Shown: positions 1 through 64,000, numbered from the stretch's first letter. The stretch is 64,000 nt of DNA from Candidatus Binataceae bacterium (GCA_963798375.1 CAWCTG010000022.1:272926-336925), one strand, 5' to 3'. Notes: a model not told the origin generated them from the sequence alone. Numbers and translations: made by a program.

Positions 1-25
1 TCATGCGTTCCCCATCAGCACACAA

Positions 26-784
26 TCAAAGGTCCCCCGGCCCCTCTGTCGGACAGGTGCACGTGCCTCTAAGGCCGTGATCTCTTCCGGTCAGCTGGAT
101 GAATCCACAGTAGTTTTCCAGGACAGTTGCATCACCATCGGGAAATCCGAGCGTGTTCGGATTCGGAACGATACCCGGGCCATAGGACTGGAATACTGCT
201 TCCGCAACGTTCGTCCCACCCGTAGCGAACTTATTCAGGTCATGAGTGAGAAAGGAAAGCAGCGAAGAACCCGCGGCACTGGTGAACACATGATTCGGAC
301 CGCCAAACACGAAGTTGTTCCCGCCGTTGGATCCGTTGGTCGGGTCGCAGACGGTCGCCCCGGTGCACTGGGCTGGATTAAAATAGCACGTCAAGCCTGC
401 AAGGTTGAGGTTGGTCTTGACGACCTTGATGGTGCCCGAATGGATCACACCACCCGACAGGAGGTTGTTGGTCAGTTGATGGTTTACGGAAAAGTCAAGA
501 CGCCCCGCCGGCGTGATAGGGCACGCGCAACACGCCTCCATCTCCTCCGTTGGGTCAAACACATAAATGTTGGCGCAGGCGTCAGGTGCTGCGTCGTACT
601 CGTCGGGATCCACGATTCTCAACGTATCGTCCGGCCCAACTGTGTTCGCGTTATTGAAATAGTTGACTGCGAACGGATCCAGCGCTGTTGAATTTTGCGC
701 CAAAGCAGCATCAATGGCGAAGAAAAACAACCCCACGGACGCCAGCACTGCCAGCGCCGCTTTGACTACCCCACTTCTAAACAT
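26..784 (-). CDS. Secreted Cys-rich hypothetical protein (paralogue A of a three-member family)
   Basis: The ORF track starts at 919, but ATG 784 has an AGGAGA Shine-Dalgarno and begins a signal peptide (MFRSGVVKAALAVLASVG...ALA). It carries the motif CANIYVFDPTEEMEACCACPITPAG shared with 865..1614 and 30978..32039. Confidence 0.75.
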   Translation of the reverse strand: MFRSGVVKAALAVLASVGLFFFAIDAALAQNSTALDPFAVNYFNNANTVGPDDTLRIVDPDEYDAAPDACANIYVFDPTEEMEACCACPITPAGRLDFSVNHQLTNNLLSGGVIHSGTIKVVKTNLNLAGLTCYFNPAQCTGATVCDPTNGSNGGNNFVFGGPNHVFTSAAGSSLLSFLTHDLNKFATGGTNVAEAVFQSYGPGIVPNPNTLGFPDGDATVLENYCGFIQLTGRDHGLRGTCTCPTEGPGDL

Positions 785-864
785 AACTGATTCTCCTTTT
801 CCCGCCGAATTAGCGGGTAACAAAGTCGCCCATCGAACAACCGATCGACTTTCGGTGACCCACA

Positions 865-1614
865 TCATTTGGACTTCGCTATGACGCCTGAGGTGGGCGT
901 TTCGATCGGGCACGTACATGCACCCGCGCCGCTACCCGCCGAGGTGAGCCCGGCGCACGCTACCGGCAATCCGCTGAAGTCTGAGCGGTCAGCCGGAGCT
1001 ACTTCGAACTCCGTTTCGGTCGTTTGGGTATCCTGTATGTGCTGCCCCCAAGCCGTCAGTTCGTTATATGGATCCAGTATGTTGCGCACAAAACCGTTGT
1101 AACTCCCGGCTGGATCGCAGCAGACACTGCGGCTCAAGTCGCAATTTACCCATGGGGGAATCGAATCCCCGAAATAGGCCAGGTCAGTCACAGGTTCCGA
1201 CGCAAGAATGCGGATCGAGCCGTCGGTGAGTGAGTTTATTCCTGCCGCCGCATCGCCCACCGGAAAATCCGCCAAATTATTAGTGATGCTGAGGGTCAAC
1301 AGACCATCCGCAGTCACCGGGCATCCGCAACATTCCTCCATCGCCTGGCTGGTATCAAAGACGTAGATCATCGCGCAGGTCTCGCCGACTTTAACGGCGT
1401 TGTTGGGGGCCGTTGCATTTCCCTCGAAGGGAGCCGTGATATTGACGAGCGCATTCCCCGCCACTGTTATTTGGGCGTTGCTGAAATAATTCTGCAACTC
1501 CACCCCGGACTCCTCGGACTCCGCCGCAGCCATGCTTGACCACGCGAACATCGCGATGGCCACGGCCAGCAGAACCGCCGTGCTAGTGCCAAAAACTCTC
1601 TTGCCTAAAAACAT
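865..1614 (-). CDS. Secreted Cys-rich hypothetical protein (paralogue B)
   Basis: Signal peptide ending AWSSMAAA; CAMIYVFDTSQAMEECCGCPVTADG motif; C-terminal GAGACTC; clearly homologous to 30978..32039. Confidence 0.8.
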   Translation of the reverse strand: MFLGKRVFGTSTAVLLAVAIAMFAWSSMAAAESEESGVELQNYFSNAQITVAGNALVNITAPFEGNATAPNNAVKVGETCAMIYVFDTSQAMEECCGCPVTADGLLTLSITNNLADFPVGDAAAGINSLTDGSIRILASEPVTDLAYFGDSIPPWVNCDLSRSVCCDPAGSYNGFVRNILDPYNELTAWGQHIQDTQTTETEFEVAPADRSDFSGLPVACAGLTSAGSGAGACTCPIETPTSGVIAKSK

Positions 1615-1871
1615 TTTATATTCCTCCCTGATCGTTCTAGCGCCAAAGGAATTCCAGTCGCAACGCGAGACAGTGCTATGTCATAAATCACAATCCTCCC
1701 TTCCCGCAGGATCTCCGCTGGGTAAACCCTACCCGCCGGCGGACTCCGGCACCCGTCTCGCCCGGCGTCGGGCGAGTCTAGGCGTCAGAGGTTAAGAAAA
1801 CAAGTCACAGTTCCCGCCAAATTTTTCGCACTTCCAGTCCGTAGTTTCGGCTCTTGCTTCGACGCACGTGC

Positions 1872-1901
1872 CTTATAGCAAAAAATCCAAGCGCATGACA
1901 A
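1872..1901 (-). promoter_or_regulatory. Putative sigma70 promoter, proximal copy
   Basis: Minus strand reads TTGTCA-N18-TATAAG with TG at the extended -10 position; it points toward 865..1614. Confidence 0.5.
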
Positions 1902-2002
1902 GCGGAATTTCTCTTTGCCACCGGCCCCGATTTGAGCGAAACCCGCCAGATTTTTCAGCACTTCCAGACCGCTGTTTCCGCTCCCATTTTCGAATCATGT
2001 GC

Positions 2003-2032
2003 TCTATAGCAAAAAGTTTAATCGTAAGGCAA
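2003..2032 (-). promoter_or_regulatory. Putative sigma70 promoter, distal copy
   Basis: Minus strand reads TTGCCT-N18-TATAGA with extended -10 TG, at the same position within the second repeat copy. Confidence 0.4.
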
Positions 2033-2472
2033 GAGCAAATGAGTGTTTACTCGCTTTAGTCGATTTGATGGGACATCCTCATACTGTCCACGTGAAAAAA
2101 CCGTTCCTACCAGCGCCGCTTTCACACCCAGTCGTCGATCGTCTGCGCCAGCCGCTCAAGAGCGCCGGACGCGCCATCCGACCTGCGCAGCTCGATGCGC
2201 GCGAACCAACGTTCGCCTGGCCGAGCCGGCGTATGTAACTGCGCACGACGCGCAACTCGACCTGCGGCCGGCGCCGCAGCCACACCTTAATCTGGGGATG
2301 CCGCTCTGAGCGGGCACAGAACATATGCGGGGTGATCGTGAACACCAAGCCATCGGTGATTAACCGCGCGTTAGCGCAGCGGGAACTTCCGCATCGCAAA
2401 AATCAACTCTAACTTCGACCGTCAATCCCAAGCGGCGGGCGTTAACGCGCGCCTTGAGCGCGCGGCCGCGCC

Positions 2473-4545
2473 TTACTTCGAAGGCAGAGGTTCCAACAAC
2501 AGAGCCACACCCGGCTCGGCACCATTGGCAGGACGGTCCTGAGTTCCGGCGGGCGCAGATGGCGCCGCACCATTTGCAGGACGGCTTTGAGTTGCGCGGG
2601 GCTCAGATGCCGCCGCATCAGCTGGGCTACCCTCCTCGTGCTGCCGGCCAAGTCCGTCGAAGGAGGGAACGATCTCGCGGAGCATCCGAACCGTGCCGTC
2701 CGCATCTCCGGCCGCCGCCGCCCTCTCGAGCATTTCAACCCGCTGCAGCAGCGATCGCCGATGGGGCTCCTTTTCTCCGCGAACCCGCAAGATGCCGGGA
2801 ATGCCGGATGGTTCGACCTTTTCATCGGCCGCAAATGTCTCCTCGCAGAGTTTCTCGCCGGGGCGCAGGCCAACGTACTCGATCGCTATGTCTCGGTCAG
2901 GGACCAGTCCCGAAAGTTGGATCAGTTGCCTGGCCATGTCGGTTATCCGTGTCGGTTCGCCCATTTCAAGCAGGTAGATCGCGCCGGGTTTCATCAGCGT
3001 CGCCGCATGGAGGACGAGCTGCACGGCCTCCGGGATGAGCATGAGAAACCGCCGCATCGCCGGATCCGTCACCGTGACCGGCCCTCCGGCACGTATCTGT
3101 TCGAGAAATCTGGGTACGACGCTGCCGTTGCTGCCCAGCACATTGCCGAAGCGCACCGCTCCCAGCTTCAGGCCGGTTTCCTCCGCGATGGCTTTGACCA
3201 CAAGCTCCGCCGTTCGCTTTGAGGCGCCCATGACGCTGGTTGGATTGACCGCTTTGTCGGTCGAGATGAGGACCAGCCGATCGACCGGTGCACGCGCGGC
3301 AACCTCGGCCAGCACGCGGGTTCCACGCACGTTGTTCTTGATGGCCTCGCAGGGGTTGAGCTCCATCAGCGGTACGTGCTTGTGCGCGGCAGCGTGAAAC
3401 ACCAGCTTCACGTCCCATTTCCGAAACGTCTCCTCCAGCCGCTCTCCGTCACATACATCGCCAACGACCGCCGCAATCCTGCATCCCGGATTCCGGTCCT
3501 GGAGCTCCTGTTCAATGCTATACAGGCCGTTTTCATAGCGCTCGTACATGACCATGATTCGCGGTTTAAGCGCCGATATCTGACGGCACAATTCCGAGCC
3601 GATGGAACCCCCTGCCCCCGTGATCAGGACACTCTGGCCTTCGATAACGCCGCGCAGCCGAGCGGGGTCCAGTCCCACGGGCCTGCGGCAAAGCAGGTCC
3701 TCCAACGCAACGTTGCGCACGTCGCCAACCCTCACCCGCCCCTCCAGCACGCTCGACAGGCTGGGGAGAATTTTTATAGGCAGCCCAAACGGCTCGAGCA
3801 CCCTCATGATGCCGCTGATCGTCTCCGGTCCCATCCTCGGCATCGCAATCAGCACCTCCTGGGGGGCGTGCGCGGAAATGATCTCCGCCATTTCGGCCCG
3901 CGTACCGAGCACGCGAATGCCACGAATCATCCGCCCGACCTTCATGCGATCGTCATCAACGAACCCGACCGGACTGTAACCGTAATCCGGATTGTGCATC
4001 ATGTCGCGGACGATCAACTCTCCCGCGTCCCCCGCGCCAAAGATAAGCACGCGTCTGCCCGGCTCGCGGTTGCCCCAGTCATACAAGATCCGCCGAAGCG
4101 CGCGCGCCCCGCCCAGCAGCACAATTACTACTATGGTATCGATGGCGTAGACCGTTCTGGGTATCCAGGGACAATCGATCGCGAGCGCTACGAAGGTCGC
4201 GAACAGCAGCGTTCCGACGACGGCTGCGGCCGCCAGATTAATCAGGTCCCACAGACCGGTATAGCGCCAGACTCGATGATGCATTCGGAAGGCGAATGCA
4301 ACCAAAAACCTCGACACCAGTAACCACGGTACAGTTTGGAGGTACGCAGTTAGTTGTGGTGGCGGGAGTTTGCCATCGAAACGAAGAGCAAAAGCCGCAT
4401 AGTACGAGAGCGCAACCAACCCGCCTTCTATCAAATGGATCAATATCCACTGGTAATTCAGCAGCCGCCGCAAAACCAAACCCCTCACAACTGGCCGTTC
4501 CGTATGAGCGTCGAACAAGTTAACTCCCCCTCGCTGCGAACGCAA
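2473..4545 (-). CDS. Membrane-anchored nucleoside-diphosphate sugar 4,6-dehydratase (PglF/WbpM/CapD family)
   Basis: N-terminal TM helices, CoA-binding-like GAGDAG segment, ITGAGGSIGSELCRQ, HAAAHKHVPLME, STDKAVNPTSVMGASK, VRFGNVLGSNGSV and GLRPGEKL motifs. Confidence 0.95.
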   Translation of the reverse strand: MRSQRGGVNLFDAHTERPVVRGLVLRRLLNYQWILIHLIEGGLVALSYYAAFALRFDGKLPPPQLTAYLQTVPWLLVSRFLVAFAFRMHHRVWRYTGLWDLINLAAAAVVGTLLFATFVALAIDCPWIPRTVYAIDTIVVIVLLGGARALRRILYDWGNREPGRRVLIFGAGDAGELIVRDMMHNPDYGYSPVGFVDDDRMKVGRMIRGIRVLGTRAEMAEIISAHAPQEVLIAMPRMGPETISGIMRVLEPFGLPIKILPSLSSVLEGRVRVGDVRNVALEDLLCRRPVGLDPARLRGVIEGQSVLITGAGGSIGSELCRQISALKPRIMVMYERYENGLYSIEQELQDRNPGCRIAAVVGDVCDGERLEETFRKWDVKLVFHAAAHKHVPLMELNPCEAIKNNVRGTRVLAEVAARAPVDRLVLISTDKAVNPTSVMGASKRTAELVVKAIAEETGLKLGAVRFGNVLGSNGSVVPRFLEQIRAGGPVTVTDPAMRRFLMLIPEAVQLVLHAATLMKPGAIYLLEMGEPTRITDMARQLIQLSGLVPDRDIAIEYVGLRPGEKLCEETFAADEKVEPSGIPGILRVRGEKEPHRRSLLQRVEMLERAAAAGDADGTVRMLREIVPSFDGLGRQHEEGSPADAAASEPRATQSRPANGAAPSAPAGTQDRPANGAEPGVALLLEPLPSK
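2521..2616. repeat. Imperfect 48-bp tandem duplication in the dehydratase C-terminal tail
   Basis: accattggcaggacggtcctgagttccggcgggcgcagatggcgccgc followed by accatttgcaggacggctttgagttgcgcggggctcagatgccgccgc. Confidence 0.8.
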
Positions 4546-4723
4546 CTCGCGCCATCGCCCATCTTCATCAATCTTTGAGCACTTCTGCTAGCTAGAGTAC
4601 CGAATTTTCTCTTTTGACGGCACGCCTCCTCCAGCGTCCCCTGCAATGCTCTGCGCCTTCTCTCTAGGGGAAACAGATTCGGGACGCCAGCGATCATGGC
4701 ACCCCAAATGAAGGCGCCGAGGA

Positions 4724-5578
4724 TCATTTGGTGGCTTCGATGAGCATGGTCGTGCCGAGGATGGAGGGTAGTACCGGGCGGACCGTCTTCAGCACGGAAG
4801 AGAGTTTTACCGCTTGCCGAATCAGCCAGATCTTTTGGTACCGCTCCGAAAGCTGGATGTCCAGTAAGTCGCCGGCGTCGACGCACGTTCTTATGTTCAC
4901 CTTGCGGAATGCGCCAAACAGTTCACCAGCCTCGCGCTTGGTGTAGATCTTGGTGCCAAGGCTTTCATTGTGGTGGAACATAACTTCGCGCGCCGAGCGC
5001 AACGGCTTGCCGCTAAGCGGGCCGAACAGCAACCATTCAAAGAACACGGTCATGCCCCGCGCATGATAGATCATGATCCGCGCCACCCCTCCCGGTTTTA
5101 GCACCCGGTGGATCTCAGCCACCGCCTTTGGGGTGTCCGGAGTATGATGAATGACGCCGTACGAATAGACCAGGTCGAAAAAGCCGTCTTCGAACTCGAG
5201 CGCCTCGACGTCACCCACCGCAACGTCGGCGGCGAGACCGTCGAGCGTTAATCTTTCTCGCACCAGGTCAACGGAGGCCTCTGTCAGATCTCTTCCCCAC
5301 AAACTGGCTCCGCTACGAGCCCATTGAATGAAATCCGAGCCGGAGCCCAACCCTACCTCGAGGACGCGCTTTCCGGCCGCTTCGCCGAACCGCGCGAAGC
5401 CAGGAATAAAAGGCGCGTACTCATACCTCGAGCTGTCTATTTCCTCAAAGAACCTGCGCCGATCAGCAGTACTCTGGCCGAACCGAGACTCGCAGGGCTC
5501 GCTTTGCCAATGCCGCCTTACGGCGTCCTTGAGCGAGGGATTTGCTTCGTTCAGCGCTCGATAGATTTCTGCACCCAT
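4724..5578 (-). CDS. Class I SAM-dependent methyltransferase
   Basis: VLEVGLGSGSD motif I, GDVEALEFEDGFFDLVYSYGVIHH and VLKPGG. Confidence 0.9.
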   Translation of the reverse strand: MGAEIYRALNEANPSLKDAVRRHWQSEPCESRFGQSTADRRRFFEEIDSSRYEYAPFIPGFARFGEAAGKRVLEVGLGSGSDFIQWARSGASLWGRDLTEASVDLVRERLTLDGLAADVAVGDVEALEFEDGFFDLVYSYGVIHHTPDTPKAVAEIHRVLKPGGVARIMIYHARGMTVFFEWLLFGPLSGKPLRSAREVMFHHNESLGTKIYTKREAGELFGAFRKVNIRTCVDAGDLLDIQLSERYQKIWLIRQAVKLSSVLKTVRPVLPSILGTTMLIEATK

Positions 5579-5710
5579 GAATTATCCCGTAATCTTGGCG
5601 CTCCGGTGCTGGCGGTCATTGATGGCAATCCGGGGCTGAGCGCGGCGCTCGGCGCTCAAGGTGCAATGGCCTAAACTCGCGATTCAGCACTGCACCTCTT
5701 CGATTCTCTT

Positions 5711-6541
5711 CTAGCGTGATTGGTTCACCTTGGCCGAGCGAGCAACAACAACTATTTCATTCCCCAGCTTCGGTATGAAACGTGTGAGCATGCGCAGAGA
5801 CCGATCCCGCAGCGTTGAATGTCCAATGTTATGCCGATACTGATATCGTTGAATCTGGAAGCCGCAGTGCACCAGGACATCCCGAAGCTCGACGTACGAA
5901 TATTCCCGGACATGCCCCATGTGCCCCAGATTATCCAGCTTGGACCACTCTCTTGTCGGATGGGGACCTGTGCGGCCGCGCCATATAATCCTGCCCAACG
6001 CATCGATGCCGAGCCCATTCGGCATCGTCAAATACATAAATCCATCCTCGCTCAAGAGGCTCCGGATGAATGACATCGTCTTTAGAAGATCGATGCGAAG
6101 ATGTTCGAAAATCTCGCAGAACACTACGCACTGGAATTGTCCGAGCATCTTCGCCGCGGCGGAGCACGGCCGCTCCACATCAAGCTGCGCAACCTTTATC
6201 CCGAGTACTCGCTCTACGTGGCGAAATCGGTCCGGATACAAATCCACGCTCACGACTTCCACTTCCGGGTGCGCCTTCTTCATGAAGTATTCAAAAACGA
6301 AGGGTGCGCCGCCGATATTCAGGCAGCTTGAAAATTCATAGTTGCGGGTTAAGAAATCGACGTCCCATAAAAGCCGGCCGGCGTGATACCTGACATATTC
6401 CTCCGCCCACGGCCAGAGTTTCCTGTCCAGACCGAGTTCCGGGATTAATTTCAGGTAATCGGCGGTAGCCTCGTTTGCCTGCGCCCAACCATAACATTTC
6501 GCAGGCTCTGGTGAACCACTCCTTTTGCTTGGAATTCCCAT
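5711..6541 (-). CDS. Methyltransferase-domain protein
   Basis: CLNIGGAP, LDVE, VVFCEIFEHL and GHVREYS motifs; start placed at MGIPSK (the ORF track extends to 6607). Confidence 0.75.
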   Translation of the reverse strand: MGIPSKRSGSPEPAKCYGWAQANEATADYLKLIPELGLDRKLWPWAEEYVRYHAGRLLWDVDFLTRNYEFSSCLNIGGAPFVFEYFMKKAHPEVEVVSVDLYPDRFRHVERVLGIKVAQLDVERPCSAAAKMLGQFQCVVFCEIFEHLRIDLLKTMSFIRSLLSEDGFMYLTMPNGLGIDALGRIIWRGRTGPHPTREWSKLDNLGHMGHVREYSYVELRDVLVHCGFQIQRYQYRHNIGHSTLRDRSLRMLTRFIPKLGNEIVVVARSAKVNQSR

Positions 6542-6840
6542 CCTTTTGAGTCCTGATTCAGACTCGCAGCAACTTGCCGAGATTGGAGCCGGAATTTGCA
6601 TTTTCAATCCTGAATCGGATTAGCACCGACACCAGGCGTTTTGCAAATGCGAAGTTCGAGCCCAGTCTTAAGTCCAAAGGGCTCTCCAGCGCGCTGCAAC
6701 GAGCCAGTTCTGCCTCGAGTTGGCATAAGATACCCTTATCGAACTCGCGGTGGCCTCTGCGGATCCAATTGGAGTAGTCGAGCAGCCTGCTATCAATCGC
6801 TGACATGAAGACCGTTACCCTTCGATCAAGAACAGGCTGG

Positions 6841-7998
6841 CTATTCGCTCGCGCGCACTACATCGCGCCGAAGGCTAGCGCTTCCAACCCGGAGTAGGAG
6901 ATCCTCAACTGCGCCCAGCACCTCCGCTACGGTAATTGAGGTAATGCAGCGCTTGGCGTGCACGGTACATTCCGACAACCCGCAACCCGCGCATGGGACA
7001 TCGTGAAAGATAACTCTGTGCTGAATGCCGTAGGGAAACCATTGCCCCGCCGGGTTCCGGGCGGTATAGATACCGACGCAGGGAACGCCCGCGGCGGCGG
7101 CCAGATGTATCGGCCCGCTGTCGTGGCCCAGGTAAACGTCTGCGTGCTTCATCACGGCAGCGGTTTCCCGTATGCCAAGGCGCCCGCAGAGATTCACGCT
7201 GGGTCCGTGCCATCGTGTCCGCATTGCTTCCGAGCGCTCGTATTCGCTGCCAGCGCCAACGACGGCAAGCCCGTAGCCGTCGGCCCTGACAGTGAGTTCC
7301 TCGATCATCGCCAGCCACTTCTCGGCGCCCCAATCCTGGATCCCGAGCGCCGAGCCGATGGAACAGACGATTAAACCTGCCGTTCCCCTTGCCGGCTTTA
7401 CCGCTTCCAGCGCCCGCTCGCGCTCCGTCGGTGACAGGCGCAAATCCCAACTGGCTGAATCGTCGAGCCGAGCGTCGCCCAAGCTGCGCACCAATCGGGC
7501 GAGCCGCTCAGCCTCGTACTCGTAGCGCCTGCGCTCGGGAACCCAGCGATGCGGTGCGGTTCGCTCTGCGAGTGACATGTTCAGCATCGCTCGCACACCG
7601 CAAAGTTTGAAGAACGCCAGCTCCGAGAAGTGCTGTTTGAACTCACGGACCTCCGTCAAAACGATCAGCAAATCCGGCCTCCAGCTGCGGATTCGCCGGC
7701 ACAGATCCCACCTTGTGCGCAGTCGCCCTCGAACATCGTGGTGATCGACCTCGAAATAATCATCGACCAATCCGGTACCTTCGAGAATTGCCTTGACCGG
7801 GACCGAAACCTTCGCCACCGGCGAGTTGGTCAGCATTCGCCGCTCAGCGTTTGGAAACCGGCGCGCAATCAGATGAAAGCACGGCAGACAGAGAATGGTG
7901 TCGCCGACACTTCCAGGGCGGAATATCAGCACGCGCGAAGGATCTTCCGAAACCATGGACGCGAGTGATTTTATTCTTGCTTGAGGACGGGTCGGCAT
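6841..7998 (-). CDS. Glycosyltransferase family 9 (heptosyltransferase-like)
   Basis: RPGSVGDTILCLP, NLCGRLGIRETAAVM, GHDSGPIHLAAAAGVPCVGIY and Cys-rich C-terminal CAGCGLSEC. Confidence 0.9.
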   Translation of the reverse strand: MPTRPQARIKSLASMVSEDPSRVLIFRPGSVGDTILCLPCFHLIARRFPNAERRMLTNSPVAKVSVPVKAILEGTGLVDDYFEVDHHDVRGRLRTRWDLCRRIRSWRPDLLIVLTEVREFKQHFSELAFFKLCGVRAMLNMSLAERTAPHRWVPERRRYEYEAERLARLVRSLGDARLDDSASWDLRLSPTERERALEAVKPARGTAGLIVCSIGSALGIQDWGAEKWLAMIEELTVRADGYGLAVVGAGSEYERSEAMRTRWHGPSVNLCGRLGIRETAAVMKHADVYLGHDSGPIHLAAAAGVPCVGIYTARNPAGQWFPYGIQHRVIFHDVPCAGCGLSECTVHAKRCITSITVAEVLGAVEDLLLRVGSASLRRDVVRASE

Positions 7999-8095
7999 GG
8001 CTGATTCATCGCCCTCGTCTCCCTCTCAGAACATGAGAACCCTCACACCAAGACCACGCGGTCTGCAAACGCAAAGTTTGAGCCCGGACTTGAGT

Positions 8096-9193
8096 CTAAA
8101 TCTTGGCTTCTAACAGAGCGGCGGCCTTTCGCCAGAAAGCCGGCATAGCCGCCACTTTGAGGCAGCCCCAGAGCGAACCCAGCCCATACATGCTATGAAA
8201 AGCCGCGAACACAAGCGGTGCCATGAACGCGTATCTTCCATCTCGCGCTCTTCTCGCGACGTCAATCGATGCGGCCAGGTCCGCGACAAGATAGCTTCCC
8301 AGGATAGCAAGCAGGAGCCACCGCGCCGCCGGCACAAACACAGCTGCTAGCGCGGCTGCCACTACGCCGCTCACAAAAGCAAGCGGTACCAGATGCCGCG
8401 GCGAAACTGGAAGGTGGCCGGCGTACGCGAAGCCCAAAACTACCCAGCACCCATCGCTGAAGGCCCTCTTAAGAAACGAGGTCCAGTCGGTACGTTGATA
8501 ATAGAAGCATGTAGCGCCGGGCACCAGCAGCATCTTGCCGCCGGCACGGTGCAGCCGGTTGTTGAAATCCATGTCCTGGGCGCGCGTCAGTCGCTCGTTG
8601 AAACCGCCCAGTTCGAGCAGCTTTTCCTTCCGGCAGCAGAAGAACGGCACCGCATCTACCGGCTCGGGCTCGGTCAGATTGACGTATCTGTAACGCGACC
8701 CTCCGACCCCGAACCGATGGGACATGCACTCTACGATTACCTTACCCCTCAGGCTGTCGTCGCGGGGTATACTGCGCCGCATCCCGCCCACGTTATCGGC
8801 ATCATAAAGTCTCAGCGCCTCGACACACCGGCGAACGTACTCTGCCGAATACATGGCATGCGCATCGATCCGCATCACAATTTCGCCACGGCTGGCGGCG
8901 ATTCCGATGTTCAGCGCATAGGGCGTAACCCGATGCGGGTTGTCGATAAGCCGGATGAACGGGTATCTCTGCGTGTACTCGGTGACGATCTCCCGAGTGC
9001 CATCGTCACTCATTCCGTCAACGATAAGAATTTCCAACTCTTCCTTTGGAAAGTCATTAGCCAGGACGCTGTCGAGACATTTTCCGATGAACTCCCGCTC
9101 GTTGCGGCAGGGAATGACGATCGACAGCCGGGCAGTACGAACGGTCCGCTCTGCCGTGTCGACAATCCTGCGCAAGTCACTCCCACCTATCAT
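8096..9193 (-). CDS. Glycosyltransferase family 2 (ExoA-like)
   Basis: SIVIPCRNE, VDGMSDDGT, RIDAH DxD-like motif, GGFNERLTRAQD and C-terminal TM helices. Confidence 0.92.
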   Translation of the reverse strand: MIGGSDLRRIVDTAERTVRTARLSIVIPCRNEREFIGKCLDSVLANDFPKEELEILIVDGMSDDGTREIVTEYTQRYPFIRLIDNPHRVTPYALNIGIAASRGEIVMRIDAHAMYSAEYVRRCVEALRLYDADNVGGMRRSIPRDDSLRGKVIVECMSHRFGVGGSRYRYVNLTEPEPVDAVPFFCCRKEKLLELGGFNERLTRAQDMDFNNRLHRAGGKMLLVPGATCFYYQRTDWTSFLKRAFSDGCWVVLGFAYAGHLPVSPRHLVPLAFVSGVVAAALAAVFVPAARWLLLAILGSYLVADLAASIDVARRARDGRYAFMAPLVFAAFHSMYGLGSLWGCLKVAAMPAFWRKAAALLEAKI

Positions 9194-9933
9194 GCAATTT
9201 TGACTATCACAGCAGAGCCGGCCTTATCGGGCATCGGGATTGGGAACTCGCGCTTGCCCGCGAAAAACTCTTCGACCGCGCGCCGCGCACCCGGCCACGC
9301 GTTGTAATCATGCATCACGATCACGCCGCCGGCCGGGACTCTAGGATAGAAGAATTCCAGGCCCGCCATCGTGGGCTCGAAAAGGTCCGCGTCGAGATGC
9401 ACGAATGCGAACTCTGTCCGCTCGATTTCGGGCGTGACGGTAGCAGGGAAGCGGCCGGCATGAACGATGACGTTGCCTCGGGGCTCGATGGTACGCATTA
9501 CCGCCTTCACGCTGGTATCAGCGAAACCGCCGGATTGTATCGGTTCCTCGATCTCACCTTCATCGAAGCCGCTGAAGGTATCGAAAAGGTGTAGAGTGCG
9601 CTCCGGGGCATACTGATGAATGAGCCGCGCCGTGAGTCCTTGGTAAACTCCCAGCTCGGCGAAATCACCTCGCACTCGCCGCACGATCACGTCGCGGAGC
9701 AGAAGCACAAGCATATCGCGGCGCACCGTGTCCCACCATTTCAGGTCCATGATTCTGCGACCTTCCGGGATCAGGAAGCCGTGCGGGAACTGAGGGTTGT
9801 GCCAAATCGAGCGCGGGTCGATATCCATGCGGCTCTGAAGAAAGAAACGGTGCGGACCGCCGAGCAAAGGATGGATTTTGCGCGCTAGGTGGCGGCTGGG
9901 ATCGCGAATGAACCTGTGGAGCTTCGAGGCCAT
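9190..9933 (-). CDS. TylF/MycF/NovP-family O-methyltransferase
   Basis: GDFAELGVYQG, LFDTFSGF, FVHLDADLFEPT and GGVIVMHDY. Confidence 0.9.
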   Translation of the reverse strand: MASKLHRFIRDPSRHLARKIHPLLGGPHRFFLQSRMDIDPRSIWHNPQFPHGFLIPEGRRIMDLKWWDTVRRDMLVLLLRDVIVRRVRGDFAELGVYQGLTARLIHQYAPERTLHLFDTFSGFDEGEIEEPIQSGGFADTSVKAVMRTIEPRGNVIVHAGRFPATVTPEIERTEFAFVHLDADLFEPTMAGLEFFYPRVPAGGVIVMHDYNAWPGARRAVEEFFAGKREFPIPMPDKAGSAVIVKIA

Positions 9934-10053
9934 GAGAGTCCGCCCTTTATCGAAATCAGCGCGGTCAAGTCAAGGAGCGTTTGGCAGGTGTCCTTTGTAG
10001 AGCGGAGAGTGTGACTATGCCGTACGAAGTAGTTGTTGAAGGTGGTGTGCCCA

Positions 10054-10992
10054 TCAACTATCAGGCATCTCCTCGCGCCGGTGCGGATCCGGTCGAAGGA
10101 CGAACAACGCACCGCGTACCGCCAACTCATCCACCGTGTAGCGTCGGAACCCCGCCGCCAGACCCAACCCTTGCACCTGCTTCAGGTCTTCATCGGTGGG
10201 CCCAATCCTCTTCTGGTGGAGCACTGCCAGTCCCGCCTCCTGGAAAGCAGCAACATAGTCGGGATGGCGAAGCCGATTCTGGTAATGAAGATAGGGGTTG
10301 AAGAATCGCCATGTCCGGTCCGAGTATCTCAGGAAGTTGTACGCGGAAATACTCTCGTCAGAGTAAGAGTAATGGTCCTGGTAGTCGATTCGGAATAGCA
10401 TCAGCCCATCAGGCTTCAGCACGCGCCGGCATTCCGCGAGAATTCCCTTCAGTTCCGATTGCGGGATGTGTTCCAGCGTGTTGAATGCGACCACGCAGTC
10501 GATCGTTCCATCGCGCAATCCAGTAGAAGCGGCATCCTGCGGAGCGCGATAATCAATTCCGTAATACTCGCGCAGAGTGGCCAGTGCCCGCCCCCAATCA
10601 CTCTCCAGCATTCGCGGAGGCTGCCGGCACAGTTTAAGTTCCCCGGACATCCGTCCGAGCTGATTCAATACGTGATTCACAAGTTCGGTCCTGACCAGGC
10701 ACCGGCGGTCGGCTAGAATCTGGTGCTCGACCCCAAGCGCCCAAAGGATCAGAGGCAATCGCAGTTCCCACCCAGCCCCGAACTGGTAAATGAGGGCCTG
10801 GCTCAGCGGAATGGCGAGATGACAGTTCACTGCATCGATATGTTCCGCGGCGGCTTTCCTGAGCCGCCGCAAAAACTCGTCGCTCGGCGGAGTACTACGC
10901 GTCACATACCTCTGCGCGTAGTAGTTCGCTGTTTCGCCGAGCGGAGCTAGCGAGAGTCCAAGCTGACACAGCGCCTTTACTCGCCAGTTCAT
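10054..10992 (-). CDS. Class I SAM-dependent methyltransferase
   Basis: YQFGAGW, DCVVAFNTLEHIP, RVLKPDG and IDYQDHY. Confidence 0.8.
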   Translation of the reverse strand: MNWRVKALCQLGLSLAPLGETANYYAQRYVTRSTPPSDEFLRRLRKAAAEHIDAVNCHLAIPLSQALIYQFGAGWELRLPLILWALGVEHQILADRRCLVRTELVNHVLNQLGRMSGELKLCRQPPRMLESDWGRALATLREYYGIDYRAPQDAASTGLRDGTIDCVVAFNTLEHIPQSELKGILAECRRVLKPDGLMLFRIDYQDHYSYSDESISAYNFLRYSDRTWRFFNPYLHYQNRLRHPDYVAAFQEAGLAVLHQKRIGPTDEDLKQVQGLGLAAGFRRYTVDELAVRGALFVLRPDPHRREEMPDS

Positions 10993-11019
10993 GCTGCTAC
11001 CGAGTTATCTGTACCTGAC

Positions 11020-12364
11020 TCAGGACTCAGACAAGGAGCCTCTAGGTTCTGCGCTGGAAACCGACCACAGGTAGCAGGCAAACAAGAACCAAGCCGCGTC
11101 AGTCACGGTGCTGCGTAGCCCGAACGAGGTCACGTACAGGGCGATCTCGTAGTACAAGACGATCACCGGAATATACCCAGCGTTGTGCCCGCACACCTTG
11201 ACATACGCAAGGCTCGCCAAGACAGACAAAATCAAAAGAAAAATTGACGACCCGGGCAGTGTCCAATCGAACGCCATCTGCCGCAGCAAGCTGAACACAT
11301 TTGTGAGTTCGCTGCCGTTCGCGTTCGCGTAGGGCGAGACGTTAATCGAGTTCGGGATTTCGCTGGACGATGTATCCAAGCCACCCTGCGGGCCCGTCGA
11401 AACAGTACCGCCCTAGAGCCGGTGCTCTCCACACGTCCCAGTTCTCACTGAACCACCTGGAAAACGCTGCCGCGTAACCCACGTACTGCACTTCGGCGGT
11501 GCGGACGCTGAACTTCACCAGTACCTCTTCACGTTGGGTCGACACAGGAATTGCACCCGGAGCAAAGACACCCATACGTGCTACTTGCACCATCACATAC
11601 AAAGCCGTCAACGCTACGAGACCCGAACCCAACGTTGTCAACGCGCGGCGCCAGTTGCGCCACAGCCGCCGGTCGCCAATATACGCGCGCGTCGCGCAAT
11701 AGCTCGCAATCCAGTTGATAACGAAGCAAATCAGGCAGGTCCTCGCGCCGAGTACGAAGGTTTCCAGCAGCGCCGGCACTACCCCACTGAGGGAGGCAAG
11801 CCGCTCGAGCCGCGAGCCCCTGCGCGCGAAAATCATCCCTCCCAGGTAGCCAGCGAGATAGATAAACACGCTCAGAATCAGGAACGAGGTCGGCTCCCGG
11901 TAGTTCGCATCGGTGTATCTCATCCCCGCGAAATGCGACGCAACCAAACTCACTACGCTGACCGACACAAAAGCCCACAGCGACTGGCCCGACGTCGAGA
12001 CGAGATATACCACCCCAGCCGTACCCAGGATTGTTGCAGCGAGCAGAAGCGGGAGTGCGAGCGGCAGAGTCAGCCCTTGCGACGCTACTACCTCAGAGGC
12101 GGAGGTCCGATCCGAGGAACCCTCGCCGTTCCAGACCAGGAGACCCCCTAAATGCGCGGTACAACTCATGAAGAGTATCCATAGGATCCCCGGCCAGATC
12201 CGAAATTCGGGCGTGATCGAAAGACTCAGTACGCCTACTGTGGCCCACATTAGGCCGAAGAAAGCCCCGGGGGCCAGCCAGCTGCCAAGCTGATTGCGCG
12301 CCAGGCTAGCCTGCAGGATGATTAAGCCGACGACTGCTGCAGAAAGTGGCCAAGTGGTGTCCAT
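11020..12364 (-). pseudogene. wzy: O-antigen/EPS polymerase Wzy-like, frameshifted near 11342-11380 (real lesion or sequence error)
   Basis: The multi-TM ORF 11342..12364 stops at NPELD*. The overlapping ORF 11020..11379 supplies the expected Wzy C-terminus (TNVFSLLRQMAFDWTLPG followed by TM helices). Confidence 0.7.
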
Positions 12365-13358
12365 CGAAGTGCGTTTAGTCCCGGTCGCTCACCTTTGGAG
12401 ACGAAATCGCTTCTGCGTACCCGTTAAAAGTCTTGTAATCGAAACAACCCGGCTCAATGTTCGCCATTTGGAGCCGCAAATGTTGGCAGTGTTTCAGTTT
12501 GGGGTTTCTATCAATACCCATTCGGTTTTTACCGTAGCCGGCTCTGCTCAAGAGATTTGAAGAGCAGCTTAGCCTTGAGACCAATCAACGGCGGACACAA
12601 ACGATGGATCAAGAAGTACAACGAGGGGCACCATCTGGAGACGGCGCGTCCGACGGGTGGAATGAGCGCGCCGCCCGCACTCCTAACGATATCACAACCT
12701 GGATATAGCGAACGTACACATCGCCGCGTCACGGCCTGGTATCCGCGTCCGCCGTAGCGCCAATCGACGATCAAGAGGAAGCCGCCCGGTTTGGTGACTC
12801 GCGCCATCTCGCGAGCGATGGTTGCGCGGATGGCCGTTTGGGTCAGTTGGAAGAACATGGTTGATTCGATCACTAGATCAAAAGTGGCGTCAGGGTAAGG
12901 AATGTTGCAGGCATCCGCCACAATCAGAGTGCAAGGCGGAAGCCTCTGCCGTCCCCGTTCGATGGCGAGAGGACGAATATCGATCCCGTGCATCATTTGA
13001 GCCGGGAAGCCGAGTTCCAGCAGACGGAGCAGGCTCGCGCCGGCGCCGCAGCCGACATCAAGGATAGCAGCGTTACGACTCGAGCGTAGGCTCGCGAGGG
13101 GCCTCAAGACTTCGCGAATAGCGCGCTGATTGGCAAAATGTTGAAAGACGAGACCTCGGTTGAGTAGCAGGTCGTCGCGGTCAGCTCCTTTCTCGGCAAT
13201 TCTGCGCGAGCAAAATTCCTGAGCCTCGATAGCGTTCATGCACCCTCCAAAACCTCGGGGGTCCGATCTAATAAGTACGCGCTCTCGGCCATTTAGCACC
13301 TGAGGCTCGTGGGCTTGCGCAGTCACGCTAAATTCATCGAAGCGCGTTTAGTCCGGTC
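12362..13358. repeat. 24/25-bp direct repeat pair flanking a methyltransferase (12362-12386 and 13335-13358)
   Basis: catcgaagtgcgtttagtcccggtc versus catcgaagcgcgtttagtcc-ggtc (one mismatch, one indel). Confidence 0.75.
12529..13239 (-). CDS. Class I SAM-dependent methyltransferase
   Basis: ILDVGCGAG, GIDIR, DACNIPYPDATFDLV and VTKPGG; start placed at MNAIEA. Confidence 0.88.
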   Translation of the reverse strand: MNAIEAQEFCSRRIAEKGADRDDLLLNRGLVFQHFANQRAIREVLRPLASLRSSRNAAILDVGCGAGASLLRLLELGFPAQMMHGIDIRPLAIERGRQRLPPCTLIVADACNIPYPDATFDLVIESTMFFQLTQTAIRATIAREMARVTKPGGFLLIVDWRYGGRGYQAVTRRCVRSLYPGCDIVRSAGGALIPPVGRAVSRWCPSLYFLIHRLCPPLIGLKAKLLFKSLEQSRLR

Positions 13359-13382
13359 TTTGAGTGTGCTCAGCCGGGCGGC

Positions 13383-14399
13383 TCAGATCACATAACCGTA
13401 CTGGTGCATCAGCGGGCTCGTTATCACGCTCACTACCTTGCGGTCGCTTTCCTTCATTTTCTGACGCCACTCATCGTCGATCCGAAGGTCCACACCACCC
13501 GAGCTGAACTTCACCGGGTTACCGCTGACTGCGTGATTGACCCCGAGTTGGACGTGGGTCCCCTGAATCATCGAGAGATCGGGTCTGCCAAGGCCGAGCC
13601 GCTCCAGCGCACCCCCGATCGCTTCTCTCGGATCTCGCACGAGATCCTCATACCGTAACCGGGTATAAGGGATCCGGCGGTGCCTCGAGTGGGGGATCCC
13701 CGAAGCCCAGGCATTGCGCCAGGTCCACTGCAGCGCACTTGCCACAGCTCCTTGCCGAAGCAGAATCCGCGTGGCGCCGTCCTCGTCGAATGCGAGTTTC
13801 CGGCTTGCGCTCGAAATCCATTCCGGTTTGCGATGTTGCGAGGCGTCGTTGTCGCTGCGAAATATAGGTTTACCGCGTGAATTCGAGAACGCAACGGCCC
13901 GGCTGTCCCTCACCAGATGGAGCACCCTCAAATCGATGCCCGGAATTCGAGCCAGAATCAGCGCTTGTGACACTTCGCGGCTTGAGTCCACCACGACGCT
14001 CTTGCCCGCCACCTCGCGGATAGCGCGGTATAATCTGCTCAAGGCATCCTCGTAAACCCGTGGCAGTTTACTCCCGAGCAGTTCCGCGGGGACCCGGTTC
14101 AGCAGCATTAGCATCGGCGTATACCGTTCCCGAGCCAGCGACTTGTGCATACTCAGCATCGCGCTCACGTCCAACTGCTCGAACGAGCCGAACGCCTTCT
14201 CGACCACAGCACGCCAGAACTCGCAATGCCGGAAGCGCTCGCCGCATCCGCACGGTTCGTTCTGCTCGAAGGCCTCGTGCCAGATGTTCCTGAGCTCGCC
14301 AACATAGACCGAGTCACTCAAACCATTGAGTATCTGCCCGAGCAGAGTACCTCCGCTGCGGCCATCACCGGCAATAAAAACTACTCGGCTGCCTTCCAT
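13383..14399 (-). CDS. Sulfotransferase family protein
   Basis: 5'-PSB motif IAGDGRSGGTLL, 3'-PB motif HLVRDSRAVAFS and LRYEDLVRDP. The start is uncertain (ORF open to 14546). Confidence 0.88.
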   Translation of the reverse strand: MEGSRVVFIAGDGRSGGTLLGQILNGLSDSVYVGELRNIWHEAFEQNEPCGCGERFRHCEFWRAVVEKAFGSFEQLDVSAMLSMHKSLARERYTPMLMLLNRVPAELLGSKLPRVYEDALSRLYRAIREVAGKSVVVDSSREVSQALILARIPGIDLRVLHLVRDSRAVAFSNSRGKPIFRSDNDASQHRKPEWISSASRKLAFDEDGATRILLRQGAVASALQWTWRNAWASGIPHSRHRRIPYTRLRYEDLVRDPREAIGGALERLGLGRPDLSMIQGTHVQLGVNHAVSGNPVKFSSGGVDLRIDDEWRQKMKESDRKVVSVITSPLMHQYGYVI

Positions 14400-15770
14400 G
14401 ATATTCTCGGAAGGGTCAATCCAAATAACCGTATCCCTAAGTCTCTGCTCATTACCCGATGTAACCACGCGTTCCACAAACACATGCTCGCCGCGGTTGC
14501 AATTGCAGCGCCTACCGACCCGAGCTGCGGCACCAAAACGATACATAGTGCCACATCAGCGAGAGTCGCCCATGCGAAAATCCTGGCGACGGCGTGTTCC
14601 CGCCCGGTTACTATCGCTAGTATACCGACCGGCCCGGCCGCCGAATTAACCAGATTCCCGACCACCAGAATCGCCAAGGCACTGTATCCTGCCGAGAATC
14701 CTGGTCCAAACAGCCCCAGAATGCGACTGCCCCCCGTCCACAGTACGAGCGCGACCCCCAGCGACGGCCAGACCGCCCATGCCACGATGGTCCGGGCCAA
14801 CAAATCGAATCTGGTCCGATCGCCGCGACTCCACGCTTCTGACAGGATCGGTCCGCCCCTCGCGTTGACCACACTCAGGACGAGGCTCCCCAGCCCTGCG
14901 GTCTTAGCCGCTGCTGAATACAGCCCAGCCTCCCCAGGCGACCTGAACAGGCCCAGCGTCAGGAGATCGGCTCGGGACAGGACAACGTAACACCCTGTCG
15001 CCAATAGCAGCGGCAGGGACACTCTCAGCCACGAAACGGTCTCGAATCTTGGCTTCGATCCCCGCGCTGCCATCGGAAGCACGATTTGTGAAACAGCAAA
15101 CTGCAGGATTAGCGTGACGGAGAGAGAAAAGTATCTCGCCATCATCAACAGGGTCGCGCTGAGATGCCCGCGCATACCCTTCAGCGCCAGCGCGGATCCC
15201 AGGCACAGCAAAGGATCGGCCAGAAACGGAAACAGATAGGCAAGAGCGACGCGGTTGAGAGAGTGGCCGATCTCGCTTTCCAGATAAGGACAGGGCTGTG
15301 GCCGGGACGAGCCAGGTCCCGAGTAACAGCACTACAATGTCGAGGCTGCCCGGTCGTACGATCGACAAAACAATAGTCAGCAGCGCCGCCAATGCAATGC
15401 CGGCCGCGACGGTAAGCTGCCTGCTGCGCCGCACTATTCCCCGTAGTCCAGTCCAATCATCTCTCGCCACGTAGCCGGGCACAAACCGCATCAGTGCGAT
15501 AGGCAGCCCAAGTCCACTGACCATTGCCAGGATTTGCCCAAGCGCGATCGCGTAAACGTAGTTGCCATACTCGGCCGCTCCCATCCAGCGCGCGAAAAGC
15601 ACCTGCGAGCCGTACTGCAGGCCCGCGCTCGCAATCCAGATGAGAGCGACCGCCGCAGAACCCGCCAGCGGGTGCGGCACCACGCCATTTGCTTCAGGCT
15701 CGGGAGCGAGCTCCCTTCCCGCGCCAAGCACTCGGGGCGGTTGTGCGGAACCAATGCTTTCCTTGCGCAA
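14381..15770 (-). pseudogene. wzx: Wzx-like flippase/polysaccharide biosynthesis protein, frameshifted near 15285
   Basis: The N-half (QVLFARWMGAAEYGNY...LGLP) and C-half (RADLLTLG, EAGLYSAA, LVPQLGSVGAAIAT) lie in different frames. Removing one base at tcctta|t|ctggaa joins them. Confidence 0.75.
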
Positions 15771-15878
15771 TACCCAGGACCAGTTGTCAGAGGCGGAATG
15801 GACCCGGCGGCTCGACGATGCCGGCGATGAGGACCAGGCGACGGTGCACTTTGCAAAACCCCCGGGTGTACATAATGG

Positions 15879-16838
15879 CTAGCGGGCCGGGTCTCCGCGC
15901 GTTTCGCGGCCGGAGGCCAGCGCCAGCTCGCGCTCGCCTTCACCATAGGTCCATGGCTCCCGAGTAAGTATGATGAGGCAGGAAATGAACAACGTAATCA
16001 CAAACCCAAGACCGCTGACCATGAGCACACTCGGAGAATACGGCTTATCCGACGCCTTCGGAGCATCTATTACCTTAAAGGCGAAATTAGCATCCACCAT
16101 AGCGAGCTTCTGTTGTTGCAACTGGTCGGCGATGAGCTGAAAAAGCTGCTGCTGGAGCAGAGTGTCGGGAGTAGATCCCGCCTCGTCTCTTAGTGATTTC
16201 GCAGTCGCGGTGGTGGTTCTGACCTGTTCCTCTCGAAGTTTTGCTCTCAAGTCATCAATGTAGAAGCCGAGTATCGACTGCGCCAGCATGCGGTCGCGAT
16301 CCTGGTAGTAAAGCGTTAAGTTCCCGGTGCTGATCGAATAGTCGCAGCTGAAGCGTTTCTGCAGCGTTCGAAATATCTCCCAGGAAGGATCCGGGTGTTG
16401 ATTCCACGGACGCCAATGCTTCGTTCCCAGCAACCCCCGTTCGAGATGGTGGTTTTTGACCATCGCCAAGCTGAATTGGAAGCTCTCGACGGTCGACATG
16501 AGCTCTTCAGCCCGCGAGGTAGGCAAAATCTGCTCGACCAAAGAGGAGACGTTGAGCGGCTGCTCCATGGCGGCCAACCGGTTTGGCATCACCTCGGATA
16601 CCGGGCGCAGCACGGCTTCCGCCCGATACCACTTGGTCATCACGAACATCGCCAGGAAAGCGCAACCCAACGTAGCAACCGATGTTGCACACGCCAACAA
16701 TTTCCAACTGCGAGCCAGCACAACCAACGCCGGCAAGCGCGGCGGTTGGAAGTGGCCGGCTCGGCGCTCCGCCGGTTGAGCCCGTGCCTCAGGCGCTACG
16801 GATGACGCGTGAGCCATCGCGGAATTTTCGCCTCCCAC
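15879..16838 (-). CDS. Wzz/polysaccharide co-polymerase (chain-length determinant)
   Basis: N-terminal TM after VLARSWKLL, YRAEAVL, central coiled coil, FKVIDAPKAS.KP.SP and C-terminal TM. Confidence 0.8.
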   Translation of the reverse strand: MGGENSAMAHASSVAPEARAQPAERRAGHFQPPRLPALVVLARSWKLLACATSVATLGCAFLAMFVMTKWYRAEAVLRPVSEVMPNRLAAMEQPLNVSSLVEQILPTSRAEELMSTVESFQFSLAMVKNHHLERGLLGTKHWRPWNQHPDPSWEIFRTLQKRFSCDYSISTGNLTLYYQDRDRMLAQSILGFYIDDLRAKLREEQVRTTTATAKSLRDEAGSTPDTLLQQQLFQLIADQLQQQKLAMVDANFAFKVIDAPKASDKPYSPSVLMVSGLGFVITLFISCLIILTREPWTYGEGERELALASGRETRGDPAR

Positions 16839-16993
16839 CGTGCAATCTTAGCATGAATTCCATGGCGCCACCTCGGTGCTCGTGCCGGTTGCTGACCTCT
16901 CTGCCAAGCAGCCCATGTCCAAATCCCGACGCGCGCTGAAGCGGGCATCTGATCTACGCCGAGCACGTCATCGTTTCCTGATTATCTATCACC

Positions 16994-18151
16994 TCAGCGC
17001 AGCCGCTGAAGGCGCCGACAGGCCACGTCCAACTCGGCGTCATCCTTCGCATAGCATAGCCGCACCAGGTTTTCACCGCCGCCAGCGTGATAGAAGGCCT
17101 CTCCCGGAACCGCTGCCACCCCGCATTCGCGCAGCAGATGCATCGCCTTCTGCTTGCTGGTCGCACCCGGTAATCGCGAGACATCCGCCAGCACGTAGTA
17201 GGCGCCCTGGGGAACGCAGGGCGTCAGCCCGGCTGAAGTCAAGGCGCGGCAAAGCCGCTCGCGCTTATCCGTGTAGTGGACCAGCAAGTCGTCGTAGTAG
17301 GAGCGCGGCAGTTCGTTCATACCGCGGGCCACACCGCACTGAAGCGGCGCCGGCGCACATACGTAGATCAGATCGTTCATGTGGCCGATTATCTCGGCCC
17401 ACCGCCGCTGGGCGACGCTATATCCGACTCGCCAACCGGTAATGCTGTAGGTCTTGGATACGCCCGAAATGGTGATCGTCCGATCAGCCAATCCCGAGAT
17501 CGAGGCCGGGCTCAAATGTCGACGGCCGTCGTACACGAAATATTCGTAAATTTCGTCGGTGAATATGAACAGGTCACGGCGGCACGCTATATCACCAATC
17601 GATTCGATTTCGCCGCGGTCGAATACCTTGCCCGAGGGATTGGCCGGAGTGTTGATCATGATCCCCTTGGTACGCGGAGTGATTGCGCGCTCCAAATCGC
17701 GCAACTCAAAGCGCCAGTCCGGGGGATGCATCCTGACGTAACTGGCGGTCGCTCCGACCGCTTCGATCGTGTTGAGGTGATATCCATAGTAGGGCTCGAA
17801 CAGTATCACCTCGTCCCCTGGATCCAGCAGGGCGAGACAGGTGCAATAGAAGGCGCCGGTTGAACCCGAGCTTACCGTAATTTCAGTCTCAGGATCGGCA
17901 CAGATACCGTTGAAGTCGCGCAGCTTCACCGCAATGGCTCGCCGCAACTCCTCCAGTCCATCGAACCGCGTGTAACTGTTAATTCCCTCATCAATCGCGA
18001 TTTGCGCGCCGCTCCGCACGGGAGACGGCACGCCAGTATCGCATACGCCCTGGGCGAGGTTGATGCCGCCAAGCTTCTCGCATTCAAGGGTCATCACCCG
18101 GATCTCCGCCTGCGTAATCCGCTCCGCGCGCTGACTCAACCCAAGCGCCAC
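16994..18151 (-). CDS. PLP-dependent aminotransferase class I/II
   Basis: INLAQG, NTPANPSG, DEIYEY and SKTYSITGWRVGY; GTG start with GGAG RBS just after the upstream stop. Confidence 0.92.
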   Translation of the reverse strand: MALGLSQRAERITQAEIRVMTLECEKLGGINLAQGVCDTGVPSPVRSGAQIAIDEGINSYTRFDGLEELRRAIAVKLRDFNGICADPETEITVSSGSTGAFYCTCLALLDPGDEVILFEPYYGYHLNTIEAVGATASYVRMHPPDWRFELRDLERAITPRTKGIMINTPANPSGKVFDRGEIESIGDIACRRDLFIFTDEIYEYFVYDGRRHLSPASISGLADRTITISGVSKTYSITGWRVGYSVAQRRWAEIIGHMNDLIYVCAPAPLQCGVARGMNELPRSYYDDLLVHYTDKRERLCRALTSAGLTPCVPQGAYYVLADVSRLPGATSKQKAMHLLRECGVAAVPGEAFYHAGGGENLVRLCYAKDDAELDVACRRLQRLR

Positions 18152-18152
18152 T

Positions 18153-19277
18153 TTAACTCCGATCCGGCCCGCGCCTGGAGAAGAACTCTCGGATCTGCCC
18201 CGTTGTGTAATCCACTTGTTCAAAGGTGGTTTCAGCGCTCATCGGCAGCGAGATAACCTCGCGGCAAATGGCCTCGGTCTCAGGCAGTCCGGGATTTTTC
18301 AACCCCAGCCCACGATGCTCCCACATCGGCTTGGGCCAATGGACCAGGGTCTCGACGCCCGCCTCGCGAAGGTACTCGCGCAGACGATCCCGCGCCCGGG
18401 TCCGAATGACATAGTTCTGGAAGATGTCCCACTGGCCGGTTTCGGGAAAATGCGGCAACGCCAGATTGTTGATTTCGGACAGACCACGCCGGTAGCGTTC
18501 AGCCACTTCACGCCGATGCTTCAACCAAACCGGAAGGTGGCGCAGCTTAACACTGAGCACCGCAGCCTGAACATTGTCGAGCAGCGCGGTCTGTCCATGG
18601 TAGTGATACTCTCCGGTCTCGCGATCCTCCCCGTTGTAGCGCAGCCGGCTCGCCATCTGCGCGACTTGCGGATCGTTCGTGGTGAGCGCACCCCCATCGC
18701 CGAAGCCGCCCAATACCTTGAAAGGATAGAAGCTGAAGCAACCCGCGGCTCCCATACTGCCCGCCATCTGGCCGTTGAACGTGGCGCCCAGCGCCTGCGC
18801 CGCGTCTTCCACCACACTTATGCGGTGGCGCCGCGCGATCGACATGATCTGATCCATCGCGGCGACACGCCCGTTCAGATGCACTGGCAGCAACGCCTTG
18901 GTCCTTGGTGTAATCGCCGCCTCGATCCGGTCTGCATCTATGTTGTAGTCGGGAGCAACGTCGATCAGTATTGGAGTGGCGCCACAATGAATGATCGCCG
19001 AAACGGTCGCGACGAAGGTATGAGCGACGGTGATGACCTCATCGCCCGGACCAACGCCGATCCCCATCAGGGCAAACAGCAGGGCGTGATAGCCGCTGTT
19101 TAGGCCTACCGCGTACTTGACTCCGACAAATTCGGCCAGGTCTTTCTCGAACTCTCGGAGCTGATGGCGGTAAATCAAATCGCCGTTGCATAGGCAGTCC
19201 TGAATAGCACCATCGATCTCGGCCTTCAAATTTTGATAGTGGAGCTTCGGATCTATGAAGGGTACCTTGTACGCCAT
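18153..19277 (-). CDS. DegT/DnrJ/EryC1/StrS sugar aminotransferase
   Basis: GPGDEVITVAHTFVAT, PVHLNG, VEDAAQALG and SFYPFKVLGGFGDGGA. Confidence 0.95.
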   Translation of the reverse strand: MAYKVPFIDPKLHYQNLKAEIDGAIQDCLCNGDLIYRHQLREFEKDLAEFVGVKYAVGLNSGYHALLFALMGIGVGPGDEVITVAHTFVATVSAIIHCGATPILIDVAPDYNIDADRIEAAITPRTKALLPVHLNGRVAAMDQIMSIARRHRISVVEDAAQALGATFNGQMAGSMGAAGCFSFYPFKVLGGFGDGGALTTNDPQVAQMASRLRYNGEDRETGEYHYHGQTALLDNVQAAVLSVKLRHLPVWLKHRREVAERYRRGLSEINNLALPHFPETGQWDIFQNYVIRTRARDRLREYLREAGVETLVHWPKPMWEHRGLGLKNPGLPETEAICREVISLPMSAETTFEQVDYTTGQIREFFSRRGPDRS

Positions 19278-19278
19278 C

Positions 19279-20277
19279 CTATGCTGGTCCTTTCTTCGAC
19301 GACCCGCAAAACATTTGCCTCACCCCTGACACTACATCCGCGGCCCCGATAAAATAGAAAGCCTCGAGTGCCGCGCTGCTGGGCGCGGGTGCGTCTGGCA
19401 GGGTGATTCGGAGGATCGCGTGGCGCAGATGGCCGAATGCCTCAGCTCCGATAGTGGCGGCGATTTCCGCTGCCACTCCGCAGGTATGCCACGCGGCGTC
19501 CGCAATAACCAATCGCCTCGTTTTTGCTACTGACTGCAAAATCGTATCGCGGTCCCAGGGCTTTATTGAGCGCAGGTCGATCACTTCGCAATCGATACCC
19601 TCGCGTGACAACATCTCCGCAGCCAAGACCGACTCCTTCACCATGATCGACGTGGCAACGATCGTAACGTCCCGCCCTCGGCGCTGAACGGCTGCAGTTC
19701 CAATCGGTACGCTGTACATCTCCTCCGGCACATGTCCGCTTTCTGCGTAGAGCCAGCGGTCGTCTATATACAGCACCGGATTTCCATCGTTCACGGCGGC
19801 GATTAAGAGCCCTTTGGCGTCATACGCTGTAGCAGGCATTACCACCTTGAGACCGGGAATGTGCATGAACATGGCCTGAAGCGCCTGGGCGTGTTGCGCG
19901 CCTTGCTCACCGCCTCGATTGATTACTGCCCGGATTACCAGTGGCACCTTCACCTTGCCCGCAAACATATATGACCAGTTGGCCGCCTGGTTGACGATCG
20001 GATCGACAGCTAGAAGCATGAAGTCCATTCGGGGATGAAATACTATGGGACGCATACCCGCCAGCGCCGCTCCAACCGCCAGGCCCGTGGTGGCATTTTC
20101 GGAAACCGGGGAATCGATCACCCGATCGCGTCCGAACTGCTTTTCGAGGTCCTGCATCGAACCGCCCGCATACCACGGACTCCACAATCCTTGTCCGATA
20201 ATGAACACGCGAGAATCCTGACTGAGAAGCTGCGCGTGAGCTTCCCGCAGAGCGCTGACATAACTGAGCGTTCTCAC
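19279..20277 (-). CDS. 2-oxoacid dehydrogenase E1 beta-like subunit
   Basis: FGRDRVIDSPVSE, GEQGAQHAQ, IPGLKVVMP and EVIDLRSIKPWD. Confidence 0.92.
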   Translation of the reverse strand: MRTLSYVSALREAHAQLLSQDSRVFIIGQGLWSPWYAGGSMQDLEKQFGRDRVIDSPVSENATTGLAVGAALAGMRPIVFHPRMDFMLLAVDPIVNQAANWSYMFAGKVKVPLVIRAVINRGGEQGAQHAQALQAMFMHIPGLKVVMPATAYDAKGLLIAAVNDGNPVLYIDDRWLYAESGHVPEEMYSVPIGTAAVQRRGRDVTIVATSIMVKESVLAAEMLSREGIDCEVIDLRSIKPWDRDTILQSVAKTRRLVIADAAWHTCGVAAEIAATIGAEAFGHLRHAILRITLPDAPAPSSAALEAFYFIGAADVVSGVRQMFCGSSKKGPA

Positions 20278-20283
20278 GAATGT

Positions 20284-21255
20284 TTAAAAAACATGTTGCA
20301 GTAATTGACGTGGATCGGGCTCGGGAGAATTCTTTGCAAAGCCGACGGCGTCCTCGATCAGGTCACCACATTCCGTCTCCACCGCATCCACTTCTTCGGG
20401 CGATTCCCCCTGGGCCAGCAGCACCTCGCGCAGGAGCCGAATTGGATCTCGTTCGATCCACTGCTTGAGGTCGTCTTTCCGTTTGATTCCCACGTCCATG
20501 TCCCACGAAGGGCCTACATGCCCGCGCCAACGAAAAGTGCGGCATTCAATAAGAGTTGGACCCATGCCATTGCGGGCTCTATCGACGGCGCGTGTCGCTG
20601 CGTCCCGCACTGCGAGAACATCGTTGCCGTCAACTCGGACGGACTCCACACCATGCAATTGCCCTGCACTATCAATGTTATCACACACGCGCCGTTCCGA
20701 CAGATGCAGGTGACTCGAATAGAAGTTGTTCTCGCAGACGAACAACACCGGCAGCCGGTACAGTCCCGCGATATTTAAGGTCTCGTGAAAGTGACCTTCC
20801 TCGGTTGCGCCATCGCCAAAAAAAGACACCGAGACCCGCCGGTCGTTGCGAAGTTTCGACGCCAGCGCCGCACCCGCCGCCAGTGGGATCGTAGCGGCGA
20901 CCAAAGGCACGGTTCCAAGTATCCCGACCTCTGGAGCACAGATGTGCATCGAGCCTCCGCGTCCCTCTGAGCATCCAGTCGCCCGGCAAAAGATTTCTGC
21001 CATCAAGGCCCGGATATCGCCGCCCTTGGCGATGTAATGTCCGTGCGACCGGTGGCCTCCCCATACGTAATCCTCGCGATCGAGTGCGGAACAGACGCCG
21101 GTCGCGACGGCTTCCTGACCTATATAGAGGTGGCAGGGAGTCTTTATTTCGCCCGCAGTCACCCGGTCGGCGACGGCCTCCTCAAAACGGCGGATGAGAA
21201 CCATAGTGCGGTACATCCGCCGCAGCAACGAGATCGGCAGATCGCTGTGTGGCAT
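20284..21255 (-). CDS. TPP-dependent 2-oxoacid dehydrogenase E1 alpha-like subunit
   Basis: CHLYIGQEA, HRSHGH, GRGGSMH, TPP motif GDGA...ENN, and FRWRGH. Confidence 0.93.
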   Translation of the reverse strand: MPHSDLPISLLRRMYRTMVLIRRFEEAVADRVTAGEIKTPCHLYIGQEAVATGVCSALDREDYVWGGHRSHGHYIAKGGDIRALMAEIFCRATGCSEGRGGSMHICAPEVGILGTVPLVAATIPLAAGAALASKLRNDRRVSVSFFGDGATEEGHFHETLNIAGLYRLPVLFVCENNFYSSHLHLSERRVCDNIDSAGQLHGVESVRVDGNDVLAVRDAATRAVDRARNGMGPTLIECRTFRWRGHVGPSWDMDVGIKRKDDLKQWIERDPIRLLREVLLAQGESPEEVDAVETECGDLIEDAVGFAKNSPEPDPRQLLQHVF

Positions 21256-21265
21256 CCTGACTCCC

Positions 21266-21898
21266 TTAATGCGCCGCGTCGAAGGATTGCGGCCGCCTTT
21301 TCGTGAGAATTGTCAGCACCGTTTGGGCGATTATTCCAAGATCGACCAGGAAGGATCGATTACGGACATACGCGAGTTGCAGCCGGATTTTCTCGGGCCG
21401 GATTCTCTCCATATAGGCCCGCTCGGGATCCGCGCTTCCCGCCAGAATGACACCTTCGTCGGAGTTCCACAGTGACGCCCAGTCGGTGATTCCCGGCCGC
21501 ACACTGAGGATCGCTTTTTCCTCGTCGCTGAACAGGTTGACGTAGAAAGGCACCTCGGGACGAGGCCCTACGATACTCATTTCTCCGCGTAGTACATTAA
21601 TCAGCTGAGGAAATTCGTCGAGCTTGTATTTCCTGAGCAAACGCCCGCACCGGGTAATCCTGGGATCGCTATCCGCAGTGGAGGGACCGCCTAGAAGCTC
21701 GGCATTCACCACCATGGTGCGGAACTTTAGCATCTGAAATGGGCGGCCGAAGCGGCCCACTCGCGTGCCGCTGTAGTGAATCGGCCCACCGTCTTCGAGC
21801 TTGATCCACACGGCGAGCAAAACAAGTATCGGGGCGAGAATAACGAGACCGATTGCGGAACAAGCAAGGTCGAACAGCCGCTTGATCATAGCGGCCAA
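21266..21898 (-). CDS. Small initiating phosphoglycosyl transferase (PglC/Bac_transf family)
   Basis: KRLFDL plus single TM, KFRTM, LDEFPQLINVLRGEMSIVGPRPE and RPGITDWA. Confidence 0.93.
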   Translation of the reverse strand: MAAMIKRLFDLACSAIGLVILAPILVLLAVWIKLEDGGPIHYSGTRVGRFGRPFQMLKFRTMVVNAELLGGPSTADSDPRITRCGRLLRKYKLDEFPQLINVLRGEMSIVGPRPEVPFYVNLFSDEEKAILSVRPGITDWASLWNSDEGVILAGSADPERAYMERIRPEKIRLQLAYVRNRSFLVDLGIIAQTVLTILTKRRPQSFDAAH

Positions 21899-21958
21899 GC
21901 GCCAGCATCGCTTAGACTCTCCGGACTTCTCTCCAAATCTCGCAAACGGGCTATCCCT

Positions 21959-22762
21959 TCACACAGCGGGACGCTTAGGCTTGGCAAGGAGAAACACCGC
22001 CATCCACGCCTGCCACTTGAGCACGGGCAAACGTAGTAGCAGATTGTCGACATTCTCCAAAATCCGGTCAACCGGCTTGAAAACCGGAGTATTTCTCAAT
22101 GGCACCGAGGCTAGCCTCAACAGATTGAAGCACTTTAACACGCGCACCTCGTCAAAGTAGCCGCTCGCCGAATAGATCTCGGTCTTCCCTAATATGTGCT
22201 CGACCTCCCACGCCGTCCTGAGATGCGGTGTCAGCTTCCGGTATAAGTGAAATACTGGATTGTGCTTTAGCGCTTCTCGGCAAATTACCCCGCCATCGGC
22301 CTTCAGAATTCGGGCAAGCTCTCGGTACGAGGTCGCCAGATCAAGGTGATGGAGGACGCCGTCAATATGCACATAATCGAAGTAGTTGTCCGGAAACTCA
22401 GTGGCTTCCGCGTTCATGACCTCGAAGGTAGCGCAGTTCGCAAGACCTTCCTGCGCGGCTGCTTTACGGGCGTTGTCAACGGAGACGGGCGATATGTCGA
22501 TGCCGTAAGCATCGGCCCCTGCCTGCGCTAAGAACCTGGTGAACTCGCCATTGCCGCAACAGTAGTCCAGGACCTTCTTGCCTCTACAACGCTCTCCTAT
22601 CCAGCCTTTAACAAATTGCTGACTGCTCTTGCCGACGGAATAGTAGTATTTGTCATTGGCTTGATACTGCTCGCCTCCGGACCGCTCACCACGCAACTCG
22701 TCGTGAAATCGAGCCTCGGCGACGTTGCGGTCAATGCTGCTTGAGGTACTCTTTTCGATCAT
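21959..22762 (-). CDS. Class I SAM-dependent methyltransferase
   Basis: VLDYCCGNG, GIDIS and FPDNYFD...GVLHHL. Confidence 0.9.
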   Translation of the reverse strand: MIEKSTSSSIDRNVAEARFHDELRGERSGGEQYQANDKYYYSVGKSSQQFVKGWIGERCRGKKVLDYCCGNGEFTRFLAQAGADAYGIDISPVSVDNARKAAAQEGLANCATFEVMNAEATEFPDNYFDYVHIDGVLHHLDLATSYRELARILKADGGVICREALKHNPVFHLYRKLTPHLRTAWEVEHILGKTEIYSASGYFDEVRVLKCFNLLRLASVPLRNTPVFKPVDRILENVDNLLLRLPVLKWQAWMAVFLLAKPKRPAV

Positions 22763-22851
22763 GGGTTGACTCCAAGCTAACTCACTCTAAGGTTATTTGT
22801 GCGGACCGCGCCTGTTGCGAGCCCTGAGCTTCTGGCAGGGGACTTCCAGCC

Positions 22852-24732
22852 CTAGTTCAGTGCCAGGCTGGCTTCGAAGCGGCGCATCCACAGCTCCAGA
22901 ACTATAGGATTAAAGATGTCCTTGAAGCTGATCAGACCTCGATCCTGTGGCTGCGAGCAATACATCGCATAGCGCCGGCCCAGCGCGGCCTGATCGATAA
23001 GACCCTGACGCGCGATCAGCATATCGCCGCTAAGCAGCTCGCGCACTTGACCGCGCAGTTCATGCTTGAGCCACTCGCTCTGAGGGTTGATGAAACCCTG
23101 CTTGTCCTTGCGCCACACTATCGAAGCAGGAAGGTAAGGCTCCATCGCCTTGCGGAAGATCCATTTGGTCCAGCCCTCTCGCAGCTTGAGTTCGGGCGCC
23201 AGCGGCACGAGCATGCCGGCCAGGCGATAATCCAGGAACGGCAGCCGGATCTCACGCGCGAACGCCATCGAACTGCGATCCTCGTAGTGCACCAGCCCCG
23301 GAACCGAAAGGCGGTACAGGTCTTCGCGCTGGCGCTCGGGCAGATGCGCTCCGCCCAAGCCCACGTCCAGACGAAAATCCTGTTCCTTGAGCAGCGGGCC
23401 GCGGATGTCGATCTCCCGCGCCCGCATCAGCGCGGGCAGGTAGCGCTTGGCCTCGCTCAATTCGAACTGCGAAAGCACCGTACGGCGCTTCCAGAACCCG
23501 AACAGCACCCGCGCGGCTGAGGGCAGCCGCCCGCTCCCGAGCAGATCGCGAATGTAAAAGCCCACGAACTTGGCGTAACCGCACAGCAGCTCATCAGCGC
23601 CCTGACCGCTCAGAATCACCGTGATGCCGAGTTCCCGTGCCTGCTGCATCAGCAGGTAGTGCGCCACAGTCGAGAAGCTGCCGATCGGCTCGTCGTTGAA
23701 AAAGATAACCTCGTTCAGAAGCCTGAACCATTCGGCTGGCTCGCGTCTGAGCTCCACGTAATGAACCGGGCACTTGAGATGGCCAGCCATCCGTTCCACG
23801 AAGGGTTTCTCGTCGAATTGGGGACGGTCAGAGGTTGCCGATATCGCGTGCAGGTTCGCACCCTGCCCCAGAGCATGACGCATCGCGGCCGCGATAGAGG
23901 AGGAATCGACCCCGCCGGACAACAGCACACCAACCGGGACGTCGCTTCGCAGCCGAATCCGCACCGCATCAAAGAAGGTTTCGCCCAGCGTTTCCGCATC
24001 GCGCCGCAGGTCGCCGTTCAGGCTGCTCTGCTCGGGCATAGTCCAATAGCTACGCGTCCTCGGCGACAAGCTCTCTCCGCGCAAGTCGAAGCTTAGGTTG
24101 TGACCGGCGGGCAATGCCTCGATCCCATCGAAAAAGGTCTCCTTCTGCGCGTCCAGCAGGCTTTGTTGAATGAAGCGCCCCGCAACCCGGGAATTAACTG
24201 CAAATCGCGCGTCCGAGGCGGCCAGGATCGCCTTGATTTCGGAAGCGAAATAAAATCCGTTGGCGCCCTGATAGGTATACAGCGGCTTGATCCCGAAACG
24301 GTCGCGCGACAGCGTGAGCCGGCCCGCGCTCCGGTCGAGCCATGCCAACGCCCACATCCCGTTGAATTTCGCGAATGCGGCTTCCCCCCACACCGCGAGC
24401 GCCCACAAAATCACCTCGGTGTCGGACTGGCTGCGCAATTCTACCCCGTGTGCCTTCAGCTCTTCGGCAAGTTCTCGATAATTGTAAACCTCGCCGTTGT
24501 AGATGATTCCGTGGCTCCCATCGGGCAGGAACATTGGTTGGCCGCCGGCGTCGCTCAGATCGATAATAGCCAGCCGGGTGTGCCCCATCACCAGTTGATG
24601 CTGTCCCACCCGGCCGGTCCAGACGCCTTCGCCATCGGGGCCGCGATGGCGAAGCGCACCAACCATCCGCGCGAGCGCCGCAGCCGAGGCCTCAGAGGGT
24701 CTGGTGCAGAGGATTCCTGCTATTCCGCACAT
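22852..24732 (-). CDS. asnB: Asparagine synthase (glutamine-hydrolysing)-like amidotransferase, WbpS-type context
   Basis: N-terminal MCGIAG (Ntn Cys), HRGPD, HTRLAIID, RDRFGIKPLY, LSGGVDSS, SGQGADE and KQGF. Confidence 0.93.
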   Translation of the reverse strand: MCGIAGILCTRPSEASAAALARMVGALRHRGPDGEGVWTGRVGQHQLVMGHTRLAIIDLSDAGGQPMFLPDGSHGIIYNGEVYNYRELAEELKAHGVELRSQSDTEVILWALAVWGEAAFAKFNGMWALAWLDRSAGRLTLSRDRFGIKPLYTYQGANGFYFASEIKAILAASDARFAVNSRVAGRFIQQSLLDAQKETFFDGIEALPAGHNLSFDLRGESLSPRTRSYWTMPEQSSLNGDLRRDAETLGETFFDAVRIRLRSDVPVGVLLSGGVDSSSIAAAMRHALGQGANLHAISATSDRPQFDEKPFVERMAGHLKCPVHYVELRREPAEWFRLLNEVIFFNDEPIGSFSTVAHYLLMQQARELGITVILSGQGADELLCGYAKFVGFYIRDLLGSGRLPSAARVLFGFWKRRTVLSQFELSEAKRYLPALMRAREIDIRGPLLKEQDFRLDVGLGGAHLPERQREDLYRLSVPGLVHYEDRSSMAFAREIRLPFLDYRLAGMLVPLAPELKLREGWTKWIFRKAMEPYLPASIVWRKDKQGFINPQSEWLKHELRGQVRELLSGDMLIARQGLIDQAALGRRYAMYCSQPQDRGLISFKDIFNPIVLELWMRRFEASLALN

Positions 24733-24797
24733 GGATTAACTTGTGGCTATTGACGCAAGCGGTCTCGCGCACGAATTCGGGATCGTTTGGCGTCTGA

Positions 24798-26474
24798 CTA
24801 ATGCCAAGTGAAGGTGTCGTTAGTCGGCTGGAGGCCGATCGATATCGAGAGCATCGTGCGGAAAGACGCCACGTTACCGAAATTCAGATGGTCAACATAC
24901 TCGAAGGAGACTCGCGCGTGGGCCGAGCCCACGGCCGGAATGGATACTCTGCCGACGAACGGAATCGGCACCGTGGCCAGGCCTGGAATCGCCTTGCCGA
25001 TCTCGACCGGGATTTGGAGTGCATCGAAGGCGACACCCCCGCTGCGCTCCTTGACCAGCGCCGGGCCGTAGACCGAAGCCGGATAGGGAGAGTTGGAGCC
25101 GAAAGTCGGCGCGCGATCGGTCAAGAACAGATCGCCGGTCAGCTTCAGGTCGTTGCGGAGCCATCGCCCGAGCGCCAAGTCGATCTCACTCGCATTGGGG
25201 CCCAGGGGATCGCCCATCTGATAGGAATTGTAGGTCCAATAGAGCGAGTCGCCGTGAGTCGAGTAGTTGGGTTCGAGGATTGTGTACTCGAAGCGCAGGT
25301 CGGTGCGGCCGTCGCGCGTGAGGTACGGGAGATAGAATCCACCCTGGTAAGAAACCGCCTTGAATGGAAGGAAGCGGCCGATGCCGGAAACCTCGCTGGT
25401 AAGATTGTCCTCGCCCAGCATCTCCTGGTACACGAGCAAGCCGCGTAATTTGGGAAAGCGGATCCTCAGCCAGATACCGCCGCGCGAGTTGGTTTGTCCC
25501 GAACTGGGACTGCCAGTATCGAAGCCGGTCGCGCGGCCGAAAAAGCCCAGCACGTTGTAGGAATCGTTGTACCGGCCGCCAAACATGATGACGTGGTCGA
25601 CGCCGAACTCGAAGTTCGGCATCGGTTTGAAGGCAAAGACCTGGCCGCTGAGCCATGGATGCGCCCAGTAGCGCTCGCCGTCGAGCTGGCCGAAGAAGAT
25701 GTTGTACCGGAACTGGCCGAGGTACTTCAGAAACCAGGGCAGCAGCGAAGGGTGGACGTTCTGCAGCCTGAGCGCCGGGAACGGGGCAGCATTATCGCTC
25801 TGTGAAAGCGCGGCGAAGTGGCCGGTGCCCCACCACATCTCCTGCTGCCCAAACGAAATCGCCTTGTTGCCGAGACTCAGCACGACCTCGGTGCCGAGCG
25901 GGCGCAGCCGATCCATGTTGGAGAGATCGCGCGTCACCGGGCCGGCGCCCGCGCCTTCGCCATAGCCGGTCAGAAAACTGCCGAAGCCTGCCCATCCTGA
26001 CCATCGGACGACCTCGTTGGTGCCGGCCCCGGTCGGTAGGCCGTCGTTGTTCGGCAGCAGCGGTGTGTCTTCGACGGCATGAAGGCCGCCCGTGCCGTCG
26101 GTATTCCAGTAACGCGACCCGCCGCTGGAGAAGATGGCCTGGCCTTCGATGCGCGACACCGGCTGAAGCATCGTGGGCAGGTCGTCCTCACGGTTGTCGC
26201 GCAGCCAGCCGATTTCCTCTCCGAGCTGCGCCTTTAGTGACGAGATGATCTCGCGCGCCAGCGGATCTTTGCGCTCGGAGTCATCCACATTGCGCTCGGC
26301 CTCGCGGGTTAGACGGGCCGCCTCGACGCGGCTCACCGGCCGTACTTCGCTCAGGTAATCGTCGAGGTAACCAAGGCCGTCAAGGGTATCGAGCTGATCG
26401 TAGATGGGGCTGTCGAGCGGGATTTCCACGACGTAGGTGGACGCCCGCACGTCCGCCGCGATCGCGAGTATCAA
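24798..26474 (-). CDS. wzi: Capsule assembly Wzi-family outer-membrane protein
   Basis: FGQQEMWWGTG...SDNAAPFP and KPMPNFEFG motifs. The frame is open further upstream to a CTG overlapping the SLT stop. Confidence 0.8.
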   Translation of the reverse strand: MILAIAADVRASTYVVEIPLDSPIYDQLDTLDGLGYLDDYLSEVRPVSRVEAARLTREAERNVDDSERKDPLAREIISSLKAQLGEEIGWLRDNREDDLPTMLQPVSRIEGQAIFSSGGSRYWNTDGTGGLHAVEDTPLLPNNDGLPTGAGTNEVVRWSGWAGFGSFLTGYGEGAGAGPVTRDLSNMDRLRPLGTEVVLSLGNKAISFGQQEMWWGTGHFAALSQSDNAAPFPALRLQNVHPSLLPWFLKYLGQFRYNIFFGQLDGERYWAHPWLSGQVFAFKPMPNFEFGVDHVIMFGGRYNDSYNVLGFFGRATGFDTGSPSSGQTNSRGGIWLRIRFPKLRGLLVYQEMLGEDNLTSEVSGIGRFLPFKAVSYQGGFYLPYLTRDGRTDLRFEYTILEPNYSTHGDSLYWTYNSYQMGDPLGPNASEIDLALGRWLRNDLKLTGDLFLTDRAPTFGSNSPYPASVYGPALVKERSGGVAFDALQIPVEIGKAIPGLATVPIPFVGRVSIPAVGSAHARVSFEYVDHLNFGNVASFRTMLSISIGLQPTNDTFTWH

Positions 26475-26515
26475 GCTCGCGAGCAGTGTGGCATGGACGA
26501 ATTTGATGCGAACAG

Positions 26516-27199
26516 TCAGCGTGGGACGAATGATGTTGCGGGTTGCGCCGATTGAGCCATGGCACGCTCGTGACGGAGTTCGGCCAAGCGGGCGCGTGTA
26601 TCAGCATCGGCATCGCGCTTTACGAGCATATGCGGCGCGACCTTCGTACGCGTGATCCTTGATACTGATGATACTTTCGTCCCGTCCCGCGGAGGTGGCA
26701 TGCCCGCCAGATACAGCCACAAGACCTGGCGGACGTATTCGCGAGTCTCGTCATAGGGTGGCACACCGCCATAGCGCTCGACGGCGCTTTCGCCGGCGTT
26801 GTACGCCGCCAGAAGATCGGCGAGGTTGCCGCCCGGCAGAGCTGCAGCCTGACGCAGACGGATGAAATCGATGAAGCGGGCCGCGCCGAGCGCGCTGTCG
26901 ATCGAATCGTAAGGATCGTCAACACGAAATTTCTGCGCGGTTGCGGGCATCAACTGCATAAGCCCAATAGCGCCGCGCGGCGAAACCGCGTCGGCGCGTC
27001 CGGCCGATTCCGCAACGGCAATGGCCGCGAGCAAGTCGGGATCGATCCGAAACATCGCGCCCACGGCGCCCATCAGCGCTCGATCGTCGATTGGGCCTTC
27101 GCTTCCAGCGGCAGTGGTTTGGGACGCGCCCGAGTGGGCCGTACCGGCCATCGCCATCAGGCCGAACGCCGCAACCAAAATAATCGGGGTGCGACTCAT
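26516..27199 (-). CDS. Lytic transglycosylase (SLT domain)
   Basis: AIAVAES catalytic Glu, SPRGAIGLMQLMPATA, AAYNAG and VPPYDETREYV. Confidence 0.93.
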   Translation of the reverse strand: MSRTPIILVAAFGLMAMAGTAHSGASQTTAAGSEGPIDDRALMGAVGAMFRIDPDLLAAIAVAESAGRADAVSPRGAIGLMQLMPATAQKFRVDDPYDSIDSALGAARFIDFIRLRQAAALPGGNLADLLAAYNAGESAVERYGGVPPYDETREYVRQVLWLYLAGMPPPRDGTKVSSVSRITRTKVAPHMLVKRDADADTRARLAELRHERAMAQSAQPATSFVPR

Positions 27200-27206
27200 G
27201 CTCGCC

Positions 27207-30032
27207 TTAAAGATTGGTCGCGAGAATTCCAATCACCGCAAGCGAGGTCGCGGCGTTGACGATGATCTGCGTGATATCCTTGGCTTCCTGCACCTGGTCA
27301 ACGTACCGCAGGGTCTCCGGCACATAGATCGTGTCGCCGCGTTCGACCTCGACACCCATCAGGCCGCCCGAGATTGCCGGCAGCAACGGAAACAACGCCG
27401 CTTTCCCGCTATGGCGTACACTCTGGTCAGTGACGATGTCGCCACCGGCGCGGATCAGCATGATGTGGTCGGCGTCGGCCCACTGCGTCGGTCCGCCCGA
27501 ACGCTGCAGGTAGTCGCTCACCGAGCGGCCCCGTTCATAGACGATCGCACTCGGATTGAAGACCTGGCCCAGGATCGCAACGGTCGAGGGACGCTTGGGA
27601 ACTATGACTTTGTCCCCCTGCTGGAGAACGATGTCGTCCGGCGAGAAGGGCAGTCGGTCGAGCGACTGCAAGTGCAGCACCACGCGTCCGCTTGCTTGCT
27701 GCGACTGGGTCTCTGAGAGCACCCGCTGCACTACCTCAAGGGTCTGCGAATCATTGTTGTTAGCCCCGGACTGCTTCGGCATAATCGAGAGCCGCGCGGC
27801 GTCTGCCTGGAGCCGGCGGCGGCTATCGTTGAGTTCCTTCTGCTCCAGGTCCTGAATCGATTGGCGGACGAATACCGTGGCCTGTAGATAGCCGTCAGCT
27901 CTCAGTCCGCCGCAACGTTCCAGCAAAGAGTCCAGCCGCTCACCTTCGCGAATCACGTAGGGACCGGGCCGCATTACTTCTCCCTCGACCAGCGCGATCC
28001 ACGGTTGGTGCCAGTCGGACGCTTCGGCGACGAAAAGCTGATCGCCGGTCTCCAGCGCCGGATCCTCGCCCGCTATACCGTCGAGCGCGCTACCGAGCGC
28101 TATGTCTTGGTACACAAACCGCGTAGTGCCATCGATCACTTTGGTGCGCGCGAGCTCGGCCTTGTTCAGGTAGGTGCTCTCCTTGACACCGCCGGCCTCA
28201 TAAACGAGGTCACTTACGCGCATCCCCGAGCTCAGGATGTAACTGCCCGGCTTGCGGACGGCGCCGTTGATGCTCACGTGGGGGAGATCGGCAATGTCGG
28301 TCTCTGCGTAAACCGTCAGCTCGTCGCGCGGCTCAAGCACGAGGTTGACCTGTCGCGAAGCGGGGTCGCGCAGCGCAGCGCCGAGGTCGACCGGCAGATA
28401 TTGAACGCGGCGGTCGGGACCTTCGATCCGACGGATGAGCGCATACCCAAAATAGGTACGATCGGCAACGCCCTCGCCTTCGCTGATCAAATCCGACACC
28501 CGCATAGCAGACCGCCACTCATAGGTCCCTGGCCGTCGTGCGTTGCCCTTGAGTGTCACCACGTTGTTGCGATCTGGTAGCACGGTATAGACCTTGACCA
28601 GATCGCCGTCGCGCACCGCGAAACTGCTGAACTGCCGGCTCAACAATCCCACGTCGAGGTCCACCCGATGGTCGTGGTTGTCGATGCGCTCAACCTGGAG
28701 GCGTTGCGAATAGCCAAACGCGCCGACTCCGCCTGACATACGGAGCACCGCTGCCAAATCTTCCTGGCCACGCAGTTCGTAAATGGCGGGATCTTTCACA
28801 TCCCCGGTCACCGCTACCACATTGCCAATTACCGGCACGAAGATTACGTCGCCCTGCTCGAGGCGCACGTCGGCGGACGTATTGCCATGCAGGAGCATGT
28901 CGTAGAGATCGATCTCGCGGATCAGCTGATTCCCGCGTCGTAGCTCGATCCTTCGCAGCGTGCCGATCTTGCTGATGCCGCCCGACGCGACCAACGCGTT
29001 AGAGACGTGCGACAGCGCGCTGATCGTAAAGAGCCCCGGATGCTCGACCTTGCCAATCACGAACACCTGAATGGTGCGGATCGAACCCATCGTCACGTCC
29101 ACTTGCACGCCTGTGATCTGTTCGGCGCGGCTCTCGATAAGCTTTTTCGCTTGCTCGAAAGTCAGGCCGGACACTTCCACCGGTCCGATCTCCGGAATCA
29201 GCACGCTGCCGTCCCGCTCGACCTTGAGATGCGAGGTGCGGTTAACGCGGCCCCACATCAGCAAATTGAGCCCATCGCCAGGACCCAGTATGTAGTCCGC
29301 ACCAACCGGCACGTCACCGACCGGCGCGAAAGTTGAGACCGGACCGCTGAACAGGGAGTAGCCGAATTGGCGCAGATCTGCGGGGGTCGGACTGCGCACC
29401 GGTTGCGATGGGGAGGCGAGCGAACGAAATGAGAGTTCGATCGATGACGGACCCTCGCCGTTCGCCTTCGCCGCAGTGCCGGCCGGACCTCCCGGAGTCT
29501 GATTCAGGCTTGAAGTCGCGGACGGACTCGCCGCCGACGACGGCGCCGCGCTGGCAGCGGCTACACAGTCTTTAAGTTGCCCAATTTGCTCGCCCGATAG
29601 TCCCATTGACACGGCCGTCGCCTCTATCTGGTCGGCGGTCAAGTGTTTGGCCGCCACTCCCGCGCACAGACGCTGCATCGCCTCCGGGGAAGGGGGACCA
29701 CTTCCAATCATCGAGCGTGCCTGGTTCATCTGCTCCGGGGAAAGAGATATGGGTGCGCCCGGAGCGGCGGCGCTGTCGAGTACTCCCGAACTGGCCGCGG
29801 TGTCAGCCGGAGCAATTACCGATTCGTCGCTCGTCGAGGGTGACTCCGAGTCCGTCGCTGATGCCGCAACGGTTTGAGCCTCCACAGATGCGCTTGTGAA
29901 CCAGACAACCACTGCAATCACAGCTAACGCGCCGAACAGGCTCGCAGTCCACTTAGTGACTTGGATCCAATGAATGCCCATCTTCATGATCGTCTTCTTC
30001 CGTTGATTTGCGCCGAATGCTGCAACACCCAC
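27207..30032 (-). CDS. Polysaccharide export protein with multiple SLBB domains (Wza/KpsD/OtnA-like)
   Basis: FGYSLF, DYILGPGD, repeated V.G.V..PG.Y SLBB starts and GDTIYVPE. Confidence 0.92.
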   Translation of the reverse strand: MGVAAFGANQRKKTIMKMGIHWIQVTKWTASLFGALAVIAVVVWFTSASVEAQTVAASATDSESPSTSDESVIAPADTAASSGVLDSAAAPGAPISLSPEQMNQARSMIGSGPPSPEAMQRLCAGVAAKHLTADQIEATAVSMGLSGEQIGQLKDCVAAASAAPSSAASPSATSSLNQTPGGPAGTAAKANGEGPSSIELSFRSLASPSQPVRSPTPADLRQFGYSLFSGPVSTFAPVGDVPVGADYILGPGDGLNLLMWGRVNRTSHLKVERDGSVLIPEIGPVEVSGLTFEQAKKLIESRAEQITGVQVDVTMGSIRTIQVFVIGKVEHPGLFTISALSHVSNALVASGGISKIGTLRRIELRRGNQLIREIDLYDMLLHGNTSADVRLEQGDVIFVPVIGNVVAVTGDVKDPAIYELRGQEDLAAVLRMSGGVGAFGYSQRLQVERIDNHDHRVDLDVGLLSRQFSSFAVRDGDLVKVYTVLPDRNNVVTLKGNARRPGTYEWRSAMRVSDLISEGEGVADRTYFGYALIRRIEGPDRRVQYLPVDLGAALRDPASRQVNLVLEPRDELTVYAETDIADLPHVSINGAVRKPGSYILSSGMRVSDLVYEAGGVKESTYLNKAELARTKVIDGTTRFVYQDIALGSALDGIAGEDPALETGDQLFVAEASDWHQPWIALVEGEVMRPGPYVIREGERLDSLLERCGGLRADGYLQATVFVRQSIQDLEQKELNDSRRRLQADAARLSIMPKQSGANNNDSQTLEVVQRVLSETQSQQASGRVVLHLQSLDRLPFSPDDIVLQQGDKVIVPKRPSTVAILGQVFNPSAIVYERGRSVSDYLQRSGGPTQWADADHIMLIRAGGDIVTDQSVRHSGKAALFPLLPAISGGLMGVEVERGDTIYVPETLRYVDQVQEAKDITQIIVNAATSLAVIGILATNL

Positions 30033-30977
30033 TGCCGTCTATGCACTCCCTCGCGCCATAGTCGCCTCATCACGAAGGCCATGTTCTAGCTGCGCTTATG
30101 CCTTTCGAGGCCAGCTGATCACGTCTCCGAACTCGGCCGCCATTCTCGTCCGGTATTCGTCATGCGGGAAACGGGGCTCGGCAAATTGCGGCCATTCAGG
30201 CCATCTCGCCAGCCAACGCAGAGTTCGATCGCGCTCCGCGGCCGCCGCTATCTCGGGCCGCAACGGGAGGCGCAAAACCCGTGAGGATTAGCGCACACGC
30301 GTCCGCCCAGCCATGCAGCTCAGGCATAGCTTTGGTTACGTTTTACCACTCTGTTCGGTGCAGAACTCATCGCCGAACCAGCGGCACCAAGCTTCAGAAC
30401 GCGGAACCTCTTGTCAGTCTCCCCCGCGTTCGCTGACAGTTCGGGCGCGACCGTAACATCCAAATCAGGGGATTGCAAGCGAGGTGCCCATTTGGTGTGC
30501 GCAACGCCTTCCACTGTGACATCGGCAAAACGATAAGGTCCGCTACGTCTTTGTCGACGGCTGGTATCCGCGGGTGCGGATCGGGAAAAAGCGGGTGCGA
30601 GTACCGATGCTCCGCGCAGCCAGCGGGTGTTGCGCGGGCGCGGGATCATCCGGCTGCGCCACTCGCTGCGACCGCGCTGCTCCCAGTTCTTCATCGACAG
30701 CGTCTCCTCCGGCGCCCGCCGCCAAGCGCGCACAAGTAGCGGCTCAACTCGCCGGATCATTACGTTTTTTTTCTTTTTCCCCAAACTTCGCGACACTACC
30801 GCGAACTCGGCGAGACCTCCGCACCAGATTGTTACCCAGTCGGCACTTTTTCCTACATCTTGTCGTCCGTTTGACAGCACTAAGGGTATTCATGATATTT
30901 AGCCGAACCGCCGCCTTTACGTCTGGGTGGGGGATACTAGCGATCACACCGCTTTCAGCGAGACAGGAGATTCCACC

Positions 30978-32039
30978 ATGAAGCGTGTATGCGCCTTTGC
31001 GCTTTTAGGTAAGAGGGTTCTGAGCACAAGCACGATAATTCTGCTGGCCGCGGCCATCGCGACGTTCGCGTGGTCAGGGATGGCGGCGGCAGAGGAAGAG
31101 GAGGCTGGGCAGGAGTTGCAGAACTATTTCAGCAACGCCAACGCAATTCTTGCGGGAGATGCCCTCGTCAATATCACGGCTCCCTTCGAGGGTAATGCAA
31201 CAGCCCTCACCGCGGCCGCGCGAGAGGGCGAAACTTGCGCGATGATCTACGTCTTTGATACCAGCCAGGCGATGGAGGAATGCTGCGGATGCCCGCTGAC
31301 CGCAGATGGTCTGTTGACCCTCAGCATCAGCGGCAGTTTGGCGGGGAACCCGGCGGCGTCACAGACCATCCTCAACGACGGCTCGATCCGCATTCTCTCG
31401 ACCTTGCCCAATGCCAGTCCACCTCCACCGCCGGTGGAGACTCCCGCATATGAAGGTTGCGACCTCGCCACCGGCGTCTGCTGCGACCCAAGCGCGCAGG
31501 GCACCGGCTTCACGCTGACTCCCGGTAGCGAATTGGCGGCTTGGGCGCAACACGTACAGACTACCCAAACCACCGAAAACGAGTTCGAGGTGGCTCCGGC
31601 TGACCCCTCAGACTACGGCGGATTGCCGGCAGCGTGCGCCGGTCTCGTCAGCGTGGGTAGCGGACAAGGCGTCTGCACCTGCCTCTTCGTAACGCCGACC
31701 CCGACCCCGTCCGCCACCCCGACGGCAAGTCCAACGGCAACCGCCACCATAACCGCAACCGCGACGGTAACCGCAACCGCGACGCCAACTACAACAGCAA
31801 CCCCAACCGTAAGCGCTACGCCGACGGCAACCGTAAGCGCGACGCCAACCCGAACGGCAACTCCGACGGCAAGCGCAAGCCCGACGGCGACCCCAAGCGC
31901 GACGGCAACCTCAACGGCAACCGCCACCGCAACCGCTACGGCGACGGCAACCCGAACGGCAACCGCCACCGCAACCGCTACGGCGACGGCAACTGCCACC
32001 TTGAGTCCGACTCCGACGGCGACCCCGACGCCGGGCTGA
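30978..32039 (+). CDS. Secreted Cys-rich hypothetical protein with C-terminal Thr/Ala/Pro tail (paralogue C)
   Basis: AGGAGA RBS before ATG 30978; homologous to 865..1614 across the Cys-rich domain, then about 115 aa of TPT/TAT repeats. Confidence 0.85.
   Translation: MKRVCAFALLGKRVLSTSTIILLAAAIATFAWSGMAAAEEEEAGQELQNYFSNANAILAGDALVNITAPFEGNATALTAAAREGETCAMIYVFDTSQAMEECCGCPLTADGLLTLSISGSLAGNPAASQTILNDGSIRILSTLPNASPPPPPVETPAYEGCDLATGVCCDPSAQGTGFTLTPGSELAAWAQHVQTTQTTENEFEVAPADPSDYGGLPAACAGLVSVGSGQGVCTCLFVTPTPTPSATPTASPTATATITATATVTATATPTTTATPTVSATPTATVSATPTRTATPTASASPTATPSATATSTATATATATATATRTATATATATATATATLSPTPTATPTPG
31692..32033 (+). repeat. Low-complexity coding repeat (Thr-Ala/Thr-Pro)
   Basis: Runs of acggcaacc/gcgacg encoding TATATA/TPT, including an internal tandem duplication near 31917-31995. 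Confidence 0.85.
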
Positions 32040-32410
32040 TGAGCCGCACAATCCGCCGGTCGGTAATCCGATGCGCGACCATCCGGAGTAACGACTCGTG
32101 GTCAACCGAGTCGAACAAATTCGGACATCGGCCTCAAGCACCCGGTTCACGCTGGCGGCGTCTTGATGGCGCTAACCTGGCGCCGCTGGTGCGTGCCGGG
32201 CGCGAAATTCGTCGATGGAGTTCGCCAACACCGACCGAAAAACTTTACTCACTCAAGCGACAACCGACCGAGCGAAGCCGCCTCATCATGATTTAATTCA
32301 GCCGGCCGCCGGGAACATATCGCGCTCGTCGCGCGGGACCGGCTCTCATCTCAAGCGCGAACCTGACGTGCGATGGTACGCCCATCGCCGCACGCTTGCG
32401 CACGGATCGA

Positions 32411-34117
32411 TCATCCCATCGGACCCTGGTACACCTCGGCGAAGCGAAGCCCGAGCTCCATGGGAATCGCGAGGTTGGCATCGCGATTGGTCTTCAGGCA
32501 AACGACTGCCGGTCCGTCCGATGCCTTCGCGCCCTTCAGCGCCGCTTCGAGGTCTTCCATGCGATCGACGTAAAACGATTGGCAGCCCAGGCCCTCGGCG
32601 ACCCGGTCCCATCGCACTGTCCCCATCTCGGTGCCGAACGTCCGTCCGTAGAGCATCCGTTCATTCGGCTCCTCCATCGTCCATGAACCTTCGGCGAACA
32701 CCACGGTCCTGACCTTCAGGCCTTCGCGCGCCGCCGATTGCATCTCCATGAAGTTGAACCCCGCAGCTCCGTCGCCGCTCACGCACACCACCTCGCGCGC
32801 CGGGTTGCCAAGCTTCGCTCCAATGGCGGAAGGGATTCCCGTGCCAAGCATGCCTAGTTCAAGAATGTTCAGGTACGACCGCGGCTTGGTCGATGGCAAA
32901 AACCAGGCTGCCCACAACGAAGTGTTGCCGCCGTCGGCGACATAGATGCTGTCCGAGCCGAAGACTTTGCCGATTGTTTGCATCGCGAGCGCCGGATGAA
33001 TCCCGGGTCCGCGCCAGGCCACGATCGGTGCGAATCGCTCCTCCCACCATTTGCGGGCAACCTCTCGATAGCGCTGCGTGTCCTCCCCGCCCTTGGGCCG
33101 GACTCGCTCCGTCTTGAGCACACGCAACAGGCCCTCGAGCGCGCTTTTCGCGTCGGAAACGATCCCGAGCGCCAGCGGCCGCGTGACGCCCATGTTGCGC
33201 TGATCGATATCCACCTGGATGAGCTTCTGATTGGCGGGATCGCCCCAGTACTTGTCGTAGGGAATGTCAAGGTTACCCATCCTCGAGCCCGCGACCAGGA
33301 TGACGTCGGACTCGCGGCGCGCGAGGTCCGCACCAACGCCGTAGCCGTACAGGAAGTTGGGATGATCGACCGGCACCGATGACCGCCCGGCTATCGTACC
33401 GATGACGGGACAGTTGAGCGCCTCGACGACCGCCAGGAGCGCTTCGTTTGCTCCGGCGCGATCGACTCCGGCACCCGAGATCACAATCGGCCGTTTGGCG
33501 CCGGCGAGCATCCGAGCCGCCTCCTCGAGCTGCGCTTCCGAGGGCCGCGGACCCGCTGCCCGGTACTGATCCGGCCTCAGCAGCCGGACCTTTGCGTCGT
33601 CACCCATCGCGTACATCACGGGCGCCGGTATCTCGATTTGAATCGGCCCCGGCCTCCCGGTCCACATTTCGCGAAAGGCAATCCTCATCACTTCGGGGAT
33701 ACGCTCCCACGACAGAATCGGACCGCTCCATTTGACCACCGGCTTGAAGACTTCGAGCTGATCCTGACCCTGGAAGGTCGCCGGTGACGACGGATAAACG
33801 ATCCCCAGGCGATGCTGCGCGGTGAGAACGACGACGGGCACGCCCTCGTGCCGCGCCGTGATCACGCCGGGGATCAGATTCGCAGACCCGGGACCGGGGT
33901 TACCTAGCACCACCGCCACCTGGCCGGTCGTCTTGTATAGCCCTTCCGCCATGTGGACGGCGGCGGCCTCGTGGCGAACGGGGACGAATCGCACTTCGTA
34001 CTGCTCCAACTTGGCGAGAATCGGATCGACCTCCGGACAGGGGATTCCGAACACGAACCTGACACCCTCGCCGACCAGACATCGGATAAGAAGCTCTGCT
34101 CCAGTAATTTCGCTCAT
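32411..34117 (-). CDS. Thiamine pyrophosphate-binding protein (acetolactate synthase/decarboxylase superfamily)
   Basis: VRHEAAAVHMAEG, GPGSAN, LGMLGTGIPSAIGAKL and TPP motif GDGAAGF. Confidence 0.92.
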   Translation of the reverse strand: MSEITGAELLIRCLVGEGVRFVFGIPCPEVDPILAKLEQYEVRFVPVRHEAAAVHMAEGLYKTTGQVAVVLGNPGPGSANLIPGVITARHEGVPVVVLTAQHRLGIVYPSSPATFQGQDQLEVFKPVVKWSGPILSWERIPEVMRIAFREMWTGRPGPIQIEIPAPVMYAMGDDAKVRLLRPDQYRAAGPRPSEAQLEEAARMLAGAKRPIVISGAGVDRAGANEALLAVVEALNCPVIGTIAGRSSVPVDHPNFLYGYGVGADLARRESDVILVAGSRMGNLDIPYDKYWGDPANQKLIQVDIDQRNMGVTRPLALGIVSDAKSALEGLLRVLKTERVRPKGGEDTQRYREVARKWWEERFAPIVAWRGPGIHPALAMQTIGKVFGSDSIYVADGGNTSLWAAWFLPSTKPRSYLNILELGMLGTGIPSAIGAKLGNPAREVVCVSGDGAAGFNFMEMQSAAREGLKVRTVVFAEGSWTMEEPNERMLYGRTFGTEMGTVRWDRVAEGLGCQSFYVDRMEDLEAALKGAKASDGPAVVCLKTNRDANLAIPMELGLRFAEVYQGPMG

Positions 34118-34392
34118 AAGATCCTCCCGTGGGACCGCCGGTTAGTCGGTCTTGAAGCAATAAAGCAGTGAAAAAAATCGAAACAAAAAAACGCCTGGGC
34201 AGCGGCAACCCCTGTCCTCTCAATGCGGACACTACGATCGAACCCAAATCCGAGGCAAGCCGCGCCTCAGCATTCGTATCTAGTGGGATAAACCGCGGGA
34301 AAATTCCCGGAGGTTAGCACGCGAAAAATTCCCGGTACGGGATTCCTGTAAGAGATTTTAGATTCCGACCGGGACGCGGCGCGCTGATCCCT

Positions 34393-36819
34393 TTACGGCA
34401 GGCAGACGGCGTGCGGCGGCGATTGCTTGAGGCAGGCGACCAGCGGCGTCATCACCGGCCGCGCAGCGCCGATGAACTCAGTGATGCTGTTCCCGTTGGC
34501 GTTCGCCACCCAAACGTTGCCTCCGGCATCAATCGCGATGCCATAGGGGTCGTTGAGACCGCCGCCGGTGTAGCCGCTGGCGGGGGAAATGGCGCTACCC
34601 GTAGAGCTGAACTCGCTGATGCTGTCGACGTAGCCGCTGATGCTTTGGTTCGCCACCCAGACATTGCCCGCGCCGTCTACCGCGATGTCAACGGGTCCGT
34701 GCAGGCCGCCGCCGGTGTAGCCGATGGAAGGAGAAATTGCGCTGCCAATGGAGCTGAACTCGCTGATGCTCTCGTCGTTCCCGTTCCCCGCCCAGACGTT
34801 GCCCGTGGCGTCTACCGCGATGCCAAAGGCGTTGTTTAGGCCGCCGCCGGTGTAGCCGGTGGAAGGGGAAATTGCGCTGCCGGTGGAGCTCAACTCGCTG
34901 ATGCTGTTGGCGGCTGCTCCGTTCGTCACCCATACGTCGCCGGCGACGTCAATCGCGATGCCTTGGGGTCCGTCGAGGCCGCCGCCAGTGTAACCGGTCG
35001 AGGGAGAAATGGCGCTGCCCGTGGCGCTAAGCTCGCTGATACTGACCCCATTGAAGTTTCCCGCCCAGACGTTGCCCGCGGCGTCAATCGCGATGCTAGT
35101 GGGATCCTTTAGGCCGCCGCCGGTATAACCGCTGGAGGGGGAAATGGCACTGCCCGAGGAGCTGAACTCGCTGATGCCGCCGATTACAAATTCGCCACAG
35201 TTCCCGCCACAGTTCGGCGTCCACACGTTGCCCGCGGCGTCCACCGCGATGCCATAGGGTCTCGAGAGTCCGCCGCCGGTGAAGGGCGAACCCGTTGCCG
35301 CGCCGCCCGTGGGGTTGAGCTCGCTGATGCTGTCGCCGTGGAAGTTCGCCGTCCAGACGTTGCCTGCGGCGTCCACCGCCATGCCCAACGGCTCGCTTAG
35401 ACCGCCGCCGATGTATTCGAGCGCCAACGTGAAGTCGCTGGGCGCCGAACTCTGGTCGGGCGTATATGGCGGTGTCGCCGCCAGACCCTGCACGGCGAAG
35501 ATGCGGCTGACGTTGGAAACAGGATTCGTCGCCATCATGTGCGCTGCCTCAAGCGTTGTCCCGGTTGCCGGCGTACCCGTGCAGGCGAACAGGATGTCAC
35601 AGGGCAAACTAGCGGCGGAGCAGCTCGGCAGCGTCGCGCTTGGCCCCGTGCTGTTAACGCAACCGGCAATGATGTTGGCGATGGTGTCCGTCTGCTCCAG
35701 CCCGTCCGGCACGCCGAGGATGCTCGTTTGCGGGATGCCGGTATTGCTTGGGCTCCCGCCGGACACCAGGTAGCTCTGCACCAGGTTTGTCGTCGCCAGG
35801 TTGACGGCGTTGGTAAGCCCCGTGGTATTGGTCGAAGATGTCCCGATGAACGCGCCGGTCGAATCGCTGAACTGCGCCAGAGCCCACTCGGCCGCAACCG
35901 TAGTCAGCTCATTGACCGTGGCGAACGCCGAAGCAGTAAGCGCGTCGCACGGTCCCGTAAGCGACATCATCCCGATCGCCGGGTTGGTCCCTCCGCCCGG
36001 ATTGCCACTCTCAACGATGAGATAGGTTTCGGGATTATCCGCCGGGCAGATCCAGGAGGTGAAGCTGAACGAGCCCGAGCTGTCCGAGGCGGTGGAAGCC
36101 AGCTCCGTCGCGCCGCTGCCGTAGCCGCTGCTCCCGGCAGCATACAGCGTCACCCGCGCGCCCGAGACTGCGGTGAGCCCACCGTGCACCGTCCCCGAAA
36201 GCGCCGGCGCAGGGGTCGCCGTTGCGGTCGCGGTGGCCGTGGCAGTCGCGGTGGCCGTGGCAGTCGCGGTGGCCGTTGCAGTAGCGGTTGCAGTCGCCGT
36301 CGCGGTGGCGGTCGGGGTCGGCTTCTTCTGCGTGGCTTTCCCCTTCAGCTCGACGGTCGCCGAGCTTGGCCCCCTGATCGCGCCACTGCTGATATTGTTG
36401 ATGCTGATGGTCCCATCTACGTTCTTGCCGGGTCCGTTGGGGATGAACTCAACGTCAACCTCCTGGCTTATCGAGCCCGGAAGCGTGAGCGTTCCGCCCG
36501 CGGGAGAAACCTCGGGCGGGAATACAATCGTGAAGTTGGTGGCGTCGGTGCCGCCGGGCGCGCCGACAGTTACGGTCATTGGCAGCGTACCTTTGTTCGC
36601 GATGTTGAAATGCTTGGTCTCGGAGAATTTGCCCTTGTCGATATCGACGCTGTAGCTCAGCGTCTTGGGCGAGACAGAAAGTTTACTTACGGCCGTCTTG
36701 TTGTCTGGCGACGCATCGTCATCCGATTGCGCCAACGCCGGACGCGCAAACGCGGCAATCAAAAGCAACAGCGGGAAACCAAGGCCGCCGATTGACCATG
36801 TGAACGACTTGAAGCGCAT
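34393..36819 (-). CDS. Secreted NHL-repeat protein with N-terminal Ig-like domain and (Thr-Ala)n linker
   Basis: Signal peptide, beta-rich Ig-like domain, TATATA linker at ~36200-36320, and seven repeats of GGGLxxPxxIA(V/I)DxxGNVWxxN. Confidence 0.88.
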   Translation of the reverse strand: MRFKSFTWSIGGLGFPLLLLIAAFARPALAQSDDDASPDNKTAVSKLSVSPKTLSYSVDIDKGKFSETKHFNIANKGTLPMTVTVGAPGGTDATNFTIVFPPEVSPAGGTLTLPGSISQEVDVEFIPNGPGKNVDGTISINNISSGAIRGPSSATVELKGKATQKKPTPTATATATATATATATATATATATATATATATATPAPALSGTVHGGLTAVSGARVTLYAAGSSGYGSGATELASTASDSSGSFSFTSWICPADNPETYLIVESGNPGGGTNPAIGMMSLTGPCDALTASAFATVNELTTVAAEWALAQFSDSTGAFIGTSSTNTTGLTNAVNLATTNLVQSYLVSGGSPSNTGIPQTSILGVPDGLEQTDTIANIIAGCVNSTGPSATLPSCSAASLPCDILFACTGTPATGTTLEAAHMMATNPVSNVSRIFAVQGLAATPPYTPDQSSAPSDFTLALEYIGGGLSEPLGMAVDAAGNVWTANFHGDSISELNPTGGAATGSPFTGGGLSRPYGIAVDAAGNVWTPNCGGNCGEFVIGGISEFSSSGSAISPSSGYTGGGLKDPTSIAIDAAGNVWAGNFNGVSISELSATGSAISPSTGYTGGGLDGPQGIAIDVAGDVWVTNGAAANSISELSSTGSAISPSTGYTGGGLNNAFGIAVDATGNVWAGNGNDESISEFSSIGSAISPSIGYTGGGLHGPVDIAVDGAGNVWVANQSISGYVDSISEFSSTGSAISPASGYTGGGLNDPYGIAIDAGGNVWVANANGNSITEFIGAARPVMTPLVACLKQSPPHAVCLP

Positions 36820-37082
36820 TGTAAAGGGGAAGTTTCCGATTATACGTTCGGATCGTCGTGTCGCCAGCTAAAGTACGCCCACAGAGCAACTTTTGAAAGC
36901 GAGACGGCAACGGGCGAGGTGATAAACCCTTCACCCTTCTAACCGGGCGAGGCCCGCATCCTTGTTTTAACAGACGGGAAGTCCGAAACCCGTAAGCGGT
37001 TTCGGCCATCGGGGCGTGACTTAAAACAGCGCTAGTTGGGCGGAGAGGGGTGCCGGGCGCGCCCCTGCTATAATCTCCTCCG

Positions 37083-38147
37083 ATGCCCGGCCTCGACGTA
37101 ATCCTCGCCCCTGCGCTGGCTCCCGATGACCTCGTCGGCCTCGAGCTCCACTTTCTCGACGCGATCGCCACCCGCCAGACGCCGCCGGTACTGCTCATCT
37201 ACGCGTCGCCGGGCCGCTCCATCTCGATCGGCCGCTATCATTCATTTTGCGCAGCGCCCGAGCACGACGGAATCAACGTGATACGGCGTCTGACCGGCGG
37301 TCGCGTCGTCGGCGCGGGGCAGGGATGGCTCGGGCTTGCGCTCATTCTTCCGACTCGTACCGCACTGCTGATGGAAGACACCGCGCCACTGAAAAAGCTG
37401 AAACCCGAGCAGATCATGAATCGCTACGCGCGCGGCCTCCTGGCCGGGATGCGCGCGCTTGGAATCGATTGTTTTTACCCCGGCCGCGACGCGATAACCT
37501 TCGAGCAGCGCGAGATTGCGATGTGCACTTTCGAGACTGACGCTTCGGGCGCGATGCTTTTCGAGGCGGCGATCGCGCACAATCGCGGAATGGAAGAACT
37601 CGTCCACGATTTGGAACGCATCGATCCCGACGGCGCGCTTTCATGCCGCATGTATGACGCTGCGTCCGCCACCAAGGTGGTGCGCGAGCTTGCGCGCGAC
37701 GTCTCTTTCGACGAGCTGGCCGGCGCGATCGCGTCCGGCTACCGGAGTTCGCTCGGTGAGACTCGACGCCGCGAGTTGACCGCGATCGAATCTGCCCAGG
37801 CGCAGCATCGAGGGCAGGCTTTCGCCAACTCAAACTGGTTACACCCACCCGTCGCGGGAGCATCGCCGACGCTCAGGAATCGAATCGCATCGCAACTCGG
37901 CGCCATCGAGGCGGCGGTCGCGCTCAAAGCCGACGGCACCATCGAGGCCGCGCGGCTCAGCGGGGATTTCATCGCCAATTCGCCCGCTATCGCCGAACTC
38001 GAAAGCGAACTTCGCGGCCGCCCGCTCGACCTGGCCTCGGTCTCACATGCGGTCGCAAAGACATTTGGCGACAATGAAAACGGCAATTTCTTTCTCGGCG
38101 CGGGCGAACTGTCCAATCTCGTGCGCCTGATCGCGGAAGTAAATTGA
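37083..38147 (+). CDS. Lipoate-protein ligase A family protein with C-terminal accessory domain
   Basis: ISIGRYH, RRLTGGRVV and C-terminal LSGDFIAN segment. Confidence 0.8.
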   Translation: MPGLDVILAPALAPDDLVGLELHFLDAIATRQTPPVLLIYASPGRSISIGRYHSFCAAPEHDGINVIRRLTGGRVVGAGQGWLGLALILPTRTALLMEDTAPLKKLKPEQIMNRYARGLLAGMRALGIDCFYPGRDAITFEQREIAMCTFETDASGAMLFEAAIAHNRGMEELVHDLERIDPDGALSCRMYDAASATKVVRELARDVSFDELAGAIASGYRSSLGETRRRELTAIESAQAQHRGQAFANSNWLHPPVAGASPTLRNRIASQLGAIEAAVALKADGTIEAARLSGDFIANSPAIAELESELRGRPLDLASVSHAVAKTFGDNENGNFFLGAGELSNLVRLIAEVN

Positions 38148-38890
38148 AAGCCTCCGATCGCAGCGCAAGCGACGCGGCCGTCGTCGAGAAACTGATGCGG
38201 GAACTTGGCGACGCGCGCAAAACCGTTCAACGCCGTGCGATCGATGAACTCGTGGCGATTGCCGGGTCAGGCAACCCAGCCGTCACTGAAAAACTTCGCG
38301 GCTCAATGGCAAGCGCCGATCGCCGCGTGCGATGGGCTGGCGCGTACGCGCTGGGCCAAATCGGTGCGGGCGCGTTTGCGATGGACTGCGCGGACGCGCT
38401 GTGCGAGGCGATGTCCGACGACGACGGCGATATCAGGTGGGCGGCGACCGACCTGATGGTCCGCCTCGGACGCGAAAATCTCCCGGAGATTAGCGCGCGT
38501 CTGCTCAAACTCGCCGCCGCAGCCGACAGCGATCGCAACGCGCGCAAGATGGCGCTCTACTGCATCCGCGACCTCGATATCGCCGGCCCTGAACTGCTCG
38601 CCGTCGTCGAGCGCGCCGTGCACGACTCGGATGTTCACGTGCGGCTGGCGGCGTTGGCGGTGCTGTCGCGGCTGCGCGATGCGCCCGAAGCGGCGGCGCG
38701 AATCATGCTCGGATGCCTCAAGTCCGATCCGGATGCGGGCGTGCGCCGCGCCGCAGCCTCGGCGCTCGGCAATATTCGAAGCGCCACCGCCGACGCGATG
38801 ACCGCACTCATATCCGCGGCGGCCGACCGCTCCGACGAGTCGCTCGCGCGAGCGGCGCGCGGCGCGCTGAACCGGCTGGAGAAACGGTAA
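38144..38890 (+). CDS. HEAT-repeat protein
   Basis: Repeated D.D..VR..A...L helical units (RRVRWAGAYALG, GDIRWAATDLM, VHVRLAALAVL, AGVRRAAASALG). Confidence 0.85.
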   Translation: MKASDRSASDAAVVEKLMRELGDARKTVQRRAIDELVAIAGSGNPAVTEKLRGSMASADRRVRWAGAYALGQIGAGAFAMDCADALCEAMSDDDGDIRWAATDLMVRLGRENLPEISARLLKLAAAADSDRNARKMALYCIRDLDIAGPELLAVVERAVHDSDVHVRLAALAVLSRLRDAPEAAARIMLGCLKSDPDAGVRRAAASALGNIRSATADAMTALISAAADRSDESLARAARGALNRLEKR

Positions 38891-39393
38891 TGGCAATGAA
38901 AACGAACCGCGCCGCGGCGAATGATCCGGCCGCCCGGCTTGGCGATCCGCGCGTGCGGGAGTTTGTCGCCGGCGCGCGCATCGCCCATCTGGCGACCGCC
39001 GACGGCGCCGGCGCTCCGCACAACGTCCCGCTCTGCTACTGGTTCGACGGCGAGCGCATCTACTTCGCGATCGACGAGAAACCCAAGCGTCAAACCGGTT
39101 TGGCGCTCAAGCGGATGCGCAATATCGCGGAAAATCCGCGCGTCGCTATCGTGATCGATCATTATGAAGAAGATTGGTCGCAACTCGCGTACGTGCTGAT
39201 TCGCGGACACGCGCGCGTGGTCGAAGACGCCGAAGAATACATCGGCGCGATACGTCATCTGCGCGACAAATATCTGCAGTACCGAGCGATGAGTCTGACG
39301 CCGGAGAAAAATCCAATCGTGAAGATCGAACCGGTCAGCGTGCACGTGTGGGGCGCGCGTTTCAGCAGGGGTGACCCCTGCACCCAGTGTTAA
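38890..39393 (+). CDS. PPOX-class probable F420-dependent oxidoreductase (Rv0121-like)
   Basis: ARIAHLATADGAGAPHNVP, AIDEKPK, RMRNIAENPRVA..DHYEEDWSQL; ATG overlaps the HEAT stop. Confidence 0.88.
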   Translation: MAMKTNRAAANDPAARLGDPRVREFVAGARIAHLATADGAGAPHNVPLCYWFDGERIYFAIDEKPKRQTGLALKRMRNIAENPRVAIVIDHYEEDWSQLAYVLIRGHARVVEDAEEYIGAIRHLRDKYLQYRAMSLTPEKNPIVKIEPVSVHVWGARFSRGDPCTQC

Positions 39394-39403
39394 GAGAAGA
39401 TGC

Positions 39404-40618
39404 GTGACTACGCGCCTTGACGAAATCGCACTTGCGCTCGGCCACGCGCGACTCGACGGATGGCTGTTCTATGACTTCCGCTTGAGCGACCCGCTCGCGT
39501 ATCGAATCCTCGGCCTTTCGGAGGACGGCATCGCAACCCGGCGATGGTTCTGCTTCGTCCCGGCGCATGGCAAGCCGCGGGCGATCGTGTCCGCGGTCGA
39601 AGCGCATCGGCTCGACGCGCTCGGTGTCGAAAAAATCGTCTATCGTTCGCACGACGAAATGCTCGCGGCATTGCGCACGGCGCTTGGCGACGCGCGGCGA
39701 ATCGCGATGGACTATTCACCGGGATGCGCAATTCCGTACGTCTCGCGCGTCGATGCGGGCACGGTCGAAATCGTCCGCGCGATGGGAATCAAGGTCGTCA
39801 CGGCGGCCGATCTTATTCAGCGCTTCGAGGCGAGCTTGACGCGCGAGGAACTGGCCGGCCATCGGCGGGCGGCTCGCGCACTTCGATCGATCGTGGACGA
39901 AACCTTCAGTGAGATCGGGCAGTCGATTTCGGCCGGGCGGCCGGTCAGCGAAGTCTCCGTGCAGGAGTCCGTGATGGCGCGGTTTGCCGCCCAAGGTCTG
40001 GTGACCCACGCGCCGCCGATTGTCGCCGTCAATGAGCATAGCGCCGATCCGCATTACGGGCCGACCCCGAAACACGACCGCGCGATTGGCCGCGGCGATT
40101 TCATCCTGCTCGACTTGTGGGCCAAGGAGACCGCGCCCGACAGTATCTACGCCGACTTCACCTGGGTCGCGTTCGCCGGCGACGAGGTTTCCGCCGAACA
40201 CGCGCGGGTGTTCAAAATTGTCGCGGATGCGCGCGACGCGACGGTGGATCTGGTGCAGCGTCTAGTCGCAGCCGGCGAACCGGTCAGCGGCCGCGAAGCC
40301 GATCGGGCTGCGCGCTCGGTGATCGAGGCCGCCGGCTTCGGCGACGCGTTCGTACATCGCACGGGCCATTCGATCGGCCGCGAAGTGCACGGCACCGGCG
40401 CGAATCTGGACTCGCTGGAAACGCTGGACGACCGCATTCTCATCGACAACACATGTTTTTCGGTCGAGCCGGGAATCTATTTGCCGGGAAGATTCGGCGT
40501 GCGCAGTGAGCTTGACATGACGATCGAAAACGGGCGCGCGCCGGTCAGCGGCGAGCCGCGCCAGCGCGAGATCGTCGCGCTTCTGGCTGGGGTCACTTCC
40601 AAGCCCAGCATGAGTTGA
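39404..40618 (+). CDS. M24-family metallopeptidase (Xaa-Pro aminopeptidase-like)
   Basis: DGWLFYDF, ADPHY, LLDLW, YADFTW, HRTGHSIG and FSVEPGIY; GTG start at 39404. Confidence 0.92.
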   Translation: MTTRLDEIALALGHARLDGWLFYDFRLSDPLAYRILGLSEDGIATRRWFCFVPAHGKPRAIVSAVEAHRLDALGVEKIVYRSHDEMLAALRTALGDARRIAMDYSPGCAIPYVSRVDAGTVEIVRAMGIKVVTAADLIQRFEASLTREELAGHRRAARALRSIVDETFSEIGQSISAGRPVSEVSVQESVMARFAAQGLVTHAPPIVAVNEHSADPHYGPTPKHDRAIGRGDFILLDLWAKETAPDSIYADFTWVAFAGDEVSAEHARVFKIVADARDATVDLVQRLVAAGEPVSGREADRAARSVIEAAGFGDAFVHRTGHSIGREVHGTGANLDSLETLDDRILIDNTCFSVEPGIYLPGRFGVRSELDMTIENGRAPVSGEPRQREIVALLAGVTSKPSMS

Positions 40619-40623
40619 TTGTA

Positions 40624-40646
40624 GTGAAACCCACCGTGGGTTTCAC
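40624..40646. other. Perfect 10-bp hairpin downstream of the peptidase
   Basis: gtgaaaccca-ccg-tgggtttcac. Confidence 0.7.
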
Positions 40647-40738
40647 ACTTCCTTGGGCACGGGTGACCTCCTTCGGCTTCGCTCAGGACAGGCTCTGCAC
40701 CCAGTGAAAAGTGAAAAGTGAAGATGCGGGCGGAGTTT

Positions 40739-40834
40739 ACCCTGAGCGAAGTCGAAGGGGCCCTGTCAGAAGGGGTTGATCAAGAAGAGATCGCGCGTCC
40801 GTTTTTCTGTCATCCCGACCGAAGTGGAGGGACC
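40739..40834. repeat. REP-like palindromic motifs (ccctgagcgaagtcgaaggg; gtcatcccgaccgaagtggagggac)
   Basis: The first is an approximate reverse complement of the module at 40670-40688. The second shares 16 nt (gtcatcccgaccgaag) with 60573-60588. Confidence 0.7.
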
Positions 40835-41069
40835 CGCGGATCCTTGCCTCGCCCTTCATCGGGAGGTGTCACAGACACGCGGCTGCGCCGGCGGCGCGGG
40901 TGAGGGACATTTGCGCGGCGCGATTGTCTCATGCGCCGTATTGCGCCAGCGCGAGATCGCCACGATCCTCCCCCGCCCACTTCCAAGGCCGAGCCGAGCG
41001 TGTAAACAATGGTCGCCCACTTTAAACCAGGCCGAGCCTGTAAAACTAAGCTGTTCCTCAGAAACGAAC

Positions 41070-41852
41070 ATGAATTTCAAGCAATCCAACTTTGGCGAAA
41101 TCCTGGACTCCGAACGGGAAATGGTCTTGCGAGCGGAGGGACGTTTCGCGGCGTATTACGTGAACGCATTCCGCTTTTGTGAACTTTTAGCCGGGTTCGT
41201 TGAGACGGTGGATCCCGACCGGATGATATTTATCTTGTTCCTGTCACAAGTACGCAAGCATCACACGCTCGCCCTTTTTTCGGCAGTCCGCCTGCACCGC
41301 ATTCAAGCCATGATGGACTTGCGCCAGACGCTTGAAGCTGGAGCTTGTGCGGCGTACGCGATTGCTAATATCAATCCAGCCGACTTTGCGGACAAGGACG
41401 AAGACGGCATTCTGAGTCCTTCCCAAGAACTGGCCAAGAAACGCTACAAGTGGCTCGAGCAGAATTTCGAGGAAGGTTCAAACGCGATCAAGGGGATAAA
41501 GGAAATCATCAACAAATCGAGTGCGCACTCTAACATTGCGGATGCGCATTTGAACTTCAATTTTGACGCCGTTAACGGGCATTTCGATACACCCTTCTTC
41601 GACTTCGAAGACGATCATATCGTCAAGACCGATCTGTGGCTCATCGCGAACGTGGCCATGGGACTGATGCGGCTCTTTTCCAAAATCAACAGCACCCTCA
41701 ACGTGGTCGTCTTCACCGACGAATTCGAGGCGCGGATAAAGGAATTAGGAACTGAGAACGGCCGGCTTCGAACTGAGATGATGCAGACGGAACGCTATCA
41801 GCGGGTCAGTAAACTGCTTGAGAAGCGGGCTGGGAAGCCAACACGATCGTGA
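41070..41852 (+). CDS. Hypothetical alpha-helical protein (accessory cargo, possibly HEPN/DUF5677-like)
   Basis: Long ORF with visibly lower GC than neighbours; contains AMMDLRQTLEAG and SSAHSN. The upstream extension to 40776 runs through repeats and was discarded. Confidence 0.7.
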   Translation: MNFKQSNFGEILDSEREMVLRAEGRFAAYYVNAFRFCELLAGFVETVDPDRMIFILFLSQVRKHHTLALFSAVRLHRIQAMMDLRQTLEAGACAAYAIANINPADFADKDEDGILSPSQELAKKRYKWLEQNFEEGSNAIKGIKEIINKSSAHSNIADAHLNFNFDAVNGHFDTPFFDFEDDHIVKTDLWLIANVAMGLMRLFSKINSTLNVVVFTDEFEARIKELGTENGRLRTEMMQTERYQRVSKLLEKRAGKPTRS

Positions 41853-41909
41853 CTTTACTTGCGACGGGAACCGTTGCAGAAGGCTGCTAAGATGGTGAGG
41901 TCACACAAC

Positions 41910-42440
41910 ATGGACGAAAAAGTCGCTAGTGTTCTACGCAAAGCGTCCGAAGCTTGGCGAGACGTGATGGCAATCTACGCCGGAGCAATGTGCAGCGCGC
42001 AGATTCTTGAAGGCGAGCTGGTTCAGGTTTTGTACTTCCTCCGCATAAAAAGTGGCGAACTGAAGGAACCAGGTTTCGACTGGGCCTACCACCAGATGAT
42101 GCGACAGAAGCCGAGCGAGGTCCTGGATTGGATTCGAGGCGCGGGAGGCAACCTTTCCTACGAGAATGAGAAGATCATCCGACAGGCACTACGCCTTAGA
42201 AACTTCTTGGCTCACGAATTCTTTCACAAACACAACCCGGTGATGAGTGGAACGCAGTGTAAACAAATCGCTTCAAAACTTAAGAAAATTGACGCAGAGC
42301 TGGAAACGGCTTTCGAGCTGCTCCAGCCGCTCCGCCAAAAGCTAGAGACGCAGCTCGGCCTCTCAGTTGACCGGCAGATCACTTCGACGAACTTTCAAAA
42401 GCGCTTCGTCGAGGCTTTCGAGTCATTCAACGACGAGTAG
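41910..42440 (+). CDS. Hypothetical protein with Rx4H (RNFLAH) HEPN-like motif
   Basis: GAGG RBS before ATG 41910; helical protein with ALRLRNFLAHEFF. Confidence 0.7.
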   Translation: MDEKVASVLRKASEAWRDVMAIYAGAMCSAQILEGELVQVLYFLRIKSGELKEPGFDWAYHQMMRQKPSEVLDWIRGAGGNLSYENEKIIRQALRLRNFLAHEFFHKHNPVMSGTQCKQIASKLKKIDAELETAFELLQPLRQKLETQLGLSVDRQITSTNFQKRFVEAFESFNDE

Positions 42441-42517
42441 CGCCAGCGTGAGATCGCCGCGATCCTGGCCACGCCCACTTCCAAGCCCAAGGCGGGCGTG
42501 GCAAGCATAGTTCGAGC

Positions 42518-43285
42518 ATGATTCGGGCGGTCATATTCGATCTCGACGGGACCCTCGCCGACACCGAGCGGTTGCATTTCGCGGCCTTCAACGAAGCGTT
42601 GCGTCCCGAAGGGATCGAAATCCCACGCGACGAATACTTCGCGCGGCTGATTGGACTTAACGATCACGATTGTTTCGCCACGATCCTGCGCGAGAATCGG
42701 ATGGACGCGGGCGAGGAACATATCGCGAGCCTGATCGCGCGCAAAACCGCGGTCTATCAAGCGATGCTTGCGGATCGCGAGGTTCTCTACCCGGGCGCCG
42801 AGAAGTTCGCGCGCGAATGCGCGCATCGGTTTCCGCTGATGATCGCGACCGGCACGCTGCGCGCCGAGGCCGAAGCGATTCTTCGCCGCGCCGGACTTCG
42901 CGAGTTGTTTCTCGACATTATCGCGGCGGAGGACGTCGAGCGCGGCAAGCCCGAGCCCGACGGTTTCATCGCGGCGCTTGGCCGGCTTGGATTTATCCTG
43001 CGCCATCGCGATCCGATCCGGGCCGAGGAATGCATTGCGGTCGAGGATACGCGGGCCGGAATCGAAGCGGCGCATCGCGCGGGCATGAAAGCGATCGCGC
43101 TATGCCATAGCGCGCCGGCGGCCGATCTGGCGGCGGCCGAGGTCGTGCGCGATTCGATTTGCGGGCTTGACCTGGACGAGATTTTGCGCGCGCTGCGCAG
43201 GGGTGACCTCCTTCGGCTTCGCTCAGGACAGGCTCTGCACCCAATGTTAAGGCCGTGCTCCGTTGTCGCGCGCAGCCCCAGCTAA
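42518..43285 (+). CDS. HAD-family phosphatase (beta-PGM-like)
   Basis: IFDLDGTLADTE, GKPEPD and AVEDTRAGIEAA; the C-terminus reads through a repeat element. Confidence 0.92.
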   Translation: MIRAVIFDLDGTLADTERLHFAAFNEALRPEGIEIPRDEYFARLIGLNDHDCFATILRENRMDAGEEHIASLIARKTAVYQAMLADREVLYPGAEKFARECAHRFPLMIATGTLRAEAEAILRRAGLRELFLDIIAAEDVERGKPEPDGFIAALGRLGFILRHRDPIRAEECIAVEDTRAGIEAAHRAGMKAIALCHSAPAADLAAAEVVRDSICGLDLDEILRALRRGDLLRLRSGQALHPMLRPCSVVARSPS

Positions 43286-43286
43286 C

Positions 43287-43344
43287 GTCTTAATACTGGC
43301 CTCCCGTGCCAACGGGTCTTAATGCTGGCCAGCCGTGCCAACGG
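43287..43344. repeat. 29-bp tandem repeat, two copies
   Basis: gtcttaatactggcctcccgtgccaacgg / gtcttaatgctggccagccgtgccaacgg (26/29). Confidence 0.8.
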
Positions 43345-43443
43345 CCAGGGGTGCCCCCTGCACCCGATGAAAAGTGAAGAGTAAAATGCTTAAAATCGAA
43401 AACCACAGCGATCGCAATTTTTCAACGCCCTGACAGGAGCACG

Positions 43444-44118
43444 ATGATGGCGGCGAAGCTGTACCAGTTTCTCGGCAGCCCATTCTGCGCCAAGGTGCGC
43501 AAGCTGCTGGCGTTCAAGGGCGTCGAGTTCGAAGTGGTCGAGGTTGACTACCTGGAGCGCAAGGAATTGATGCTCGCGTCGGGCCAGATAATGGTGCCGG
43601 CGGTCACGCTCGACAACGGCGAGACGATCGTCGATTCCGCGCGAATCGCGATGCGCCTCGAGGAGCTTTATCCCGAGCCGACGATTTTCCCCGCCGGATG
43701 GCGCGGGATGCATCTCGTGCTCGCCGATTACATCGACAACCAACTCGAGGACGCGCTGTATCGCGTCGCGCTCGCCGACGAACTCGCGATTCACATTCGG
43801 GAGGGTGCGGATCGCGCCGCGCTGTGGCGTCTGATTCGCGAGCGCAAGTACGGCGTGGGTTTCGTCGATCGAACTATCTCGGAGCATTCGGCCAACTGGG
43901 AACGCGCGCGCGCCGCTCTGGCGCCGTTCGAGGAGCAACTGGCGAGCGTGCCGTTTCTGACCGGCAGGATCGGGCTGGGGGATTTCGCGCTCTACGGCCA
44001 GTTGTTCTACCTGGCGTTCACGGGCGATCTGAAAATTCCCGCCGACATGAAAAATCTGCGCGCGTTTTTCGGACGGGTCGATCGGATCAGCTCGGCGATC
44101 GAGGAAGCGGCCGGGTGA
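43444..44118 (+). CDS. Glutathione S-transferase family protein
   Basis: LYQFLGSPFCAKVRKLL, VPAV...ETIVDSARI and FLTGRIGLGDFALYGQL. Confidence 0.88.
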   Translation: MMAAKLYQFLGSPFCAKVRKLLAFKGVEFEVVEVDYLERKELMLASGQIMVPAVTLDNGETIVDSARIAMRLEELYPEPTIFPAGWRGMHLVLADYIDNQLEDALYRVALADELAIHIREGADRAALWRLIRERKYGVGFVDRTISEHSANWERARAALAPFEEQLASVPFLTGRIGLGDFALYGQLFYLAFTGDLKIPADMKNLRAFFGRVDRISSAIEEAAG

Positions 44119-44126
44119 CGAGCTTG

Positions 44127-44567
44127 CTACGCTATTTCGGCGATTGCGGTGGTCAGGAAATGGCTGAAGAGCGCGCCGGTCGAGTCGAGTGCGACATCAT
44201 ATAGCGACGCGGTGCGACCGGGCACGAACGCCTGATGGCCCTCGTCGGAGAGCGCGTACAGTACACAAAGCAACAACGCCAGGTAGGGCCGCCGCGCCAT
44301 CGGACCGCGGACCAGCAGCCAGAAAAGCACTCCATATTCGGTAAAATGCGCGCCCTTGCGAACCAGCATGTGGCATACGTCAACCGCCGCCGCGGCGATT
44401 CCGGGAACTATCCACCGCACAATCGGGTCGATGATCTGGGCGGTGTTGACGGCGGAAAACGTCGAGGTCGAGAGTGTGAAGATCAACGCGCCCCACAAAA
44501 CTACCGGGATCCATTGGCCGAGCGGAGCGGGCTCCGAAGCGGCCGATAAAGATTTCGCCGCTGGCAT
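44127..44567 (-). CDS. VanZ-family membrane protein
   Basis: LIFTLS, RKGAHFTEYGVL, SDEGHQAFVPGR and DVALD. Confidence 0.88.
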   Translation of the reverse strand: MPAAKSLSAASEPAPLGQWIPVVLWGALIFTLSTSTFSAVNTAQIIDPIVRWIVPGIAAAAVDVCHMLVRKGAHFTEYGVLFWLLVRGPMARRPYLALLLCVLYALSDEGHQAFVPGRTASLYDVALDSTGALFSHFLTTAIAEIA

Positions 44568-44743
44568 CAGTTGGCCGTCGTTTCCATGAGCGACGCGCGG
44601 CGGGGGTTGCAGCCGGAAGTCATGCGGAGATTTTGGGCGAGCAGCTTTTTCATGAAGATCGGAAACGTGTCAGACTTATCAGTCATCGCTTCGAGTTACC
44701 AGTGGGGCCAAGCGCCGCGCAATTCTATAAGGAAGGACGCGAG

Positions 44744-46267
44744 ATGGACAATCTGCTGAGCATACAAAGAGCCCAACCGGCGCCGCCCTGCACGGTGGTA
44801 ATATTCGGCGCGTCGGGCGATCTGGCCAAGCGCAAGCTGATTCCGGCGCTGTGCAATCTCGTTGCATGCGGCCAGGGCATGATGCCGGCAAAAAGCGCGG
44901 TGCTGGGATTTGCGCGGCGCGAAATGTCGCTCGACGAGTTCCGCAAAAGTGCGCACGATTGGACCGCCCGGTTCTCGCGGATGAAAGTCGATGAGGCCTG
45001 CTGGGCGGGGTTCGCCGACGGGCTGGACTATCTATCCGGGCTCGACCATCCCGACGGCTTCGCAAAACTTAAAGTGAAACTTGAAGCTATCGAAAAAGCG
45101 CGCGGCCTCCCGCCCAATCGCGTTTACTACCTGGCGACCCCTCCCGAAGCGATTGGCGAGTCGGTTGAGCGGCTTGCGCAGGCCGGCCTGATCAGCGCGC
45201 CGAATGCGCCGAACTTCTCGCGGGTGGTCGTCGAAAAACCGATCGGCCACGATCTGCCGAGCGCACTCGAAATCAACCGGGTGCTGATGAAGCATCTGGA
45301 CGAGTCGCAGGTTTTCCGGATCGATCACTACCTCGGCAAGGAAACCGTGCAGAACCTGCTGGTGCTGCGCTTCTCGAATAATATCTTCGAGCGCCTGTGG
45401 GGCAGCCGCAACGTCGATCACGTGCAAATCACCGTGGCGGAGGCGGAAGGGGTGGGCACCCGCGCCACGTTTTACGATCGTGCCGGCGCACTGCGCGACA
45501 TGGTGCAGAACCATATCCTGCAAACGCTGTCGCTGCTGACGATGGAAGCGCCGGTGTCGCTCGACGCGAGGGCGATCACGGACGCGAAGCTCAACGTGTT
45601 GCGTACGATCCGTCCGATCACGGCGGAGGATGCGCGCGCGAATACGGTGCGGGCGCGGTACGGCGCGGGTATCGACGCCGACGGCAAGCCGGTGGCCGGT
45701 TACATGGATGAACCGGGCGTCCCCGACAATTCGCGCGCCGAGACGTTCGTCGCGCTGAAGACGTATATCGACAACTGGCGGTGGTCGGGGGTGCCGTTTT
45801 TCATCCGGACGGGCAAGCGGATGAAGCGGCGGGCGAGCTCGATCTACGTCCAGTTCAAGGACGTGCCGCAAATTCTGTTCAATCGCGATTCGGCGGTCCC
45901 CGCCAACGCGCTGACGATTCGGATTCAGCCCGACGAGGGTTTTTCGTTCGACGTGATGACCAAGCGGCCGGGGCTGGACCTGGTGCTGCAACCGGTGCGG
46001 ATGAATCTCAGCTACAGGACTGCGTTCGGCGACGGCGCCTCGCCCGACGGATACGAACGACTCCTGCTCGACGTGATGGACGGCGACCATACGCTGTTCC
46101 CCAGCGCGCAGTTCGTCGAGAAGTCATGGGAGTTCGTGCAGGGAATATTGGATTCGTGGAGCGACCGCGCACGCGTGCCGATGGGCGAGTATCCGGCGGG
46201 AAGCTGGGGACCGAATGAGGCCGACGAGTTGATTGGCAAGGCAGGGCGGGTATGGCATGAACCTTGA
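44744..46267 (+). CDS. zwf: Glucose-6-phosphate 1-dehydrogenase
   Basis: IFGASGDLAKRKLIPAL, RIDHYLGKETVQN, RDMVQNH and RWSGVPFFIRTGK. Confidence 0.97.
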   Translation: MDNLLSIQRAQPAPPCTVVIFGASGDLAKRKLIPALCNLVACGQGMMPAKSAVLGFARREMSLDEFRKSAHDWTARFSRMKVDEACWAGFADGLDYLSGLDHPDGFAKLKVKLEAIEKARGLPPNRVYYLATPPEAIGESVERLAQAGLISAPNAPNFSRVVVEKPIGHDLPSALEINRVLMKHLDESQVFRIDHYLGKETVQNLLVLRFSNNIFERLWGSRNVDHVQITVAEAEGVGTRATFYDRAGALRDMVQNHILQTLSLLTMEAPVSLDARAITDAKLNVLRTIRPITAEDARANTVRARYGAGIDADGKPVAGYMDEPGVPDNSRAETFVALKTYIDNWRWSGVPFFIRTGKRMKRRASSIYVQFKDVPQILFNRDSAVPANALTIRIQPDEGFSFDVMTKRPGLDLVLQPVRMNLSYRTAFGDGASPDGYERLLLDVMDGDHTLFPSAQFVEKSWEFVQGILDSWSDRARVPMGEYPAGSWGPNEADELIGKAGRVWHEP

Positions 46268-46486
46268 CCCAAAAATTGTTTCGCGCAGCAGCGGACGCTG
46301 TTCGGGCGCCGGGGCACGCTGCTTGGCACGGATGGCCGCCCTCGGCTAACATCTCTTGCGGCTCGCGGCTGCGACGGCGCAGCGCCACCAAGCATCCTCG
46401 ATGAGACCAAACACGGCTTTGAGCACCCGCGCTTTGAGGCGCGGCAGTTCGGATGATCGCGTGCGCATTAGAGTTCGGCGGCAGGA

Positions 46487-47818
46487 GTGCCGCTTGACGA
46501 AACCATAATTCCACGGGGACCGGAGAGCTGCTTGGCCGACAACAACAAGGTGGTAATTATCGGCGCCAACGGCACCATGGGCGCGGGCGCAGGGTGCGTA
46601 TTGGCGGGGGCAGGATATAGCGTCACGCTGCTGGCGCGGAGGTCCGACAAAGCCGCCCAAGGATTAGCGGACGCGCAGAACGATGCGCGCGCGGAAGCGA
46701 TCGCGGAGCGGATCTCGCTGGGCGCGTACGACACCGACCTCGTCCGCGCGGTTGGCGAGGCCGCCATTGTGTTCGAGTCGCTCGCCGAAGATCTGCCGCT
46801 CAAAAGGCAATTCTTCGAGCTGATCGACAAGAGCCGGCGTCCCGACTCGATCGTGGCGTCCGGTTCCTCGGGACTGTCGGTCACGGAAATGGCGCGCGGA
46901 CGAAGCGATTCGTTTCGCCGCAATTTCCTCGGCGTTCACCTTTTCAATCCGCCGCAGGTGATCGTCGGCACCGAAATCATTCCAGGCGCCGATACCGATC
47001 CGGCGGTGGTCAAGGACGTCGTCGCGATGCTGACGAAACGGCTGGGCCGCAAGGTGATCGTCAGCAAAGACATGCCCGCGTTCGTGGGCAATCGGGTCGG
47101 CTTCAAGGTGCTGAACGAAACGGCGCAACTGGCCGCCGAGCACGGCGTCGCGTTTATAGACTATTTGATCGGGCCGCATACCGGGCGCGCGATGGCGCCG
47201 CTGGCGACCGTCGATCTGGTCGGATGGGACGTGCACAAGGCGATCGTCGACAACGTCCATGCCAACTGCGAGGACGAGGCGCACGAGTCGTTCGCGATGC
47301 CCGCGTACATGACTGCCGCGCTGCACAAGGGATGCCTCGGTGACAAGACGCCCGAGCGCGGCGGCTTCTACCGCCGCGCGGGCAAGGAAGTCTTCGTGCT
47401 CGATCCGAAGACCGGCGGGCACGAGAAGTACCAGAAACCCGCGCCGATCGAATTCGTCGAAAAGATGAAACAGTTGCATCACGTGGGCCGCTACGGCGAG
47501 GCGTTGAAGGTGCTCGCGGAAGCCAGGGGCGCGGATGCCGAGGTATGCCGCCGCGTGGTGCTCGGCTACGTCAGCTACGCGCTGAACCGGGTCGGCGAAG
47601 TGGCCGCGAGTTCGGCCGACGTGGACACGATCATGTCGTACGGCTTCAACTGGGCGCCGCCCACGGCGATCGTCGATTTGTTCGGCGCGAAGAACACGGT
47701 GGCGATGCTGCAAAAGCTCAAACTGACGGTCCCCGCGGTGGTCGAACAAGCCGCGGCGCGCGGTGGAAGAATGTTCGCGGGCGGCATACTCGAATATGGC
47801 CGGACCTTTGTTGGATGA
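46487..47818 (+). CDS. 3-hydroxyacyl-CoA dehydrogenase family protein
   Basis: VIIGANGTMG, FESLAEDLPLK, HLFNPP and PAFVGNRVG. Confidence 0.88.
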   Translation: MPLDETIIPRGPESCLADNNKVVIIGANGTMGAGAGCVLAGAGYSVTLLARRSDKAAQGLADAQNDARAEAIAERISLGAYDTDLVRAVGEAAIVFESLAEDLPLKRQFFELIDKSRRPDSIVASGSSGLSVTEMARGRSDSFRRNFLGVHLFNPPQVIVGTEIIPGADTDPAVVKDVVAMLTKRLGRKVIVSKDMPAFVGNRVGFKVLNETAQLAAEHGVAFIDYLIGPHTGRAMAPLATVDLVGWDVHKAIVDNVHANCEDEAHESFAMPAYMTAALHKGCLGDKTPERGGFYRRAGKEVFVLDPKTGGHEKYQKPAPIEFVEKMKQLHHVGRYGEALKVLAEARGADAEVCRRVVLGYVSYALNRVGEVAASSADVDTIMSYGFNWAPPTAIVDLFGAKNTVAMLQKLKLTVPAVVEQAAARGGRMFAGGILEYGRTFVG

Positions 47819-47863
47819 TTAGATTGTTGCATAATCGAATCGGATGACCGACAGGAGCGCGCG

Positions 47864-49099
47864 ATGACGAAACCAGCGCCGGTGTACGTATTGGGCGGAG
47901 CGCAAACCGACTTTGCCCGCAATTGGTCGAAAGAAGGAAAACATTTCGTGGCGATGATGCGCGAGGCAACTTTGGGCGCGCTCGAAGCTACCCGGATCGA
48001 GCCGCGCGAAGTTGAAACGGCTCACGTCGGCAACTTCGCCGCCGAGCTGTACGCCAAGCAGGGCCATATCGGCGCATTTTTCCTCGAAATCGATCCCACT
48101 TTCTCCGGGCTGCCGACCAGCCGTCATGAGGCTGCATGCGCGTCGGGCTCGATCGCATTGATCGCGGCGTCGGCCGATATCGAAGCCGCGCGCTACGACC
48201 TGGCGTGCGTGGTCGGCGTCGAACAAATGAAGACCGTCGATTCGACCATCGGCGGCGACATCCTGGGCACCGCGGCGTGGTACGAGCGCGAAGCCAAGGG
48301 AATCGAATTCCCGTTTCCGAAACTGTTTGGCCGGCTCGGCGACGAGTACGACAAGCGCTACGGCCTCAAGGATGAACACCTCGCGCACATTTCGGCGGTG
48401 AATTATTCCAACGCGAAGCGCAATCCGAACGCGCAGACCCGCAACTGGTTCATGAGCGAGAGTCACGCGCAGCACGCGAGCAAATTCAACCAGGTCATCG
48501 GCGGCCGCATCAAAGTCAGCGATTGCTCGCAAGTCACGGACGGCTCGGTCGCGCTTTTCCTCGCGTCGGAAAAATTTGCGAGCGCGTGGGCCAAACGCAA
48601 CGGCAAGACGCTCGCCGACATTCCGCGCATCCTCGGATGGGGCCATCATACGGCGCGGCTCGAATTCGACACCAAGGTCGCCGAGAGCAGGGACAACGCC
48701 TACGTGTTGCCGCATACACGCCAGGCAATTCTCGACGCCTTCAAGCGCGCCGGCATCGCGTCCGCCGCCGAGCTGTCGGGAATCGAGACGCACGACTGTT
48801 TCACCACCTCCGAGTACATGGCGATCGATCATTTTGGGATCACCAAGCCGGGCGAATCGTGGAAGGCGGTCGAGGAAGGCGTGATCGAGCTCGGCGGCAA
48901 GCTGCCGATCAATCCGAGTGGTGGGCTGATAGGCGCTGGCCATCCGGTCGGCGCGACCGGCGTGCGCCAGATGCTCGATTGCCATCGGCAGATAACGGAT
49001 AGCGCGGGCGAGTACCAGGTCGAGGGTGCGAAGAAATTTGCGATGCTGAATATCGGCGGCAGCGGCACGACCAGCTGCGTGTTCATCGTCGGCAAGTAA
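47864..49099 (+). CDS. Acetyl-CoA acetyltransferase (thiolase family)
   Basis: HEAACASGS, ETHDCFT, NPSGGLIGAGHPVGATG and NIGGS. Confidence 0.93.
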   Translation: MTKPAPVYVLGGAQTDFARNWSKEGKHFVAMMREATLGALEATRIEPREVETAHVGNFAAELYAKQGHIGAFFLEIDPTFSGLPTSRHEAACASGSIALIAASADIEAARYDLACVVGVEQMKTVDSTIGGDILGTAAWYEREAKGIEFPFPKLFGRLGDEYDKRYGLKDEHLAHISAVNYSNAKRNPNAQTRNWFMSESHAQHASKFNQVIGGRIKVSDCSQVTDGSVALFLASEKFASAWAKRNGKTLADIPRILGWGHHTARLEFDTKVAESRDNAYVLPHTRQAILDAFKRAGIASAAELSGIETHDCFTTSEYMAIDHFGITKPGESWKAVEEGVIELGGKLPINPSGGLIGAGHPVGATGVRQMLDCHRQITDSAGEYQVEGAKKFAMLNIGGSGTTSCVFIVGK

Positions 49100-49218
49100 G
49101 CGACGTCGGGGGGAGGGGTATAGGCTATTAGACACGAAGTTATCCGAGAGAGAAAAGATATGTCCGGAGGCGAGGGGGGGGGGTAAGAGTGGAGGTAAAG
49201 ATCGTCGGCAAGTAAGCG
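49085..49218. repeat. Exact 18-bp direct repeat of the thiolase 3' end (49085-49102 and 49201-49218) around a 98-bp G-rich insert
   Basis: atcgtcggcaagtaagcg occurs twice; the insert contains G6-A-G4 and G10 runs. Confidence 0.85.
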
Positions 49219-49243
49219 CCGCGATCTTTTTTTCGAATGGTCG

Positions 49244-49280
49244 AAGCGGCGGTCCCCAAACGGATCGCCGCTTTTCATTT
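49244..49280 (+). terminator. Putative intrinsic terminator after the thiolase
   Basis: 12-bp stem aagcggcggtcc / ggatcgccgctt (one G-U pair), 6-nt loop, followed by ttcattt. Confidence 0.6.
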
Positions 49281-49325
49281 GAATTCCCGATTGGCTCGCG
49301 CGCGCCGCCGCGGCACAATCGCCGG

Positions 49326-50237
49326 ATGTCCAGGAAAATTCCGTTCACCCTCGTCGATGTCTTCACGTCGCGGCCCTTCGGCGGCAACCAACTCGCGGTC
49401 TTTACCGACGCGGCAACGCTCAGCGCGAGCGAGATGCAGGAGCTGGCGCATGAGATGAACTTCAGCGAATCAACGTTCGTGATGGCGGCCGAATCTGCCC
49501 ACGCCGCGCGGCGCGTGAGGATTTTCACGCCCAGGCGCGAAATGCCGATGGCCGGGCATCCCACGGTCGGCACGGCGTGGGTGCTCGCGAGCCGCGGTGA
49601 GATTGCGCTCGAGTCGGCAAGCGTCGATGCGACGTTGCGGCTCGGGATCGGGCCGGTGACGGTGACTGTTGAGAGCAAGGAAGGCAAGCCGGGCTTTGTC
49701 TGGATGGCGCATCGCGAGCCCGAGTTCGGCGCGAAGCGTCGCGATCGCGCGCGTGTCGCGAAGGCGCTTGGAATCGCCGCGACGGACATCCGCGACGATC
49801 TGCCCATCCAGATCGTCTCGACCGGATTTCCATTCACTTTCGTGCCGCTTCGTACCCTGGACGCGCTCGCGAGATGCGTTCCCAACGTGGCAGCGCACAC
49901 CGCTTTGTTGAAACCGGGCGAGCAGTCGCTTCCTTTACATGCGTTCGTCGCAAACGAGTCGGGCGAGTTCTCTGCTCAATCGCGGATGTTCTCGCCGCAT
50001 GATGGAGTTCCCGAGGACCCGGCGACCGGAAGCGCCGCAGCTCCGTTCGGCGCATACGCTGCCACCTATGGATTGATCAAACCCGCACCCAAGGCCTCAT
50101 TCCTGATCCGGCAAGGCGTCGAGATGGGACGGCCGAGCGAGATTCGCGTCGAGGTCGTGCGCAAAGAAAGCGGCGCATTCGCAATCCGGATCGGCGGCCG
50201 ATGCGCGATCGTCGGTGAAGGTGCGATGTTCCTCTAG
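49326..50237 (+). CDS. PhzF-family epimerase/isomerase
   Basis: VDVFTSRPFGGNQLAV, MNFSESTF, RIFTPRRE.PMAGHPTVG and EDPATGSA. Confidence 0.93.
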   Translation: MSRKIPFTLVDVFTSRPFGGNQLAVFTDAATLSASEMQELAHEMNFSESTFVMAAESAHAARRVRIFTPRREMPMAGHPTVGTAWVLASRGEIALESASVDATLRLGIGPVTVTVESKEGKPGFVWMAHREPEFGAKRRDRARVAKALGIAATDIRDDLPIQIVSTGFPFTFVPLRTLDALARCVPNVAAHTALLKPGEQSLPLHAFVANESGEFSAQSRMFSPHDGVPEDPATGSAAAPFGAYAATYGLIKPAPKASFLIRQGVEMGRPSEIRVEVVRKESGAFAIRIGGRCAIVGEGAMFL

Positions 50238-50264
50238 CGCGCGGGCGCGGCTATTGTTGTGCGC

Positions 50265-50849
50265 ATGGATGACCGCCAAATCCCGTCGGTCGGCGAAAAC
50301 GCTCCCGAGTTCGCGCTCGCTGACTCGACCGGTATGGTTCGCCGGCTCGGCGAACTGATCGCAGGGGGAATGTGCGTCGTCGTTTTCTACCGTGGACACT
50401 GGTGACCGTTCTGCCTCCGCCAGTTGGCGGATTACTCGGAGCACCTCGACGATTTTCGCGCAGCCGGCGCCGAGCTGGTTGCGATCTCCGTGGATGACGC
50501 CGCTCGTGCAGAGCCGTGCCGCCGCGAGCTCGGCATCAAATTTCCGCTGCTATGCGACACTCGGCGCGAGGTCGTCAAGGCATACGGCTTGCTCAACACG
50601 CGGGAAAACGGCGGAATCGCGTTTCCGGCCTCATTTTTGATCGATCGCGATCGCGTCGTGCGTTTCCGCGCGCTGGAAGAAGTCGCCTCGCGCGTCAGCG
50701 TGGACCAATTGGTCGGACTGGTGCGCGCACTTGGCAGCGGCGTCGAGGTGCCGGCGACGCCGCGCCAGCGCGGCGTGTGGCCCGGAGCGATGTTCATCCG
50801 CGCGACGATGAACGCACTTCGCCGCGGCGTTCGCGTCCCGAATCGATAA
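50265..50849 (+). CDS. AhpC/TSA peroxiredoxin-like protein with in-frame TGA, probable selenocysteine (UxxC)
   Basis: ATG 50265 gives ...VGENAPEFAL...VVVFYRGHW-TGA(50403-50405)-PFCLRQL, continuing in frame into ORF 50424..50849 (ELVAISVD, FPLLCD, PASFLID). Confidence 0.85.
50406..50439 (+). promoter_or_regulatory. Putative bacterial SECIS element
   Basis: Perfect stem TCCGCC/GGCGGA with loop AGTT. The loop starts 16 nt after the UGA and has G at its second position. Confidence 0.65.
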
Positions 50850-50953
50850 GATCAAATCGCGTCAGCGCTCCTGGGCAAATTGAAATCACGCGTTGCATTT
50901 TTCAACTTTCCATCTGGTCTCGGCGATCCTATGATTCTGCACGCGGAGTTGGC

Positions 50954-52222
50954 ATGAATCGTCTATATCTTGTGCCGTTATCGTTTCTGCTCGCGACCGG
51001 ATTCAGCGCGTGCTCGGGCGAGGGTATTTCCGAAGCGCCGGTCTCTTACATGAATCCGGAAGGAGTCCGCGTCGAAGCGCTCGCGATGACTTCGCCGCGA
51101 GCCAACGCGGCCGCGATTCGGCTCCGCGACGGACGCGTGCTGATTTGCGGCGGCACGGCGACCGGAGAGGTCGGCGGCGTGCTCGCCAGCGCCGAGCTCT
51201 ACGATCCGGTGGCGCGCAGCTTCACGCCGACCGGCGCTATGACGGTCGCGCGAGCCGGACAGACGATCACGATGCTCCGTGACGGACGCGTGCTGCTCAC
51301 CGGCGGGGTTCAAAATGCCGGCTTTCGCTCGCAGCTCGCCAGTGCGGAGATTTACGATCCGGGCGCCGGCACCTTCAGCGCAACGGGCTCTATGGCGACG
51401 CCGCGCGAAGGGCATACCGCGACGATGCTTCGCGATGGGCGCGTGCTGATCGTCGGCGGCAGCGGCAACGGCGTGAGCACGTTGGGCTCGGCTGAGGTTT
51501 ACGATCCTTCGAGCGGCACTTTCAGCGCCGCGGGCCATTTGAACCAGCCGCGCGTCGCGCATGTCGCCGCGCTGCTTGGCAGCGGCAAAGTATTGATCGC
51601 CGGCGGCGGCCGCGGCGGCATGCCGGGCGGCTATATCTCCTACGACACCGCGGAAATGTACGATCCAGCCACGCGCAGCTTCACCGCGATGCGCGCGCAC
51701 ATGACGAGCGATCGCGTCGGCGCGGCTGCGATCAAATTGAACGACGGGCGCGTGCTGATCGTCGGCGGCAAGAGCGGCAGAGTCGCGACCAGCCGGCATC
51801 CCAATCTTTTTTCGCTGACCCCGCTCAACAGCTCGGAAATTTTCGATCCCGAATCCGGCACCTTCATCAGAACCGGCGACATGAGGGCGCCGCACTACCT
51901 GCCGACTGCAACCATGCTCGACAACGGGAATGTGCTCGTCGTCGGAGGATGGACCATCAAGGGGCCGGTTGTGGTCGGGATGCGCGACGCGGAAATCTAC
52001 CGACCCGAAACGAACCTGTTCTCGCAAGTGGGCCCGACCAACGTCGCGCGGCTCACTAACACCGCGACCCTGCTGAACGACGGCGAGGTTTTGATCGCCG
52101 GCGGCATCGACGCCAATTCGCTGGTAGGTGCGTCGGTCGAGTTCTACTCTCCAACGCAGCATCGGTTCCTGATGCTCCCCGAACCCGGCGAGTCCGCACA
52201 AGCTGCGCCCATGCAGCAATGA
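50954..52222 (+). CDS. Kelch/galactose-oxidase-repeat beta-propeller, probable lipoprotein
   Basis: Lipobox-like LATGFSAC and repeated R.GHTAT.L.DGRVL..GG....SAE.YDP units. Confidence 0.88.
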   Translation: MNRLYLVPLSFLLATGFSACSGEGISEAPVSYMNPEGVRVEALAMTSPRANAAAIRLRDGRVLICGGTATGEVGGVLASAELYDPVARSFTPTGAMTVARAGQTITMLRDGRVLLTGGVQNAGFRSQLASAEIYDPGAGTFSATGSMATPREGHTATMLRDGRVLIVGGSGNGVSTLGSAEVYDPSSGTFSAAGHLNQPRVAHVAALLGSGKVLIAGGGRGGMPGGYISYDTAEMYDPATRSFTAMRAHMTSDRVGAAAIKLNDGRVLIVGGKSGRVATSRHPNLFSLTPLNSSEIFDPESGTFIRTGDMRAPHYLPTATMLDNGNVLVVGGWTIKGPVVVGMRDAEIYRPETNLFSQVGPTNVARLTNTATLLNDGEVLIAGGIDANSLVGASVEFYSPTQHRFLMLPEPGESAQAAPMQQ

Positions 52223-52384
52223 AAGATTCGCCGGCAAATTTATTGCCCGCGTTTGAGCTGCGCGAGGCGCGCGCAGCCGCGCTCCCGCCTCGGGAGAGGC
52301 CATTTGGGCGGCGGGTTTATTTGGGCGCGCGCGCGTGATGAAATCTTTGACAGGATCGAAGGCGCACTGCGGGGAATCATTAGC

Positions 52385-53506
52385 GTGGAATCGGAAAATA
52401 TTCGGCGTCATGAGGCGCTCGAGTCGCGCGCGCCGGCGCTGTCGGCGCCTGCGGTCATGCTCGAACCTCCGCCGGGCCGCATCCTGGTCAAGGAGGTCAA
52501 CTGGCTGGGCGACCTCGTGATGAGCACGCCCGCGCTGCGGGCAATCCGCCGCGCGTGGCCGGGCGCGCATCTGGCGGTGCTGATCAAGAAGGAACTGGCG
52601 AGCTTCTTTGACGGGGCCCGATGGCTCGACGAGGTGATACCGTACTCGGTTGGGCGCGGTCTTTCCGGGTTTTTCGATCGCCGCAGAATTGTCGGAGAAA
52701 TCCGCTCGCGGCGATTCGACCTGGGAGTGTTGTTTCCGAACAGTTTCGAGTCGGCGTTGTGGATTGCGATGGCCGGGATCCGGCGGCGCGCCGGATTTGT
52801 CGCCGATGCGCGCGGCGCGATGCTGACGCTGAAAGCGTCGCCGCCGCCCGAAGCGGTTACCGGTCACCAGGTGAATTATTGGCTCGCGATGGTGCGCGCG
52901 ACGGGCGTTTGCGTTGCCGACACCCGCGCCGATGATTTCGCAATCGACGTCCACGGACCGCATCGCGAGCGCATGCGCGAATGGCTCGCGGCGAATCGCA
53001 AGCGTCCCGGCCGTCCGATCTTTGCAATCGCTCCGGCGGCGGCCTACGGACCGGCCAAGGAATGGCCCGCGGACAGCTACGGCGCGCTGATCGATTTGAT
53101 CGCGCACCGCGAGGACGCCGAAGTCGTGCTGGTTGGCGCGTCGTCGGAGCGCGCGAAGTGCGAAGAAGTTGCGGCGGCGAGCAAATCGGGCGCGATGATC
53201 GCAACCGGACACACCAATGTCGGCGAGCTGATCGCATTGTTGTCGCTGTGCGACGGGTTCATCGGCAACGATTCAGGATGCATGCATCTGGCGGGAGCGC
53301 TGGGAATCCCGACCGTCGCGATTTTCGGATCGACCAATCCGAATCGCACCGGGCCGCTGGGGCCGAAGACGCGCGTGATTTACCACAAGCTCGAATGCAG
53401 CCCGTGCCTGGCGCGCACCTGCCGCTTCGGTCATTACAACTGCCTGACGCAAATCGAACCGGCGGAGCTCGCCGACGCAATCCTCGCGATGCGCGCGTCG
53501 GGTTGA
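52385..53506 (+). CDS. waaF: Lipopolysaccharide heptosyltransferase II
   Basis: VNWLGDLVMSTPAL, PNSFESA, APAAAYGPAKEWP and GNDSGCMHLA; start uncertain (52385 or 52457). Confidence 0.88.
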   Translation: MESENIRRHEALESRAPALSAPAVMLEPPPGRILVKEVNWLGDLVMSTPALRAIRRAWPGAHLAVLIKKELASFFDGARWLDEVIPYSVGRGLSGFFDRRRIVGEIRSRRFDLGVLFPNSFESALWIAMAGIRRRAGFVADARGAMLTLKASPPPEAVTGHQVNYWLAMVRATGVCVADTRADDFAIDVHGPHRERMREWLAANRKRPGRPIFAIAPAAAYGPAKEWPADSYGALIDLIAHREDAEVVLVGASSERAKCEEVAAASKSGAMIATGHTNVGELIALLSLCDGFIGNDSGCMHLAGALGIPTVAIFGSTNPNRTGPLGPKTRVIYHKLECSPCLARTCRFGHYNCLTQIEPAELADAILAMRASG

Positions 53507-53554
53507 ATACTGAAGACTGAAAACTTTAATTCACCGGAAAACCAGGGCATCAAG

Positions 53555-54571
53555 ATGAAACTCAAGGAACTCGCATCGAAGCTGGGACTCGAAATCCGCG
53601 GTGACGGCGGCGTGGAGATTTTCGCGCCGGCGCCGATCGAGGCCGCCGGTCCCGGCATGATCGTCTTCGTCGCGAGCGCGAAGTACGCCCCCGCGCTGCA
53701 ATCCAACGTATCGGCGGCGATCACAACCGCCGAGCTGGGCGCGGGCGCGAAGTGCGCGACGCTGGTCAGCGCGAATCCATACGCCGACTTCGCCCGCGTG
53801 CTCGAGATTTTTTTTCCGCCGTACCGGCCCGCGCCAGGGATCGATCCGCGGGCTTCGATCGCGCCCGACGCGACGATCGGTCCCAAAGCGTCGATCGGCG
53901 CATCGGCGGTAATCGGTGCGGGCGTGACGATCGGGCGCGACGCGGTGATTCATCCCAACGTTACGATCTACCCCAACGTGCGCATCGGCGATCGCTTCAC
54001 CGCGCACAGCCAGGCCTCGATTCGCGAAGGCACGGTGATTGGAAATCGGGTGACGATTTTGAACGGCGCCGTAATCGGCGCCGACGGTTTCGGATTCGTC
54101 GAGGAAAAGGGCGACTTGATCAAGATTCCGCAGGTCGGCGGCGTAATAATCGAGGATGATGTTGAGATCGGCGCGAATTCGACGGTCGATCGCGCGATGA
54201 TGGGGGCGACGGTGCTGCATCGCGGCGTGAAGCTCGACGACCAGGTGCATATCGGGCACAACTGCGAAATCGGCGAGTACTCGCGATTCTCGGGGCACGT
54301 GGGAATCTCGGGCTCGACGCGAATCGGCAAATGGTGCCTGTTCGGCGGACAAGCAGGATGCTCCGACCACGTGACGATCGGCGATCGCGTCATGGTCATG
54401 GCGAAAGCCGGCATCCACCACGACTTGAAAGACGACGCGATCGTCGGGGGCATCCCTGCGGTGGACGTGCGCAAGTTCCGCCGCTACGCCACCGTGCTGA
54501 CGCGGCTGCCCGAAGTGATACGGCGAGTACGCGCGCTGGAGCATCACGCCGGTATCGGCGAGGCGCAATAA
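53555..54571 (+). CDS. lpxD: UDP-3-O-(3-hydroxyacyl)glucosamine N-acyltransferase
   Basis: NPYADFARVL, hexapeptide repeats, IGADGFGF, KIPQVG, GANSTVDR and KLDDQVHIGHN. Confidence 0.96.
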   Translation: MKLKELASKLGLEIRGDGGVEIFAPAPIEAAGPGMIVFVASAKYAPALQSNVSAAITTAELGAGAKCATLVSANPYADFARVLEIFFPPYRPAPGIDPRASIAPDATIGPKASIGASAVIGAGVTIGRDAVIHPNVTIYPNVRIGDRFTAHSQASIREGTVIGNRVTILNGAVIGADGFGFVEEKGDLIKIPQVGGVIIEDDVEIGANSTVDRAMMGATVLHRGVKLDDQVHIGHNCEIGEYSRFSGHVGISGSTRIGKWCLFGGQAGCSDHVTIGDRVMVMAKAGIHHDLKDDAIVGGIPAVDVRKFRRYATVLTRLPEVIRRVRALEHHAGIGEAQ

Positions 54572-54689
54572 TCGACGGCAGCGCCGAGAAATGCGGATGA
54601 CGCGACAATCAATTGGCACGATCGCGTTAGCGGTGGCGGTGGCTCTGGAAGCTGCCGACATCGAGTAGCAGATTCGGCCGACGTCTCCA

Positions 54690-55634
54690 GTGCCAGCACT
54701 CACGTTCACACTTGCGCCACGGCCACCGTTCAGACTCGACATGACGGTGTGGGCGCTTCGGCGCCGCGCGCATAACATCGTCGATCGATTCGACGAGGGC
54801 GTCTGGCGGCGCATCCTGGTGATCGGCAGGTCGCCGGTCGCGGTCGCAGTCAGGCAGACACGGCGCGGTTCGCGTCCGGAAATCGAAGTGCGGATCAGAG
54901 CCGCGCGGCCGCGAGCGGTGAGGGCGGAAGTCGCCTCGATTGTGACCAGGATGCTTGGGCTGGAGCGCGACCTTTCGGACTTCTACCGGCTCGCGCGCGG
55001 CGATGCGCGCATCCGGGAACTGGCGGATCGTATCCGGGGGATGAAACCGGTGCGCTATGCCACGGTGTTCGAAGCGTTCGCGAATGCGGTCGCGTGCCAG
55101 CTCGTGTCGCTGAGCGCGGGGATGCACGTACTGAACCGGCTCACGGAGGCTTGCGGAATCGCCGGCGAGGTTGATGGCGCGACGGCGCCGATGCGATCGT
55201 TCCCGGCCGCGTCCGCGGTTGCGCGCTTGAATCCGGACGCGCTGCGCGCGCTCGGGCTCAGCAGGCAGAAGGGGGAATACCTGATCGGACTCGCGCGGTT
55301 GGCGATCGATCGCAAGGACCGCGATTTCGCGTCGATAGAAGCGCTCGAGGACGACGACGCCGTCGCGCGCCTTTCGACGATTCGCGGCGTGGGACGCTGG
55401 ACCGCGGAGTACGTGATGCTGCGCGGTTTCGGCCGAATCAACATTTTCCCGGGTGACGATGTTGGCGGGCGCAACAAACTCTTCGAATGGCTCGGGGTGG
55501 ACGGCGAGCCCACTTACGACGGCGTGCGGCGGGCGCTCCAGCGGTGGCATCCGTACGCCGGACTCATCTATCTTCATCTGATTGTGAACGGACTCGCCGA
55601 CGATGGCCATTTCGCGCAATCTGCCGCCGGGTAA
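54690..55634 (+). CDS. alkA: DNA-3-methyladenine glycosylase II
   Basis: AVACQLVS, GLSRQK, HhH motif LSTIRGVGRWTAEY and FPGDD. Confidence 0.85.
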   Translation: MPALTFTLAPRPPFRLDMTVWALRRRAHNIVDRFDEGVWRRILVIGRSPVAVAVRQTRRGSRPEIEVRIRAARPRAVRAEVASIVTRMLGLERDLSDFYRLARGDARIRELADRIRGMKPVRYATVFEAFANAVACQLVSLSAGMHVLNRLTEACGIAGEVDGATAPMRSFPAASAVARLNPDALRALGLSRQKGEYLIGLARLAIDRKDRDFASIEALEDDDAVARLSTIRGVGRWTAEYVMLRGFGRINIFPGDDVGGRNKLFEWLGVDGEPTYDGVRRALQRWHPYAGLIYLHLIVNGLADDGHFAQSAAG

Positions 55635-55697
55635 GGCAATGGGAAATCGCGATACTTGCGCGCGGGCTCGATCGCGCGCAACTGAAGGAGAGAAGAC

Positions 55698-56099
55698 GTG
55701 GAAAAAAAGTATATCAATCCAGATACGTTGCTCGCGCCGCGCGGTTATACGCACATCGTGACGATCGCGGGCCCGGCAAAGTTGGTATTCATTTCGGGCC
55801 AGGTGGCAGTTGACAAGCAAGGCAAGTTGGTAGGGCCGGGAGACTTGAAGACCCAGATTCGCCAGGCGGCAAATAATCTGAAAGCCGCGCTCGGGGCTGC
55901 AGGAGCCACCGCAGCCGATATAGTCAAGACCAATACTTACATCGTTAACTACAAGCAGTCTGACTATTCCGCGATGCGCGAGGCGCGCGCCGAACTGTTC
56001 GGGGATGGCGAGCCGCCGGCCTCGACGCTGGTCGGGGTGACGTCGCTGGCGGTCGAGGGACTGATGGTCGAGATGGAAGCGATCGCGGCCGTGAAGTGA
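55698..56099 (+). CDS. RidA/YjgF family protein
   Basis: VFISGQV, PASTLVGV and VEMEAIA. Confidence 0.92.
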   Translation: MEKKYINPDTLLAPRGYTHIVTIAGPAKLVFISGQVAVDKQGKLVGPGDLKTQIRQAANNLKAALGAAGATAADIVKTNTYIVNYKQSDYSAMREARAELFGDGEPPASTLVGVTSLAVEGLMVEMEAIAAVK

Positions 56100-56307
56100 G
56101 CGGCTACGGGGTCGCGACTCGGCGAATGTGAGAATAAACCTCGAACTGCCATTATGTTATGCGTCAGCGAGGTTGCCGGCGGCGGGGAGCTTGACTCGCG
56201 GCGGCGAGATACCCGCAAATGATGGAGGAATATAATGCCGGCAGACGCGCAGGCGCTCATTATATCTCATCGGGGAATGAGACTATGAAGAGTCGGGGGA
56301 AGAGAGC

Positions 56308-57567
56308 ATGAACAGTATCGAAGAACACTATCGCGCGGCGACCGAAAAATCCGCGCAACTCGCCAAGCGCGCCGAGCGGGTGATGCCCGGCGGGGACACC
56401 CGCACCACCACCTACTATCGGCCCTACCCGCTCACGCTCAAGCGCGGCGAAGGTCCTTTCGTATGGGACGTTGACGGCAACAAGTACATCGATCTGCTTG
56501 GCAACTACACCAGCCTGGTTCACGGCAACGCTTACCCGCCAATCGTCGAGGCGGTGAGCAAGGCGGTTCGTGACGGCAGCGCGTGGCCGGCGCGATCGGA
56601 GGCGCAGATCGAGCTGGCGACTCTGCTGTGCGAGCGGGTCGAATCCGTGGCGCGGGTGCGATTTTGCAATTCAGGGACGGAGGCCGGGATGCTCGCGGCA
56701 CACGTCGCGCGGCGCCTTACTGGCCGCAAGCTCATCCTGATGGCGCGCTACGGTTATCATGGATCGTACGACGATTTGGAAGTCGGGCTGGCCGGCCAGG
56801 ACGGCGAGCGCACGATGCTCGCCGACTTCGGCGAGGCGACTGTGTTCGAAGCGCTGCTGTCCGAGCGCGGTGCGGAGATTGCGGCGGTGTTTCTGGAGCC
56901 GATTCTCGGCTCAGCGGGCATCGTGGAGCCGCCGGCCGAATTTCTCGGGCGGGTTGCCGAAGCGGCGCATAGCGCAGGTGCGATGTTCGTGGTCGATGAG
57001 GTGATCACGCTGAGGCTGGCCGAAGGCGGCGGGCAGCAGATTTTCGACGTCAAGCCGGACCTGACGATGTTCGGAAAGATGATTGGCGGCGGATTTCCGG
57101 TCGGAGCGCTCGGCGGCAGCGAAGAAGTGATGTCGGCGTTCGATCCGCGCAATCGCGGCACGATTTTTCATTCGGGCACTTTCAACGGCAATCCGGTCAG
57201 CTGCGCGGCCGGGGTCGTGTCGGTGCGCGAACTGACGCAGGCGCGAATCGAAAAAATGGCCAAGCAGGCCGAGCGGCTGGCCGCCGAGCTGGCGCGCGCG
57301 GCGCGTCAGGTGGGGCTGCCGTTTTCCGTGCGGCATTATGGATCGCTGATGAACGTGTTTTTTCTCAAAGAGCCGCCGCCCGCGACGATCGCACGCGAGG
57401 ACGCCCGCGCGATCGCCAGCTTCCATCTGGCGGCGCTCAATCAGGGCTTGTTTCTCGCACCCCGCGGGATGATCGCGCTCTCGACCGTGATCACTGACGA
57501 AGTCCTGAGCGAGATTTGTGAGCGCGCTACGAAGGCGATGGCCGACGTCGCGCAGGCCGGCGAGTAG
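56308..57567 (+). CDS. Class III aminotransferase (glutamate-1-semialdehyde aminomutase-like)
   Basis: MPGGDTR, WDVDGNKYID, RFCNSGTEA, DEVIT, FGKMIGGGFPVG and HSGTFNGNP. Confidence 0.9.
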   Translation: MNSIEEHYRAATEKSAQLAKRAERVMPGGDTRTTTYYRPYPLTLKRGEGPFVWDVDGNKYIDLLGNYTSLVHGNAYPPIVEAVSKAVRDGSAWPARSEAQIELATLLCERVESVARVRFCNSGTEAGMLAAHVARRLTGRKLILMARYGYHGSYDDLEVGLAGQDGERTMLADFGEATVFEALLSERGAEIAAVFLEPILGSAGIVEPPAEFLGRVAEAAHSAGAMFVVDEVITLRLAEGGGQQIFDVKPDLTMFGKMIGGGFPVGALGGSEEVMSAFDPRNRGTIFHSGTFNGNPVSCAAGVVSVRELTQARIEKMAKQAERLAAELARAARQVGLPFSVRHYGSLMNVFFLKEPPPATIAREDARAIASFHLAALNQGLFLAPRGMIALSTVITDEVLSEICERATKAMADVAQAGE

Positions 57568-57684
57568 CGGCAAGCATCGGCGTCTCAGTGCAGGGGGCGC
57601 GCGCGGCAAGTCCGCGTAAGCCTCCGCATTTTTCAGTTTTTCACCCGTTCACTTCTTCACCGGCGGGGAAATGCCGTTCACTGC

Positions 57685-58126
57685 TCACGCCGCCTTCAGT
57701 TCCGACGTGCAATGGGGGCATCGCGTGGCGCCGAGCGCGATCGCGCTCAGGCAATACGGACACTCCTTGGTGGTGGGTGGCGCCAGGCTTTTCGCCGACA
57801 AGCTGATTCATCCATTTGACGAGTAGAAAGACCGCGAACGCGATTATCAGGAAGTCGATGATCGTGTTGATGAACAATCCGACGTTCAGCGTCGGCGCGC
57901 CCGCAGCCTTCGCCGCCGCGATGGTCGGGTAATGCGTCGACGAAAGATTGATGAACAGGTTGGAGAAATCGACTGCGCCGAGCGCCAGGCCGATCGGCGG
58001 CATAAGAATGTCGTTGGTGAACGAGGTTACGATTTTCCCGAACGCGGCGCCGACTACGAAGCCGACCGCGAGATCGATTACGCTGCCCTTGATCGCGAAC
58101 TGCTTGAACTCTGAAAGTATCGACAC
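57685..58126 (-). CDS. mscL: Large-conductance mechanosensitive channel with C-terminal CxxC...CxxC tail; apparent frameshift near 57785
   Basis: [28 protein letters not shown] and [10 protein letters not shown]. The shifted frame gives [29 protein letters not shown] ending at 57685. Confidence 0.85.
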
Positions 58127-58232
58127 GATGCGTCCTCCATTAGCCGGTCAGATTGGTGAGGAGCCTCGCTAAGGAAAGCATCGCGGCACGCCGAAGTAAA
58201 CCGGCCGGCAACGCGCGAGCGGTGCGGAGAAA

Positions 58233-58358
58233 CTACAGGGTCTTTACAATAGACGATGACGCGATCTGGGCCATGCCCGCGTTCGCTGCCGCCATTACTG
58301 TTCCAAGCATGATGATGGCGGAAAGGATCGCGGCAAAGATGAAGCCGGCGGTTTTCAT
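58233..58358 (-). CDS. Small hydrophobic peptide (41 aa)
   Basis: AGAGGA RBS then MKTAGFIFAAILSAIIMLGTVMAAANAGMAQIASSSIVKTL*; shorter than any ORF listed in the track. Confidence 0.5.
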   Translation of the reverse strand: MKTAGFIFAAILSAIIMLGTVMAAANAGMAQIASSSIVKTL

Positions 58359-58433
58359 GTGCATTCCTCTAACAAGGAATACGCACGGCGGGACCGTCCG
58401 TTACGCGGAAAAAAGTCCCGTTGCGCTTGGCGA

Positions 58434-59376
58434 TTATGCGGCGGGATCAAGGATATCGGCCCTGCCCCGCGGATCTGCCGCGTCGGCCCTGCCGCCGCTG
58501 CGCCTGGGCGTGCCATGGCGAACGTTGGTGGCGAGGCCGAGCTTCTCGAGCGCCAGGATGAGCACGTAACCGGCGTCGGGCTGGCGCCAGTTCCATCCCA
58601 GACGGGCAGAACCGGGGCGCGCGTGATGGTTGCGATGCCAGTTCTCGCCCTGAAACAGATGCATCAGCGCAAGCCATTTTACGTTGCGGCTGGAATCCTG
58701 GCCCACCGTGATGCCCGGTTCGGTGTGGCAAACGCTGTTGACGAAACATTGCGCGTGCAGTCGCGAAGCACAAGCGAATCGCGCCCAGCCAGAAAAATGC
58801 GGCCGGACTGAAATACAAACCGCCGAGGTATGAGAGCGCGAGGATCGGCGTCTGGAACCATCGCCAGGCCCGATACGAAACTCCGCTGAGATCGGGACAG
58901 TAACGATCGACGGGCATCTCGCCAGCCTGCCAAAGCCATCGTAGATGCGCCCACCAGAAACCGCCCCAAATCGGGCTCGAGATGTCGTCGGGGGTGTCAG
59001 CCTTGGCGTGATGCAGACGATGGCCGGCGGCCCAAGTGGTCGGCGCGCCGGAACCGTTGAACATCGCGAAGAAAATCAGCACTCCGCGCGCCCATGGATT
59101 CAGCGTGAGCGCGCGATGCGTGATCGCGCGATGGTACCCGACCGTGGTGCCCAATCCGCCGATGAATACCAGCGCGATCGCGCCGAGCAACACGCGCCAT
59201 CCGGGAATCGGATAAAGCACCAGTCCAATCGCGGCCGTAATATGAATGAGGCAGACCCACAACAGGATCGAAAGGTCGCGCGCCGACGAGGGCCGCCACC
59301 ATGGCATCTCCCACGGCGCGGTCTTTGTGGTTTTTTCTGTTTTGGTTGTGCTCGTGGTCGTGAAAGCTGCTGCCAT
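58434..59376 (-). pseudogene. Delta-9-type fatty acid (acyl-CoA) desaturase, frameshifted at ~58761
   Basis: His boxes HRAITH and HRLHH lie in one frame, ENWHRNHH in another. Removing one base restores CFALHAQCFVNSVCH. Confidence 0.85.
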
Positions 59377-59672
59377 TCGTCTCTCCACCTATCGTATTTG
59401 CCCACACCACCGCACACGCCGGTTTGGCTGCGCGGATGGTGATGCTTGGGGCGGCAGGCGCGCGTGCGTGCGCATTCCTGAATGCCGCCAGCATCAGCAC
59501 ATTTTCACTTTTCACCGGGATGCCTTCGATTGTAAGGCGCAGAGCGGAATGTGCTTGCCGTCGCGGTCAACCAGATTACCGGATACTGACGCGGTGCGCT
59601 ACCTCCGATTGCATGGGCACGGTCAGGCGCGCTTTGTCATTGGCGAAAGCGTGCGGTATGGATCGAGCCACT

Positions 59673-60554
59673 ATGGCATCACAAGTGAAGCAACGAGTCG
59701 TACGCGCGTCGAACCTGAATTTCACGGTGCTCGAGATGGGCGAAGGACCGCTGGTGCTGTGCCTGCACGGCTTCCCCGACACGGCTCATTCGTTTCGCCA
59801 TCAGATGCCCGCGCTGGCGGCGGCGGGATTCCACTGCGTCGCGCCGTTCATGCGCGGCTACTCGCCCACCGAGCCCGCGCCCGACGGCCGCTACGACTCG
59901 CCGGCGCTGTCGGAGGACGCACTCGCGCTGATTGCGGCGCTCGGCTACAAGGACGCGATCGTGTTCGGCCACGATTGGGGCGCAGTCGCGGCATACGGCG
60001 CCGCGGCGGCCTCGCCGGATCGCATAAGCCGGCTCGTCACGGCGGCAGTCCCGTATGGCTCGAAATTTTTCGAAGCGCTGGTCACCAGCTACGCGCAGCA
60101 GCGCCGCTCCTGGTACATGTTCTTTTTCCAGACGAAAATTGCCGAGGCCGCGATGAGTTTCAACGACTTCGCGTTCCTGGAAAAGTGTTGGGCCGACTGG
60201 TCGCCGGGCTGGAAATGGGCGCGCGAGGACATGGAAGCGCTCAAGCGATGCTTTCGCGCCAAGGGCACGCTCGAGGCGGCCATCGGCTACTATCGCGCCA
60301 CGCTCGGGCCGGTGCTCAGCATGCCGGTCGATCTGAAAGTGCTGGCGGCCGCGATGGGAACGCCGATCAACGTGCCGGCGATGATGCTTCATGGGCGCGA
60401 CGACGGATGCATCGGCGCGGAGTTGCTCGACGGGATGGAGAAGCTGTTCCCGAAGGGATTGAAGATCGAGATCGTGCCGGGCGCCGGGCATTTCGTGCAT
60501 CAGGAGCGCCCCGATCACGTCAATGAACTGATTCTCAAGTTCCTGAAATCCTGA
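59673..60554 (+). CDS. Alpha/beta hydrolase (epoxide hydrolase-like)
   Basis: LHGFPD, RGYSP, GHDWGA, HGRDDG and GHFVHQERP. Confidence 0.92.
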   Translation: MASQVKQRVVRASNLNFTVLEMGEGPLVLCLHGFPDTAHSFRHQMPALAAAGFHCVAPFMRGYSPTEPAPDGRYDSPALSEDALALIAALGYKDAIVFGHDWGAVAAYGAAAASPDRISRLVTAAVPYGSKFFEALVTSYAQQRRSWYMFFFQTKIAEAAMSFNDFAFLEKCWADWSPGWKWAREDMEALKRCFRAKGTLEAAIGYYRATLGPVLSMPVDLKVLAAAMGTPINVPAMMLHGRDDGCIGAELLDGMEKLFPKGLKIEIVPGAGHFVHQERPDHVNELILKFLKS

Positions 60555-60889
60555 GCGGAAACTTTTTGCGTCGTCATCCCGACCGAAGCGCAGCGACCCC
60601 GTCTCTTTTTCTTCGCCGCGTGCCGGTGCACCGCCCTGACCCGAGAGCCTGCATGACCGGATGTTGGCGCTGGTGCCACACGCACTGGCGCCCTCCGGGG
60701 CTAGTGGCGCACAGCTCTCTTACCGCTATGAATTGCCTGTTTTGAAAGTTAAAAATAAAATTACAGCTAATTGCATAAAGATACTTGCTTTGTAATTAAA
60801 TAATAGGTAAAAGCAGGTATCTACATCACTTGGGAGAACATGGCATGCGAGGAGCGAATTGCCAGCAGCAGCGTAGTACATCCGATTAC

Positions 60890-63390
60890 ATGTCGACCGA
60901 ACAATCAGTGACCGAGGCCCATTCGCGTCGCGACACGCGTCGGCGACAGCCGATCGCAATCGTGGCGCTCGGGTGGCCACTCCTGTTTCTCTTAGCGGCG
61001 CTTTCCACGACGGCGTTCGTGCAGCCGGCCGCGGCCGCTACCTGCCCTGCTGGTTATCGCGCGCTGACTTTCACCAACAATTGCGGTTACGACGTGTACC
61101 TCGGCGAGGGTCTCAGCCAGCCGCAGGTTGACGGAACGCCTGTTTGTACCCAGGATTCTGACTGCACCAATGGCACCACAAACCCGAATCTGAAATGCGT
61201 TGCCGACACGTCAGATGCCACAACGGGGGCATGCACGATCACCTGCTCAAAGGATTCAGATTGCGGCCCCAATCAGGTTTGTTTTTCAGGAAACGTTCCT
61301 CCTAGCGCAAACGCCTGGTACGACGTCAATAGCACCAACCCCGTGGGGGAGTGTTGGTTTGCGAACCTGGAGCCTACTCCGCTGTCCGCTCCGGCGCCGA
61401 GTTCCAATTGGGACCTTCCGGCCAACGGTGGACAATCCGTAATCTGCGTTCCCGAGGCTCAAGAAGCATCGGGCAAATCTGCCGAGGGGGCTTCGTGCAC
61501 GCAACCTTCGGATTGCGCAAGCGACAATTGCTACGATGCCATCGCCGGCTATGAGTGCATTGCGGGCGATACGAACTGCACTTGCGGATCCTTGTTTACC
61601 TGGGGCGGCAATTTCTGGGGACGCACAGGCTGCTCGCCTACAAGCGGTGGCTTGACCTGCCAGACCGGAGATTGCGGCGGCGCGGGTAACGGATTGTCTG
61701 GACTACTCGATTGCAGCGGCAACACAGCGAACACGCCGCACGGGCCAGCAAACCCCGCATATGCAGGCGAGTTCACACTTGAGGTTCCGCCCAGCGGCAC
61801 AAGTAACGTTGGCGCGCAAGATTATTACGACACCAGCATGGTCAACGGTTTCAACGTGGGCTTTTCGATGGTACCGGTTTCGGGCACGTATTCACCCGCA
61901 TTTTCTGTTTCAAGTCCTAAGCAATGCGGCCCGGCCGGCGAAACAGTTGATCAGTCCGGCACCGTTACAGCCTGCCCTTTTAACCTGCTTAGCAGCTGTC
62001 CTTCCAGTCTGACCTACAACTCTCCATCGGGTACGCAGTCCGTGGTTGGTTGCTGGGCGCCGACCCAGGCTTGCCTGTCGGGCACTACCACCCAGCAGGC
62101 GGCACTTGGATGCACCGGCAACGTCCCGTTCCTCTGCGCGACAACGTTGGACTGTCCCTATGGGCACCAAGCCACGCCGGAGGGAACACCCACGCCGGAG
62201 CGAACGTTGACCTGCAACATTTCACCGAGCCAGGCATTCGGCCAATGCCAATGCATGCAAGATACCGATTGCCCAAAGGGTTTCACCTGCGAAGGATCCC
62301 CCACGGGTACCTGCACGTATGAGGAAGGCCCGCCCGCAACGTGGGCCGATCTCTATGGGTGCCATAATTTCTACGACTTTTCGCCGTACAATGCCGTGGA
62401 CTACCAATCGTGGTTAACAGGTATCGCTGAGGAAACCGGCATAGTGTGCGGGTGCCCTTCCTGTCAACTGCCGGGGAATGTCTAGCTGACAGCATCAACT
62501 GGGAAAAGGTTCCCGCCGGCAGCACTGGCCCGGTTGCCGCTGCGGCGCCGACCACCTCCGCCGGAGATTTCTATCTCGCTTTCCACAATTCGTGCCCCGT
62601 CGCCTACACTTATCCTTACGACGACGAGGCTGCCAGCTTCGGCTGCACCAATTCGGGAGCGTCGGTAGGCCCGTCGTACAACATCACCTTCTGTCCGGCA
62701 GGATCCGCCGCAACGCCGACCGCAACGCCGACTGCATCGGCAACCATGTCGGCAACCCCGACTGCCACGCCAACAGCGACTCTCACCGCGACACCGACGC
62801 CATCCAAGACCGCCACGCCAACCAGGACCGCGAAGCCCACCAGGACGGCGACGCCGACCAGGACCGCGACACCGAAGCCGACCAAGACCGCGACGCCCAC
62901 CAGGACGGCGACGCCCACCAAGACCGCGACACCGAAGCCGACCAAGACGCCAACCGCCACGCCAACCCCGGTTGCAAAGTGCCCGGTGAACATATACTTG
63001 AGCACCAGTCCCACAGGTACCCTCGCGTTCGGGGATGTCGACGATAAACAATCGGCTACTTTGCCTCTTACCGTCAGCAACGACCTCAGCGACACGCTCA
63101 AGTTGACGACGGCTATAAGTAATTCGGGTGGAACGAAACAGGCGGACGATTTTAAAGTCAACAAAGGCAAGAAGACGGCCGGCACTTGCACGTCGAATCC
63201 TAACCTAGGCGGGAGCAGTTCCTGCGCCTATAACATTACCTTTCAGCCTAAAGGTCATGGCGCCGGGGCCGTGCAAGCGCAATTGACGATCACTGGAAAG
63301 TTCAGCTCCAACGGAAAGACTTGCGAGCAAACCGTCTCGGTGACTTTGGCCGGCGATGCAGAGGCGCCAGCGGAGACGGAGCGGCCGTAA
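60890..63390 (+). CDS. Secreted Cys-rich thaumatin-like protein with Pro/Thr linker and C-terminal Ig-like domain; frameshift at ~62463
   Basis: TFTNNC, NFWGRTGC, CQTGDCG, GEFTL, DYYDTSMVNGFN, then (second frame) CPVAYTYPYDD..SFGC and YNITFCP. Adding one G restores CGCPSWSTAGEC. Confidence 0.85.
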
Positions 63391-63396
63391 TGGTAA

Positions 63397-63435
63397 AATC
63401 GCGGCGTGGCGCTAACCGCGCGCCACGCCGCGATT
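63397..63435. terminator. Perfect 16-bp hairpin after the thaumatin-like gene (possible terminator or stabiliser)
   Basis: aatcgcggcgtggcgc-taaccgc-gcgccacgccgcgatt; no clear U-tract. Confidence 0.5.
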
Positions 63436-63628
63436 AAGCAGAGCGGCGTTTGAGCTCGCCGATGCTTAAGTTCCTGAAATCCTGAGCGGAAACTTTTTGC
63501 GTCGTCCTGAGCGCAGCGAAGGATCTCTCGCGCGCAAGCGCGCGCCCGCGCAGGCAGCAGGCCAGATCAACGACCCGATACTGGAATTCCTGGAATCAGC
63601 ATCCTAAGGTCACTGAGAAGAACGTCAC

Positions 63629-64000
63629 TCAGCCATCGAATCCTAGCCTGTCCGCGATCTGGGTATATCGTTCGGTCCAGTCGCGCAGGGTTCCCATCTT
63701 GCTCGCGACTTCGACCTCATGGCGCTGGATATATTCCCAGATGATCAGCCGGTCGAGCAGCATGTAAAGCGAAAAGCGCTCGCGCAAACCGTGTCGCGGC
63801 GCGCGGAGCTGCAGGTAGGTGGCCAGAAACTCGCGCGCCAGCTCCGGATCCTGATCGAAATATTCGGCCGTTGTCCGCGACAGATCGGTCTCGCCGTCGC
63901 CGAAATAGCATCCCATGAAGTCGAAAGCCCCGCTGACCTGCCATCCATCGGGTGTCCGACTCAGTACTACATTACCTTCCTTGTAGTCCTCCATCGTGAA
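63629..64000 (-). CDS. Aminoglycoside phosphotransferase/choline kinase-like protein, C-terminal part (runs off the window)
   Basis: DYKEGN catalytic-loop-like motif followed by GAFDF...FGDGETDL. Confidence 0.65.
   Translation of the reverse strand, partial: FTMEDYKEGNVVLSRTPDGWQVSGAFDFMGCYFGDGETDLSRTTAEYFDQDPELAREFLATYLQLRAPRHGLRERFSLYMLLDRLIIWEYIQRHEVEVASKMGTLRDWTERYTQIADRLGFDG

What the first reader, a model, noticed from the sequence alone, without database searches (positions are those of the whole stretch)
60537..63506. Exact 39-bp direct repeat makes the thaumatin-like gene an excisable cassette
The last codons and stop of the hydrolase (KFLKS*) plus 21 downstream bases are repeated exactly 2.93 kb later. 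Each copy runs straight into a REP-like palindrome (gtcatcccgaccgaagcg; gtcgtcctgagcgcagcgaaggatct). The cassette has its own AT-rich upstream region and a 16-bp hairpin, so it is a self-contained expression unit. Perfect identity suggests recent acquisition.
Basis: partly seen in the sequence, partly recalled or inferred. Interest (0 to 1): 0.7.

Follow-up and report, generated by a model that had tools for sequence, protein, structure and literature searches.

The report
Displaced gene-end scar flanking a swappable gene
The exact 39-bp repeat is real, but it is a leftover copy of the hydrolase gene's tail, pushed downstream when a thaumatin-like gene was recombined into a much-rearranged spot of a Candidatus Binatus genome long ago; it shows no sign of being a recent or self-excising cassette.

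Summary
Observation confirmed. An exact 39-bp direct repeat (60537-60575 / 63468-63506, 2931 bp apart) brackets a thaumatin-like gene between an alpha/beta-hydrolase gene and an APH-family kinase gene in a Candidatus Binatus (Binatota) contig.

Interpretation partly supported.
- **The site is variable.** The hydrolase-to-'p645' interval runs from 152 to 4923 bp across Binatus-related MAGs (hydrolase at least 78% identical) and holds many different cargos.
- **An alternative cargo exists.** Ten same-species assemblies carry a 1092-aa sedolisin-Kelch gene in place of the thaumatin-like gene.
- **The repeat is not a cassette boundary.** Copy 2 is a displaced hydrolase 3' end plus the start of a repeated element. 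A third, older hydrolase-tail remnant lies at 63566-63607.
- **No rearrangement uses the repeat edges.** The cargo swap breaks at 60557 and 63375. A deletion in Ca. Binatus soli matches loss of 60582-63656.
- **The insertion is old.** The sedolisin allele keeps the last 16 nt of the thaumatin gene. Sister strains have 1-2 mismatches between their copies, so the perfect identity here looks like later homogenisation.
- **No mobility genes.** No convincing integrase or transposase gene (one weak sub-threshold hit in L010), no terminal inverted repeats, and no precise empty site were found.

Best mechanism: homology-anchored illegitimate recombination at a core-gene-flanked hotspot. The frameshift in the window's thaumatin-like gene is probably an assembly error.

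The parts
59673..60554 (+). alpha/beta-fold hydrolase gene (293 aa, ends KFLKS*). It is the conserved left anchor of the hotspot.
   Evidence: Pfam Abhydrolase_1 E 8.6e-27. This exact protein is in the public collection, in a cluster that sources name as Candidatus Binatus alpha/beta hydrolase. tblastn coordinates.
60537..60575 (+). Direct-repeat copy 1: the last 5 codons and stop of the hydrolase, plus 21 nt that are the 5' part of a repeated element.
   Evidence: Exact 39-mer. The element consensus (cTTTTTTTGtGTCATCCTGAGCGCAGCGAAGGAt) is seen in several species in both orientations.
60555..60606 (+). Repeated-element variant A (GCGGAAACTTTTTGCGTCGTCATCCCGACCGAAGCGCAGCGACCCC...). Its first 27 nt are shared with the hydrolase flank of L013.
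   Evidence: Gapped alignment to variant B. L013 similarity runs to window 60581. It is not more stably folded than shuffles.
60700..60844 (+). AT-rich upstream region of the cargo gene. It has one sigma-70-like hexamer pair (60733-60761) and a GGGAGAA ribosome-binding site 6 nt before the ATG at 60845.
   Evidence: Composition. The promoter-like match is no more than chance expectation. The sequence was read directly. Only 60799 onward is shared with L013.
60845..63390 (+). Thaumatin-like secreted protein gene, 848 aa when intact. Layout: N-terminal signal/anchor, thaumatin domain with Cys-rich inserts, Pro/Thr-rich linker (about 62700-62985), C-terminal Ig-like Cep192_D4/ASH-type domain. In the window it is split into 60845-62485 and 62446-63390.
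   Evidence: Pfam Thaumatin 60.6 bits and Cep192_D4 on the intact form from L001. An intact 848-aa gene is called in L002. Homologues are 39-58% identical.
62461..62463 (+). Window-specific 1-bp deletion (CCTGGTCA becomes CCTGTCA) that frameshifts the thaumatin-like gene. It is probably an assembly error.
   Evidence: All four other assemblies have the G. The window has two more private 1-bp insertions that break the MscL and desaturase genes.
63375..63390 (+). Last 16 nt of the thaumatin-like gene (TERP*). This is the right breakpoint of the cargo swap. The same 16 nt survive as a non-coding relic in sedolisin-Kelch strains.
   Evidence: Homology between the window and L107/L101/L105 resumes at 63375. 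Homologues L013 and P0029 end ...AETGRP*.
63397..63435 (.). Perfect 16-bp-stem hairpin, likely a terminator. A U-run follows it only on the minus strand. It travels with thaumatin homologues and is kept in the sedolisin allele.
   Evidence: z -5.4 and -4.9. Conserved after the homologues in L013 and L093-L095, and present in all sedolisin-allele loci. It does not meet the T-run rule of the terminator scan.
63458..63485 (+). Remnant 2: a displaced last 25-28 nt of a hydrolase allele (..MLKFLKS*, as in L021).
   Evidence: Best local match is the 3' end of the L021/L018/L013 hydrolase. The apparent extension further upstream is not above shuffles.
63468..63506 (+). Direct-repeat copy 2.
63486..63550 (+). 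Repeated-element variant B, with core GTCGTCCTGAGCGCAGCGAAGGAT at 63501-63524 and a small GC palindrome at 63529-63544. Together with remnant 2 it is colinear with what follows the intact hydrolase in L014 and L015.
63566..63607 (+). Remnant 3: an older displaced hydrolase tail (INDPILEFLESAS*). Together with the kinase stop it is colinear with the L010/L012 allele, where the intact hydrolase (..VLKFLKSAS*) abuts the kinase gene.
   Evidence: blastn 63585-63611 against the L012 hydrolase 3' end, 96%. Alignment (6 of 300 shuffles reach the upstream score). Sequences.
63629..64000 (-). 3' part of the APH-family phosphotransferase (kinase) gene, which runs off the window. It is itself variable among species.
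   Evidence: Pfam APH. The full 357-aa gene is in L001. It is absent from L004-L007, L014 and others.

Best explanation
The repeat is a recombination scar, not a mobile-element end.

**Setting.** The contig is from Candidatus Binatus. The interval between the conserved hydrolase gene and a conserved 645-aa gene ('p645', seen in related loci just beyond the window's end) is a hotspot where accessory genes are gained, lost and replaced.

**Origin of the repeat (inferred).** A DNA segment carried an allelic hydrolase 3' end, its adjacent repeated element (variant A) and a thaumatin-like gene with its hairpin. It was recombined in with a homologous crossover on the hydrolase side and an illegitimate join on the far side. 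That join fell about 25-28 nt before the stop codon of the resident hydrolase. The resident tail plus its own repeated element (variant B) was therefore pushed 2.9 kb downstream as copy 2. An earlier event of the same kind had already displaced a still older tail, remnant 3, which sits next to the kinase gene.

**Origin of the perfect identity (inferred).** The two copies started as related alleles sharing about 32 identical bases. In the window lineage they became identical over 39 bases through short-tract gene conversion or inter-strain recombination.

**Later history.** The gene has been inherited vertically within the species. In one sublineage most of it was replaced by a sedolisin-Kelch gene.

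**What is shown:** the anatomy, the three hydrolase tails and their colinearity with intact alleles elsewhere, the alternative cargo and its breakpoints, the age, and the lack of mobility genes.

**What is inferred:** the homology-facilitated illegitimate recombination mechanism (or the equivalent single crossover of a circularised fragment), and the conversion step.
For: **Three hydrolase tails in series, same orientation.** They are the intact tail (60537), remnant 2 (63458-63485) and remnant 3 (63566-63607). Each remnant is colinear with what follows an intact hydrolase in another genome:
- Remnant 2 plus variant B matches L014/L015.
- Remnant 3 plus the kinase stop matches L010/L012.

**The same kind of scar recurs elsewhere.** A 45-49-nt hydrolase tail lies downstream of a MNT/HepT toxin-antitoxin cargo in L042 and L017.

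**The site is a hotspot.** The interval is 152-4923 bp across the roughly 35 MAGs (hydrolase at least 78% identical) in which both flanking genes were found. Cargos include MNT/HepT, AIPR, an alpha-amylase, TetR, cupin plus WYL regulator, a methyltransferase, APH, a thaumatin-like gene and a sedolisin-Kelch gene.

**No mobility machinery.** No integrase or transposase family passed threshold in about 44 hotspot and downstream proteins. There are no inverted repeats at the cassette ends.

**Other rearrangements use other breakpoints.**
- The sedolisin swap breaks at 60557 and 63375.
- The L013 deletion junction GTCGTCATCCCG|CGACCTGGG has CCG microhomology.

**The insertion is old.**
- A thaumatin relic survives in the sedolisin allele.
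- Sedolisin strains form one subclade nested among thaumatin strains on the hydrolase tree.

**The copies are not identical in sister strains.**
- L091/L100: GGAAAC in copy 1, GGATAC in copy 2.
- L092: GCGTCGTC in copy 1, GTGTCATC in copy 2.
- Outgroup orthologues of each copy (L013; L014/L015) carry the differing states.

**Precedent.** The same model has been proposed for serial displacement of 3' gene ends at T6SS effector, Rhs and CDI loci (PMC5361080).
Against: - The donor arrangement is unknown, so the illegitimate junction (63436-63458) cannot be checked for microhomology.
- No mosaic signal was detectable inside the hydrolase gene.
- All displaced tails are short (25-49 nt). This could hint at a preferred site, although long repeats would be unstable and junctions beyond the stop codon leave no remnant.
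- The gene-conversion inference rests on few sites, on assemblies of uneven quality (L092 has many indels), and on a population that recombines. The hydrolase tree and the repeat states are not fully congruent.
- Competence, conjugation and transduction in Binatus are all unknown.
Confidence: 0.55

Rival explanations
1. Site-specific cassette. The hydrolase tail and repeated element act as an attachment site. Cargo-only cassettes are inserted, stacked and excised there by a recombinase encoded elsewhere in the genome, like cis-mobilisable elements, tycheposon satellites or integron cassettes.
For: - Nested tails look like accretion at one site.
- Displaced tails recur in other species with a different cargo.
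- All remnants fall within the last 50 nt of the gene.
- Each cargo is a compact gene unit.
- Alternative cargo occupies the same slot in one species.
Against: - No integrase or transposase was found at the hotspot in any locus. The only hint is a sub-threshold rve_3/DDE_Tnp_IS1 hit in L010.
- Remnant lengths differ: 25-28, about 42, and 45-49 nt.
- The sedolisin swap and the L013 deletion do not use the repeat edges.
- Thaumatin homologues at other loci have no flanking repeats.
- No att-like copy was found in viral contigs.
- No single-copy empty site was found in about 16 same-species assemblies.
Confidence: 0.12
2. Local tandem duplication of the hydrolase tail and repeated element, by slippage or unequal crossing-over. 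The thaumatin-like gene would have landed between the two copies later, and the copies would then have diverged outside the 39-bp core.
For: The two copies share about 75-100 bp of gapped similarity beyond the exact core.
Against: - The two flanks match two different natural alleles: variant A as in L013, variant B as in L014/L015. Remnant 2 carries the ATG-CTT allele seen in L021, not the resident ATT-CTC.
- A run of 39 perfect bases inside a region about 70% identical is not uniform divergence.
- This model does not explain remnant 3 or the L042/L017 scars.
Confidence: 0.08
3. Target-site duplication made by a transposon or insertion sequence that carried the thaumatin-like gene.
For: Direct repeats flank an insert.
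Against: - At 39 bp the repeat is far longer than the target duplications known to me (established knowledge).
- There are no terminal inverted repeats and no transposase.
- Similarity continues beyond the repeat with indels.
- The copies differ in sister strains.
Confidence: 0.02
4. Assembly artefact: a collapsed or chimeric join at a repeat.
For: The window contig has private 1-bp indels that break three genes.
Against: The same structure, with both copies, appears in five other assemblies built with different assemblers and from different samples.
Confidence: 0.01

Closest known systems
Orphan 3'-end arrays at Rhs, CDI (cdiA-CT) and T6SS effector-immunity loci, explained by homology-facilitated illegitimate recombination (Kirchberger et al. 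2017, PMC5361080; the de Vries & Wackernagel 2002 and Prudhomme et al. 2002 papers are cited there)
   Same: - A conserved gene acts as the homologous anchor.
- Incoming DNA brings a new 3' end plus cargo.
- The old 3' end is pushed downstream and kept as a same-orientation remnant.
- Repeated events give a series of remnants.
- No recombinase is involved.
   Different: - The anchor here is an ordinary alpha/beta-hydrolase, not a polymorphic toxin.
- The displaced pieces are only 25-49 nt and carry no function.
- The cargo is unrelated to the anchor gene.
- The mechanism is inferred, not shown.
Core-gene-flanked integration hotspots or genomic islets of bacterial pangenomes
   Same: - Two conserved flanking genes, with an interval of highly variable length and content.
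- Many cargos, including defence-type genes (MNT/HepT, AIPR).
- No mobility genes in most alleles.
   Different: Here the scars allow an order of events to be reconstructed. The organism is an uncultured phylum in which such hotspots have not, to my knowledge, been described.
Accretion of integrase-less elements at 3' gene ends (CIMEs at the Streptococcus thermophilus fda locus; tycheposon remnants in Prochlorococcus), recalled from my own knowledge
   Same: Partial copies of a gene's 3' end flank cargo-only segments, and arrays of such copies occur.
   Different: - Those systems have a known integrase and fixed att cores used by every element.
- Here no integrase was found, remnant lengths vary, and other rearrangements ignore the repeat.
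REP/BIME repeated extragenic palindromes
   Same: A short repeated intergenic element directly follows stop codons, occurs in both orientations and in several species, and sits at rearrangement-prone sites.
   Different: - It does not fold better than shuffled sequence.
- Copy number is low (one good copy in 64 kb).
- No RAYT transposase is known for it.
- There was no Rfam match and no literature match to the motif.

Membership tests
Transposon / insertion sequence with target-site duplication | Terminal inverted repeats at the ends of the insert | tested here: not met
   No inverted repeat pairs 60576-60650 with 63400-63467.
Transposon / insertion sequence with target-site duplication | Transposase gene in the insert | tested here: not met
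   The only long ORFs are the two halves of the thaumatin-like gene. Pfam finds Thaumatin and Cep192_D4 only.
Transposon / insertion sequence with target-site duplication | Short duplication created de novo, identical at formation, with no similarity beyond it | tested here: not met
   The repeat is 39 bp and similarity continues with indels to about 100 bp. The copies match different natural alleles.
Integrative element with attL/attR (including integrase-less CIME-type) | Identical core sequence at both ends | tested here: met
   39-bp exact repeat. Sister strains have only 37-38 of 39.
Integrative element with attL/attR (including integrase-less CIME-type) | Integrase or recombinase in the element, or in sibling elements at the same site | tested here: not met
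   None passed threshold among about 44 hotspot and downstream proteins from about 25 loci. The rest of the genome was not searched.
Integrative element with attL/attR (including integrase-less CIME-type) | Empty attB with a single core copy in close relatives | tested here: not met
   About 16 same-species assemblies carry either the thaumatin-like or the sedolisin-Kelch gene. Thaumatin-less sister species (L010, L012, L014) have different junctions. Sampling is limited.
Integrative element with attL/attR (including integrase-less CIME-type) | Different cargos share the same boundaries | tested here: not met
   The sedolisin-Kelch cargo is bounded at 60557 (inside copy 1) and 63375 (inside the thaumatin gene).
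Integron gene cassette | attC recombination site at the cassette end and an IntI integrase with attI nearby | not tested
   No attC model was run.
REP / BIME elements | Imperfect palindrome able to form a stable stem-loop | tested here: not met
   Variants A and B and the L004 copy fold no better than shuffles (z +0.5 to +1.1).
REP / BIME elements | Many intergenic copies per genome | tested here: inconclusive
   One good copy in the 64-kb window. There are 17 matches in 1.29 Mb of related loci, mostly at this same hotspot. Whole genomes were not scanned.
Homology-anchored displacement scars (Rhs/CDI/T6SS-orphan type) | Same-orientation partial 3' ends of the anchor gene downstream of the intact gene | tested here: met
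   Remnants at 63458-63485 and 63566-63607. Analogous remnants occur in L042 and L017.
Homology-anchored displacement scars (Rhs/CDI/T6SS-orphan type) | Each remnant is contiguous with the sequence that follows an intact gene in other genomes | tested here: met
   Remnant 2 plus variant B matches L014/L015. Remnant 3 plus the kinase stop matches L010/L012.
Homology-anchored displacement scars (Rhs/CDI/T6SS-orphan type) | Illegitimate (microhomology) junction at the far end, shown by comparison with the donor | not testable with these tools
   No donor sequence was found. The 22 nt between the hairpin and remnant 2 occur only in this species.
Thaumatin family (PF00314) | Profile match above the curated threshold | tested here: met
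   60.6 bits against 27.4 on the intact protein. The L013 homologue scores 79.8 bits. Homologues carry precomputed PF00314.

The most novel reading that the evidence does not exclude
The hydrolase tail plus the T-rich start of the repeated element is a genuine attachment site. A recombinase encoded elsewhere in Binatus genomes would use it to insert, stack and exchange promoter-to-terminator single-gene cassettes (thaumatin-like, sedolisin-Kelch, MNT/HepT and others). That would make it an integron-like or tycheposon-like cassette system in an uncultured phylum, and the 39-bp identity would be maintained because it is functional.
Probability: 0.1. Interest if true: 0.7.

Novelty: new member of a known kind. 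Interest (0 to 1): 0.35.

Why it matters
It gives a well-resolved example, in an uncultured soil and peat phylum (Binatota), of how single accessory genes are slotted in and replaced between two core genes without any mobile-element machinery. The successive scars allow the order of events to be read.

It is also a caution. A perfect direct repeat around a gene need not mean recent or site-specific mobility. Here it is a displaced gene tail that seems to have been homogenised later.

The cargos themselves may be worth testing as tools for interacting with fungi or other neighbours. One is a large secreted thaumatin-like protein with a hypervariable core. The other is a sedolisin-Kelch protein that replaces it in sister strains.

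Tried and rejected
- **Metagenome scan** with the 21 non-coding bases of the repeat. It gave one hit (L090), an unrelated AT-rich contig, consistent with chance.
- **Viral-contig scan** for an att-like copy of the hydrolase tail plus element start. No hits.
- **Rfam search** on 60400-63700. Only a sub-threshold snoRNA match on the hairpin.
- **Literature search** for the repeated-element motif. Nothing found.
- **Mosaic or imported segment inside the hydrolase gene**, tested by sliding identity against ten relatives. No signal.
- **Extension of remnant 2 upstream of 63458.** It looked plausible by eye (GAGCT..GATGCTT) but is not above shuffles: 192 of 300 shuffles reach the score.
- **Flanking direct repeats around thaumatin homologues at other loci** (L093, L096, L097, L013). 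None found.
- **Exact look-up of the window's truncated thaumatin product.** It is not on record as a called gene.
- **The last contig look-up (L111).** It showed yet another sequence abutting the kinase stop, but the contig does not reach the hydrolase.
- **Real pseudogene in the window.** Rejected as the default reading, because the window has three private 1-bp indels breaking three genes within 5 kb.


Full report
**1.
The 39-mer AAGTTCCTGAAATCCTGAGCGGAAACTTTTTGCGTCGTC occurs at 60537-60575 and 63468-63506 and nowhere else in the window, even at 3 mismatches. None was found in 100 shuffles. Copy 1 is the last five codons and stop of a 293-aa alpha/beta-hydrolase (59673-60554; Pfam Abhydrolase_1) plus 21 bases.

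Between the copies lie:
- an AT-rich stretch;
- a thaumatin-like gene (60845-63390; PF00314 at 60.6 bits on the intact form);
- a perfect 16-bp hairpin (63397-63435; z = -5.4).

Downstream, on the minus strand, is the end of an APH-family kinase gene. Source names for identical and near-identical proteins place the contig in Candidatus Binatus, phylum Binatota. The same structure is present in five other assemblies, so it is not a misassembly.

**2. What the repeat is made of.**
Across related loci the motif cTTTTTTTGtGTCATCCTGAGCGCAGCGAAGGAt recurs in both orientations, often right after a stop codon. The 21 non-coding bases of the 39-mer are the 5' part of this element. Each copy is therefore 'hydrolase tail plus start of the repeated element'.

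After the exact block the two copies continue as diverged variants. Variant A is GTCGTCATCCCGACCGAAGCGCAGCGACCCC. Variant B is GTCGTCCTGAGCGCAGCGAAGGATCTC followed by a small GC palindrome. A gapped alignment gives 82 of 115 identical columns. Neither variant folds better than shuffled sequence, so 'REP-like palindrome' is only loosely apt. Rfam and the literature gave nothing for the motif.

**3. There is a third hydrolase tail.**
At 63566-63607 the window reads ATCAACGACCCGATACTGGAATTCCTGGAATCAGCATCCTAA (INDPILEFLESAS*), followed 21 nt later by the kinase stop. In L010 and L012 (hydrolase 94% identical) the intact hydrolase ends ..VNELVLKFLKSAS* and abuts the kinase gene in exactly this way.

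Likewise, copy 2 with variant B is colinear with what follows the intact hydrolase in L014 and L015, which have no kinase and no thaumatin gene. The part of copy 2 just upstream of the exact block (GATGCTT) matches a different hydrolase allele (ATG-CTT, as in L021) from the resident ATT-CTC. Solid homology of remnant 2 starts 25-28 nt before its stop. A longer extension is not significant.

The locus therefore carries one intact tail and two successively displaced ones. Each was once the real end of the gene.

**4. The site is a hotspot.**
A hydrolase-based scan of species-representative genomes returned 80 loci. In the roughly 35 MAGs (hydrolase at least 78% identical) where both flanking genes were found, the distance from the hydrolase stop to the conserved 645-aa gene ranges from 152 to 4923 bp.

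Cargos include:
- a MNT/HepT toxin-antitoxin pair;
- an AIPR abortive-infection-type protein;
- an alpha-amylase-family protein;
- TetR, and a cupin plus WYL regulator;
- a SAM methyltransferase and a 222-aa secreted protein;
- the kinase, and thaumatin-like genes.

About 44 proteins from these intervals and their continuations were scanned. No integrase or transposase family passed threshold. One sub-threshold rve_3/IS1 hit occurs in L010.

Displaced hydrolase tails also occur in L042 and L017. They are 45-49 nt (..PDHVNEMMLKFLKS*), about 80% identical to the resident tail, and lie downstream of the toxin-antitoxin cargo.

**5. Alternative cargo in the same species.**
The kinase protein of thaumatin strain L091 is found unchanged on many other contigs (19 read, 8 shown). 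In L099, L101 and L103-L106, and with a 95%-identical kinase in L107-L110, the slot between hydrolase and kinase holds a 1092-aa Pro-kumamolisin (sedolisin) plus Kelch protein instead.

Homology between the window and these loci (97.8% on the left flank) ends at 60557, three bases after the hydrolase stop and inside copy 1. It resumes at 63375, sixteen bases before the thaumatin stop. The hairpin, the 22-nt spacer, copy 2, variant B and remnant 3 are all retained.

The thaumatin homologues in L013 and P0029 end ..AETGRP*. The retained GACGGAGCGGCCGTAA (TERP*) is therefore a relic of a thaumatin gene, and the sedolisin allele descends from a thaumatin allele. On a hydrolase tree the sedolisin strains form one subclade nested among thaumatin strains, with L013 as sister.

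**6. A deletion allele in the sister species.**
In L013 (Ca. Binatus soli UBA7539) the hydrolase is followed by TCGGATACTTTTTGCGTCGTCATCCCG and then directly by the interior of the kinase gene. This equals the window with 60582-63656 removed at a CCG microhomology. The kinase loses its last seven codons.

L013 nevertheless has a thaumatin-like gene, on the other side of the kinase. Its 5' end (84% nt) and its 3' part plus hairpin (81% nt) match the window gene, but its core is only about 48% identical in protein.

The hairpin also follows the 56%-identical homologue in an unrelated neighbourhood (L093-L095). Those other loci show no flanking repeats. The gene with its hairpin is thus a recurring unit. 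The repeat is a property of this site, not of the unit.

**7. Age and the perfect identity.**
Thaumatin-allele assemblies are 96-99.7% identical to the window. The state of the two copies differs between strains:

| Assembly | Copy 1 | Copy 2 |
|---|---|---|
| L091 / L100 | GGAAAC | GGATAC |
| L092 | GGATAC...GCGTCGTC | GGATAC...GTGTCATC |
| window / L001 | as the 39-mer (GGAAAC...GCGTCGTC) | identical to copy 1 |

Only the window and L001 have 39 of 39. The orthologue of copy 1 in L013 and the orthologues of copy 2 in L014/L015 carry the differing, presumably ancestral, states.

The simplest reading is that the copies began with about 32 identical bases. They were then homogenised in steps, by short gene conversion or by recombination between strains. 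This is an inference from few sites.

**8. Mechanism.**
The pattern has four features:
- a conserved anchor gene;
- an incoming new tail plus cargo;
- old tails displaced in series;
- no recombinase, and variable junctions.

It matches homology-facilitated illegitimate recombination, as proposed for orphan 3' ends at T6SS, Rhs and CDI loci (PMC5361080). A single crossover of a circularised fragment carrying about 75 bp of tail-plus-element homology would give the same product. It also needs one illegitimate join, so I treat it as a variant.

The short length of all remnants has a simple explanation. Long duplications are unstable, and junctions beyond the stop leave no remnant. A preferred site cannot be excluded, though, and that keeps the site-specific rival alive at about 0.1.

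Crossing-over between the 39-bp copies could in principle delete the cassette as a 2.93-kb circle. No product of that event was seen.

**9. The frameshift.**
The window lacks one G at 62462 (CCTGGTCA in all four other assemblies). This splits the gene into 60845-62485 and 62446-63390. The window also has private 1-bp insertions at 57781 and 58761 that break the MscL and desaturase genes. L002 has an intact 848-aa gene. An assembly error is the likely cause.

**10. Verdict.**
The finding is real and its history is informative, but it belongs to a known kind of structure. It is a core-gene-flanked recombination hotspot with displaced gene-end scars. It is not a newly acquired or demonstrably excisable cassette.

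Noticed in passing
window 57781, 58761, 62462: Three 1-bp indels are private to the window relative to L001 and L091. They frameshift the MscL C-terminus, the fatty-acid desaturase and the thaumatin-like gene. This suggests consensus indel errors in this assembly.
   Followed up: partly
window ~58130-58440 (MscL | 41-aa ORF | desaturase); L004:3636-6452: There is a second variable site 2 kb upstream. L004-L007 carry a 938-940-aa gene between MscL and the desaturase that the window and L001 lack. It is about 27% identical to the sedolisin-Kelch cargo.
   Followed up: no
window 61540-62650; L092; L013:9367-11161: The core of the thaumatin-like gene is hypervariable. Strain L092 diverges heavily only in this stretch. 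L013 shares 81-84% nt at both gene ends but only about 48% protein identity overall. This suggests diversifying selection or segment swapping.
   Followed up: partly
window 62707-62982: The Pro/Thr-rich linker is encoded by imperfect repeats spaced mostly 18 nt apart, with others at 12, 24 and 48 nt (TPT/KPT units). L092 has an in-frame-sized length difference here.
   Followed up: no
L013:7880-7930: The Ca. Binatus soli junction GTCGTCATCCCG|CGACCTGGG corresponds to deletion of window 60582-63656 at a CCG microhomology. It truncates the kinase by 7 codons (new end ..YTQVAG*).
   Followed up: yes
L111 (reverse complement) 1-1912: In another metagenome contig a quite different sequence abuts the kinase stop. 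It includes a small Thr/Pro-rich secreted ORF and a sigma-70 region 1.2-like fragment. Homology to the window starts only at 63624.
   Followed up: partly
L014:8040-8170; L107 (reverse complement) 2207-2290; L001:8110-8150: A second short repeated motif, CTTAATACTGG followed by a GC-rich palindrome, recurs near the end of the 645-aa gene. It also occurs, inverted and in tandem, at the left edge of the sedolisin-Kelch cargo.
   Followed up: no
window ~51107-52168: A Kelch-repeat coding region elsewhere in the window is about 30% identical to the Kelch part of the sedolisin-Kelch cargo (tblastn).
   Followed up: no
L010:9639-12373: In L010 the space between the kinase and the 645-aa gene holds an AIPR-family protein and a 293-aa ORF with sub-threshold HTH_29/rve_3/DDE_Tnp_IS1 hits. 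This is the only transposase-like hint at the hotspot.
   Followed up: partly
L091/L102 versus L001, kinase gene: The kinase protein of L091 is only 94.4% identical to that of L001, although the adjacent thaumatin region is about 99% identical. This is a sign of mosaic recombination between strains.
   Followed up: no
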